A stretch of DNA of 64,000 nucleotides, from assembly GCF_001194135.2 (NCBI RefSeq), contig NC_069004.1, positions 1,143,761 through 1,207,760 on the forward strand, given 5' to 3'. Below the pieces are notes generated by a model. That model was given only the letters and a program-made list of their open reading frames with translations. It searched no databases and was not told the DNA's origin. The stretch's first letter is position 1, and each line of letters opens with the position of its first letter. Both the position numbers and the translations under genes were made by a program. This document shows positions 1 to 64,000 of the stretch, in pieces. Origin of the DNA: Octopus bimaculoides (taxonomy: Eukaryota).

Positions 1-394
1 TAATAAAATACACAATATACATATATATATAATTTTGCAGTGTTAACCAGTTGTTAGGACTTGATGTACTAGAGTAAAGAGTCTAGTGGGTATAGTGCAC
101 TAATTTACAAGCAAGAACATCAAATTCCAGTGATCCCTACACAAGTTTACTGAGCAACCATTTTCCACAGCATCTTGTACAATATCAATAAGCTCGTACC
201 ATTTATACTAAGGCACACATATCTGGGTTTCATTTAATTATTTAATTAACTTCAATATTTAATTCAAAGGTGATCATCTCTGGCTTGAAAAAAAAATCAG
301 TTATCTAAAATGGTTTTGGTACCAAAGGTTCCAGAAAACCAAAGTTATACAGAATGTATATCACTGCATCGATCAGACTATTAGATGTTATATA

Positions 395-945
395 CCACTG
401 GTCACAATGCACTTCCAATTCTTTCTCGACTGCACCACTCTTAACCATTTTGGCCTAAATCCTTTGATTTAGTTATCCTCCCATCACTATGGAGGATTCT
501 GAATGGCCTTTTCTCATCTCCTGGATATTACTTGCCAACTACAAGGATCCACCTGTCATCCGTGAACATTGCAACATGCCCAATCCACTGGATTTTGCCC
601 TTTTGGTATTCTGCGATCATTTCACTCATTCTGCTTCATTCTCAAATTATTTCATTTCGCTATCCTCTCACAACGATATTCCCAGCATGGATCTGTCCAC
701 GGCTCTTTGCGTGGTCACCAATCAATGTTCTTCCCTCTATAACCCATGTCTCACTCGTGGAAGGTTCTAGCACGTATGGGTCTTATCCAGCATTGCTTTG
801 AGCATGTTCTCTATTGAGATAAATACCTTCCATCTTGCTTATATTCTCTTTGAGAGTTCAACAGTCATGTATGCTTCAGTGCATGTTCCCTGTGTACCCC
901 AAGTAGACGTATCCCTTTACCTGCCTGACTTCATTGCTTCCCACC
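395..945 (-). mobile_element. RTE-clade LINE, 3' ORF fragment (degenerate)
   Basis: Minus-strand translation gives GYVYLG ... SETW ... VDRSMLGISL ... KIQWIGHVAMFTDDRWILVVGK*YPGDEKRP, matching the RTE C-terminal pattern W.GHV.R..D.RW...W.P...KR; interrupted by stops and frameshifts. Confidence 0.8.
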
Positions 946-1317
946 TCTATTCAGCCTTCAGTGCATAGGGTTATGTAGTGAGTCACAAAACATCAATATT
1001 TCACCATTTAAGCGAGGTCCCAGCCGTACGGTGGCCCTGTACAAACGGTCTCCCTCTCTATCATATCACGTACAGCCTGCAGTGTGTATAAAGTTGATAT
1101 TTAATGGCCAAAGTTGAAGCTGTTGATATTTTCATCATTGATTTACTGACAACATTCCCTCATCAGCTTAAATAAATTACTTGACCTTTAACGAACTCGG
1201 AAGATAAAAACTTCAGTGTCAACATCTCTTGAATTTTCATGCAAACAACATTAGATAAGCACGCACATAATTAAATTAAATAATTTGCATAAAGAGACAA
1301 ACAGTAATTTAGTATTT

Positions 1318-1697
1318 TTATTCTTTTGCTTGTTTCAGTCATCAGACTCAGGCCATGCTGGAGCAGCACCTTGAAGGGTTCCAGTTCAACAAATTAACCC
1401 CAGTATTTATTTCTGTTTTTAAAGTCTGGTACTTAGTTTATCATTCTCTTTTGCTGAACTGTTATGTTACAGGGGAATAAACAAACCAACACTGGTGGTC
1501 GAATGGTGGTGGGAGACAAAGACAACATAAACATAATAACACACACACACACATACATGACAGGCTTCTTCACAATATCCATCTACCAAATTCAATCAAA
1601 GAGCTATAGTAGCAGACATTTGCTCTAAGTGCTGCATAGTAGGATTGAACCTGAAACCAAGTGGTTGCCAAGCGAGCTTCTTAACCACACAACCGGA
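1318..1697 (-). mobile_element. tRNA-derived SINE family A (CORE-like; octopus OR-type)
   Basis: Reverse complement of the consensus seen many times in the window: head TGGCTGTGTGG (A box), GGTTCAGTCCC (B box), TTGGGCAAGTGTCTT core, tail CCAGCATGGCC...TGACTGAAACAAG. Confidence 0.8.
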
Positions 1698-2141
1698 TAT
1701 AATCATATTATATAATTTGCATAATGAAGCAGAGACGCACAGAATAATTTGGTTGCAAGAAAATTACTCATTAAGAAATAGCTAAATAAATAACGAACTT
1801 TAAATAATTGCGATTCCAAAGACAGACATTGAATAACAGTCGATAATAAAGGTTCATTGCAATGTAAGATGATGAGGAGATAGGCCAGCGAAATAACTTA
1901 CAGCCTCGAGTAATTATCAGACGAGCAGGCAGGCGGAACGAATGTATTACAAGATGTTATATTTATTTATTTAAAAAAAAAAAAAATAACAAGAAAAAAA
2001 AAAGAAACTCAACTATCAAATATAAAGTTACAGCGATTTGGTTTAAAAAGTATATATCAGCACTTAATGATAGAGCTAGTGGTGGTGGTCGTGGTGAGGG
2101 TGGGGAATGAAGATTAAAAGACAATATATATGTATACACAT

Positions 2142-2173
<32 letters not shown>

Positions 2174-2574
2174 CTTCTAAGCGTTTTGTGGTGTATTTCG
2201 TAAAAGAAACTCGAGCTGGAGACTATCAGTTGGAGAGGTGATTATTCATTCAAAGAAGGCTTCCAGAGGAATATAATTCTACTTAAGGCTTGGCAATACA
2301 TAAATGAATTAAATATGCAACCATTGGTAGTGGCAGTGAGATTATATTCCCCCTGGCAAACGACCACCAAGACGCCAGTTCTGAAGAATCTCTCTGAGGA
2401 AGGAGTAAGAAATCAAAGCCCAAACGGCATCAGTCTTTTTATTCCAAAAAACCATTTTGGAGTTTTTGGTGGACTCCAAACCTTGAACTTGGATTTTCTA
2501 AGGAATTTGTGTCTCCTTTGATAGATAACAATACAAAAAAAAAAAAAAGAATCCTGTAGCTATGCGACAGGCAG

Positions 2575-2715
2575 ATTCAGCTGTGTGGTTGAAAAACCCA
2601 ATTCCTAACAATGTAGTCTTGGGTTCGGTCCCACTGCACAGTGTCTCCTACTGTAGCCCTGGGCCAACTAAAGCCTTCTGAGTGAATTTGGTAAAAGGAA
2701 ACTGAAAGAAGCCTG

Positions 2716-2754
<39 letters not shown>

Positions 2755-2885
2755 ACCACTGCTTGACAACCAGTGTTGGTTTGTTTACATCCCAATAATC
2801 TAGCAGTTCTGAAAAAGATAAAAAAAAAGAATATCTACCAGGCTTAAAAAATAAATACTAGGCTTGATTTGTTCAGCCCTTCAAT
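2575..2885 (+). mobile_element. SINE family A copy
   Basis: ggttcggtcccactgca ... gaatttggtaaaaggaaactgaaagaagcc, internal (TG)n, cttgacaaccagtgttgg. Confidence 0.75.
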
Positions 2886-3254
2886 TACACTGCAAACAAA
2901 AACCTATAAAAACAAATCAGATGAATGAAAGAAAAACACCAATTTCTCTTCTGTGATAATATTGTGTTTGGCACTAAACACGTTTTCCTATGATCTTAGA
3001 GTTTTCAAGTCAATAAGGTCGTGTTTGTTTAAGTTCTCCAAGAACCGCCATACAGCCATGTGGCTCATGGATCAGCTTACATTTCTAAAAATAGATTTTT
3101 GGCTCCAAAGTTTAAAACCACAGCATTTGGTTTACCGTTTCAAAAGAATGCAGCGAAATATCAACTGACACAATTCCAATGTCAGTAGAATTCGAATTAG
3201 ATAATGTAATTTAGTCAGAGATATACGGAAAGGAAGAGAGAAATAATGATAATA

Positions 3255-3474
3255 ATAATAACCCTTTCTACTGTAGGCACAAGGCCTGAAATTTTGGGGG
3301 AGGGGGCCAGTTGATCACATCGACCCTAGTGCGTAACTGGTACTTAATTTATTGACCCTGAAAGGATGAAAGGAAAAGTTGACCTCAGTGGAATTTGAAC
3401 TCAGAATGTAGCAACAGACGAAATACCACCGAGCATTTCAACTGACGTGCTAATGGTTCTGCCAGCTCACCACC

Positions 3475-3480
<6 letters not shown>
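3255..3480 (-). mobile_element. tRNA-derived SINE family B (Meta-domain-like)
   Basis: Reverse complement of ctgagttcaaattcc...cctttcatcctttc.gggtc.ataaattaagtaccagt; flanked by (AAT)n on both sides. Confidence 0.75.
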
Positions 3481-3520
<40 letters not shown>

Positions 3521-3683
3521 TAATAATGATAATAATAGAAAGAGACAAAGAAAAAGAACAACAGCAAAACATTGATTGAAATAGTAGTGTTAAGTAATAT
3601 CACATAGTGACTTCAACTTCATATCCAGTTTATATTTTTAAGTGAGAGATTCAAACAAAAATTAATATAAAATAGTCACTTAC

Positions 3684-3805
3684 TGTTTTGGATCAGCTCA
3701 GGTAAGCAGGAGTCACCAGAAGATATAAACATTCAAATCAAACCATTTGTACACTCAAGAAGATAATAACACTTACCTGTAACGAGAAAAAGAAAAAAAA
3801 AACAA
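3684..3805 (-). other. Candidate recursive splice site (YnACAG|GTAAGT at 3777/3776) with a 93-nt cryptic RS-exon
   Basis: Minus strand reads ttttgtttttttttctttttctcgttacag|gtaagt; second GTAAGT donor at 3683-3678; the 93-nt interval has stops in all three phases. Confidence 0.5.
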
Positions 3806-4075
3806 AATCAATTTAAGAAATCTCACAGAACAACAGACACAGTTTGGCATGAAGGAATGTGTCTCAGATTCCCTTTATAAAAGGTACATTACAACCAAAA
3901 TGCACCGAGAGTAGAAAATTGATAGGAAACTGGAGAAAGTGAATTATGAGTAGTGATGTATTGATGAAGGTGTGAATATAACAGAAAATAGAGAAAACAT
4001 TAGGGGGGGGGGGGGTGAGGTGGATATGCAACGAGAAGAAAGAAAGAAAAAAAGAGCCATTGTTTAATCTTTTTT

Positions 4076-4089
4076 GTTACCATAGGAAC
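4076..4089. promoter_or_regulatory. RFX X-box match GTTACCATAGGAAC
   Basis: Fits GTTNCYATRGNAAC; its 3' half overlaps the head of a SINE, so it may be incidental. Confidence 0.3.
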
Positions 4090-4452
4090 AGGCATGAATG
4101 TGTGTTAAGAAGTTTGCTTCTCAATCACATGGTTCTGGGTTCAGTCCCACTGCATGGCACTTTGGGCAAGTGTCTTCTACTCGAGCCTTGGACTGACCAA
4201 AACCTGGATTTGGCAGAAGGAAACTGAAAGATGACCATCGTCTATGTGTGTGTGTGTCCCACCACTGCTTGATAACCAGTGTCGGTGTGTTTATGTCCCT
4301 GTAACCTAGTGGTTCAACAAAACAGGCAGATAGAATATGTATCACCAGCCTTAACAAAAAATAAATACTGGGGGGTCAATTCATTCAGCTAAAATTTCTT
4401 CAAGGCAGTGCCCCAGCATGGCCGTAGTCTAATGACTGAAACAAGTAAAAGT
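4086..4452 (+). mobile_element. SINE family A, near full length
   Basis: catggttctgggttcagtcccactgcatggcactttgggcaagtgtcttctac ... ccccagcatggccgtagtctaatgactgaaacaagtaaaag. Confidence 0.85.
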
Positions 4453-4539
4453 TATTTCTGTTGAAGAACTGTGTTTGCATGGGTTGGATGGAATTTGTCG
4501 GGGAACATCTGCTATGGTCAGGTGATGCATATATGACAT

Positions 4540-4708
4540 ATATGACAGGCTTCTTTCAGTTTCCGTCAACCAAATCCACTCACAAGGCTCCAGGTGACCC
4601 AAGGCTATAGTAGAACAAAACTTGCCCAAGGTGCCACATAGTGGGACTGAACCCGGAATCATGTGGTTGGAAAGAAAACTTTTTACCACACTGCCACGAC
4701 TGTGCCTT
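4540..4708 (-). mobile_element. SINE family A, 5' half, inverted relative to 4086-4452
   Basis: caggcttctttcagtttccgtcaaccaaatccactcacaaggc...gtgggactgaacccggaatcatgtggttgg. Confidence 0.8.
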
Positions 4709-5568
4709 GTTAATATAATTTTAGTTTTCTGAACTATTTATCTCACCTTTGTAGTATATATTTACAGGAAGAACACATTGAAAGGGGCAACTCTGCAACA
4801 CAGACTGGCAGCCCTTTCAGTGAGAATGTCATGAGTTTGATCACTTATACACCACAGGGACCAGATAACTCGCCTGATGAGTTGCAGACCTCAAGACAGA
4901 ACAAAGTTAAATAAGTTAAGAATATGCTTCACTGAAGAGGTCTAATAATGTTGAAACATGTCCATTACTTTCACCTGTCGGCTTTAAAGACCCCATTTCT
5001 AATCTGTATTTTCTTTATTGTCCAAATATTTCAACCAATAATCTTATTGGCGTCACCTCCCTTGCTTGTTTTGTTTTGTGGACTCCCTTGATAGAGACAA
5101 GCCTTAAAGGGATTGTGTATACTAGTTGCTTGGGTAACTTAGGTTAATCAAACCTTTCAACATGCAATATTACGTATGTGAGACCCTACCATGTTTGCAT
5201 TTAACATGCAGAATGCTCGCCTCAGTTATTTCTTTCCCCATCAGCCATATTATTTTAAGCAAACGACCTAGCTGTAATAACATCAAGACGAAGAACCAAC
5301 ATGGCTGATGCTGCACAGTGGGTTCATTTTATGACTAATACCTCATTCACGAGTTTTAACTCTCCCAAAAATCTTATCTAACTCACGCCTTTCTTCCCTC
5401 CTTCCAAATCTCCTCCAGTCTAACCTCTGGCACTGTTACACCCATATACTGCAAGCAGTCAACATATTTTCTTTATACACACATCACATCGCATCACACA
5501 TTCCTCATATGCACTCCTAAAGCAATAAGAAACTATGAAGTCTCTAATATATATGTGTATATATATGC

Positions 5569-5609
<41 letters not shown>

Positions 5610-6643
5610 TATATACACACACACACCTCATATTACTAATAATACCTCTAATGCACAGCTGCTGTCATCAGTCAACTAACAGCCATCTTGTCTTAGATAA
5701 AAGAGTGTTATATCACGCTCTCTCTCTGATTATCAAAACAAGAAAAAAATTACTGAGATAGTTATTTAATGAGTAAATTAACAAATGTAAAACATTTTAC
5801 CGTAATTACAAAAACAATAAAAACAAATGAGTTAATCACCATTTGTTTAGATGAATAATATGTGGTTCCATAGCGAAGGCCAAAACAATATTTTTATAAG
5901 AACTCGTGAAAGGAAAATTGCAATTGTCTTTATTTTCTTATGGATTTCTACTCAGTCCAGATATTATCAAAGGCAAGATCTTCTGTTGTTTCTGCTTCGT
6001 ATCAAATGATAACTTATTTTCCAAAACTCTTCTGCCATATTTTTATATCATTTGCCAATATAAGGAAAGGAAATGTCAAGTCTTTTCTTGAAAATACTTG
6101 TTTAAAGTGGAAGATTTAGAGATTTATTATCATTGAAATTGTTTCTCCATTCTTCTAGAGGAATCTTGGAACATTTCATCTGGCAACTGAAAGAGTTTAA
6201 TCTGAATCATTTAAGAGGGAAGAGACTGTATAGCTATTGTTGTTTAGACCCCGGTCAGCACTGAGCAGGACTATGGTCAAAGACTTTCCAGCGCTGACCA
6301 TTCTACCTAAGATAATATTATTCAGTATGTCTCTTATCATCATCACCATTATTTTAATGTCCACTTTTCAATGTTTTGGATGGAATTTAATGAAGATTTT
6401 CTAGGGTCAGATGCTCTTCTTGTCACCATCCCTCACCTGTTTCCATATAAGGTAATATTTACCCACAGCTGGGTATGATGCCAAGGAAGTTTGCAAACGA
6501 AGGACACCTCATGTAGGACAGGGGTACTCATTTACAATACTCTCACCACCCATATTTCTAATGAAATGCACTGAATTCATTAAAAAAAAAAAATCAATCA
6601 ACAATCTGGAGTGATTTAGTAAAATAACTAACTTTATAATTAA

Positions 6644-6834
6644 CCCTTTTGTCATTCAATGCTTATTTAATCAGATTGTTTTCAATTAGTCATGCATTAC
6701 TCATAGCTTCAAGATTTTCAAGATGTGATTAATTATTTTTAGAATGGCATTGTAGGGTAGGTATGAGAGACAAGATCTGGCCAGTTTGAACATAAAACAG
6801 GTAAAATTTTGGGGCCAGTTTGAATGCTGAAGGG
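6644..6834. mobile_element. piggyBac-like MITE fragment
   Basis: Begins TTAA|CCC; related copies in the opposite orientation at ~42175-42290 and ~60670-60800. Confidence 0.4.
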
Positions 6835-7529
6835 TACTGGCATTTAAGGTGGTAGATTAGCAGACTTGTAGATTAGCATTGGATAACATGGCAAGGAACT
6901 GGGCAAGGAATCCCCTTCAAGCAACCTCGAGGAGATAATCCATGATTCAGGATAATCCGAGTGTTAAGGGCTTCACTATGAATGCTCCAAAGTAGACAGT
7001 TTTGCTTCACAGAGCTGGGGTTGGTTTCAGTTAGGTTGATACCAAAAGGGTTACATATTAACAAAACTACAAGAAGCCAGACATCTTTATCAATCCAGTC
7101 TGATGCATGACAGTCCTACGTTCTTCAACTCTGCTTGCTATCAGGTCTCTTTTCTCCTTACAACAACAACAAAAATAATCTGTGTCATTACAGTTAATTT
7201 CATTTGAAACATGTTTGTGTTGATAGATATCAAGATAACGAATAGATGTGGTTAAGGATAGAAGGAAAAGCTCACGCCTGCTTTTATAGATGGGTGGTAG
7301 ATGGGTGTGTGTGGGTGTGTGTGTAAAAGCTCAGGCATAGGTGTGTGGTTCAAAGCCTGTTTTGTAATTACATGGTTCCAGTTTCAGTTCCATTGCACAG
7401 CGCCATGGACAAGTGTCTTCTATGACAGCCTCAAGGTTGACCAAAGATTTTTGAGTGAATTTGGTAAGACAGAAACTGATCACACACACATGCACACACA
7501 ATATTGTGTATACAGCCTTTTGCTGTTGT

Positions 7530-7730
7530 TTAGCCTCAATCAAGTCTGACTGAAGTAGACTTATGATCAAAATCATTCCAACCATGACCATTCCAAATAT
7601 TTTCTCGGGTGTGTGGAACCACTTTATCCCGTGTGTTCTTCCTCTTTTTATAACTTGTGATTTGAAGGAGATTTGGCTGCTATTTATGGCAGATCAACTG
7701 ACCACATAGCTGTTCCTCTCACACTGGCTC
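7530..7730. mobile_element. Dispersed repeat family D (gatttggctgctatttctagcag...gaccacatag)
   Basis: Same motif recurs at ~8880-8970, 22400-22580, 23620-23700, 36330-36460, 43100-43420, 44180-44430, 52000-52200, 57130-57320, 59190-59260. Confidence 0.6.
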
Positions 7731-8460
7731 ATGATAATAATTAAAACCTATCTGATGGTGGTCTTTTGGTGTTAGTGATTCTGAAACTGTTACACTTTCT
7801 CCAAGAACTGAACAGAAACGGTAACTCAAGAATAAAAGGAAATTATAGAGCAAATCTAAAAACCATGTTTGCAGCTGTTGATGAAAACGTGATAAACAGA
7901 TAAATGGTTCTATTTACACAAAGACGAAGAACTAAAATAGCAGTTTAATGTGAGATGCAATCTTGAGTTAGGCAAAAGAAAAAAAAAAAAGAAATAAAGA
8001 AAAAAAAAATGAGGAAGTGTGTTTTCTCAAGGGAGCATAAGATAGGAAATGGTAAGGAATAATAATAAGATTTCGATGATGTAGTAGTAGTAGTAGGTCT
8101 GCTGTGTTTGTACATAGTAAAGTAACATATAAAAGACTATAGTTGGTAGATCAAGTGGAGATTACCAAAAGAGCAAAATAAATATTTGCTGTTCAGAATT
8201 AAATGGGGGAATTCACTTTGGTGACAGATGTCATCACTAAATACATCTTCCTGTCAAAGTTATTGGAAGCATGCAAATATTTTAGTTGTAAGAAAACCTT
8301 ACGATATGATACGGACCATTTGAGGTTTCGATAACAATTACTTAAAATGCATGTGGTCTATCCCTTGTTTGGATACTTTACTACTTCCGAGGTCCAGCTA
8401 GCTAGGAAACATATTTAGCCTGGATTTTACCTACTCCATTCCCTAATTTTTGGATACACA

Positions 8461-9266
8461 CACACACACACTTTTATTCCATCAACCATTGATGTATTCA
8501 CAATTCTTGTTTCCAAGCAGCTATGGAGATTAATTTTTTTTAATATCAAAGAGCAAAATATTTTAAATATTTTCTCCGAAGCAAGAAAACTGGATTCTTA
8601 AGTTGGTCATTCTTTCGTTCCCAGGTCTGTGTTTCACACAGACCTGGGAACAAAAGAACGACCCAGGTTCAAATCCTGCTGGAGACAGGATTTTGGAAAG
8701 CAGGAGGAGGACAGCTAGAAGTTACGACCTGGGTGGGTCTGGCTCCCATAGAGTGTTAGGTACAAGGGCCAAAACACTTGTCGGATGGGAGTTCTTCCTC
8801 TGAAGATCTCTCCTGTTCTGTGCTCGCCTTGTGGCAAGTTTCTGTTATACACACACACACATCTAAGTTTTATTTTCAAGAAATCTGGGTGTAATTTGAG
8901 GGAGATCTGGCAGCTATTTCTAACAGGTCACATGACCATGCAGAGCCATCCTCATTGGCTCAAGTGTAATTGGTTGCATATTGTAATCACTCCTCCCCCC
9001 TATCTTGTCAGATACCTTAATAGAAATGTTATTAGAGCTCTGCTAAAGTCAACTCCACATCAGTTTGAAAGGTCAGACTTCCTGCTGTTTTCCTTGTGTG
9101 TTATCCATTGGTTCTAGGTCAGCTTCTATCACTATACCGACTTCCTCAACACACACACATTTATTCCAATAACCATTGACATATTCACAATTCTTGTTTC
9201 CAAGCAGCTATGGAGATTTACTTCTGTTTTTTTTAATACCAAACAGAAAACTGGATTCTTAAGCTG
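8461..9266. repeat. Direct repeat pair (8461-8605 / 9149-9266) flanking a block that opens with a 16-bp perfect hairpin
   Basis: Both copies share tattcacaattcttgtttccaagcagctatggagatt and agaaaactggattcttaag; hairpin gttcccaggtctgtgt-ttc-acacagacctgggaac at 8617-8651. Confidence 0.8.
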
Positions 9267-9569
9267 GGAAATCAATAGAATGTGTGATGTGTACGTATTA
9301 AAAGTGGGATGATGGTAGGGTGTGAAATATATACTGAAATGAGAGACGATAACAAAGGTTACAGGAAATTTACCAAGAAATTCCTTAAAGTTAAATTCAA
9401 TATATAAATGCTCTTAAATAACAAAAAAGGTCCACAGTTAACAGGCAAATCACTTTAAGGTTTACCCATCCCATGCAAGCATGGAGGGAGAAAGATGACA
9501 AGAAAATACTAATATATATATATATGCCCTGGCATGGGTGCAGTCTAATGACTGAAACAAGATAAAAAT

Positions 9570-9601
<32 letters not shown>

Positions 9602-10599
9602 TATATATAAAATACACACACATACACACACATATATATAAAATACACACACATACACACACACACACATATATATAAAATACACACACACACACACACA
9701 AGTTGGTTTTGAAATGAAAGAGGAGAATCATGTTTAGTTTAGTGCTGCAGCGTTTGTTCAAGTTTCAGTTTCACATGGACCATAGAGTGTGAAACTAGAG
9801 TTGCAGCCAAATGTTTAGGTAACTAATCAAATAATTATCACACTTCAATGTCTGCTTTGCATGGGTTGCATAGGTTACCCTGGTTCAATACAGATTGAAT
9901 TGAACCATAATGACCCATGCCAGCAAGGAAAGCACACATGAAACCCTCAAAAACCATGCCAAACCAAACACAGAAATCTGGTGCAGTCTTCTGTCTGGCT
10001 GGCTCCTGTCAAACTGTCCAACCCATGCCAGCATGGAATGATGATGATCATAAGTACTGCGGTTGATCTGTTTGGCTAAACCCTTCAAAGAGGTGCTCCA
10101 GCATGGCTGCAATTCTATGACAGAAGCAAGTAAAAAACAAACAAAGAATAAAATGGGGGACAAATTGTTTGTTTGAAATATTTCACAGGGGAAAATAAAA
10201 ATACAAGATTTCATCATTTTTCTGTATTTTCCAGAATACAAGTCAAATTCTTCAGGCTAAACTTTACTGCCAAAAAGCGTAGGTTGTTTTGAGGACCAAC
10301 AATTCCATGTGAAACGCAATAGGATTTGGAACGATAGTGAGGAAGTTTGAATGTTTACACTATACACTGCGTTAATTTGTATCCCAGAAAATATAGTGTT
10401 TCCTGCTATCGGCATTGTCACGTTACTGAAGGTTTTTCAATTTTGTTGTGTGACATTCCTGAAATACCATTTGTTATTTTTCCTACAAATATTCTTCAGT
10501 TGTTTGTAATACTGTAAGGGGTTAAAAAGAAAAAAAACAAGAAAACGAAGTTTATCTTGAAACTGAAATATAGAAAGACATCGTAAGCAAGATGTGTTT

Positions 10600-11060
10600 T
10601 GTGCCTCTGCTGTGTAAGTGCACCTGTACTAGTGGCATGTAAAAAGCAGCCAGTACACTCTGTAAAGTGGTTGGCATTAGGATGGGCATCCAGCTGTAAA
10701 AACCATGGAGTATTGACAGCTCCTTAGTTGGCCAGCTCCATGTCAAACTGACAAACCTATGCTGGCATGGGTTGGACGGGTTGACTGAGGTCTTGGAGAG
10801 CCAGTGGCTGCACCAGGCTCCAATCTGATCTGGCGATGTTTCTACAGTTGGATGCCCTTCCTAATGCCAACCACTCCAAGAGTGTAGTGGGTGCTTTTTA
10901 TGTGCCACCGGCACAGGAGCCAGTCACATGGGCCTGGCATCGTTCACGTTCGGATAGTGCTTTTTATGTGCCACTGGCATGGGAGCCAGTCAGGGGTCAC
11001 TGGGATGGGAGCCAGTCAGATGACACTGGCATCGACCACGTCCAGATGATGCATTTTACG
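10600..11060. mobile_element. Two family C SINEs fused tail-to-tail
   Basis: Plus arm ...gtggttggcattaggatgggcatccagctgtaaaaac; minus arm gtttctacagttggatgcccttcctaatgccaaccac; junction at the self-complementary (c)catgctggcatgg motif ~10757-10770. Confidence 0.75.
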
Positions 11061-12037
11061 TGCCTACCCTCTTCTACTTAAACTCATGCCATGGGGTCAC
11101 CTGGACACCACATCTCCTATCTCTTTGCAGCACCTGTTGATGATTTTCACTTGCCCTCTCTCATACTCTAACCCCTCATTCCATAGCATACAATCAACCC
11201 AAACCTTCCCTGGGGTTTTTGTAGTTCCACAAGCTGCATGGTGATCTCAATAGTGCTGATGGCATCTAAAGAATCATCCAGTCCATGCTGTCAAGTGATT
11301 GGCATTAGGGTGGGTACCCAGCCATAGAAACAATGCCAAAGCAGACACTGGAGCACAATGCAGTCCTTGGACCCAACCGATTCTGTCAAAGCATGGAACA
11401 TGGGCATAAAATGATGATGATGATGATGACAGATTTGGTCCTAAAAATTTTGTAGCGAACTCCCGATGGTCCCTTCTCTAATTGCTATTTCATTTTGATT
11501 GAGAGTGCCAGAATTATATGAAGTATTTTCTTCATATATATAGCATGATGGGTGAAACTGGTTCTGAAACTCAGCAGTTAAGGATGAAGCATCTTATCTG
11601 CTCAGAAAGCAGGAGAAAAATATGTGAGAAAAAAATATGAAGCAGAGAGAGAGAAAAATTAAGAAAATTCAAGAAAAAAGCAAAACAAAGCAAAACAAAA
11701 TCAAAAACAAACCTGCCATTAGTTAAACAAGATATTGCATAAGCATAAAACTTCATCCTATATTTCAGGAGTTAAGTACAAAAACTAAGAATTAAAATTT
11801 TAGCACAAACTTTTATGCTTTATGTAATATGATATGGGATCTTCTTTTTTCTTCTTTTTTGTTTTGGAAACCTGTGGTCTGCAGCTTGACATAAATTCCC
11901 TTCTATTTAATATACTGCATACATGAAAGGATTTCAAACTTAAGATTCCTGATATTTGATACAATATATTATAAGCTTCCTATGCAAAATTGCTATTTTT
12001 AAGACGTTCTTCCATATTGCAATGTGATGCTACTCAC

Positions 12038-12119
12038 AGCGCCGAGGAAGAGAAAAATACGGAGAATAACAACAACTACAACTTCCTGAATATGTTTAAC
12101 ATTTCCTAATCACAGACAA
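12038..12119 (-). other. Exon-like segment, 82 nt, with stops in all frames from this acceptor
   Basis: Acceptor cttgttctgttgcag, donor GCT|GTGAGT. Confidence 0.3.
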
Positions 12120-12609
12120 CTGCAACAGAACAAGATCCACCATTAAAAAAAAGTAAAAAAAGAAAAAAAGAAAAGAAGAAAAGAAAAAGGGGGGCAACTG
12201 TACTGTTCTGTAGCATACTGTTTCAAAGCATTAAAAGTGTTTAAGACTTTTACTTAATAATTTTGGCAGAATGGAACCCTTCACAGAATGAAGTGTGAGA
12301 AATTTAATGATATTGAACAAGGGATTTGGGGATTTGATAATTAAAATAACACAAGAACTGGTTGAGAACAGGGATAAGAAAAATGTACACATTTGGTATT
12401 TATAAAACAACTGAAAACCATAATACCTATTAGGTCTGTTTGTTTATATACACATGTACGAAAACATCCATATAAATCATATATATATACATATATAAAC
12501 TCGAGAAACAGGCAGGGTAGGGTGGCCAAGCCTTGCGAGTGGATCTGGTAGAGGGAGACTGAAGGGAGTCCACCGTATATATATATATATATACGTATAC
12601 ATACATCTA

Positions 12610-12625
12610 TATGTATGTATATATG

Positions 12626-12700
<75 letters not shown>
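12610..12700. repeat. (TA)n microsatellite
   Basis: Long (TA) run; other large TA/CA/TG/GA tracts at 17480-17748, 21673-21718, 25668-25716, 36580-36660, 38320-38416, 40090-40400, 49880-50345, 55720-56000. Confidence 0.95.
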
Positions 12701-12703
<3 letters not shown>

Positions 12704-13389
12704 CACAACAGGCTTCTTACAGTTTCTGTTTATCAAATCTACTCACATGGCTTTGGTTGGCCTTGTGAGAAAGAAGCCTGTCTCACACACACACTTGACA
12801 ACTGGTGTTAGTTTGTTTATGTCCCCATAATTAAGCAGTTCAACAAAAGAGACGGACAGAATATGTATCAAACTTTAAAAATAAGTACCAGTTTGTTCAA
12901 TGACCGAAAGAAGTAAAAGGTAAAATAAACAATATAATTTGTGTGTGTGTGTGTGAACAAAAAATATAATTTGGGTGTGTGTCCTGAGTAAGACTTTAAA
13001 CTGCATGCAGTAGTGGGGCCCAGGTACAGGTGTTCCAGTGTTTTGAAGGGAGTGGAACCACTTCTTAGCCATCATTGTTCCTAGGTCTACTTTGACCCAG
13101 AGAAGTAGCATCTGTTAGGGTCTCAGCTATGGGTTAACCGGTATATGAACCACTGAGGGTGAAGGGCCCTTAGTTCTCTTCTTTCCAGGAGAAGGTAAAC
13201 TTGTATAAAAGAAAAAACAACAACCTTGAAGTGTCGTTGGTTTCTGGTCGCCTCAGCCTCTTTTGTGCCACCGGTTTTACAGCTGATTGCACTGCAGAAT
13301 GCATTCAGTGCTGTGCAACACTTTATCCACTGAAGACAAATTCACACCCAGGAACTTCTTGCAATCTCGGAACATTTCCATGGACTTAC

Positions 13390-13489
13390 TGAGTTTGGGA
13401 AGTGGTCTTGCTCAGTCACAAGTTCACTTCCACCATATTATATACTTGACTTAAATACCCACAAAGATCCACTCCTGTGAACTCCACTT
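13390..13489 (-). other. Exon-like segment, 100 nt, with stops in all frames
   Basis: Acceptor tttctttcaaaattttccag, donor CTCA|GTAAGT; phase-0 reading KWSSQEWIFVGI*. Confidence 0.25.
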
Positions 13490-13769
13490 CTGGAAAATTT
13501 TGAAAGAAATTACCCCAGAGTTCATTAGTAAAACCAAAATGAAAAAAATACATCTCAATGTTTATATATTTGTGAACACACAGAAGTACGCAGACAAACA
13601 CAGACACACATGTAAGTGATTTATCTATAAATATACACATGTTTATTTAAACCAGGTGTAAACACAAAATAAAACTAAGAGAACAAAGAAAGACAAGAGA
13701 TGGACTGGCTGACCCCGACACTATACACTACGGCTGACTAATAAAGTGGTGATCAAAGCAAGGTGTATA

Positions 13770-13804
<35 letters not shown>

Positions 13805-14794
13805 NNNNNNNNNNNNNNNNNNNNNNNNNNNNNNNNNNNNNNNNNNNNNNNNNNNNNNNNNNNNNNNNNNNNNNNNNNNNNNNNNNNNNNNNNNNNNNNN
13901 NNNNNNNNNNNNNNNNNNNNNNNNNNNNNNNNNNNNNNNNNNNNNNNNNNNNNNNNNNNNNNNNNNNNNNNNNNNNNNNNNNNNNNNNNNNNNNNNNNNN
14001 NNNNNNNNNNNNNNNNNNNNNNNNNNNNNNNNNNNNNNNNNNNNNNNNNNNNNNNNNNNNNNNNNNNNNNNNNNNNNNNNNNNNNNNNNNNNNNNNNNNN
14101 NNNNNNNNNNNNNNNNNNNNNNNNNNNNNNNNNNNNNNNNNNNNNNNNNNNNNNNNNNNNNNNNNNNNNNNNNNNNNNNNNNNNNNNNNNNNNNNNNNNN
14201 NNNNNNNNNNNNNNNNNNNNNNNNNNNNNNNNNNNNNNNNNNNNNNNNNNNNNNNNNNNNNNNNNNNNNNNNNNNNNNNNNNNNNNNNNNNNNNNNNNNN
14301 NNNNNNNNNNNNNNNNNNNNNNNNNNNNNNNNNNNNNNNNNNNNNNNNNNNNNNNNNNNNNNNNNNNNNNNNNNNNNNNNNNNNNNNNNNNNNNNNNNNN
14401 NNNNNNNNNNNNNNNNNNNNNNNNNNNNNNNNNNNNNNNNNNNNNNNNNNNNNNNNNNNNNNNNNNNNNNNNNNNNNNNNNNNNNNNNNNNNNNNNNNNN
14501 NNNNNNNNNNNNNNNNNNNNNNNNNNNNNNNNNNNNNNNNNNNNNNNNNNNNNNNNNNNNNNNNNNNNNNNNNNNNNNNNNNNNNNNNNNNNNNNNNNNN
14601 NNNNNNNNNNNNNNNNNNNNNNNNNNNNNNNNNNNNNNNNNNNNNNNNNNNNNNNNNNNNNNNNNNNNNNNNNNNNNNNNNNNNNNNNNNNNNNNNNNNN
14701 NNNNNNNNNNNNNNNNNNNNNNNNNNNNNNNNNNNNNNNNNNNNNNNNNNNNNNNNNNNNNNNNNNNNNNNNNNNNNNNNNNNNNNNNNNNNNN
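13805..14794. other. Assembly gap (N run)
   Basis: Other gaps: 27745-28125, 30340-30366, 33220-33759, 37287-37310, 47656-48400, 50231-50240, 62513-63400. Confidence 1.
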
Positions 14795-15546
14795 AAAAAA
14801 AAAAAAAAAAAAAAAAAAAAGAGAGTGCAAAGGTCTTGAAAGTCCCCTGGCATTCTCTCTTGAGAATTTGTATTCCAGCATTGATAGCGATCAGCTGAAA
14901 TACTTAAGAACTCTCTTAAGAACTTCAGAAGACTATCATCATCTTTGCTGGGTTTTGAAGGAACTGTCTTTGTTTGTTTGTTTGTTTTTTTCCCTCCCAT
15001 TGACAGCAGACATAGTTTGAACTCGAAGCAGATGCTGCAAGGTCTCTCTCATCTAACACAGTCCTACCATTCCATGCTCCTGGACTAGTTACTTTATTAA
15101 CCCTGAAAGAATAAAAAGGCTAAGTTAGCCTTGGCAGCATTTCAACTTTCAGTGCAGAAAGTTAAAACAAACACCACAAGGCTTCTCTATCTGATATTCA
15201 AATAATTCTGCCAAATAGTGTGTGTGTGTGTGTGTGAGAGAGCATGTGTGCAGCTTTTATAAAACATGCAGTTAAGTAGTTTTGTGAGTGTGTGTGTGTA
15301 TACATATATATATGTATGTATTGATTGATTGATTGAATAAAATGGCTGACAATTCTCATCCAGCATATTGTTTTCATATAATGGCACAAAAAAAATCTGG
15401 TTTTGTTTCAACAACTTCCAAACAAATATCAACTCAATGCATTTAATATAATGTGCTAATTTCTTCATATTATAAGACATTCTTTCTTAGTGAAATTTTG
15501 TAGATGGAAACTGTATGGAAGCCTGTCATATATATGTATATACAAG

Positions 15547-16036
15547 AGGTGAAGGTGTGGCTGAGTGGCAAGAAGTTTGCTTCCCAACCACATGGTTTTG
15601 GGTTCAGTCCCACTGTGTGGTACCGTGAGCAAGTGTCTTCTACATCCTTGGGTTGACCAAAGCCTTGTGAGTGGATTTGGTTGACAGAATCTATCTGTGT
15701 GTGTGTGTGTGTGTGTGTGTATGCGTTACGGTCTCTTTGTCTTGACATCATGCGAGTGTTGTAATTGAGTATCACTGTTATGGCAGCTGTGTCATTCCTT
15801 TCCAACCATTGACAACCATTGATTTAGTCTAACAATGCAACCCCAGCGCTTTTTAAATCTAGTACTTTTGTTGAACTGCTAAGTTACAGAGATGTAAACA
15901 AAACAACATTTGTTGCCAAGTGGTGGGACAAATACGAACTTGATATACAACAGGCTTCCATAGTTTCTGTCCGTCACACTGTGGGACTGAACCCAAAACC
16001 ACAGGGTTGCAAAGCAAGCCTCTTAACCACAAGCAG
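15547..16036. mobile_element. Inverted pair of family A SINE fragments (+ 15547-15690, - 15859-16036)
   Basis: ggttttgggttcagtcccactgtgtgg versus cacactgtgggactgaacccaaaacc. Confidence 0.75.
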
Positions 16037-16336
16037 ACATCATGCAATAGTTGTAAATGGGCAGTGCTCATTTCTAATCTGTAAAAACAGGTGTGGTCAT
16101 GTTTGGAAACAGGTGAAGGTTGGTGACAAGAAGAGCATCCAACTACGACCTCATCAAATTCTATCTGACTCATGCAAGTATGCGAAAGAGGATGTTACAA
16201 CTATGACGATGATGATGATGACAATATCTACACTATGTTTCGTTTGATTTTGTCTTTGATCAGCATCAATCAGGTGTCAAATCTATGGATGTGAACAAAG
16301 CACCGGAACGGCTTTTGAGCATGGAGCCTTTCTCAC

Positions 16337-16393
16337 GAGATGAAAGGCAGTAGTAGCACTTTTATCTACCATGCCACTGATGTTTGTACATCT
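16337..16393 (-). CDS. Candidate internal coding exon, phase 0-0, RCTNISGMVDKSATTAFHL
   Basis: Acceptor attaacattatttttag, donor CTC|GTGAGA, 57 nt open in phase 0 and compatible with the 26837 donor; no homology support. Confidence 0.25.
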
Positions 16394-16551
16394 CTAAAAA
16401 TAATGTTAATAGTCAGAGAACAATTATTGTTGTGTAGTGAAGCGTCCTTTGAAGAGGATGGGTTTAATGTCATCACCTGGGGTATGTGGGTGTTAGTAAA
16501 GAGGTGTGTGTGTCAGCCTTTATCTCTTTTAAGATAAAGGCATCAGTCACG

Positions 16552-16595
<44 letters not shown>

Positions 16596-16635
16596 TATTA
16601 TTACTACTATTATTACTACTACTACTACTACTACT

Positions 16636-17040
16636 TAGACAGTGAACTGGAAGAGTCGTTAGGGAGTTGGACAAAATGCTCGGAAGCATTTCTTCTAGCT
16701 TTACACCCTGAGTTCAAATTCTGCTGAGGTCAACTTTCATCCTTTCATGATCAATACATTAAGTACCAGTCAAATATTGGGGGCTGATGTAATCGACTTA
16801 CCACCCTGCCCTCCTCTTAAATTTCAAGCCTTGTGCCTATAGTACCAACAATTATTATTTTCCACCAAGGTCATCAAATTCTACCGAGGTCAGCTCTGCC
16901 TTTCATCCTTTCGGGGTCAATAAATTAAGTACCAGTTGCATACTGGGTTTGATCTAATCGACATCCCCTCCCCACAAAATGGCTGCCCTTGTGGCAAAAT
17001 TTGAAACCAATATTATTATTATTATTATTATTATTATTGG
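16636..17040 (+). mobile_element. Tandem family B SINEs embedded in (ATT/ACT)n
   Basis: gtgaactggaagagtcgttag...ctgagttcaaattc...aagtaccagt followed by a second partial copy from ~16865; (ATT)n on both sides. Confidence 0.75.
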
Positions 17041-17648
17041 TGGTAGTGGTATTAGTAGTCATAAAAATATGAATAAAAAATAAATAGAAAAAAAATGACA
17101 AAAAAAAAAAAAAGAAATCATAGCAGACATGTTTTTTTGAAAAACTAAAAATGCCAAGAATTGGCAGCTTCCCGTAGAATCTCAGAGAACAGGGTGTGAT
17201 TAATTTGTTGAGTCATACCTGTCTTTGTCTTGGGTGAATGTTAATACTCAGGCCGGCTAGTTAGCACAATTGCAGAAACAGGCAATCTGTCACTGAATTC
17301 CACATCACGTGTGTGTGTGTGTGTGTGTAAAACGAAATATCTTCCCTTTCTTTCATTTTCTTGTTGGAATTATATAAGCATGAGGCATAAGCAGAGGTCT
17401 CCTGTGTATGTAATCAGGTTCCTGTAAAACTATTTAAATGACAAGCGAGCATATAGCTTCTTCTTTCAAAAAAAAAAGGGGGAGGTGTATATATGTATGT
17501 GTGTGTACATGCGTGTGTGTGTGTATATAGATATATATATATATACACACATATAAGTATATAGACATTTGTGTATATAATATATATACATGTATATAGA
17601 TGTGTTATATATGTGTGTGTGTGTGTGTGTGGCATGTAACATGTGTAA

Positions 17649-17690
<42 letters not shown>

Positions 17691-17707
17691 AGTTTGTGCA
17701 TGAGTGT

Positions 17708-17749
<42 letters not shown>

Positions 17750-17995
17750 TTACTTGACGAGAGGAAACACTTAATTAACCAAGTGGGCCTAAATTTTCTT
17801 GAAGTTGTTTGTGAAAGTTGCTAAAGAAAGGAATGAGTTCAAATCAAATTTTTATATAAATGAATAACAGACTAATGAATTAAGTGCAAAAAAATAAAAA
17901 TAAATAAATAATTAAATTCCAAAATATCCAGTATTATTTTAACAAAGAATTAAGATTAAATTATTAATTAATATTTTATTTAAATTATATTCTTT

Positions 17996-18362
17996 TACTT
18001 CCCAACCACATGGTTCCGGGTTCAATCCCCCGGCATAGTATCTCTGGCAAGGTAAGTGGTTTCTACAATAGCCACAGACTGACCAAACTCTTGTGAGTGG
18101 ATCTGGAAGATGAAAACTGAAAGAAGCCTGTTGTGTGTGCGCGTGCGTGTGTTATTGTGTCTTTGTGTTTGTCACCTACCACTGCTTGACTACCAGTGTT
18201 GGTTTATTTATGTCCCTGCAACTTAGCAGTTCAGCAAAAGAGATCACTTGAATAAGTACCAAGCTTAAAAAGTAAGTATCAGGGTTGATCTGTTTTTGGC
18301 TAAACCCTTCAAGTAAGTGCTCCAGTATGGCCACAGTCCAATGAATGAAACAAGCACAAGAC
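17996..18362 (+). mobile_element. SINE family A copy
   Basis: cccaaccacatggttccgggttcaatccc ... ccagtatggccacagtccaatgaatgaaacaag. Confidence 0.8.
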
Positions 18363-18366
18363 AACT

Positions 18367-18432
18367 TCCTACTTAATCCTACTTAATCCTACTTAATCCT
18401 ACTTAATCCTACTTAATCCTACTTAATCCTAC
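18367..18432. repeat. Perfect 10-bp tandem array (TCCTACTTAA) x6.6
   Basis: Read directly; CAACTT on both flanks (18362-18367, 18433-18438). Confidence 0.95.
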
Positions 18433-18846
18433 CAACTTTACATAAAAACAAGTCAAGCTAAGCCATTCAACAAGTTACATTCAATAAAAAAAAAAGCCTA
18501 AAAAAAAAAAAACAGGAAATATTTTCCTTTTTTATTTATTTTTGAAATGCTTGGTGTTTTTGGTTTCTTTCTATTTTACTTATTTATTTATTTATTTATT
18601 TTTGTAGATTTGTGCTTCAATTAATTTTTGAAGTAATTATGAACTTGGAGGGAATTTAAACAAAATAACTAACTTTTTCAAGATTAAACTTCCTTAGACA
18701 AGTTCTTTGATATTATGTTGGGAATAAGAATTCAATTATGGTAGGGTCCTTGTACACATTTTAAACACACATACACTTATTTTATTATCCTTTTTTTGAC
18801 AATTATAATTACAGTACATTAATTCAAGTATAGTAGAGTTCTTACA

Positions 18847-19080
18847 GCCATTTTGGACAAACAGGCAGGAAGAAAGAAAGATGCCAAGGGCTGTGCCAAA
18901 CAACAACTCCTCATCAACAAAGCTGTCCTCAAGGAAGCCAAACAGCATCACTGGAACCTGTTGATTGCATTGCTGGACTATGAAAAGGCATTTGATTATG
19001 TTCCCCAACCATGGATATTACAGTCTTAAGCCTTACCAAGGTTCCAACTGCTATACTTAATGCCATTAACAGACTGATTA
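18847..19080 (+). mobile_element. Non-LTR retrotransposon RT fragment, R4/Dong-like (R2 group)
   Basis: AILDKQAGRKKDAKGCAKQQLLINKAVLKEAKQHHWNLLIALLDYEKAFDYVPQPWILQS*, matching the GC..QLLI.KA...K....NL..A..DY.KAFDSVPH.WI pattern. Confidence 0.75.
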
Positions 19081-21158
19081 CAAAGGTAGTACTAAGGGTC
19101 GATGAACATGTTAAGCTGACAGATCTTCATGGCTGGACGTAAACGTGCAGATGCATGTTTAAAACTGACCAACTGAGGCCTAACAAAAGCAACAACAACA
19201 ACAATTAACTGATTATTGTCAAGTTAACGAGGAATCTACTAATTAGGCACTTAACCTGCAAGAAATAGTAATCAAATATGTCTTGAAATCGTGCTCAGCC
19301 ATCTTGAAAAAAGAAATTTCTCTAATTACTACTAATAGCACCTTGCCATTAGTTGTAATTACACGTCCATGAAACGCATGCTATTGATACCATGGAAACC
19401 AGTCAAAAAGAAACAGGTATTTATGTTGAAATTTAAGAGATATCTCCTTGCTTCCCCAGCCTCCATACACGTGCACACACACAAGCACTGGCAAAAGTAA
19501 TTGAGGATCTTTAAGGAAAAAAAAAAAAATCAATAATTATTTATAAAATAGAGACAAGTCTAGCAAAACAGTATCCAGTTTTTCTTTACTGAAGTACTTT
19601 TATTCACTGAAGTAAGAATAGTTAAATGCCTTACCCAAGGGTATAAGGTATTGCCTGTGGCAAGATTTGAACCTCTCTCTCTCTCAGCTAAGTTGTTAAG
19701 TACCTTTAGTCAAGTGACAAAAGTATAAAGTAATAACGCTCTCATAGGAGACTGGCAACAGTATCCAGCCTTGCATGGGTTTATAAAAAGTATCAGGAAA
19801 AGGCACAGAGTGTATACTGTGTCCCTATGCAAAATTTGGGTTACTTAGGGGCAGAACTGTGGCCTGCATCTTGGAACAAGTGTAAATTCATTCATAATTA
19901 TATATTGGTGGTTAACAACAGATGAGGGTTCTGCAATTTCTTGCTGAATGACCTGCACAAATGATTTTATAGTGATCAAATGCTCATGCCACACATTAGC
20001 TCATTCTCTCCCTCAAATTGACATTACCTGTACAGTGTGTGTGCATATGTGTGTGTGTATGTATGTGTGTGTGTACACACATGCTTGTGTTTCCTCACCA
20101 CTACTACCAACTGACGACTGGTGTTGGTTTGTTTACATCCACATAACTTAGCAGTTGAGCAAAGAGAAAGATAAGTACCAGATTTAAAAAAACAAAAAGT
20201 TCAGGGGGTCCATTTTGTTCAACTAAACCCTTCAAGTTCGTGCCCCAGCATGGCCACAGTCCAAAGACTGAAACAAGAAAAAGATAAAAAACAAATATGG
20301 GATTAGAACATTTTCAGTGGTTAACGAGCTACACTGTGTTGGATTTACCTCTTCTACCTGCTGCTGCCGCTAAATTGTTTTAAGATTTAGATAACGAGGT
20401 TTTGGCCATACTGGAGCTGAACTGTGTTTCTATTTAGCCTGAATCTAATTTCACTGGCTGGTTCATTTCGTAGGTGTGACATCTGTCGATCACTCAGTTT
20501 GATATTCTGCATATCAGATGAGTGTGTGTATGTGTAAGTGTACAAGTGTGTATGTGCTTACATTCCACACTTGAGCAAAACAGTGGTGTTACATTGACAT
20601 CCCCAGTTAACAGATTGTCCTGAAAGTTTGCACTTTTGAAGAGAAGAGGAATAAACAAATCTCTTGAAAAACAGGCAAAAGTTTATTGACAGGAAGGACA
20701 TCCAGTTGCAAAATAATGCCCCACTTAATAAGTATTTGTCCAAACCATGTTAGCATGGGAAAATGGATCGATAAATGTGTACTCTGTAAAGGGATTGGCA
20801 TTAAGAAGGGCAGCATCCAGCTGTCGGAACCATGTATAGACTGACAGTAGAGCATCATGTAGTCCTCTGGCTTGCCAGCCCCTTATCATGCTGTCCAACC
20901 CATGCCAGCATGAAAAGCAAACATAAAAGAACAGGGGTGGTCGTCTCAGGTAGACTGATTTTGAAAGGGTTAGAACAAACACAATGGAAAGATAAATCAT
21001 AAGACCAGGATATATTTCTGTTGAAATACATTCCCTCTTTTTCAATGAATTCCAGAAATAATGAAAAATTTAGTAAAATATCTTTGTCATAATTAAGCTG
21101 GTACTTGAAATATAAATGAATAGATTTTGATAAAAGCTCTTAATTTAAATCACTTTAA

Positions 21159-21372
21159 CCGTTTTGTTAGATTTCTGTTGAAACACTCTGCCTTGGTTTC
21201 AACTAATTTTGGAAATTATTAAGAATTTAGTAAAATAGCTTTGTCATTATTAAGTTGGTGCTTGGAGCATAAATTAGTATGGAATTTTGACGAGAGTTTG
21301 TAATTTAGATAATTTTAAAACAGGAAGTTTGTATAAACCTACCTGGGTTCAGGTAGGTTAGTATTGGAAGGG
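21159..21372. mobile_element. piggyBac-like MITE flanked by TTAA
   Basis: TTAA at 21155-21158 and 21373-21376, ends CC.../...GGG; a partial tandem copy lies just upstream (~21020-21150). Confidence 0.5.
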
Positions 21373-21668
21373 TTAATCAGTGCAAGTTCACATTTCAAAA
21401 TATTTTATGTATTGTTTTTATTTTTTTTCTTGAAGGAGGAAATTTCCTTAAAAGAGGGTGACGCGTTAGTGAAATACTACAACAGAAAACTTTAAATAAA
21501 TGTTTCACTGTAATTGTCTAGCACTATTTTTACACAACAACAGCTGTGGCACAAAGAAAGAATCGAAATAACCGAAAGACTTGATTTTTATTGATTTTAA
21601 ACTGTCAAATGATTTTCTCATTGATTGCTGTTCCTACATTGAGACTTTCAGCCATTGAGTTATACTTG

Positions 21669-21721
<53 letters not shown>

Positions 21722-21981
21722 AATGATATCACTATCCTTGTCATCATTTAACATCCATTTTCCATGCTAGCATGGGTTGGACAGTTTGCCAGGAGCTGGT
21801 AAGGCCACAGACTACACCAGTCTCCACTGTGTTTCGGAATGGTTTCTATGGCTGGATGCCATTCCTAACATCAACCACTTTACAGAGTGGACTGGGTGCT
21901 CTTCATGTGGCGCCAACACTAGTATTTATTACACGATACCAGCACCAGCATGTGTATATATTGCGTTAGTTGTACCATTCG

Positions 21982-22295
21982 AATGGTGCAGGGGCCCACT
22001 TGCCATCGGGCAATTTGGCATGTGGGCCCTTGCAGCATTAGAATCCATATATGGGGGTCCGTGTTAGTATCTAAGGGGCCCATCCCCTCAAGTTTGAGAA
22101 TTCTTTCATTCACTCCTGAAAAAAATGCATTAATTATTTCAGTTTGGCTGTGTTTATAAACAGTTGAAAAAAATACTTTTAACAAAAAAAACAAAAACTA
22201 AATGATAGCATTGTAGTTGCCGGTGGGCCCCCTCGTAGTTGTGGGAGAGCCCCCTTAGTCTCCTGGCAACCAATGTTTTTAGACCCAGTCTGCCA
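21982..22295. mobile_element. GGGCCC-rich MITE-like element with internal hairpin
   Basis: tgcaggggcccacttgcca-N10-tggcatgtgggcccttgca at 21987-22034; further ggggcc/gggccc motifs to ~22250. Confidence 0.35.
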
Positions 22296-23251
22296 CTACA
22301 TGGATGTGTTTGTAACAATGTGTTGATGGTACTGAGATTGATTTCAATAAAATAACCACAAAACCTGAACACAATAAATACAACCTAATTAATAAACCAG
22401 CTGAAGGTCCTCTATGCTTTCACTTGACTAGCTAGAAACAACAGCACAATCTTCAGCGAATCATATCCTACCATCATATAAAAATAGAAAGGACACATTA
22501 AACAATGTAGTCTTTTGTATACAGTAAGATGGGAGGGTCATGATTGGATTGCTTCTGATCATAGTGTTTGCTCACTTAGGGCCAAGCTGGAACTGAATAC
22601 CAGCACTAATATATGTGTGTGTATTTGTGGGGACATGTGTTTGTATTTTGTATGCAAATGTGTGTGTGTGTGTGTAGATATCTGTAGATGTGTGTGTGTG
22701 TGTGTGTGTAGATATCTGTAGATGTGTGTGTATGTTCATCTGTGGGTTTGTGAGAAAGATATTTTCACAATTAGCTTTATTAGGATTGGTACCTTATCTA
22801 TGAATGAGTCTCTAGACACCAAAGAAAATAACCTTTCCCACATGATGCAGAATGCATGGCTGAGGGGTGAAGAAGTCTGCTTCCCAACTAAGTATTCTCA
22901 GGTTCAGTCCCACTGTGTAGTAGCTTGGGCCGATCAAAACCTTCAGAGTGGACTTGGTTAAACAGTAACTGAAAGAAGCTCATTGCATATATATATATGT
23001 GTTTGTGTGTGTGTTCTTGTTTTGACATCATGCGATAGTTGTAAAAGAGTGTCACTGTCTTACAAGTGGTGTCTGTTGCCAATCTGTCATGAAAGCAAGT
23101 CTAGTTGTGGAGGAAACACTACTTTGTTTGGAATCAAGTAAGGGTTGGTGACAGCAGAGGCACCTGACGGTAGAAAATCCACCTTAGTGAATTCTGTTTG
23201 ATCCACGTCAGCATCGAAAAAAGTGGACATTAAAATGATGACTCTCTTTCT

Positions 23252-23306
<55 letters not shown>

Positions 23307-24309
23307 GATGCGTTAACCTTTGTGTGGTAAACATGGAGATTACATATCTGAGCCATGGTTCCATTCAATTGGCCCTTCAGTCAACTCATGTGTCAGCTGT
23401 TGTGTATTCTAATTTAGGGCTGACCGAATAAACGGCTCTCTCTTGTCTTATATAAAGGCAGGACATGTGGATCTCTGTAGTCTTACATATACAAACACTA
23501 AATGGTCTTGACTGGAATAACTCTGATCATATGGCAAGGTCAATCAAAGCTGATACGGGGTCGTCATTGTTTAAACCACCCCTCACCAACAACAACTCCT
23601 GAGGGGACTGTTGCATGGTTGCTCAACCAATTAGAAATAGCAGCCAAATCTTTCTTAAATCAATCATACCTCACTATCTTAAATACAGGAGGGACAAATT
23701 ACACGATGTATTCCAAGATACAACAGCAAACCCATCCTGCCAAATCTTTGGAATTCTACAACATATAAACCTCCTAGAATGTAGTGACCTCAATTACAAC
23801 CCCTAATAATCAAAACTTCCTGCATTCTTCACCATTTATCTTACCACAGAGCTGTGCCCTTCTCCTTTAATGATCTTTGCAACTCAGACAGAACTTGCTC
23901 ACTGGATATTGATCCAACATAAACACACTCAAATCAACCTCCTGTAGATACATCAACTTTATCTTCCCATCAAGGCTCCAAGCTGTATCCCCTAATTTTT
24001 TTTCCTTACTCAGTTCTCTCTCTTTCCAGTGACTTCCCTCCCGATTCCTCTCCTTGACTAGGGTTTTCCTTTCAAAAACATCCAACTTAACCTGCAATAC
24101 TTTCAAGCTAAATTACTTACCCCCTGCAATTTCAGTTATTCCTAGCCCTACAGAAGGGCCTGATAATGTTGTGATTATTTTCCCCACTTTCTGAGAATGA
24201 ATGGGGAGGGGAGGGGCAATAAGGAAAAAAATACCTACCCCCTAATCCTGTCAATTAATTTTGACCGTAACCCTTAACCACTAGTTTGATGTAGTTGAGA
24301 CTAGTCAGC

Positions 24310-24790
24310 TGTTATCTATCAACTAAAACATTACATTATCTACCCGGTAGAACATGTAGTTGTTTTATCAGCTACCCTAGTATCTGCAGCAGTATTATCT
24401 ACCCCCTAGTACATGTAGTGGTATAGTCGACCCCTAGAACATGTCGCTGTATTATCTACAACTTAGTACATGTAGCTACATTATCTACCCCCTAGTACAT
24501 GGAGGTGTATTTTCTATCCCTTGTTACATGTGGCAGTATTATCTATTCCCAAGTACATGCTTTATCTACCTTTGAGCACAAGTAGCGGTATTAGCTATCC
24601 CCAGTGCATGTAGCTGTATTATGGACTCCCTTAGTACATGTAGTTATACTGTCTAACCCCAGTTCATGTAGCTATATTATGTACCCCTAATACATGTAGT
24701 AATATTCTCTATCCCATAGAACATGTTACATTGTCTACCCCCGGTATATGTAGTTGTATTATCCATGCTCTACTCCATGGTTGCATTTTC
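24310..24790. repeat. Degenerate 28-29-bp minisatellite, ~16 copies, consensus GTATTATCTACCCC(C)TAGTACATGTAGCT
   Basis: CATG cores recur about every 28-29 nt (e.g. ~24411, 24439, 24468, 24497, 24526, 24555). Confidence 0.85.
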
Positions 24791-25067
24791 TACCCCACCA
24801 CTGAACCTGTCATACCAAGTTTACCCACGATTGCATGATTGTACTATCTACATTCGATTCCACCTAGTTTACCCCCCAAACCACTAATACAAAGATGTAT
24901 TACCTACCTCTCTCCCTGTCCCCTCCCAACCTAGTCTATCCTTTAATGCACACATTTATTCACAATCTAATTTTTCAATCTAGCCCTTTAAATAAACAGT
25001 CTCCCCTACCTTCTCCTCTTGCTTCCCCCTAAATGTTTTCCTACCACGGGATCACAGATGCTGTATA

Positions 25068-25102
25068 TATAAAACATGCTTTTAAATTCTGTCGACCTCA
25101 GT
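25068..25102 (+). promoter_or_regulatory. Candidate core promoter: TATAAAA (25068-25074) plus Inr TCAGT (25098-25102)
   Basis: TATA starts 32 nt upstream of the Inr A at 25100; followed by ATGs and a GTGAGT donor. Confidence 0.45.
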
Positions 25103-25153
25103 GTTTAGTAGTTTTTCTTTTGCCGACAATCTCTGTCCAGCATCCAACACGTG

Positions 25154-25252
25154 ATGAGAAAGTCTACCATGACATCATCATCAGCGTCATCGCCACGCCA
25201 ACAAGGATTAAAGGAAAAAGAGACTCATTCGGATATGTTTGTCATGCTGTGT
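25154..25252 (+). CDS. Candidate first coding exon MRKSTMTSSSASSPRQQGLKEKETHSDMFVMLC, phase-0 donor
   Basis: In-frame ATGs at 25154 and 25169 (accATG), donor TGT|GTGAGT at 25253; an alternative acceptor ctctgtccag lies at 25140. Confidence 0.35.
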
Positions 25253-25289
25253 GTGAGTTTGGAAATATGTAGAAGGGATATGTGTCAGA

Positions 25290-25666
25290 CGGTGCTTTGA
25301 GCTATGCTGGAGAGGCATATTTTGTACACGACAGCGTGATGAGGTGTGGTAGAGGTTACCTTTGTACATGGGTACTACAAGGTGTGTTGGAGAGGTACAG
25401 GAGTACAGAAATATTGTGTGGTGTGTAGACGAGGAATGTGTGTGCACACCGGTGCTTTCGTGGTGTGTTGAAGTGATACAAGAATTCAGTGATACTGTGA
25501 GGCATGTTGGAGAGAGATATACGTGTACACGGGTGTTGTGTGGTGTGTTGGAGAGGAACATGCATACAACAATGTTGTGTGTTTGTTGGAGAAACACATT
25601 TGTGCACGAGTGTTGAGTGGTTCGAAACTTGAAGTAGCATGGAATCCAAATCAAACTGTTTTGAAT

Positions 25667-25720
<54 letters not shown>

Positions 25721-26180
25721 TATGTATGTATATATATATTGTTGGTGTATCATATATCTCAGCACAGGGCAGTAATGTATTTATAAGTAGTTAAGTTTAT
25801 GTCCAGTCATAGACTGACCAATGGTTTTGCACATATATATATATTCGTATACTGGGGACTGTGGAATGGTGCATCAGAAAGGTACATGTATAACACTGGT
25901 ATCATGAGGTGTATTGGAGTTGGACACATGAACATGGGTGCTGTCTGGTGTCTCAGAGACACCACATTTTGTAAACTGGTACGATGTGGTATGTACATGT
26001 GGTGTGTCAAAAAAAGGTACGGGTGTAATGGACCAGAGAGGTACTGTGTGGTGTGCTGGTAAGGTATATGTACGCGCGTGTGTGTGTGTGTAAACTGGTG
26101 TTGCATGTTGTGTTAGAAAGGCACATGTGTGAACTGTTGTAGTATGATGTGTTGGAGAGGTGCATATATACACTGCATCA
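25290..26180. repeat. Degenerate ~39-40-bp minisatellite (GGTGTGTTGGAGAGG..CAT.TGTACAC core), interrupted by (TG)n
   Basis: ~8 units at 25290-25620, similar units again at ~25850-26180. Confidence 0.65.
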
Positions 26181-26836
26181 GTGTATGTGCATGCGTGTAA
26201 ACGTTTATACGAGTGGTGTAAACACGTACGTCATGTTAACAGAATTTTAAGAAACAGAACCAGTCAGAATATTTAAAGTTAGGCTTTCATACAACGAGTA
26301 CCTCTACCCCTTATATTTAGATGGCGGGGCTAAACAGTCTCTGAACCTGTATAGTAGTAGTTATAGAACACATGTCTGGCTAACTAGGTAAATAAACGTT
26401 CGGTTTTGTAAAAGAGCTCATTATTTTAAATTCAAAGCTGAATCTAATAATTAAAATGCACACACATATATACATACATAACGTACTGCAAATACAAACA
26501 GGCATGTATACTGCACTCATTCTGAATACCTCATGCATGCATAATACATGGTGCAAACTTTGCAACAGAATGAACACATGGAGACAGTAAAACATGGGCA
26601 GAAATAAGAACAGTCACCCACACATATATTATCTATGTAGCGAATAGAGAGAAAAATAATCTATAATTTTAATGTAAGAAAAATTAAAACGATTATATAA
26701 ATATATATATATATATATGATGGTATGTATATTTTTGAAAGAACATCAAGAGAAAGTTAACAGAAGACATAATGTTTGAAAGAATAAGAAAAAGAAAAGT
26801 AACGAAAAACAGAAGCATTAAATTTAAGGTGCTCAC

Positions 26837-27154
26837 CCCATCTGAAAAAATTATAGGCTGAGCCGTGGTTGTGCTTATTTCCTGGACAGGAATGTCCTCT
26901 TTAATTTCTTCGTTCAGCGAAGAGGGTGTTGTCACATTGGAGCCGTTGGCAGGGCTATCTGGCGTTTTCTTTTCAGCAGCTGTAGGGACTTGTCTTTTAC
27001 GCCGGGAATTGTCTCCGAACTGGAGTGATTTGTTCTCATCACAATCGTCAACAACGTTGAACATGGAAGTTTTAACACGGGGCTTCACAGGACTGGATGT
27101 CGGCATAAAGAACATGGGTTCCGAAGTGCCATTCTTGGACGGAGTCCCAGACAT
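26837..27154 (-). CDS. First coding exon of an unidentified gene (106 aa, MSGTPSKNGTSEPMFFMPTSSPVKPR...QPIIFSDG)
   Basis: Non-repetitive S/T/P/E-rich protein-like composition; in-frame upstream stop with no AG between it and the ATG; exactly 318 nt to a phase-0 donor GGG|GTGAGC, after which the ORF decays into AT-rich intron-like sequence. Confidence 0.6.
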
Positions 27155-27542
27155 GATGCGATATTTCCAAGGACACCAAGTTGAATGGTTGAGGTTATGG
27201 AAATCGTGGAAGATTCAGTGACTTAAATTACTCGAAAGAATTTTTTTGAGGAAAAAAGTTTTCGTTGAGGTGCTGCTGAGTACGGTTCGTTAAGGACGGA
27301 GTGTCAGGACCCGGAGTATAAGTAGCCAATACCAGTAGTGGCAATGGTGGAAGTGGTGTTGGTTGAATCAGCAGCAGTAGAAATGGTAAGGGTAGGAGCA
27401 GTCGTAGAGATAGTAGCGAGGGTAGCAGTATTAGTACAAAGCACCTGTAGCAGTACCGTTGACAGCAGCCATACAGCTTAGCTTAGACGGGAGTGCGAAC
27501 AGTTACTAAGTAAGAATGGCTAGACTGCCTCTGCGAGGGAAT
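27155..27542 (-). other. Probable 5' UTR of the minus-strand gene, with a 13-aa uORF (27472-27431, MAAVNGTATGALY*)
   Basis: CpG-retaining and trinucleotide-rich; candidate acceptor ttcaaactggcccactag at 27543. Confidence 0.35.
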
Positions 27543-28125
27543 CTAGTGGGCCAGTTTGAAATAAAGTTTGTATATAAACAAGGATACGTTTCCGTCGTTT
27601 TTCATGCACTCATATCTTCCAACAAGAAATATTATCAATTACTATTTAACCAAAGAAATACATGAAAACATCAAAGCTTCCGACCGAAATCCTTTAACGC
27701 TAACCAAAATGCAATATTATGCAGACGCAGGGTGGGGTGGGTGGNNNNNNNNNNNNNNNNNNNNNNNNNNNNNNNNNNNNNNNNNNNNNNNNNNNNNNNN
27801 NNNNNNNNNNNNNNNNNNNNNNNNNNNNNNNNNNNNNNNNNNNNNNNNNNNNNNNNNNNNNNNNNNNNNNNNNNNNNNNNNNNNNNNNNNNNNNNNNNNN
27901 NNNNNNNNNNNNNNNNNNNNNNNNNNNNNNNNNNNNNNNNNNNNNNNNNNNNNNNNNNNNNNNNNNNNNNNNNNNNNNNNNNNNNNNNNNNNNNNNNNNN
28001 NNNNNNNNNNNNNNNNNNNNNNNNNNNNNNNNNNNNNNNNNNNNNNNNNNNNNNNNNNNNNNNNNNNNNNNNNNNNNNNNNNNNNNNNNNNNNNNNNNNN
28101 NNNNNNNNNNNNNNNNNNNNNNNNN

Positions 28126-28171
<46 letters not shown>

Positions 28172-28321
28172 CACATACACACATATGTATGTATATATGT
28201 ATAGGAGTGTGCGCGCGCTTTCCTACTTATAATAAAATGCATTCATTTGCAAACGAAAGAAAATAAAGCACCCAATACATTGAGTAGAATTTATTAATAT
28301 AATATTACACACACACACACA

Positions 28322-28567
28322 ACTTACGTTTCTCCATTCGAACCCCAATCTCCATTTTACTCTCTTTACAAACAGATACATTAAAAAATACATTTTTGCT
28401 TTTGTTTTATTTTTTTTAATTAAAAAAAATTAGATAAAGGGAAAGATTTTACTAAAATTTATTAGTAGATAAACATAATACAGGCAGCAGACAGTCTCTC
28501 TCTCTCTCTCTTACATATACACGTGCGCGCGCGCAGTTTCTCCCCCCCCTCTCTCACACAGGTATGT
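28322..28567. promoter_or_regulatory. Candidate bidirectional promoter centred on TGCGCGCGCGCA (28524-28535)
   Basis: Outward-facing donors: minus GTAAGT (28327-28322) and plus CAG|GTATGT (28562); CT-rich and CpG-rich context. Confidence 0.35.
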
Positions 28568-29099
28568 GTCAATGCGCGAAGTTAATGGAGACTACATGTG
28601 CAGACAAGCCGCCGCATCATCATCACCATCAACGTCAGTGGAATCGAGCCAACCATGGAGCCCGTACATAGTCGCAAGGCCTGGTAGAAATATCAACCAA
28701 CTTTCCGTCGAATTTCACCCGGCCGCCCTAGATAAAGCAGACATTGCAAAGTCCCTAATATATATATAAGGACAGGACGGTCACGGCCAGAACGCCTTTA
28801 ATCTCATAGGTCTGGCTAAGCAACACCAGCACCGTCAACAACACCACAAACCAGCTACAAGAGCGCAAGGGAGTGGGGGGGTAATCGATTTCTCTGTCGT
28901 CTGCTCCCAGCAGACAACTTTGGCGACATCTCTTCCCACCACATCGTTTCCTTCCTCGCTCCTGTCTCCTCCTCCTCCTCCTCATCGCCGGGTTCGTCAT
29001 CATCCACATAGCAGGAATCATTGTGGCAAAGAATGTGTCGAGGAAGAATGCAAGAAGATGAAGAATTGGTCAGATCAAACTCTAAAGGAATCAAGTTAT

Positions 29100-29478
29100 T
29101 CCGTTTCGCTTTCTATTCTCGATATTCCTTTATTCCTTTGTCCTTATTCTGTCAAATCTGTATTTCTTTCGCTCTATTCGCTTTATTCTATATTCTCTCT
29201 AATCTCAATCTTCTCTCGCCTCTATTCTTCATTCTATCTCACCTTTTATTCTCCCGCTTTTATTCTGTATCCTCTCTAGTAACTATTTCCTTAACCCTAT
29301 TCTCTCTATTCTTTTAATCCTCTGATCACTATTCTCTCGCTTTTACTCTCTAGTCCTCAATTTTCTCTATTCTTTTATTCTTTGGCCTCTGTTTCGCTTT
29401 TTCTCTCTCCAATCTCTCCGTTCCACCGTCACTCTTCTAATCGGTTATTCTTTCATTCTCAAGTTTCTCTTTCCTCAG
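29100..29478 (+). other. ~380-nt G-poor pyrimidine-rich tract ending in a strong acceptor ttctctttcctcag
   Basis: Degenerate tattctc units; only three AG dinucleotides seen before the 29477-29478 AG. Confidence 0.7.
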
Positions 29479-29550
29479 ATTTATCAATGCTGTCATTTTG
29501 AAACTGAAAGCAAATCCTAGAAAACGCTGCTAAACGAAATATCTACAACA

Positions 29551-29850
29551 ATGGATGTTGGCTGCAGTAGTAGTAGTAGTGGTGGTGGTGGTGGTGACGT
29601 TGATGGCAGTATTAGTGGTGATGGTTGTAGTAGTAAATACAGCAGTGGTAGCAGTGACGAGAGCCGGCGGCGAGAGTGCACACACTTTTCCACTGATGAC
29701 ATGAGCAACAGCTGCAATAGTGTTGGTGTGTGTGACAGCAGCAGCAGCAGTAGTAGTAGTGGTGGTGGTGATGGCGGTGGTGGGAAAGTAACAATGGTTG
29801 TAGTCACCGCGGCAATAGCACCTGATGCAAGAGAAAGGAAAGGGTATAAG
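29551..29850 (+). CDS. Candidate first coding exon (exon 29479-29850), Ser/Gly-rich N-terminus MDVGCSSSSSGGGGG...AIAPDARERKGYK
   Basis: Strong acceptor at 29478, in-frame upstream stop at 29518-29520, acaATGG start context, 100 codons to AAG|GTAAGC (phase 0). Confidence 0.45.
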
Positions 29851-30171
29851 GTAAGCCGGCTGGTGAGGTAGTAGTAGTAGTAGTAGTAGCTGTTCTTGAT
29901 ACAAGAGGAGAAGGGTGGGGAATGAGCGTGAAATAAGCCGGTAGTTGTAGTAGTAGTAGTAGTAGCAGTAACTATGGTGATCTGGCGGTATCCAGTTGGA
30001 AAGAAAAAAAAAAATGTTGCTGTCATATCTTCTGCTATTAACTATACAGGTTCCGGGCCAACGTCTAAGCATGTGTGACTGATGACTGATGTTGGGTCTG
30101 GTAATAATAAGAGCGATGGGTGGGGCGCAATCCTGCCACCCCCCACCCCCAAACCGTCACTCCACTCTCAC

Positions 30172-30198
30172 CTATTTCGATAGGTAAGAGCAGGGTAG
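30172..30198 (-). other. Candidate 27-nt microexon CTACCCTGCTCTTACCTATCGAAATAG
   Basis: Acceptor ttcgctctctctcacag preceded by ~200 nt of pyrimidine-rich sequence (partly N-gap); donor AG|GTGAGA; open in phases 1 and 2, stop in phase 0. Confidence 0.4.
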
Positions 30199-30654
30199 CT
30201 GTGAGAGAGAGCGAATATAAACGGGAGGAGGACAAGAAAGGGTGCGTGATGAGAGAGCCCATACCCCTCCCACGTCTTCCAAGAGGAGGAGAATGAGAAG
30301 GAAGGAAGGAAGTAAAGAAAAAGGACCGGCCGGTGGAGGNNNNNNNNNNNNNNNNNNNNNNNNNNNGGGGGGGTTAGAAAGACGCGGGAGGTGCAAAGAA
30401 GCGTAAGAAAGAGGCGGGGTTGTAGGCGAGGTTGATTTCACAACAGCAACAACAAAAAAACAAAGAAAAAGAAAAATCAACTCATTGTAAAGAAAATTAC
30501 CCCAAGATTTAGTCACCTTTAAGTTTTTGTTGTCTGGCACCTCACATGTCAAAGTCAGCCCTGATCCAGCTGACCTGTGATTAGAAAGCATTCCAATCAT
30601 GACCTCCTCTTCTGACACCTGACCACATTGCTCAAAGATTTTTTTTTATTTTGT

Positions 30655-31027
30655 ATCTTTTACTTGTTTCAGTCATTGGACGGTGGCCATGTTGGAGCAT
30701 CCTCTTGAAGTGTTTTACTGAAACAAATTGATTCTAGTATAGATTTTAAAAAAAGTTTGGTACTTATTCTATCAGTCACTTTTGCCAAACTGCTAAGTTA
30801 TGGGGAGGTAAACAAACTACCACCAGTTATGTGGTGGTGGTGGTGGTGGGGCAACAGCAGATACAAAGCCACATACGCTGAGCTTCTGCACAGTTTCTGT
30901 CCATTAAATTCATTCACAAGGCATTGATCAAACTAGCATTAAAATAGGAGACACTTGCCCATGGTGCCACACAGTGGGACTGAACCTGAAACTACACGAT
31001 TGCAAAACGAGCTTAACCACATAGCCA
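30655..31027 (-). mobile_element. SINE family A, near full length
   Basis: tacttgtttcagtcattggacggtggccatg ... acagtgggactgaacctgaaac. Confidence 0.8.
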
Positions 31028-31249
31028 TGACGTCAACATCCTGAATGCACTGCTTTCTGGAATGTCTTTGTTCGTAGGTTTGCTAGATCAGGGTGACCCG
31101 GGGATCAACAACAATGCTTAAACGTAAGCTTTCGGAAAATTCACCAAAGCTACCCAAACCAAATGAAGAGAAGAAAACTAAGGCAAGACATTTCTAAGAT
31201 TCATATTTATTCTTTGATCCCTGATCATCATCAGGTGTGTTTTACCTGG

Positions 31250-31790
31250 AAGTATACACAGCAATGTGTATACGTCTAAATACCCTCATTGCTGTTGGGT
31301 GGGAAACGTTTTGGCCCGGCCATTGCGGCTCCACCTATTTGGCATCGCTGACTCTTATTTGACATCAGATGCTTTAACGTTCCTCTCATCATGTTTCTGT
31401 TGCTCTCCTGGTCCCCACCTCTCTCTTGCAATCCATTTATTATGTGTCTGAGCAGTTTTCTCTTTGTGGAGAGGGAAAGTCCTGATTGCAAATTGTTCGT
31501 TTGATTAAATTGTAAAGTTTCTCTCCCTTCCCTTCTCTCTCTCAATCTGGGCACACTTGTATGTGTGAGTGTGTTTGCCTTTGGTAACAAAACTACTGAT
31601 GTCGAAACAGGTTCAGCGCCCCAGTCAGCCGTGCCAAATTGCCAGCGTCCAAACAGCTGCGCCCAAACATCTCCTTCTGATTCCAGCAGACGACATATCA
31701 GGAAATACAACATCTGATGATATCATCAGAAGTCGAGCAATAGCAAGCAATAAGACAGCAGCAGATGATGATCAGAGATTAAACTGATCG
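31250..31790. promoter_or_regulatory. CpG-retaining unique region, possible promoter/enhancer or 5' exon
   Basis: Non-repetitive, locally GC/CpG-rich, several TTGGC/GCCAA NFI half-sites; no convincing ORF with splice sites. Confidence 0.25.
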
Positions 31791-32549
31791 TAACGTAAAT
31801 GAACTTGTAAACATAAAATAAAAACAAACAAATGTTTCATAAATTAAAAATTAGGTTAATTAGTCTGAAAAATTATCTTATTAACAGCAACTCATCTTAG
31901 ATATAAAGGTATTTAATGAGGAGGAGATTAAATTAAACGAAGATGGTTTTAATTAATTATGTGTGTTATTACTGTTTAACCCTAGATTATACTTGACAGG
32001 ACAAACTTTCTTTTCTTTCTTTCTTTAATCCTTAATCTTTCCTTAAGTACTGTATCCAGAGGAAGGGACAGTATGTAAGCCCCCCCCCCCCTAGACTGGT
32101 GAGATTGATGTCATTGCAGTTAGTCTTCCATCATTGCAAGTCAACACCTATGGATGTTGTTGACTTGCAATGAGCAACAGGGAACTTCCAGAGGACCAAC
32201 ATTCTGAATAAAATGGACCTAGAGTAGTGGTCAGTATAGGGCCTCGGGTGGTTGGAAGCAGGAGAGATGAGTGGGGCAGGAATGGATGCAGCACTTGCTC
32301 AGTTGGGTCAAAGAAGCATATGATGTTCATGTGATGGCTAAGGCACACAAGACAAAGAGGAGGCCTAGTCCCTGGACATGTGTCACACAGGTCCAGTAGT
32401 GCATGGGCATGCACTTTGATGTCAAGTAAGCCAGCCCCCTGCCTAAGAATTAAATAAGCCCTGTGCTTCAAAGGTAAACTTGTGAGAACAGGAGACTAAT
32501 AAAGGTAAAGAGAAACCTTTGTTGTAAGAAGATTTCCAACAAAAATCAG

Positions 32550-33110
32550 GAATCTTCAGACTTTGGCAAAAAGGCTTATGCGTGCCAACGCTTGGAGGCA
32601 TGGCACATGAAGAGAGAGAACTGATGTGCAGAACTTTGGATGTGTGTATAAATTAACATTTTTTTTTAGTGACTGAAATTAAACATCTCATTACCATATT
32701 CTTGAAATATGCCAATGTTTTAGAATAGAAGCAGCCAAAATGGGGTTCATGAAAATGGCCTCTGGAATAACTTTACCTGACAAGATGCATAAATCAAAGA
32801 AAAAGGAGTCTCTCCTTGTCAATCCGCTACTTCTTCATATTGAGATTACAGCTCCAGTACTATGGACATTTGGTTAGAATGTCAGAGGGAAGAATCACAA
32901 AAGGGATTCTTCAAACTGAGCCAACTGGAAGGAGACTTAGATGGAGACCCAGGATGAGATGGTTGGATAATATCCACAATCTCAGTCGGTCAGACTTGGG
33001 AATCTAACCAGCAACTGTAATAACTGATAGGACCCTATGGAGGAGGTGCCTGAGGACTCTCCCACCATGACCCTTCAAAGAATAGGGGACAGAGAAGATG
33101 GATGAATTGA
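32550..33110 (+). mobile_element. RTE-clade LINE 3' fragment
   Basis: RIEAAKMGFMKMASGITLPDKM...NPLLLHIE (frameshift) LQYYGHLVRMSEGRITKGILQTEPTGRRLRWRPRMRWLDNI. Confidence 0.85.
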
Positions 33111-34844
33111 TGAAATAACTGATTGTTTTGTTATTAAGCTGCTGTTTGGATCACGAATTGACAAAAATGTTCTTTCATTAAATTATGATGAATAGTTTTA
33201 ATTAAAATACATATATTTTNNNNNNNNNNNNNNNNNNNNNNNNNNNNNNNNNNNNNNNNNNNNNNNNNNNNNNNNNNNNNNNNNNNNNNNNNNNNNNNNN
33301 NNNNNNNNNNNNNNNNNNNNNNNNNNNNNNNNNNNNNNNNNNNNNNNNNNNNNNNNNNNNNNNNNNNNNNNNNNNNNNNNNNNNNNNNNNNNNNNNNNNN
33401 NNNNNNNNNNNNNNNNNNNNNNNNNNNNNNNNNNNNNNNNNNNNNNNNNNNNNNNNNNNNNNNNNNNNNNNNNNNNNNNNNNNNNNNNNNNNNNNNNNNN
33501 NNNNNNNNNNNNNNNNNNNNNNNNNNNNNNNNNNNNNNNNNNNNNNNNNNNNNNNNNNNNNNNNNNNNNNNNNNNNNNNNNNNNNNNNNNNNNNNNNNNN
33601 NNNNNNNNNNNNNNNNNNNNNNNNNNNNNNNNNNNNNNNNNNNNNNNNNNNNNNNNNNNNNNNNNNNNNNNNNNNNNNNNNNNNNNNNNNNNNNNNNNNN
33701 NNNNNNNNNNNNNNNNNNNNNNNNNNNNNNNNNNNNNNNNNNNNNNNNNNNNNNNNNNNATACTTCCATTTTTAGAAATGACTTGGTTAGGTTTGAATGA
33801 GAAAATAGTGTTTCAAAGCAAATACTTCAAAAAATGTATATACACAAAAGTGAAGAGTGATGTCTAGAAATCATCGTTAAAAACTGAGTAGGGAATTGTA
33901 TGAGAGAAAAGATTAGTTCAGCTTTGGTTTGTAATACAGATTTAATATCTTAATTTAGTGTCACCTGAGGAAGTCAACTGTAAAAATGTACATCCTTGTA
34001 TATTTATTTAATAGTCAAATCTTGAATTAATGACCATTCTACGATAATTCAGATGGGTTTGGCTTATCTAATGTTAGGTGTAATTTTAATGTGAATCATA
34101 TGAAATTAATGTTTAACAGATGTCCTGGATAGCTTATTACATATTGATCAGAAGTAGTGATGTGAGGGGTTGGGGGAGAGGTGAAGTGGTGACTGAGATT
34201 TTTCCAGACTAAGTAGAACGAGGAGGCTAGATGAGATTACCGCACCGAAATCTAACATCATTTGTGGCGTTAAAGATTCAGTAACCAATGTGTGAATACG
34301 AGAACAGGAAGCGAGTTACCGAGAGAGATGGCAGGGGGGGGGGATATAGGTGCTGGAGAAATATTTGGATGGGAATGAGATGAAGCACCAAATGAAAAGA
34401 GACCAGAGAATAGAAAACAATTCAATGCCAGAACATTATTATTTAATAACACAAACATCTAAGAACCCTTTTATCAAAAATCATAACCCAGTTCTTCATA
34501 TTTTGATGAAAAGCGAAATGGAAACAAATTCCTTCTTTGTATGGAATTAATTCTGATCTAGTGAGCTGGAACAAGTGCTCTAGAATAGGTTACATTCCTT
34601 TGTTAATAGTGGAAGGGGATTGTTTCAATAGTAAACTATAGGGAACCCAGAGCAAAAAAATAAAACAAACATTGTTTAAAGGCAATGTAATACCATACCA
34701 GAGCAGCATCTCTTCAAGAATAACTTGTCAGCTTCATTTGCTGTCATTCCCAATAAAAAAAGTATTTTAACTTAATTAACCACTACAGCCACCACCATCT
34801 TGACATCGTTATTTTCTAATTTGTATTAAAGAATATATATATAT

Positions 34845-35002
34845 CATCATCATCATCATCATCGTTTAACGTCCGCTTTCCATGCTAGCATGGGTTGGAC
34901 GATTTGACTGAGGACTGGGGAAACCAGATGGCAACACCTGGCTCCAATCTAAATTTGGCAGAGTTTCTACAGCTGGATGCCCTTCCTAACGCCAACCACT
35001 CA
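34845..35002 (-). mobile_element. Young SINE family C copy with (GAT)n tail, inserted in (TA)n
   Basis: Nearly identical to 47425-47655; related copies at 20760-20930, 21740-21950, 39130-39430, 40900-41130, 54650-54900, 59912-60022. Confidence 0.85.
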
Positions 35003-36115
35003 GATATATATATATAGATATATATATATGTATACACACACACACACACACCATCATCATTTAATATCCACTTTTTCAAAAGAGAAAACATGCCAAGAAA
35101 ATTGATCTGATGGGGTTGGACCTTGTGAAAGAGATGACAAAAGACTGAAATCAGTGGCAAGATGGTAGACTAAAGAAAATCCACTCAATTCATGCAAGCA
35201 TGGATAAATGGATGTGTACAGATGAGGTATGTAATTCTAGATACACACAATGTCTAGGGGGGAAAAAAAAAAAAAAAAAAAAAACCCCACAGCTAACACG
35301 TTTGATCGTAAGTCTGTTCAATCAGGATTGACAGGAATAAACAACAACAACAAAAGTTATTGATATTGTCTTAAATCTTCACCATCAACTATAATATATA
35401 TATATATATATTTTTTTAAATTCTTTAACCAGTTTCAGTCATTGGACTTACAGCCATGCTGGAGCACTGTCTTTGAAGATTTAGTCACATTGACTCCAGT
35501 ACTTATTTTAGCAATCTCCACTTATTGAACCATTAAACGTAGAGGCACAGATAAGTACATTTATGTAGGGTGTGACTCAATGAAGATTTAGCTGTTATTT
35601 CTACCAAATTGAGCAACTAAATAAAGGCTGCTGGTTCATTAAGTTCATGTAATACAGAATATGATAGAAAAAAAACTGATCGTTTGGTTATATAGCGGAG
35701 ATAATCTCAACAGTAACGAAAATACCAAAGAGAAAGATTAGTCTTCTAATCAGTTTATAGAAACACTGAAGAATTTAGAACACCATGGGAATATATTCCT
35801 TGACAGAGCAGAACATATTTTTTCTATTTCTGGAAATGACTAATCTGAAGCAAAATCAAGAATCTCAATGTAGACTACTTCATCTCAGAGCTACATAAGA
35901 AAGTTGTCTTCAACTAATTCAGAAAGCTACACCATTAAGGGTAGCATTCAATAGTACTAGAGAACAGTGTGTGGGGTGGGATGTCTACTAGGGTGGCGCT
36001 AATGTACCAGATCATGGCTGTGGATAATTGCATACAATTAGTGAGTTACTGTCTTCTTTCTTTCTTCCATTCTTTTTCTTATGCCAACTTGTATTAGACA
36101 TGGCAATGAACGTAC

Positions 36116-36214
36116 CATCCATCCAGCTATTTATAGGATTTCTGTGGTAATGTTCCATCACGGCGTCTTTCAAAGCTGGCAGTTCCTGTTCCTCACAAGG
36201 AATAATTTTGGTTG
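36116..36214 (-). CDS. Candidate symmetric (phase 1-1) 99-nt exon, ATKIIPCEEQELPALKDAVMEHYHRNPINSWMD
   Basis: Protein-like composition, donor GATG|GTACGT; acceptor taataccccag has a weak pyrimidine tract. Confidence 0.25.
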
Positions 36215-36578
36215 CTGGGGTATTACACAGTCATCTGCCCTTAACCCTTTTGTTAGCCAATAAAATTGACCCCAGTGTCTGACTGGTACCTGTATCATAG
36301 CATACTAAACCACATCACCAAGGGATCACTCAATCCACTAGAAATAGCAGCCAAATTTCCCCTCACATCAACATCCTATCATCTTAAGGGAGAAAACAAT
36401 AGAGGATAATGTATATCTGCTCAACCAGTGTTGACCCAGGGTTAAATGACAACAGCAATTCAACCACACCACCACCACCACCACCACCACCACCACCACC
36501 AGTATTAAATGGTGTTTATCAATTTTTAGAATATCATCATAGTGAAATGAAATACTGAGAACACCGTGTACAATGGGG

Positions 36579-36612
<34 letters not shown>

Positions 36613-37548
36613 CAGAGAGAGAGAGAAAGAGACAGAGAGAGAGAGAAAGAGAGAGAGGAGAGAGAAAGACTGATAGTTAGATAGTTAGACATATAACTAG
36701 ACAGATTGACTGTTTTATAGATATAGATTGACAGAGAAATTGCCAGACAGACAGATACATAGCTGTCTAGCTATGTATATAGCTAGACAGATAGATAGAC
36801 AGACTGGGGGATGAATATAGAGGTACAGCAAGATTGACAAAGAGACAGACCGACCGAATGACAGATAGAACGAGAGATAGACAGGCAGGAAAACAGATAG
36901 GAGAGAGTGAGAGAGAGATAAACAGATATACAGATATACTGATGAATAACTAGCAAACGAGAATGAGAGATAAACAGATAGATGTACACGATGAGCAAAT
37001 GACTCATGTCTAAACCCAGGATAAATGAACTGGTATTGAGTTTTACTGGCATTATTATCCGGTTACCAAAACGATGGGTGACTCATTATTCTCTGCAAGC
37101 AATCATAAACTTCTTCTGCAGATAGCTATACTGGGACAATATCTTAGTTGGCAGCAAAGATATTGATCTATCACAGTGAGTGGCGGCTGATGAAAATAGA
37201 AATGGGAGCCGGCTTCCTCTTTTATTGTACAGGAATTCTTTAAATAAATACATTCTGTCATTTGCATATTGTACTTTAATGTGTGTNNNNNNNNNNNNNN
37301 NNNNNNNNNNGAAGAAGCATGACAGATTTTGGGGGTAATTTTAATGTAGATTGTAGAGGGTGTATTTATTAGGGAGTGATAAAACTGAGGTGAGTTTGGA
37401 GATGTGTATATAGCAATGGCATGTGAACATAAAACTGCATAAGGGTGTGTGTATATATGTATGTGTGTGTGTGTGTGTGTACATGTATATATATGTGCAT
37501 GTGTGTATGTATGACTATATATAGACACACACATGCATACTACACATG

Positions 37549-37580
<32 letters not shown>

Positions 37581-38317
37581 TACATACACGTTATATTGTA
37601 TCATCCTTACATCTGCTTTTCCATGTCAGCATGTGTTGGATGGAACCCTAAAGGGCAGTATTTCACATTCACAACCAGGTGCCTCTCTTGAAGCCAACCT
37701 CTTTAGTTGCTTCTTATGCAGAGATATGATGTACTTGGTCTAAAAACCTGTCCCCCTCCTCTGCCACACTGTGTGTGTATGCACACATTCACACACAGCA
37801 CTGTACATGTACACAGGCACACAAATGCATCACCACCGTCACAACTAGTATTTTACATCCGCTTTTCCACATGGCCATGGTTGGATGGTTTTGTTGAGCT
37901 GTTTCATAGCCGGACACTGCTTTTTGTTGCCAATGTTTTTAGTCACTTCTTAGAACAAGCAGGAAGGAATGCAGTATCTATTCTAAACTAACTACACACA
38001 TATACACACTCATACCATGCACACACACACACACACCCACAGATATATTCTGTCAACCAAATCCACTGACAAGGCTTTGGTCAACCCAAGGATGTAGAAG
38101 ACACTTACTCAAGGTGCCAAGCAGCAGGACTGAACCCAGAACCATGTGGTTGGGAAGCAAATTTCTTACCACACAGCCACACCTGCACCAATTGCTAAGA
38201 GTGTAGTTTTATTTAAAAGAACCAAGTCTGCTGGTGTCCATTCCACTCTCTGAGTCTTTCCCCTGACTCTCCCGTTCTTGACCGAATGAAACATTCATGA
38301 TGTGACAACTGGGTGGA

Positions 38318-38417
<100 letters not shown>

Positions 38418-38729
38418 ATGTGAGGCAGCACCAGTACTCATGAGATACTCATTGTCCAGCTGAGTAAACTGAAGTATTGTGAAATGAAATGTACTACTCA
38501 AAGACCCAATGTGCCATCCAGTCTAGGGATTGAACCCACAATGTTACAATCATAAACTTAGCATCCTGACCACTAGACCATCATACACTTACATTACACA
38601 AACAAACAAACAAATGAAGGAAGGATTGGTCTTCTGCTGTTATCATTATTAGCTCATCATTCCTCTCGGTGACCGTTGCACTGGACGGTTGCCAATTCAG
38701 GTTTGTCAGGAGTTGATGTTATCATAAAT

Positions 38730-39120
38730 CTTTATCCTTTTGGCACAAAGCCAGCAATAGTGAGAGGAGGATCGGGTCTGTTACATTGACCCCCAGTGCT
38801 TGGTTAGTGCTTTACTTCAGTGACCTTGAAAGGATGAGAGGTAAAGTCAATCTCAACAGAATCTGAACTTGGGACGTAAAAACTAAAGCATTTTATCCAA
38901 CACTCTTACAAATTCTGCCAACTTGCCAGTGTTGTTCCAGAAATTGGTACAATGCCAGCAGTTTTAGCGAGATGAGGGTTAGTTGATTCAACCGACCCCA
39001 GTCCTTGACTGGTCCTCTATTTTATTGACCTCCAAAATGGACGAAAGGCAAAGCTGACCTCAGCAGAATTCGAACTCCAAAATGTAAAGAACCAGGAAAA
39101 TTGCCACAAAGCATTTTGTC
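38730..39120 (-). mobile_element. Two tandem family B SINEs
   Basis: gaccttgaaaggatgagaggtaaagtcaatctc and tattgacctccaaaatggacgaaaggcaaagctgacctcagcagaattcgaactc. Confidence 0.7.
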
Positions 39121-39979
39121 TGACATGTGATTGGATTTGGCAGACGGAAACTGAAAGAAGCCCTTTGTGCTTTGTGTGTGTGTGTATGTGTACTCTTGTC
39201 CTGATATCACATGATGGTCATAAACACTATCATCATATCAGTGATGTTGCTTGTTGCCAGTCTTCTGTGGAAAAACATGTTCGGGCACGAGGAAATATTA
39301 CTTTGCTTGAAAACAGGTGAGGGTTCACACCTGGAAGAGCATCCAGCCCTAGAAAGATGGCTTCAACAAATTCTGTCTGATCTATGCAAGAAAGGAAAAA
39401 TGGATTATGTAGGTGATGATGATGATGATGATAAGGATATACACGCTGTTACATGCTGCCATGCATACTGTACATATTGTTATGCAATTATATACACCGT
39501 GTTTTTTTTTTTCAGGCATTAAAATACAACAATATAAGAACAAAAATAAAAACACTTTTCGTTTTTTGTTTGTTGTTGTTGTTTTACAGGTTCCCTCATT
39601 AACAGAATTTCAGTTTAGGGTGTGTTCCCGTTTAGATTCCTATTAACAGTTTCTCGCTCTCCCTCTCCCTCCGTGTATTATCTTACATAGGATACTTATG
39701 TCGGGTGGCTGAGTTGTTCGGCGAATTTAACACAAGAATGAAGCTTGAATAAAATATGTAGACAGAAGAAGAAGAAGTATCAGAAAGTAACCCCTAATTT
39801 CACAAAACAGGGGGGAAAAAAAATAAAAATAAAATAAAATAAATGGTAAATTCTTTCTTGTTCTTTGGGAGTTTTTTCTTTCAGGTTTGTTGAGTGAGAA
39901 GAAATATTTCTCTCTCGTAGACATTATCATCATAAAAAAAAAATATAAAAAATAAAGAAATATATATTAGTTCCTTCTT

Positions 39980-39993
39980 GTTGCTATAGAAAC
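39980..39993. promoter_or_regulatory. RFX X-box match GTTGCTATAGAAAC
   Basis: Strict match to GTTNCYATRGNAAC in unique sequence. Confidence 0.45.
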
Positions 39994-42673
39994 TGTGTGG
40001 GAATAATGTTGAAATATCTTCCGATGCTAGGATAGTCCATTTCTCATCCTCCAACAACATAACGGTATACAACATGTTCTACAGGCAATGTTTACACTTA
40101 TATATATATATATATGTATATACACACACATTTACATACATACATACACACATGCTTACATATACACACACATGTGTATGTATGCATGTGTGTGTGTGTA
40201 TGTATATATATGTGTGTATGTGTGAGTATATATATATATGTCCATGTGTGTACATGTATGTGTGTGTGTATGTATATATACATGTGTGTGTGTATATGTG
40301 TGTGTGTATATGTGTGTGTGTATATGTGTGTGCGTATATATATATACATGTGTGTGTGAATATATACATATGTATGTCATATAAGTGTATGTGTGTGTAC
40401 AGGGACACACACTCATGCATGCATTACTGTTTTATCCAGCAGTAACAAATACCATTTCACAGAAGTTCCAATCTACCCCAAAGACAGAACGAAAGAAAAA
40501 ACGTAATTTTACCAGAAAAAAAAAAAAAATTCTTTGATTCCTTGCAAACCATCATGGATTCCCTCATAAAACATTAACAGATGGTTAAACCATCATTTAA
40601 TATCTCGTTACACTAAATCTTACTAATTATTCCCATTATTTACTTTGTCACACTGTCAGAAGGTTGTTTATAATGGTCCACAGATCTCTCACTTGTTTCA
40701 ATCACTGGACTTTGGTCACGGTCATGCTGGAGCACCACCTGGAAGGGTCAAGTGGAACAAACTGACCCCAGGACTTTTCAGACTTTTTCTTTGAAAGTCT
40801 GGTACTTATTCTGTTGATTTCTTTTGTTGAACTGCTAAGTTACAAGGATGTAAACAAACCAACACTGGCTGCTGAGTGGTGGGAGGAGGAAGAAACACAG
40901 ACATACATTCATTATCTTTCATTATTATCATCGTTTTAATGTTCACTCTTCCATGCTGGCATGGGTTGGACAGAATTTGTTGAGGTGAATTTTCTATGAC
41001 TGAATGCTCTTCCTGCTGCCAACCTTCAGCTGTTTCTAACCAGATATGTTCTTCACGGAAGATTGGAAATGAAGGAACACCACTTATATGACAGTGACAC
41101 TTGTTTACAACAACCATGTGAAGTCAAAACACAGAGAAAATAACATACATATATACATATAGACACACACACAAACATATATATAAAACGAGCTTCCATA
41201 CAGTTTCCAACTACTCAATTCAGTTACATGGCACTGGTATCAGCACAAGGCCATAACAGAAGACAGTTGTCCAAGATGCCACAAGAGTGAACTGAACCCA
41301 GACCCACCTGGTTACCAAGCAAACTTCTTAACCAAACAACCACACCAAGCACCTCTAAACACAGCCACAACTGCACCCATTCTAACCGTTTCCTCACAGA
41401 CTATTTAGAATCTATTTTTGTTTCTCTGAGACATAAAAATGTTGTTCATTGCAAAGTAGTTCTTAATAAGTCTGTTCAATTGTTTTTCCACATGAACTTG
41501 ATTCTCATAACCTGCGTTCCTTCTGAGAAATTCCTATTAACTTTTAGTTACAGAGATTCTTCAAAGCAACTGTTCCATGGCTGACTGCATTTCTTAACAC
41601 TAAACCAGTGGACCAAGAAACAATGAGTAAGATTTCATTGAGAAAGTCTTTTGTTTTAGTTGAATGACAAAATACAACACTGCTTCCAGTCGATTTTGAA
41701 CTCATCAAATTTGCTTTTAGATGTCCTGACAACATAATCATTCTGTCACACGACAGCATTTAAAAAAAAAAACTTTTACCGTTCATCTTTTACTTTTGTA
41801 GTTGTTGAGCTGCGACCATGCTGGGGCATGAAAGGTTTTAGTTGAACAAATCAATCTTACTACTTAATTTTAAACCTTATATTTATTCAGTTTCTTATGT
41901 CAGACTGCTAAGTCATGAAGATGTAAACAGATCAACACTAATTGTTAAGTAATGGTGGGAGGATCAAATAGACACAAAGACAGACACACGCATGCATATA
42001 TATAGCATACACATGCACACAAACATAATGGGCTTCCCCTTGTTTACCTTTTTCCAATGAATTTGTCTTTCATCCTTTTAAGGGTTGGTAAAATAAGTAC
42101 AACTCAAGTATTGGGGTTGATGTAATCAACTCCCTAAGCCCTATATACTATGAACTCTTTATCATTATTGTTAACCCATATTTTACTTTGTTTTATGTTC
42201 AAACTGGCCAGATCCAGCCTTTCACATCTAACCTACAATGTCGTTCTAAAAATAATCACATTATCAAAATCTTGAAATCACAAGATAATGCAAAACTGGC
42301 CCTTGCAGGATTTGAACTCTGAATGTTAAGAGCTGGAACATATAAGCACTTTGTCCAACATCTTAACAGTTCTCCCACCTTAATGTCCCATTGTATTTCC
42401 CAATAACACACAAAACTCTCCACTTCCTGTCTTACATAGATTGTATGTGAGAAGACATTATTGCCATGTGGTTCGTTTCTCCTGTGAAAGTTCTCATGTT
42501 TTGGAGAATATTTCAAAATCTAACAACAGATCTTCAACACATGTGTGACACAACAGGGGAAGACACAAATAGAAGGAGGGCAGGGCAAGGCATCAAACAC
42601 ACACACACACATTTACTGTTATACAGATATGTATTCAAGACTGCACTTTATACTCTGGCATGAACTTTCGGAG

Positions 42674-42715
<42 letters not shown>

Positions 42716-45236
42716 TAGCTGTCTTGTCCTGTCCTGTCCTCCTTCCAAGACATCATTTTGCACAGTTTAGGGGTGGGAGGGAGTCCTCCGTCTTAATCTC
42801 ACATATACCCCTGCTTGCCAGCAAAAGGGGAGGAGGTTGCCAACTCTACCCACCCACCATTCCTTTCTCTTAAAAATTACTTGTAACAATACTATATACA
42901 CACAACCTATTCCTTTCACAAAGGTGGAGGTGGTGATGGTGGTAGTAGTAGTAGTAGCAAATGGTGATGATGAGGATGGTGGTAGCAGTGGATGTGGTGG
43001 GGGCTAATAGTGCTCATGGCAATAGTAGTAGTTTGTTTATAGTTGAGTTTGTAGCAGTAATAGTGGTGGTGGTGGTGTTAGTAGTAGTAGTCATTTGACC
43101 TGCTAAAAATCACAGCCTCTACATAGTCATTCAACTTGCTAGATAAAGCAGCTAAATCTCCCTCAAATCATACTTCATTTGCATAATGAGCCAATGTGGG
43201 AGCTCCTATGTAGTCATTCAATCTGCTAGACATAAGAGGTCATATCTCCCTCAGATCACATGTTACTGTCCTAAATAAATTATACAATATTACAACACTC
43301 TACAGTCTCAGAATTGGGACACTTTAGTCATAGAGCTAACAACAGATCTTCAACACATGTGTGAATAGGTGGTCATAACTAGGATCCCTTTGAGCACAGG
43401 ACTACCTTACCAGGGGTTAAATAATCATTTCTAACATATGAACAAGGCCTGAAATTTTCAGGGAGTGGGCTAGTCAATTACATTAACCCCATTGCTTAAC
43501 AGGTCCTTATTTCAGTGGCCCCGAAATGATGAAAGACAAAATGAACCTCAGTGGAATTTGAATTCAGAATGTAAAAATGGACAAAATGCCAACCAGGGGT
43601 TAAATAATAGCAACAATAACAACAACTCATTTGTATTCTGTAGAGCAAGTGTTTGAAGAGAAATTTGGCAAAGTGGAACAAACAATGGTAGAGCAATGGA
43701 CGAAATGCTTTGCAGCATTACTTTTGATCCAAAGAGTCCGAAGAGAAGGGTAATATCCAGGACCCTTTTCCAGGGCCTCCATAATTGGTGGAAAGAAAGG
43801 AGGATATTATCCTCAGACTGAAAGAAGCTAAATGTCTAAAAAGACAAAAAATTCATATTCTGTTTCCAACACTGCTGTTTTGGCTTCTTTGTAAAAGCAG
43901 CTTGAAGCTTAATAGCTCAGTCTATTTGGCTGTAAATGGGTGTCTATTTGGCTGTTATTGGTAGTCATGGTAATTCATATGGAAATTGTGTGTTCCTCCA
44001 TCAGAGGAACAGTCCATCTTCTTAGGTCGTACACATAACACATTAACCATCACGTGCATCACCAGTAGTTCATTGCAAACTTCACACCACTGGTGCTGCA
44101 TTTTCATAATTTGAGAAAATAATATAGTCTGTATCTCTGACATGGTTTTTCAATGGTTTTCATTGTTTATGACATTAAGATGAACTCTAAGGAAGATTTT
44201 GCTACTGTTTCTAGCAAATCAAAGCACCATATAGAGACTTCATTGACATCTCACTGAAATTGAGTTATTTTAGCCCCAGGCACTCCAATTGTGACCATCC
44301 AATCTTTACTCTAAATGCAAGAAGCCTAGAACCACATTATACAGCATATAGAAAGGAGACTGTGATTTGGGGATGATTTAACTGCTTTTTCTAGCAGATC
44401 GAACGACCACATAGAAGCACCCTTTGTTGAGTTATTGGAAATTTCGTTGATGTTTAATGTTAGGTGTTGCTTAAAATTTATTTCATTATTTTTAAAAATA
44501 TCCCTTTAATTACTGAGATAATGGTTTATAACAATAACATTTTATATTTTGAGAAATCAGAAAATACCGGGAAGGGGGGGGGGGGTTCTTAAATTAATTT
44601 TGTAGCAAAATGTTGAAAATGGAAATCAAAGGATTAGAAAAGACTTGGAAGAAATGACTTTACAGACCAGAGAATCCCTAGAAACATGGTTTCATCTGTT
44701 GGTGTTGGAAGGGAGATAATTCAGTCCACACAGCAATTCAGCTGGGAACTTTATATTAGAAACGAAGACAAAACAGTTATTTTATATGTTTCTACCATAA
44801 GTATATGTAAAATCGCTTGCAATACTGCGATGAGGAAACACAGAAGTGATTTTGCTTCTTATAGGGTGCCGTATGAACATGACTATTTAACAAATTTTAT
44901 TAATCTTCTTAGATATATAATATAAAACTGTTTTAATTTTCAATCTTTGTTTTGAAAAGATGCAAACTTAAATAATAAAAGATATAAATTTGTAAGATTC
45001 TTGATGGGAATTGGTGTGTTGAAACAAATTTTGTTGTCTCTTGGGAGGGTCATCAAGCCAATTATAATAAACACATGCACTGGTTTGACATCACTTCTTT
45101 ATTGTGAATCAATTGGTTAGCTAGTTGGTTAGGTATTTAACCAATTGACTAAAAATAAAGAAATGATATTGAACCAGTGTGTGTGTGAATTGTTATAGGC
45201 AGAATAACCCACCCAAAACAAGATATAATCATGCAA

Positions 45237-45271
45237 CTAACCCTAACCCTAACCCTAACCCTAACCCTAAC
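45237..45271 (-). repeat. Interstitial telomeric-type (TTAGGG)n, ~6 units
   Basis: ctaaccctaaccctaaccctaaccctaaccctaac; a shorter 3-unit copy at 54011-54029. Confidence 0.9.
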
Positions 45272-46004
45272 ATTTTTTCAAAATAATTTTGGGGAGTTGG
45301 GATTGTCTTAATTTTATCTTTGTGATATTATCATCAGATTGGTAAAGATGGCACAGGTGGTAATGCAGAGAGAAATAAATTAATTTTGTTGATTAATGAC
45401 CGAGTTCAAATCCTGCCAGTCCAGTCAGCTTCGGGACTGCATTTTACAGGAAATATTTACAATGTTCAGTTCAATAGACTACACACTTCTCTTTGTATGG
45501 ATATAAATCATATTATGCAATAAAAATTTATACAGGGTCAAGGGCCCACTAAGTGACTGGGGTACACTAAAAGCTAATTAGCATGGTGGGAAGAGAGAAT
45601 GACAAGATTATGACTCCAATACGATGTCTCACAACTCAGGTGAAGTCCATGTGCCAAACAGGTACAATAATTGGGAAGGAAAAAATTTTTTTAAAAATTA
45701 AGGGGAAAGTTATGTCCCTTGATCATCGATGCTAAGCTCTTCGTAGTTACCTCCCTTTCAAATTCAAAGATTTTTGGGGGTTTTTTTACCTCCTGAAAAT
45801 AAAGGTGTTTATCGTTGTCAAGGAGTTAATTGCCTGCAAAAAAAAAAAAAAGAAGAAGCTAAAATGACCCCCAACTATATGTGAATACACACACACAAAC
45901 ACTTTGCTAGTGTATAAAGGCCATTTGGATAAAAAGGCTTTGTCAATTGTTAACCTAATGAACAGAGTTTTGTATGACTGAGAACATTGTCTACAAATGT
46001 CAGA

Positions 46005-46180
<176 letters not shown>

Positions 46181-46324
46181 GGCGGTGAGCTGGCAGAATC
46201 GTTAGCATGTCGGGGGAAATGCTTAGCAGTATTTCACCTGTCACTGCATTCTGAGTTCAAATTCCACCGAGGTCAACTATGCCTTTCATCCTTTTGGGGT
46301 TGATAAATTAAGTACCAGTGAAAC
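46181..46324 (+). mobile_element. SINE family B, well preserved head
   Basis: GGCGGTGAGCTGGCAGAATCGTTAG (A-box-like) ... GAGTTCAAATTCC (B box) ... gcctttcatccttttggggttgataaattaagtaccagt; another good copy at 49055-49265. Confidence 0.85.
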
Positions 46325-46571
46325 AAACTTGAGGCCTCCTGCCTCCAGTAGAAAGGATTATTATTATCATTATTATTATTATTATTATTATGGTGGTGAA
46401 TATGCAGAATTGTTAGTGTTAGAAAAAATGCCTTGTGGTAATTGTTCTGGCTCATTTATAAGCTTAATTCTTTCAAAATTAACTTTTCCTTTCATTCTTC
46501 TGTGTTTGATAAAATAAAGTGCCAAACAGAGGGGTACCAAAACAACCATAATTGGTCATTACAGATGTGCT

Positions 46572-46609
<38 letters not shown>

Positions 46610-46959
46610 TCCTGTTATTTGGATTACATACATACATACACATATATATGTATGTATGTATGTATACTTTATTTGTGTATTAAGGCTACCGTTGGTTTTA
46701 TGATAACCCTTAGGTTGTTACACTGTAGAAGTGGTTTTAGTGAGAAACTGTGGTTAAATGAAACAATAACCTGAAAGACACCACAGCCTTCGGCTTTCTT
46801 TGAGCCAAACAGGTTCATGGTTGGTAGGAAGAGACAAGCTTCATGAACTTACTAATCATATTGAACCTGTATGTTATCAAAAGAAAAAAAGAACCCCCCC
46901 CCCCAAGTAATTAAGTTTGACAGATGCCCCTGACTCCAGCAGAGTGCAGATGACTGTTG

Positions 46960-47270
46960 AGGCTAACTGGAGTGAAACGGGACAGATGTGATGGACTCCT
47001 GTGGAGGAAGGAAACCGGTGGAGGCAAAGGGCATATTGAAACTTAACTAATTGAACATTATATCCAGGGTGAGGCTGACAGATGTGCTGGACTCTTGGTA
47101 GGGAGAAACGGGTGTAGAATGGCATACAATGATGGCTGTTGATGTAACAGGGAGAAGTGAAGTTTCCATTTAAATGAACTTGATAACATTGCTGTATAAA
47201 CAGTAAGAAAAGACTCCCTGTTGTCGATGTTAGAGATTGGCAGGCATTGAAGGTCAACAGAATTACCAAT
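46960..47270 (-). mobile_element. CR1/L2-group LINE 3' remnant
   Basis: Frameshifted minus-strand translation ...SLFLLFIQQCY...FYTRFS...ALCLHRFPSS resembles the SLSLFYRYY...TRFS...LP..FPSS C-terminus of invertebrate CR1-group elements. Confidence 0.45.
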
Positions 47271-48541
47271 ATGTAATATAGAATTGTTATAGCAATATAT
47301 AATTATATGGAATATTATACAGTAATACATCATAGTATAGAGTATTATACACCAATATATTGTTATATAAAAATGTTATACAGCAATATATCATATAATA
47401 TGGAACAGTTATACAACAATAGATAATCATCATCATCATCATCGTTTAACGTCCGCTTTCCATGCTAGCATGGGTTGGACGATTTGACTGAGGACTGGTG
47501 AAACCGGATGGCAACACCAGGCTCCAGTCTGATTTGGCAGAGTTTCTACAGCTGGATGCCCTTCCTAACGCCAACCACTCAGAGAGTGTAGTGGGTGCTT
47601 TTACGTGTCACCCGCACGAAAACGGCCACGCTCGAAATGGTGTCTTTTATGTGCCNNNNNNNNNNNNNNNNNNNNNNNNNNNNNNNNNNNNNNNNNNNNN
47701 NNNNNNNNNNNNNNNNNNNNNNNNNNNNNNNNNNNNNNNNNNNNNNNNNNNNNNNNNNNNNNNNNNNNNNNNNNNNNNNNNNNNNNNNNNNNNNNNNNNN
47801 NNNNNNNNNNNNNNNNNNNNNNNNNNNNNNNNNNNNNNNNNNNNNNNNNNNNNNNNNNNNNNNNNNNNNNNNNNNNNNNNNNNNNNNNNNNNNNNNNNNN
47901 NNNNNNNNNNNNNNNNNNNNNNNNNNNNNNNNNNNNNNNNNNNNNNNNNNNNNNNNNNNNNNNNNNNNNNNNNNNNNNNNNNNNNNNNNNNNNNNNNNNN
48001 NNNNNNNNNNNNNNNNNNNNNNNNNNNNNNNNNNNNNNNNNNNNNNNNNNNNNNNNNNNNNNNNNNNNNNNNNNNNNNNNNNNNNNNNNNNNNNNNNNNN
48101 NNNNNNNNNNNNNNNNNNNNNNNNNNNNNNNNNNNNNNNNNNNNNNNNNNNNNNNNNNNNNNNNNNNNNNNNNNNNNNNNNNNNNNNNNNNNNNNNNNNN
48201 NNNNNNNNNNNNNNNNNNNNNNNNNNNNNNNNNNNNNNNNNNNNNNNNNNNNNNNNNNNNNNNNNNNNNNNNNNNNNNNNNNNNNNNNNNNNNNNNNNNN
48301 NNNNNNNNNNNNNNNNNNNNNNNNNNNNNNNNNNNNNNNNNNNNNNNNNNNNNNNNNNNNNNNNNNNNNNNNNNNNNNNNNNNNNNNNNNNNNNNNNNNN
48401 CCCCCCCGATGGCCTTGTGCCTATATAAGAATGCATTTCGTACATTTGTGCAAATTAGTCAAAATCTTGCAATCCTAACGATGTACATAGATTTATAATG
48501 CTTTGCCTTAAATTTACATTTTAAGAATATTAAAATAAATG

Positions 48542-48572
<31 letters not shown>

Positions 48573-50068
48573 AGTCATACAAAGGCACTCATTATCATTT
48601 ATGCACAGCAATATAGAAATGATTGTGACATCTTGTAAGAGTAAATAATGAATAACCTACATTTGACATCTCTCGAATAATACTTTCTCTAATAATTTCA
48701 GTGTTTCTAAAAATAGAAGACATCTATGAGAGCGAGCGACAGTGTGACATGAATATCATTTAAGAAAAAGGATGACCTCGAAAAGATTTTCCCACAGAAT
48801 TAGAAGGGTAGAGGAGATAAAAAAGAAAGAAAAAAAAAGAAAAAAGAAAAAAAGAAAAACGAAAAGTGCATTAGCTCGTTGGTTATAAGTTACTTTATAA
48901 TCATAAAAATATGTTAAATATTATTTGCTGCTTATAACATGAATAAATAGAGAGTGTATCATCATCATCCTGTCCTATCACAACCATTGAACCAGTGTTA
49001 GTTTGTTTATGTCCATGTAACTTGATTTGGTAAGAGAAACAGAATATAAGGTGGTGAGATGGCAGAAACGTTAGCATACTGGGCAAAATGCTCAGCGGTA
49101 TTTCATCTGTCTTTACGTTCTGAGTTCAAATTCCAGAGGTCCTTTCGGGGTCGATTAAATAAGTACCAGTTATGCACTGGGGTCGATGTAATCGACTTAA
49201 TCCGTTTGTCTGTCCTTGTTTGTCCCCTCTGTGTTTAGCCCCTTGTGGGCAGTAAAGAAATAAGAGAGAGACATAGAATAAATACAAGAATTTTAAAAAA
49301 GAACAGAGCTGTTTAATTAATAAGCCGACAAGGTGGTGCCCCAGCATGGTCGGAGTCCAGAAACAAAATAAAATATATGTACTTGTGTGTCTTTGCACCT
49401 GTCTCACCCCCACCGTCACCAATATTTGACAACCAGTGTTGGTTCGTTTATGTCGTCACAGCTTCGCAGTTTGGCAAAAGAAAACTGCTAGAATAAGTAT
49501 TAGGCTTAAAAGAATATGTTCTGGGGTTGATCTGTTCAACTAAACCCTTCAAGGCTGTGCCCCAGCATGGCCACAGTTCAATGACTGAAACAAGCAAACG
49601 ATTAAAAGATAAAGAGATAAAGATTATGTCACATTGAGATTTGAGGTGTCATGTGACACTTCATGGGAATGAATCTGTTGAGGGAGAGGGAGGAGAGAGA
49701 GGGGGAGAGGGGAGCGAGAAGACGCGAATGGAATAAGGTTAGATGGGAGTGAAGAATGAAGATTTAATGAGAAACATGTTAAGGAATGAGAGAGAGAGAG
49801 AGAGAGGGATAGAGAGAGAGGGGGAGGGAGAGAGAGAGAGAGAAATAGTTGATGGAGAGAAGAGATATGGGTTGACATGAGAGTGATCGAGAATGTATGT
49901 GTGTGTGTGTGCATGCATCTATGTATGGGTATATCTAATGTGTGTGCTTGCGTGTGGTGTGTGTGTGTACATTATTCATACATGAGGGTGATTGAGAATG
50001 TGTGTGTTGTGTGTGTCTGCTTGTATATGAATAATGTGTATGTCTGTATCTGGGCATGAGTGTACATC

Positions 50069-50099
<31 letters not shown>

Positions 50100-50574
50100 A
50101 CATACACATGCATGTGAATGTACATATGTGTATGTGTCTACATACATCACCAGTGTGTATGAATGTATTGTCTGTGTGCATGCATGTGTATGTACATTGT
50201 GTGTGTGTATGTGTGTGTGTGTGTATGTGTGTGTGTGTGTATGTGTGTGTNNNNNNNNNNTGTGTATGTGTGTGTGTGTGTATGTGTGTGTGTGTGTATG
50301 TGTGTGTGTGTGTACCCATTATCTAAGTGTGTGTGTGTGTGCATTCATGTGAAGCGATCATGCATACATAAATAAATGGATTTCGGTCAGTTCCAACAAA
50401 TGATTAATTCCAACTTTTCAATCAACAACAAAACTGTTGACTCATTGGACTAGTATGTATATGGCTGTGTATTCCACAGACTCCTGTACCCACGCATCTT
50501 TAATATAACTCTCAGAGACAATCAGCATGATACAACATTTGACTGCATTCTTGAATTACAAGAGCAATCCACAG

Positions 50575-51010
50575 GACAGGCTTCCACACAGTTTCCATCA
50601 ACCAAATCCCCGCACAAGGCTTTGCTTGGCCTGAGGTTATAGCAGAAGATATTTGCCTAAGGTAGCATGCTTCTCAACCACATGGTTCTGAATTCAGTCC
50701 CACTGCGTGGCACCTTGGGAAAGTGTCTTCTACTATAGCCTCAAGATGACCAGAGCCTTGTGAGTGGATTTGGTAGATGGAAACTGAATGAAGTCCACTG
50801 CATGTTTGTGTGCATGTCCCATTACCGTTTGACAACCGGTGTTGGTTTGTTTATGTCCCCATGACTTAGCAGTTCAGCAAGAGGCCAATAGAATAAGTAC
50901 CGGACTTACAAAAAAGAAAAAAGTACTGGAGTCGATTCATTTGACTAAAAATTCTTCAAGGAGGTGCCCCAGCATGGCCGCAGTCTAAAGACAGAAACAA
51001 GTAAAAGATA
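50575..51010. mobile_element. Head-to-head family A SINEs (- 50575-50665, + 50666-51010)
   Basis: cagtttccatcaaccaaatcc...tgaggttatagcagaaga versus tcttctactatagcctca...ggatttggtagatggaaactg. Confidence 0.8.
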
Positions 51011-52234
51011 AAGGAAATGGAGAAATAATGGACATTTTAACCATTTTTAACATGCGTATCACCAGGAATTCCAAGGGTACGGAATGAATATAATATCCAT
51101 GCAGAGACACACACACACGCACTGCAAAATTGTTAGATTTAAGTAAAACCCTTAATGACGATGGCCCAACATGGCTGGAACCTGATGACTGAAACAAACA
51201 AGCAAAGGAAATTTTTTAGGGGTGTCAAAAGGAGTTTGGTGGATGGGAGTCAGTAAGGAGATGTTGTCGTTTGACTGGCTTTTGGATGGGTGTGTGTGTG
51301 TGTGTGTGTGTGCGATCCGTTTGACTGTGGCATTGTTTTTGTTTGTTTGCTGTTCACCTGGATATCTTTCAAGAGGTTTTCTAGGGTTTCAGGGGGTTTG
51401 CTAGGGTTTCTGCTACCCTGGTGAAATGTTAACTTGATACGTCTGCAATTTCACTTCTTCAGTTCATCAAATTTGTGTCTGCAGCAATTTAAAGGGCAGC
51501 AAATTCTGGTGTCATCATCTCATCAATTGAAAACCACACACGGGGCCACACATACACACACATACAGGCAATATGCACATACACAGGGGGCACATGCACA
51601 CACACACTGCAATGCACATGCATACATACACAGCGACATTTAAAACACTGACATATACACACTCATATATAAACAAACTTATACACTCAAGTATATATGT
51701 AAACTTACACACAGATGCTAACATGCACACACACACAGATGTGCATTCACAAACATAGATGCATGCATGCACTTGTGGATGCCTTGCATGCACAGACACA
51801 TGCACACACGTACATGTATACATATACATAGGTACATGAACACACAAACACACACACACATACACACACAAACAATCTCTCCCGGGTAATGAATAAAGTC
51901 ACAGATGGCTATGTGCAGTCTTTCTTTTATGGGATCCAGTTACTGACCCCGCTGGGACACACATTTCTAGGGCTTAGTTAATTACACTAGAGGTACATTT
52001 GATAATGTAAACCTAGATGTGTTATGCCTGATTAAGAAATGAAATTGTCATGATCAGAACTGACAGGGGGCCAACAACAACAACAACTACAATTATTTAA
52101 GTCAAAGAAGAAGCTTCTTTACAGTCTCTTGGTTTGCTAGAAATAGCAGCTGAATCTCCCTCAAGCCACACTTTGCCATCATGAAAGAGGAAATGATGTT
52201 GCTACTTTAGATTAAGGAAACCATAGATATCTGT

Positions 52235-52740
52235 CACAAGACCCAGTTCTTGTTGTAGTACGGTGGCTTCTGTGTCTCAATGGGCCCCGAGAGCCAGGCT
52301 TGTGGAACACAAGCTCCTTGTCGAGCCTCCCATGCTGGACAGATCAAAGGATAGAGGCCAGGTTAATATGGACCAACTCTTCCCAGAGGTGAAAATGGGT
52401 TTGCAGAGGGCCAATACCCTTAATAACTCTACCTAGAAAAAAAAAAGGAATGTTAAGAAGCATTGGTGATAATTGAAAGCCAGCAAGATCCAGGAGAGGA
52501 AGGCCTTATGCTGTGCACTGTTTGTGCAGCTTTGGTCACTTTTTCTGATGAGTTGTAGTGCAGCACCTGAGCACTGCATACGGTAAGTGACACGGTGCAG
52601 CAAAAATCGAAAAGGAAGTGGAGTACAGAGGGAGAGATGAGAAAGCAGGGATCCAATCAGAGACAAGCAGAAAAGGCAGCCGGGAGTGCAGAGAGCAGTG
52701 GAGAAAAGACATCAATAGCCCAAGGCCCGTAGGAAGGGAA
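52235..52740 (+). mobile_element. RTE-derived element: 5'UTR-like block plus RTE 3' end
   Basis: ctcccatgctggacagatcaaaggatagaggccag...gggccaatacc (5'UTR-like); EMRKQGSNQRQAEKAA 3' end shared with 56640-56765. Confidence 0.45.
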
Positions 52741-54161
52741 GGGGTTGGGTAAGAAACCGAGCAGCCTTAGACATACAATGTCATACAGAGATAGGGAGAA
52801 AACAAAAGAGATGGTAACAGCTGGAAAGCTTTTGACTGACCACGTGTCTCCTTGATCAGGACTGATCTAGAGTTATACTACTGCTACTACTGCTACTGCT
52901 ACTACTACAGCATCAAACAAACAAGCTTCTGTGTGAACCCATTAAGATTATGTATTTTAGAAATGTAAGTTTGTTCTCTAAATTTAAATCTGTTTTTTGG
53001 TTGTCTTCATATATCAAAATATCTGCAACAGATGCTGATGTAGGCCAGGCTGTGTAGTCATGGCAACAGGAGGGGGTAAAAATGAGACGATTATGTAATT
53101 GTCAAGTGAGAGTGCCTCTCCCCCCCCTCGCCCAACCGGATCGACTCTTACAGATTAAAGCCAGGAAACAAGCAGCAGTACAAGTAAAGTGTGTGACATT
53201 TTGAGAGTTGAAATGTAAACGAAAAACCGGCAACCCAGCCACGTACAACGACTGATGTTCTGTGATGACTCACCACAAGGCTACCACCACCACCACCACC
53301 ACCACCACCACCACCAACACTAATGCCGCTACTAAGACTACAGCCAACACCATCACCAAACACCACTGCAATCAACACTACCATGAATCTACCACCACCA
53401 CCACCACCATGACAAGCACTACCCAATACTACCACTACTACCACTACAACCAACACCACTGTTAACATGATCACCACTACTAGCAATGCATCCAATACCA
53501 CAAACACTACCACCAATACCACAATCAACACTAACATCAGTGGCACAACCATTGACATACCACCACCACCACCACCACCAGCATAGAAGCAACATCGTCC
53601 ATTTCTAGTCTTCTGCAAAAAATATGTCTGGCCATGGGGAAATATTCCCTTGACCATTATCCCAGAGACACTACAACAAAATGGCCCATAATTTACTGCT
53701 CAGATACAATGAGTGTGGCCTATAAATTTATGCTTTGGTGCAATAAAAGACTTTTCTATAAATTACCTGAATCACAAATGGCCTATAAATCATTATTCAG
53801 ATACCATCAAAAGACTTCCCTGGTGGCACGTAAAAGCACCCACTACACTCTCGGAGTGGTTGGCATTAGGAAGGGCATCCTGCTGTAGAAACTATGTGAT
53901 GAATGCCCCTTGGCTCTTCTGTACCACCGTCGGCCTGAACAGTCACCTCAAGCACCAGTGTCCTTCACACCCATCAGGAGGAAGAGGCTTAGTCACTCTC
54001 CACAGATTAACTAACCCTAACCCTAACCCCTGAATGAATTCCCAGCAATTTATCATTTTGCATTCTTAAAGAAATTTCAAGAATGATTACTATGGAAATA
54101 CAAATCCAATATATCATTGATTTTTTATATATATATATATATATTTCTTTTCAATTCCAGC

Positions 54162-54204
<43 letters not shown>

Positions 54205-56639
54205 CCATATTCAGACAGAGAAAATGTGTCAGCAGTCTTGGAATCGAGACAGTTTTCCTAGAAACCAACTTACAGACACACAGCACCAATATCATTTCTG
54301 TCAACAGACTGTTCTTTCTTTCTTTCTCTCTCTCTCTCTCTCTCTCTCGTTGTTATCGTCTGAACATAACTGTGGTATTATTGTTACTGGTGGAGGCTTC
54401 ATTGATTTCAACAATAAGCATTCAGTCACTTGATAAACTCAATTTCTACTTATGAAATTAACAGATGGTTGAGTATTCCACAGACATTTATAATACAGAA
54501 TAGTCTTGAACTCCACCTGTACAATCCACCTTATTACCTTTCCTCCTCTCTGGCCCCCCCCTTTTCTCACTAACCCCTGACACGAATCCATTCCATTCTC
54601 TTTCACCTGTCCCCTTCCACACTCCCTCCCTCAATAGACCTGCATTTAGAATCATCATCATCATCATCATTTTACTGTTCGCTTTTCCTTGCTTGCATCA
54701 GTCAGACGGAATATGCCAAGACAGATTTTCAATGGCTGGATGCCTTTCCTTTGGCTAACCCTCATCCGTTTCGAAGAATGGTTGTATTTTCCCCATGGCC
54801 AGACATGTTTCCGCAGAGGACTGGAAACAAACACAAACAACAACACTTGTATAAAGCCACTCACTCACAACTATTGCACGATGCCAAAACAAGGACACGC
54901 ACACACAATGAGTGTCTTTCCAATCACCAAATCCACTTATAAAGCTTCAGGCAGTCCAGGACTACATTAGACGGCACTGGTCCAAGGGCTATATAACAAA
55001 ACATTTGTCCAAGCTGTGGGGCTGATCCAGAAACTATGTGGCTGGGAAGTAAACATCTTGACCACACTGGAGAAGCTATTTGTCTCCTCTTCAGCATGAT
55101 GTCCGTTTCTGTCGCTCTATCATACTTTCAATGCCTCCAGTACCATTTGTCCACTCAGTCAAAGAGAATTGTCTTGTGATGGATCTCCTGAACGTTCACA
55201 GTCATAAAAAAAAAAATCACAGATGAAAGAGAGAAGGATTTTCATAGCCCTTTGGAGCAATTCTTCCTAAGTTGGTAGCTATCTGGAGAGTTCATACTTA
55301 AACCTCACAAATAAGAGGGAGGAGAATACAAGTAAACCTTTACAGCTGTTTCTAGGGTGTGGTGTGTTCAGTAAGAGCAGTATTGTGCATTGTGTATACA
55401 TACACATGAAGTAAATTGATGCCAGTGAATGTATATGAAATAGCACAAAATTAAATTATATTAAAACTCCCTCCATCATAAGAATATTTCTCTCCAGATG
55501 TCTACCAACTTATGAAGAATTACTATGAAGTAGTAGCCAGATCCTCCTCGTTTTTATCTATGATATTAGAGGATGAACTTTCAGGATATCAACCTGTCTC
55601 TGAAGCACTTCAATGAACTCTTTTGCTTTTCTCATTTCCTGCTTAATTATATTTATACTCACTTCTGTATAACTATTTTATAAATGTTATGATGCCTTTC
55701 ACAACTGCCTGACCATCTTTTATTACATATGTATACATACACATATATACATACATGTGTGTGTGTATACATGTATGTTTATACATACATATATATTTCT
55801 ACATACACGTATGAACATATGTATATACATATATATATGTTTACATGTATGCACATATGTATATGTATACAGGTATATACATATATGCATGTACATATGT
55901 ATATACTTGTATGTATATATGTATATGTATATATATAAACACATGTACCAATATGTGTGTGTGTGTATATATATCTATATATATATATATACACCCACAC
56001 ACGCACACACCTTTATGTTTACATAGCTGAGATAGATTAGTTAAAACACCAAACTAATCTCTCTCTACACAGACTTATCTACTTCTCTACAACTCGTATT
56101 TCCCATCAACCACCCTTCCCCCCATGTTCACCTTTCACCATATCCACCTCTACCAGCATCTCTCTCCACCCCTCTTGCAACCTCTGCCCCCATCCCTATC
56201 TTCTATCCACCTTGTCAACACCTCCTTTATTCCTCTTTCCAGCTCCACCCTGATTCCCCACCTAATATGACCTTCTCTTTTTTAAGATTGTAGATTTGGA
56301 TACTATTTCTAGCAGGCCAAATGACCACATATGGGTTTCTTTGATGTTTGCTTTGTATTTGCTGAGTGAATTGATGATTTTTTTGAAGATATAATTCTTT
56401 GGTTTTTAGATAAAAAAAAGCCAACAGCTCATTCCATGGCAAAGCTCCAGTAGGGGCTTTACTTTGAAAGTATCTTTATGTCCTAAATGTGTGCACGGCT
56501 GTGTAGTTAAGAAGTCTGCTTCCAAACCTTGTGGTCTCTGGTTCAATCCCACTGCATGGCATTTTGGGCAAGTGTCTTTTACTTTAGCTCCAGGAAACAT
56601 GAACTCACAAGAGAGGCTGAACAACAGACACTCCAAAAA

Positions 56640-56765
56640 TAGCTTGAGGCAGAGCTGAAAAAGCAGGGATCCAACTGCAGGGAAGCAGAAACGACAGCTC
56701 AGAGTGAAAAAGAGTGGCGAAAAAGTCATCAATAGCCTATGTACCACAGAGAGTAGAGGGCTTCA
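56640..56765 (+). mobile_element. RTE LINE extreme 3' end
   Basis: LEAELKKQGSNCREAETTAQSEKEWRKSHQ, resembling the RTE terminal W...E..AQ.R..WR..V motif. Confidence 0.55.
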
Positions 56766-57899
56766 TTAAATAAGTAGTTCCTGCCTGCAGTTAGAATGAT
56801 TGCCCTCACAACACTTGACATTCATATCAAGTCACTTCTTGTTTCTATTGAAGGCATCCTTGAAACGACGATGAGGTTAACCTTACGTTCTTGTGCTGGA
56901 GGCCAGCATCTTACACAGCGTCTCTTTTGAGATTTTTCCCATCTGACATATATATGATTCAGTTTTCTTTCATGAGAAAACCATTCTCTGTTGCCAGGCC
57001 TCTGTCTTTTGTCACATGGTGGGTGGAGTGGAATTACATAACCACAAAATTACTTTACAGTGAGGAGGCCAGAAATATTTTCTTATATAAAATTAATTTA
57101 TGTTGTTGTTTAGCCATTACCTCCCTCACCAACCAAGCAATTCTTATTTCAGCAGACCTATGATCAATGGCATTCCTGCCATGACCATCCCATCTTTCAT
57201 GCATATCAGAAATTACATTGTCCAATGCATCTTATTAAGAACATCAGGTGCAAACTGAGAGAGTTTTGGGTGCTATTTCTAGCAAATTCAGCTACCATGC
57301 AGAAGTTCCCAGTTGGCTTGGCTTGTGTGACTGCAAAGAGATTTCTCCATTTGTATGTTAATTAATTAATTAGTTTATTTACATGCTATACAATGTTTTA
57401 CTTAATGGTTGTATGCATGTGCACGTGCATACACATGTGCATACACAAGTGTGTATACATGTGAGTTATCTATATGGGATAAAAAAGCTATGATAAGCTT
57501 TTTAGAGAAATCCTGAATTACTAAAGTATAAAGTTTCCTTTCTCAACTTTTTCCTAATGTGATTTTAAAAAGATTAGTTAAATCTCCAGCATCATGTTGG
57601 GAAGAATGTAGCATTAAGTATGAAACTCAATTTATGCTTAAAAGCCTTGAGTGGCTTGGGGGCTATTTTGAAGTTAATGTTTTACTGGTAATTATCAATT
57701 TAAAAAAAAAAGATTTTAAAAATTGTCAAAAACTAATTAAAATGCAAAGCTCAAAAATAAAAAAAATTTGAAACCTCACACATGTCTGTCATATATTAGA
57801 TACACTTGCCATTCACACCCCACCGTTCATGTGTTGTTTTGTTGGCCTTGTCTGTGCCTCATCTGTTGGTCTCTGTTTGCAATGAGGCAATAATCAAAG

Positions 57900-57995
57900 G
57901 AAGCTGTGTGGACCGGAGCAAGGACACAACATGCTGCTGGGAATTGAACTCCTAACCTCATGATTGTGAGCCAAGCATTCTAACCACTAAACCAG
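57900..57995 (-). mobile_element. tRNA-derived SINE family E head
   Basis: caaggacacaacatgctgctgggaattgaactc...ttctaaccactaaacca; related pieces at 38480-38580, 62429-62512 and 63464-63546. Confidence 0.6.
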
Positions 57996-58885
57996 ATACC
58001 TTCACAATAGCATGTAAAATACTGGGTTAAAAAAACCCATGGATGGAGAAAAATGAAACGTTGCCCATGGGATTGAAACCTACAGCTTGATGATGGCAGT
58101 GATGGTGATGATGACAATGATGTTGGTAGTAGTAGTAGTAGTATGGTGATGGTGACTGTCATGACACTGGTGGTGGTGGTGGTGGTGGCTGATCTGAAAC
58201 CGTCTCCATTTATCTCTCTTCTCATCCCACATGTTGATGTCCGTCTTCCCAGGTTCTGCACCTACCATTACCCCCAAATCCTTCCCACTGAGACAGTCAG
58301 GAAATCCTTTTGGAAAATTCCTCTCAGCACATGAACCATAGCAATTCCACCAGACTCAGAAACCCTGCAAAGGACCAAGGGCACAGCCTCTTACTCTAGA
58401 TACATCCAATAAAGCATAAGTCACTGTGATGTACAGATGGTGGTGGTAGTGGTGAGATGGTGGTGGTGGCAGTGGTGGTGGTATGTGTACAGATAGTGGT
58501 TGTCATGTGACTGACTTGTGGTTAGTAGTAAAGATAATTAGATGAAGGCTGTGATTTGTTGGTTGGTTGGTTTCTTCGTCAGTTGGTGTACTAGATTCTG
58601 AAAGTCCTTCCAAAAATACACCTTGGAGGCCCCATTGACACACTATAATAATAAAGTCTGCCTTATCAGAGATTTTACTATCAGTGTACGTGAGAAGATA
58701 GCTTCCTTGGGCAGATTGATAGAAAACAGATAGCCAAGAATCCACCACACTATCTGCCTGGTCAAAAAACAATCGTTAAGTGGGTCGTAATATATTTAAT
58801 ATTTGTGGTAAGACAGATAGGGATATTAGTGTTAACATATTTAATATAGGGAACATTAAACTAGAAATATATATATATATATATA

Positions 58886-59040
58886 TAGGTGCAGGAGTGG
58901 CTGTGTGGTAAGTAGCTTGCTAACCAACCACGTGGTTCCGGGTTCTGGGATCGTGGCCTGTTGTGCTTTATGTGTTAAACAAGAAATGTCTATGTGGGTG
59001 AAACAGACAAATAGGCTGACAAATGGATTTGGTAGGTAAG
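58886..59040 (+). mobile_element. SINE family A head, very close to consensus, directly after (TA)n
   Basis: taggtgcaggagtggctgtgtggtaagtagcttgctaaccaaccacgtggttccgggttc. Confidence 0.85.
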
Positions 59041-59538
59041 TTAATGATAACAGATTTAATAAAGAGAATCTTACACAAACCAGACAGAAATCTGTGAGAG
59101 AGGGTAAAACAATATCAGACTGTAGGAAATTATGAATTCTGAGCCAAAGAAACAAATTCTAATTAACCCTTCTAATATCATGTGTAAAGGACGAAAGGGT
59201 GAGATTCGAAGAAGATTTGACTACTATTTCTAGCAGGTAGAACGACCACATAGAGGCTCCCTCACTGCCACCAGCGTCCACCATTAGAGAAAACCTGTCA
59301 GTTTGTAAAGGCCAGGTATCTGAGCAGTTAGTAAAAGCTGTCCAGGTTATTACAATGGTTGTTCTTGCGTGAGCTCAGCCCTGACTTTACTATGAGCTGG
59401 TTGCCTGCAGTTTGGTATTGAAGTGTCTGGGTTGTTAGTAAAAAAGTTGTATGTGAATTGAATTGATTTTCATAATCTGTCTGTTATCGCTAGTGCTGTT
59501 ACATCTTGATAAACAATTCCATGGTTGGTATGCCCGAT

Positions 59539-59627
59539 GTTGCTATGTCTCAAAACTTCATAGCAACAAGTCTACTGTACATGGCTGTAATGATTGCTGT
59601 GGTAACAAACACTGCTACCATGGCAAC
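59539..59627. promoter_or_regulatory. Cluster of RFX half-sites plus a near X-box GCTACCATGGCAAC (59614-59627)
   Basis: GTTGCTATG 59539-59547, CATAGCAAC 59559-59567, GGTAAC 59601-59606. Confidence 0.35.
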
Positions 59628-60022
59628 TGTCAGAATGTCAGAAACACCTCGACTACCTGGTAGTGTTGATGTATTGACTCGGACACAATGACCTGGTGCT
59701 GCATTATTGAGCGGTGTCAACAGGTTCCGTCACACCCACGGCTTGGACTGCAATCCTGACAACCACAGCCAATAATTCTAGTTAGGAAGCTCCCCTACAA
59801 TATCTCTTCTTAACAGTGAAGTTCATTGGCCCCTTTTCATACGAACCCACCTTAAACTACCTTTGGTCCTATGATATAAACTTCTAGTTTAAGCCTTTAG
59901 CTGTAGAAACTTTGCCAGATCAGATTGGAGCCTGGTGCAGCCTTCTGGGTTGCCAGTCCTCAGTCAACCCATCCAACCCATGCCAGCATGGAAAACGGAC
60001 ATTAAACGACAATGATGATAAT

Positions 60023-60074
<52 letters not shown>

Positions 60075-60488
60075 CACATACATACACATGCTAACATGTA
60101 TACAGACATATAAATATATACACACAAAAACATGCACACATAGACACACACACAACAGACTTCTTCCAGTTGCCATCAACCAAATCCACTTGAAAACTTT
60201 GATCTCTAGGAGAAAACACTTATCTAAGGTGCCACCCAGTGGGACTGAACCCAAACCCATGTGGTTGGGAAGCCAACTTCTCAACCAAAACAGCCATGCC
60301 TACGCTTTTAATATAAATGAGAGAACAAAAGGGTGAAGAATAGATCAGGCATTGGTGAGTCAAGTGATTCATTAGAAAAGTGATGTCATAGGTGTTGGTG
60401 CCAGTTTATCTGGAGAAGAATGAACCAGATAACAAACTTGTTGATTGATTCAAAAACTGATGACACACACCATTGCAGCTTCTTTGCT

Positions 60489-60502
60489 GTTACCATAGAA
60501 AC
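60489..60502. promoter_or_regulatory. RFX X-box match GTTACCATAGAAAC
   Basis: Strict match to GTTNCYATRGNAAC in unique sequence. Confidence 0.45.
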
Positions 60503-61425
60503 TGCTATTGCTGTTAACGAATCAGGTACACCAGAGATTGATTCAAACAGTGACAATGTACAGTGGTTTTATCAGCGCCTTACACTCTGATGGCAGACTT
60601 GGCTGGTCATGAAATTAATAGATGTATGTTTGCATTACTGTCACACCAAGGTGTCCCGAATATGCCTTCAACCCTTTAGCATTTAAACTGGCCATATCCA
60701 GCCTAAATGCTCTACACGTTTTATGTTCAAACTGGCCAAAGCTGACCTCTCACACCTACCCTACAATGTCATGTTGAAAATAATCACATAATCAAAATCT
60801 CAAAGCTGGGAGGAGGGGGTCAGAAGAGTGGGATCTGTCAGGTGGTCTGGTGCCTTCTTTGACACCTTTCTGGTAACTCCAGGGCAGGGTGGAGTTCTCC
60901 AGCCCTGTAGGGGGCAATTCACCTAGTAGAAAGCCCCTCCAGTGTAAAACCTGCAGCTTGCTGGTCACCACAACCACCTTGACCCACTGAACCACTGTGG
61001 TCAGATCTCCAAATCTAAAGATTGGATTGCATCAACTGACTCTTGCTTTAAAGCTATGAAGCGCCAGCAGGATGAAGAAGCCCTGCAATGCCAGTCGAGG
61101 GGATGCTCGTCATCTTGATGAACTTTGGAAACAAAGAAATTGATATCAGCATCACAGCCACACAGTGAATATAACAAAAGATGGTCCCAAAAAGCTATTG
61201 ACTTAAATTGCATTTATTTATTTTTTTTCCATCAAATACAGACACTGTTTTAGTCTTATATGTGTGTGTGTGTGTTCGTGACTGTGTTTGTCCCCCTCCA
61301 CTATATGACACACCGGTGTTGGTGTGTTTATGTCCCTGTACCTGAGCAGTTCAGCAAAAAGAGAGTCAAAACCCTTCACGGCAGAGCCCCAGTATGGCCA
61401 CAGTCAAATGACTGAAACAAGTAAA

Positions 61426-61470
<45 letters not shown>

Positions 61471-62353
61471 ATGGATGGATAACTAGATAAATAAATATAG
61501 ACAGATATATATAATTAGATGGCTATAAATAGACGAAGATAGATAGATATAGATAGGCTGTTATAGGTAGATAGATTATCTAGAACAGTCGTACGATGAT
61601 AGTAAGTATAATACAGCCTCAGAACTCTAATAGAGAACTGCTGGTGTGAAGCAGAGGATGTTGTTTGATAGACTCCCACTCTCTACCACTTAACCTAGAT
61701 TAACTTTGGAAGATATAAGACACACACATACTGCCATGTACATTGGTGCAAGCGCGGGAGTAAATATCTTTGATTAGATTCCATAAACACAGAAGTTCTG
61801 TGTAATAGTTATAAAACTGCCAGTGGAGAAGAATACAGAAAACAAGAACAAAGTTCATGTTAGTAAAAATGTCATTCACTTTGAGATTTATTACAATACA
61901 ACGCTTATCTTCATGTGATATTGTTTGTATTCATTATAAATAAGTTATATACAGAGTCATGCATGCATTTAATAAGTCAAGACTTCATTATAATAATCTT
62001 AACTTTTATGGTCAGAGGCTGGCAGCATTGAACATCATAGTTAACTTCTCTTAACTGTTACAGTTTGGTCTTAAGTTATAAATCTCCCAGATTCCACAAA
62101 ACAATTTCATGGCTTTCCTCTCTAATTAGGAGCCAAGCCTACAGTGTTTCGATTAATGCTTAATATGATTGAGACTGTACAGAACTTTAATATACAGTCT
62201 GTAACTTAATGCATTGGGATATACAGGGTGGGCCAAAATTTACACACAAAAATAAGTTCAATATATGCTCCAGAATTGTCAAAAACAAGATTCAATTTTT
62301 CTGAAAATAAATAATGATGAATACACATGAACAAAAACAAAAACAAAAACAAC

Positions 62354-62428
<75 letters not shown>
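62354..62428. repeat. (AAT)17(ATT)8 containing a perfect 48-bp palindrome (62381-62428)
   Basis: AAT run switches directly to ATT at 62404/62405; repeated at 63401-63463. Confidence 0.9.
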
Positions 62429-63400
62429 CAATTCTCAGACTGAGCGTTGTGTTCTTGAGCAAAACACTCCATTTCATGTTGCTGCAGTCAACTCAGTTGC
62501 ATATTTGTCCTGNNNNNNNNNNNNNNNNNNNNNNNNNNNNNNNNNNNNNNNNNNNNNNNNNNNNNNNNNNNNNNNNNNNNNNNNNNNNNNNNNNNNNNNN
62601 NNNNNNNNNNNNNNNNNNNNNNNNNNNNNNNNNNNNNNNNNNNNNNNNNNNNNNNNNNNNNNNNNNNNNNNNNNNNNNNNNNNNNNNNNNNNNNNNNNNN
62701 NNNNNNNNNNNNNNNNNNNNNNNNNNNNNNNNNNNNNNNNNNNNNNNNNNNNNNNNNNNNNNNNNNNNNNNNNNNNNNNNNNNNNNNNNNNNNNNNNNNN
62801 NNNNNNNNNNNNNNNNNNNNNNNNNNNNNNNNNNNNNNNNNNNNNNNNNNNNNNNNNNNNNNNNNNNNNNNNNNNNNNNNNNNNNNNNNNNNNNNNNNNN
62901 NNNNNNNNNNNNNNNNNNNNNNNNNNNNNNNNNNNNNNNNNNNNNNNNNNNNNNNNNNNNNNNNNNNNNNNNNNNNNNNNNNNNNNNNNNNNNNNNNNNN
63001 NNNNNNNNNNNNNNNNNNNNNNNNNNNNNNNNNNNNNNNNNNNNNNNNNNNNNNNNNNNNNNNNNNNNNNNNNNNNNNNNNNNNNNNNNNNNNNNNNNNN
63101 NNNNNNNNNNNNNNNNNNNNNNNNNNNNNNNNNNNNNNNNNNNNNNNNNNNNNNNNNNNNNNNNNNNNNNNNNNNNNNNNNNNNNNNNNNNNNNNNNNNN
63201 NNNNNNNNNNNNNNNNNNNNNNNNNNNNNNNNNNNNNNNNNNNNNNNNNNNNNNNNNNNNNNNNNNNNNNNNNNNNNNNNNNNNNNNNNNNNNNNNNNNN
63301 NNNNNNNNNNNNNNNNNNNNNNNNNNNNNNNNNNNNNNNNNNNNNNNNNNNNNNNNNNNNNNNNNNNNNNNNNNNNNNNNNNNNNNNNNNNNNNNNNNNN

Positions 63401-63463
<63 letters not shown>

Positions 63464-64000
63464 CAATTCTCAGACTGAGCGTTGTGTTCTTGAGCAAAAC
63501 ACTCCATTTCATGTTGCTGCAGCCAACTCAGTTGCATATTTGTCCTGGGTAGAGGGAACTTGGTTTGGAGGTTGCAGGGTGTTTAGGAGTGTAGAACCAC
63601 TTTTTCACCACAACTGTTCCCAGGCCTACTCAGACTTTGAGCAGTGGCACCCGTCAGGATCCCAGTTAAGGGTTAAAACAGGATGTAACCACCCGAGTCA
63701 GGGTATGTTGAAACCCTAGGATGCAGCAGGTGAACTATTTTGGCAAATGAATTTATTGGAACCAATGTTAAATACCACTGGATGCTGAGTGGACGAACAG
63801 ACAACAAAGTGTCAATAGCCAGGACCAAACAGTTCAGTTAGGGAATTTCTACAATCGTCTGCAGCGATGACCTGTGCAGATTATTTCAGGGAGCAAAAGA
63901 CCCATCTGACTAAAACCCAAACCACACACACACACATACACACATAAATAAAGGGTTTTCAACTCTCCTTTTTGTATTGTTAGAAGCTTTCCTCATTTCC

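What the first reader, a model, noticed from the sequence alone, without database searches (positions are those of the whole stretch)
3678..3810. Recursive splice site with a stop-containing RS-exon in a long minus-strand intron
Seen: the minus strand has a ~25-nt almost pure pyrimidine tract, ACAG, then a perfect GTAAGT immediately after; a second perfect GTAAGT follows 93 nt downstream, and the interval has stops in all three phases. Known: this is the architecture of Drosophila ratchet points and vertebrate RS-sites/RS-exons (3'ss fused to a 5'ss, defined by a downstream cryptic donor), enriched in long neuronal introns. Inference: the gene whose coding exon ends at 26837 (23 kb upstream, same strand) removes a long intron in steps. 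I am not aware of recursive splicing being characterised in cephalopods.
Basis: partly seen in the sequence, partly recalled or inferred. Interest (0 to 1): 0.72.

Follow-up and report, generated by a model that had tools for sequence, protein, structure and literature searches.

The report
Candidate recursive splice site, long intron
A textbook "acceptor fused to donor" splice motif sits 23 kb inside what looks like a very long intron of a conserved mollusc gene, so the intron may be removed in two steps as in flies, but only the sequence supports this and no RNA evidence could be checked.

Summary
On the minus strand there is a 25-nt tract (23/25 pyrimidines), then ACAG ending at 3777, GTAAGT at 3776-3771, a second GTAAGT at 3683-3678, and stops in all three frames of the 93 nt between. 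Of 361 AG|GT sites in the window (both strands) it is the clear top scorer. It joins the second-best acceptor to the best donor. Such a site arises by chance in about 1% of windows, so hundreds are expected genome-wide. It lies in unique sequence between two repeats. The exon ending at 26837 is real: it is a coding exon conserved in molluscs, with a conserved phase-0 donor. No further exon was recognised in the 26.8 kb downstream. The site has fly ratchet-point features: TT at -5/-6, a branch-point-like TTGAT 31 nt upstream, short stop-filled downstream "exons" of 60 or 93 nt, and a regenerated donor stronger than the downstream ones. Use in vivo, conservation in cephalopods and minus-strand transcription at 3.7 kb could not be tested. 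Verdict: a good candidate of a known kind, about 45% likely functional; a chance, unused motif is almost as likely.

The parts
3807..3811 (-). Branch-point-like TTGAT (A at 3808), 31 nt upstream of the acceptor G. No AG lies between it and the acceptor.
   Evidence: Read; fits the yUnAy consensus (general knowledge). Inferred, not tested.
3781..3805 (-). Polypyrimidine tract, 23/25 pyrimidines, with TT at positions -5/-6.
   Evidence: By an approximate PWM the acceptor ranks 2nd of 7147 AGs in the window. TT at -5/-6 is found in 196 of 197 fly ratchet points (bioRxiv 10.1101/006163).
3777..3780 (-). ACAG, the 3' splice-site core; the putative recursive acceptor ends at 3777.
3771..3776 (-). 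GTAAGT directly abutting the acceptor; the putative recursive 5' splice site. After ligation to an exon ending in GGG it would read GGG|GTAAGT.
   Evidence: Ranks 1st of 7471 GTs in its genomic context. The regenerated form scores 10.1, above the exon-1 donor at 9.75.
3684..3776 (-). Putative cryptic RS-exon of 93 nt (60 nt, 3717-3776, if the GTGACT donor at 3716 is used). Stops in all three frames.
   Evidence: Unique sequence, with no other copy in the window.
3711..3716 (-). Alternative downstream donor CTG|GTGACT, 60 nt after the acceptor.
   Evidence: PWM 7.1.
3678..3683 (-). Downstream donor ACA|GTAAGT, 93 nt after the acceptor.
   Evidence: PWM 6.5; weakened by A at -1.
26837..27154 (-). 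Upstream coding exon (106 codons from the ATG), ending in phase 0. Its donor GTGAGC is at 26836-26831, 23,060 nt upstream of the candidate acceptor.
   Evidence: Homologues in Lottia, Patella, Nucella, Elysia and unnamed assemblies. In nearly all of the aligned species the called ORFs read through a GT (Val codon) at the same position.
3242..3537 (+). Flanking repeat with an (AAT)n tail. It bounds the unique block 3538-4083 that holds the site.
4084..4454 (+). Flanking SINE-like repeat with many copies in the window. It bounds the unique block on the other side.

Best explanation
This is a recursive splice site (ratchet point with a cryptic RS-exon) in the long intron that follows the conserved coding exon 27154-26837 on the minus strand. 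Proposed mechanism follows; every step is inferred, and only the sequence elements are shown. (1) U2AF and U2 recognise the very strong acceptor: TTGAT branch point, a 25-nt U-rich tract with UU at -5/-6, and CAG. U1 binds a downstream donor at +60 or +93, which defines a short exon. (2) The upstream exon, ending in GGG, is ligated to 3776. This removes about 23 kb as a first lariat and creates GGG|GUAAGU. (3) The regenerated donor is stronger than either downstream donor and wins the competition. The 60/93-nt stop-containing segment is therefore removed with the rest of the intron and leaves no trace in the mRNA. If the regenerated donor lost the competition, the segment would be included, giving a stop 13 codons in and probably a decay-targeted transcript.
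For: The motif is exact and is the outlier of the window. It ranks first among 361 AG|GT sites with a combined score of 15.8 against 10.4 for the next, and re-pairing gives p about 0.011. The acceptor ranks 2nd of 7147 and the donor 1st of 7471. It has TT at -5/-6 and a prominent pyrimidine tract, as in 196 of 197 fly ratchet points. Two donors lie within 100 nt, and the segment between is stop-filled, matching the cryptic RS-exon description (PMC8605326). The regenerated donor scores 10.1, against 7.1 and 6.5 for the downstream donors, the relation that gives skipping in flies. The upstream exon is genuine and conserved in molluscs, with a conserved donor. The first segment would be 23,060 nt, inside the fly range of 2.6-63.6 kb. 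No conserved or domain-encoding exon was found in the 26.8 kb downstream. No conserved second exon lies within 10 kb in Lottia or Patella, so the intron is long in relatives too. The site is in unique sequence, not inside a repeat family seen in the window. An ordinary exon that merely happens to start with GTAAGT is much rarer a priori than either a selected site or a chance motif (my estimate).
Against: There are no junction reads, lariats, saw-tooth coverage or any other RNA data. No cephalopod sequence was available, so conservation, the strongest fly criterion, is untested. The downstream exon of the intron is not in the window, so minus-strand transcription through 3.7 kb is inferred. 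A 70-nt candidate exon at 24190-24121 could mean the site lies in the next intron instead. The chance rate of about 0.01 per window means hundreds of equal motifs genome-wide. In humans only nine fully suppressed intronic ratchet points were noted definitively. No sense-strand AGGTAAGT was found in the first 10 kb of the orthologous intron in five other molluscs. The PWMs are generic and were written from general knowledge, not trained on this species.
Confidence: 0.45

Rival explanations
1. This is a chance motif that is not used, or is used only at noise level. In an AT-rich, pyrimidine-skewed stretch, a T-rich run happens to precede CAGGTAAGT. The run may be the antisense of an A-rich tail or low-complexity patch on the + strand. 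The site is either ignored or actively repressed.
For: The expected frequency is 0.008-0.011 per window, which means hundreds of sites in a genome of a few gigabases. The minus strand is rich in pyrimidine tracts generally: 17 AGs with at least 18/20 Y, against 3 on the + strand. A 26-nt near-copy of the tract lies 249 nt upstream (3778-3803 vs 4027-4053) without an AG|GT, so the tract may have a neutral local origin. Pseudo-exons with moderate sites are common in the window, 81 at relaxed thresholds. The + strand also shows a chance CAG|GTAAGC inside the same 93 nt.
Against: Several independent features coincide: the best donor on the second-best acceptor, TT at -5/-6, a branch point at -31 with an AG-free zone, and two downstream donors within 100 nt. 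I estimate a donor of that strength occurs about once per 550 nt (233 in 128 kb). The site is on the sense strand downstream of a real exon.
Confidence: 0.4
2. This is an ordinary alternative exon of 60 or 93 nt: a poison cassette exon of this gene, or a non-coding or UTR exon of another minus-strand transcript. It would be spliced in the usual way, with the GTAAGT at its start being incidental.
For: A strong acceptor plus donors at +60 and +93 is simply exon architecture. Stops in every frame fit a non-coding or poison exon. In mammals thousands of expressed exons begin with a donor-like sequence (PMC8605326 and PMC6224609).
Against: An exon starting with the full GTAAGT by accident is rare; I estimate under 1 in 1000 exons. 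Both downstream donors are weaker than the regenerated one, which predicts skipping rather than inclusion. The 93 nt shows no coding potential and no homology.
Confidence: 0.1
3. This is a cryptic exon created by a decayed retroposon in antisense orientation, as in Alu exonisation. The + strand A-rich run 3782-3810 would be the tail of an element whose body (about 3580-3781) supplies the AG and the donors.
For: The + strand reads ...CTGTAACGAGAAAAAGAAAAAAAAAACAAAATCA, an A-rich tail-like run. The neighbouring repeat at 3242-3537 also ends in an A/T-rich tail.
Against: There is no other copy of 3538-4083 in the window, although abundant families recur many times. No convincing target-site duplication was seen; the best direct repeat is 32 nt at 72%. 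No tRNA-like or Rfam match was found. This rival concerns origin and does not exclude use as a recursive site.
Confidence: 0.05

Closest known systems
Drosophila intronic ratchet points with cryptic RS-exons (Hatton 1998; Burnette 2005; Duff 2015; Joseph 2018; Pai 2018)
   Same: Both have a juxtaposed strong acceptor and donor around AG|GT, (Y)n-CAG|GTAAGT. Both have TT at -5/-6 and a prominent pyrimidine tract. Both sit tens of kb into a long intron; the 23-kb segment here is within the fly range. Both have a short downstream segment bounded by a weaker donor and full of stops.
   Different: The putative RS-exon is 60 or 93 nt, against about 50 nt typical in flies. Conservation and use are unknown here, whereas fly sites are ultraconserved and backed by junction, lariat and saw-tooth data. 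The lineage is a mollusc, where none has been described.
Vertebrate recursive sites / RS-exons in long neuronal genes (Sibley 2015; Blazquez 2018)
   Same: Both involve definition of an RS-exon by a downstream 5' splice site. In both, the regenerated and downstream donors compete, and inclusion would introduce a premature stop.
   Different: The vertebrate examples lie in introns over 150 kb. Only nine fully suppressed intronic sites were noted definitively, so a motif alone predicts use poorly there. The gene here is an uncharacterised mollusc gene of unknown expression.
Poison cassette exons and intronic pseudo-exons
   Same: Both are short stop-containing segments flanked by good splice sites inside a long intron.
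   Different: These do not require a donor fused to the acceptor. Here the fused site is the strongest donor in the window, which an ordinary pseudo-exon would not need.

Membership tests
Intronic ratchet point / cryptic RS-exon (recursive splicing) | [quoted passage not shown] | tested here: met
   TTTTTTTTCTTTTTCTCGTTACAG|GTAAGT. It is the top of 361 AGGT sites, with acceptor rank 2 of 7147 and donor rank 1 of 7471.
Intronic ratchet point / cryptic RS-exon (recursive splicing) | Prominent pyrimidine tract with TT at -5/-6 (196 of 197 fly sites) | tested here: met
   Positions -5 and -6 are T and T, and 19/20 positions upstream are pyrimidines.
Intronic ratchet point / cryptic RS-exon (recursive splicing) | Lies in sense orientation inside a long intron (flies: over 11 kb) | tested here: inconclusive
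   The site is 23,060 nt downstream of the donor of a conserved same-strand exon. No exon was recognised in between or further downstream. However, the 3' exon of the intron is outside the window, and a possible 70-nt exon at 24190-24121 is unresolved.
Intronic ratchet point / cryptic RS-exon (recursive splicing) | Short downstream cryptic exon bounded by a 5' splice site, out of frame or stop-containing | tested here: met
   Donors lie at +60 (GTGACT) and +93 (GTAAGT), with stops in all frames.
Intronic ratchet point / cryptic RS-exon (recursive splicing) | Regenerated donor stronger than the RS-exon donor (gives skipping) | tested here: met
   GGG|GTAAGT scores 10.1, against 7.1 and 6.5 by an approximate generic PWM. 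This is indicative only.
Intronic ratchet point / cryptic RS-exon (recursive splicing) | Evolutionary conservation of the SA|SD motif above the flanking intron | not testable with these tools
   No cephalopod sequence was found in any reachable collection. The one metagenome hit, L004, shares only the 21-mer.
Intronic ratchet point / cryptic RS-exon (recursive splicing) | Splicing intermediates: exon-to-site junction reads, recursive lariats, saw-tooth nascent coverage | not testable with these tools
   No RNA-seq data are accessible.
Expressed cassette / poison exon | Presence of the segment in mature transcripts | not testable with these tools
   No transcript data. No database protein contains exon 1 joined to anything downstream.

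The most novel reading that the evidence does not exclude
The site is a functional zero-nucleotide recursive splice site in a cephalopod. That would be the first outside insects and vertebrates. It would suggest that stepwise removal of very long introns through (Y)n-CAG|GTAAGT ratchet points with UU at -5/-6 is ancestral to bilaterians, or evolves repeatedly wherever introns become very long.
Probability: 0.4. Interest if true: 0.55.

Novelty: new member of a known kind. Interest (0 to 1): 0.36.

Why it matters
Recursive splicing is documented in Drosophila (hundreds of sites) and in vertebrates (a handful of fully suppressed intronic sites). I found no report for molluscs or cephalopods. Cephalopod genomes have very long introns and large nervous systems. 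A validated site would extend the mechanism to a third major animal lineage. It would also give a concrete locus for asking whether long-intron genomes rely on ratchet points for splicing accuracy. One unvalidated motif does not establish that. Its value is as a cheap, precise test target: one junction, 26837^3776.

Tried and rejected
(1) A word-indexed protein search with the exon-1 peptide found nothing. The exhaustive HMMER search then found mollusc homologues, and a profile search found 33, all short first-exon read-through ORFs. None gave the rest of the protein or the identity of the gene.

(2) I looked up genomic contexts. Lottia (L001), Patella (L005) and three ENA assemblies (L006-L008) were obtained. 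P0016 and P0023 were not on record. The Logan contigs for P0005 and P0044 gave no spliced product; L009 (P0044) was read and the ORF runs through the donor.

(3) I searched for a conserved second exon by translated comparison of Lottia, Patella and the window. Only exon 1 matched.

(4) I scanned the orthologous introns for ratchet-like motifs. There is no sense-strand AGGTAAGT within 10 kb in five molluscs. Only weak look-alikes turned up, at L001:12978 and L008:10838. This is uninformative for a site 23 kb into a much larger intron.

(5) A metagenome scan with the 21-mer across the site gave one hit, L004. Its flanks are unrelated, so it is a chance match.

(6) A Pfam scan of all unique minus-strand ORFs of at least 28 aa between 1 and 26.9 kb gave no family. 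Pfam on exon 1 and its homologues also gave nothing.

(7) Rfam and tRNA scans of the whole window found nothing.

(8) I tested whether the site sits in a roughly 245-nt tandem repeat, as direct-repeat spacings suggested. This was rejected: only a 26-nt A-rich stretch is shared.

(9) Strand composition skew as a marker of transcription direction was weak and inconsistent in unique sequence, so I did not use it.

(10) I ran no further search on a concatenated ORF query, because the expected yield was low.

Full report
What is there. Read on the minus strand, the sequence is ...AAATTGATTTTGTTTTTTTTTTCTTTTTCTCGTTACAG|GTAAGTGTTATT... The AG ends at 3777 and GTAAGT occupies 3776-3771. The 25 nt before ACAG (3805-3781) are 23/25 pyrimidines, and positions -5 to -24 are 19/20 pyrimidines. 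A second GTAAGT lies at 3683-3678, 93 nt after the first. The 93 nt between carry stops in all three frames. In phase 0, the phase left by the upstream exon, the reading is VSVIIFLSVQMV followed by a stop (TGA at 3740-3738). A further donor-like CTG|GTGACT lies at +60 (3716-3711). A branch-point-like TTGAT (A at 3808) lies 31 nt upstream of the acceptor, with no AG in between.

Is it more than chance? AGGTAAGT occurs three times in the window on both strands and once on the minus strand. Only this copy has a pyrimidine tract (21/24, against 15 and 8). Of 7137 AG dinucleotides, 20 have at least 18/20 upstream pyrimidines and 3 are followed by GTAAGT, so about 0.008 such sites are expected per window. 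I also ranked sites with approximate generic splice-site matrices. These came from general knowledge, not from this species, and were used only for ranking inside the window. The acceptor is 2nd of 7147 and the donor 1st of 7471. Among the 361 AG|GT sites the combined score is 15.8 against 10.4 for the runner-up. Randomly re-pairing acceptor and donor halves reached the observed value in 221 of 20000 trials, p about 0.011. The tool's own dinucleotide shuffles agree in order of magnitude. The site is thus a real outlier for one window. At about 0.01 per 64 kb, though, a genome of a few gigabases would hold several hundred equally good sites by chance. The motif alone cannot prove function.

Surroundings. 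Self-comparison of the window shows the site in a 546-bp unique block, 3538-4083. On one side is a repeat with an (AAT)n tail (3242-3537). On the other is a SINE-like element with many copies (4084-4454). So the motif does not belong to an abundant repeat family. Direct-repeat spacings of about 245 nt hinted at a tandem structure. Pairwise alignment showed only one shared 26-nt A-rich stretch on the + strand, 3778-3803 against 4027-4053. The second copy lacks the AG|GT. This may reflect a neutral local origin of the tract. Rfam and tRNA scans were empty.

The gene. The ORF 27154-26837 on the minus strand ends in GGG|GTGAGC, in phase 0. A word-indexed search found nothing. An exhaustive HMMER search and then a profile search found 33 relatives. 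The named ones are all from molluscs: Lottia gigantea XP_009052061, Patella caerulea, Nucella lapillus and Elysia species. They share the motif DFFxPxPxP(K)PRVKxSxFxVVPDAFxxKxLxFTGDxRR. All are short "hypothetical proteins". In the alignment their similarity stops at the same column, and in nearly all of them a Val codon (GTN, often followed by AGY) comes next. That is the signature of ORF callers reading through a conserved 5' splice site. One unannotated contig (L009) was checked directly and runs through the donor into unrelated sequence. The exon is therefore a genuine, conserved first coding exon with a conserved phase-0 donor. The family has no Pfam match, and the gene's identity and expression remain unknown. 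No cephalopod relative was found in the protein collections searched, so the Octopus attribution is unverified. The source is a mollusc not represented there.

Is the site in that exon's intron? In Lottia and Patella, translated comparison found no conserved second exon within 10 kb downstream, so the intron is long in relatives with smaller genomes. In the window, none of the 154 unique minus-strand ORFs of at least 28 aa between 1 and 26.9 kb matched any Pfam family. Nothing there matched the mollusc loci except exon 1. One candidate small exon exists: 24190-24121, 70 nt, ctcag|AAAG...CAGGGG|gtaagt, open in phase 0. Its openness is only about a 1-in-5 event. If it were real, the site would lie in the following intron, and the ligated junction would still read GGG|GTAAGT. 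The exon that closes the intron is not in the window. Location of the site in a sense intron over 20 kb long is therefore likely but inferred. Strand composition skews were too weak to help.

Comparison with known recursive sites. Fly ratchet points are juxtaposed acceptor and donor motifs. [quoted passage not shown] They lie in introns of 11-133 kb that are removed in segments of 2.6-63.6 kb (mean 18 kb), and they are much better conserved than other AG|GT sites (bioRxiv 10.1101/006163; PMC6110457). They need a short cryptic RS-exon of about 50 nt with its own downstream donor. That RS-exon is poorly conserved and usually out of frame or stop-containing. It is skipped because the regenerated ratchet donor out-competes the RS-exon donor (PMC8605326). 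The candidate meets every criterion that sequence can show. It has TT at -5/-6 and a 23,060-nt first segment. It has stop-filled 60- or 93-nt downstream segments. Its regenerated donor GGG|GTAAGT (10.1) is stronger than the downstream donors (7.1 and 6.5) and even than the exon's own donor (9.75). The two decisive criteria, conservation and splicing intermediates, could not be tested.

Weighing. An ordinary exon that begins with the full GTAAGT by accident is rarer than either a selected ratchet point or a chance motif, so the real contest is between those two. Several partly independent features favour selection. The motif is an outlier. It is on the sense strand behind a real exon. It has the UU at -5/-6, a branch point with an AG-free zone, and two donors within 100 nt. 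Donors of that strength occur about once per 550 nt in the window (233 in 128 kb). Against selection stand the genome-wide chance count and the human experience, where only nine fully suppressed intronic sites were noted definitively. There is also a complete lack of expression or conservation data, and the downstream end of the intron is unseen. Scans of the first 10 kb of the orthologous intron in five other molluscs found no comparable sense-strand site. This says little about a site 23 kb into a larger intron. My estimates are about 0.45 for a functional recursive site, 0.40 for an unused chance motif, 0.10 for an ordinary alternative or poison exon, and 0.05 for a retroposon-derived cryptic exon as a distinct case.

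Novelty and interest. No paper in the searched library links recursive splicing to octopus. The single hit for "cephalopod" is an unrelated pair of references. If validated, this would be a new member of a known kind in a new lineage. That would be useful but not surprising, because the mechanism uses only generic spliceosome signals and is already known in both protostomes and deuterostomes. It is cheaply testable with one junction. Interest is 0.36.

Noticed in passing
window 26837-27154 (-): First coding exon of an uncharacterised protein family found here only in molluscs among named sources. The shared motif is DFFxPxPxP(K)PRVKxSxFxVVPDAF..KxLxFTGDxRR, with no Pfam match. The phase-0 donor is conserved. 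Annotated relatives are only short 'hypothetical' first-exon models, so gene predictors seem to miss the downstream exons across a long intron.
   Followed up: partly
window 24121-24190 (-): Candidate 70-nt exon, open in phase 0 (KVGKIITTLSGPSVGLGITEIAG), with a good acceptor (ccattcattctcag) and the donor CAGGGG|GTAAGT. It could be exon 2 of the same gene. No homology was found.
   Followed up: partly
window 3778-3803 and 4027-4053 (+): A 26-nt near-duplicate, TGYAACGAGAA followed by an A-rich run, i.e. the complement of the pyrimidine tract, lies 249 nt away. The second copy has no AG|GT, and the sequence between the two copies is not similar.
   Followed up: yes
window 28560 (+): A second acceptor-donor juxtaposition on the other strand, ctcccccccctctctcacacag|GTATGT (19/20 pyrimidines). 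It is the runner-up among AG|GT sites and lies in the GC-richer low-complexity region upstream of exon 1.
   Followed up: no
window 3699-3707 (+): CAG|GTAAGC on the + strand inside the 93-nt interval (complement of GCTTACCTG). It shows that strong donor-like strings also arise by chance here.
   Followed up: no
window 18823-19026 (+); 32771-33004 (+); about 450-1000 (-): Decayed LINE-like fragments. The first gives a weak RVT_1 match (E 0.038, below the cut-off). The others resemble reverse-transcriptase C-terminal regions by eye only.
   Followed up: partly
window 4084-4454, 50668-51010, 1323-1691, 17994-18360; also 3242-3537, 46118-46319, 16575-16859: Two interspersed repeat families with several copies each, one with an (AAT)n tail. 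About 35% of the window is repeated within itself or is assembly gap; the repeats include many (TA)n, (CA)n and (AAT)n microsatellites.
   Followed up: partly
window about 13.8-14.8, 27.76-28.1, 33.2-33.75, 47.65-48.4 and 62.5-63.4 kb: Runs of N (3605 bases in all). These assembly gaps could hide exons or repeats, including one just upstream of exon 1.
   Followed up: no
L004 737-757 (-): A JGI metagenome contig shares the exact 21-mer TTACAGGTAAGTGTTATTATC but nothing on either side, so it is a chance match.
   Followed up: yes
L001 12978 (+); L008 10838 (+): Weak ratchet-like sites early in the orthologous intron: Lottia tttttgtaag|GTAAGG, 2.1 kb in, and an unnamed mollusc cccccctttcag|GTAAGA, 0.56 kb in. 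Neither has a full motif, and the Lottia site has no counterpart in Patella.
   Followed up: partly
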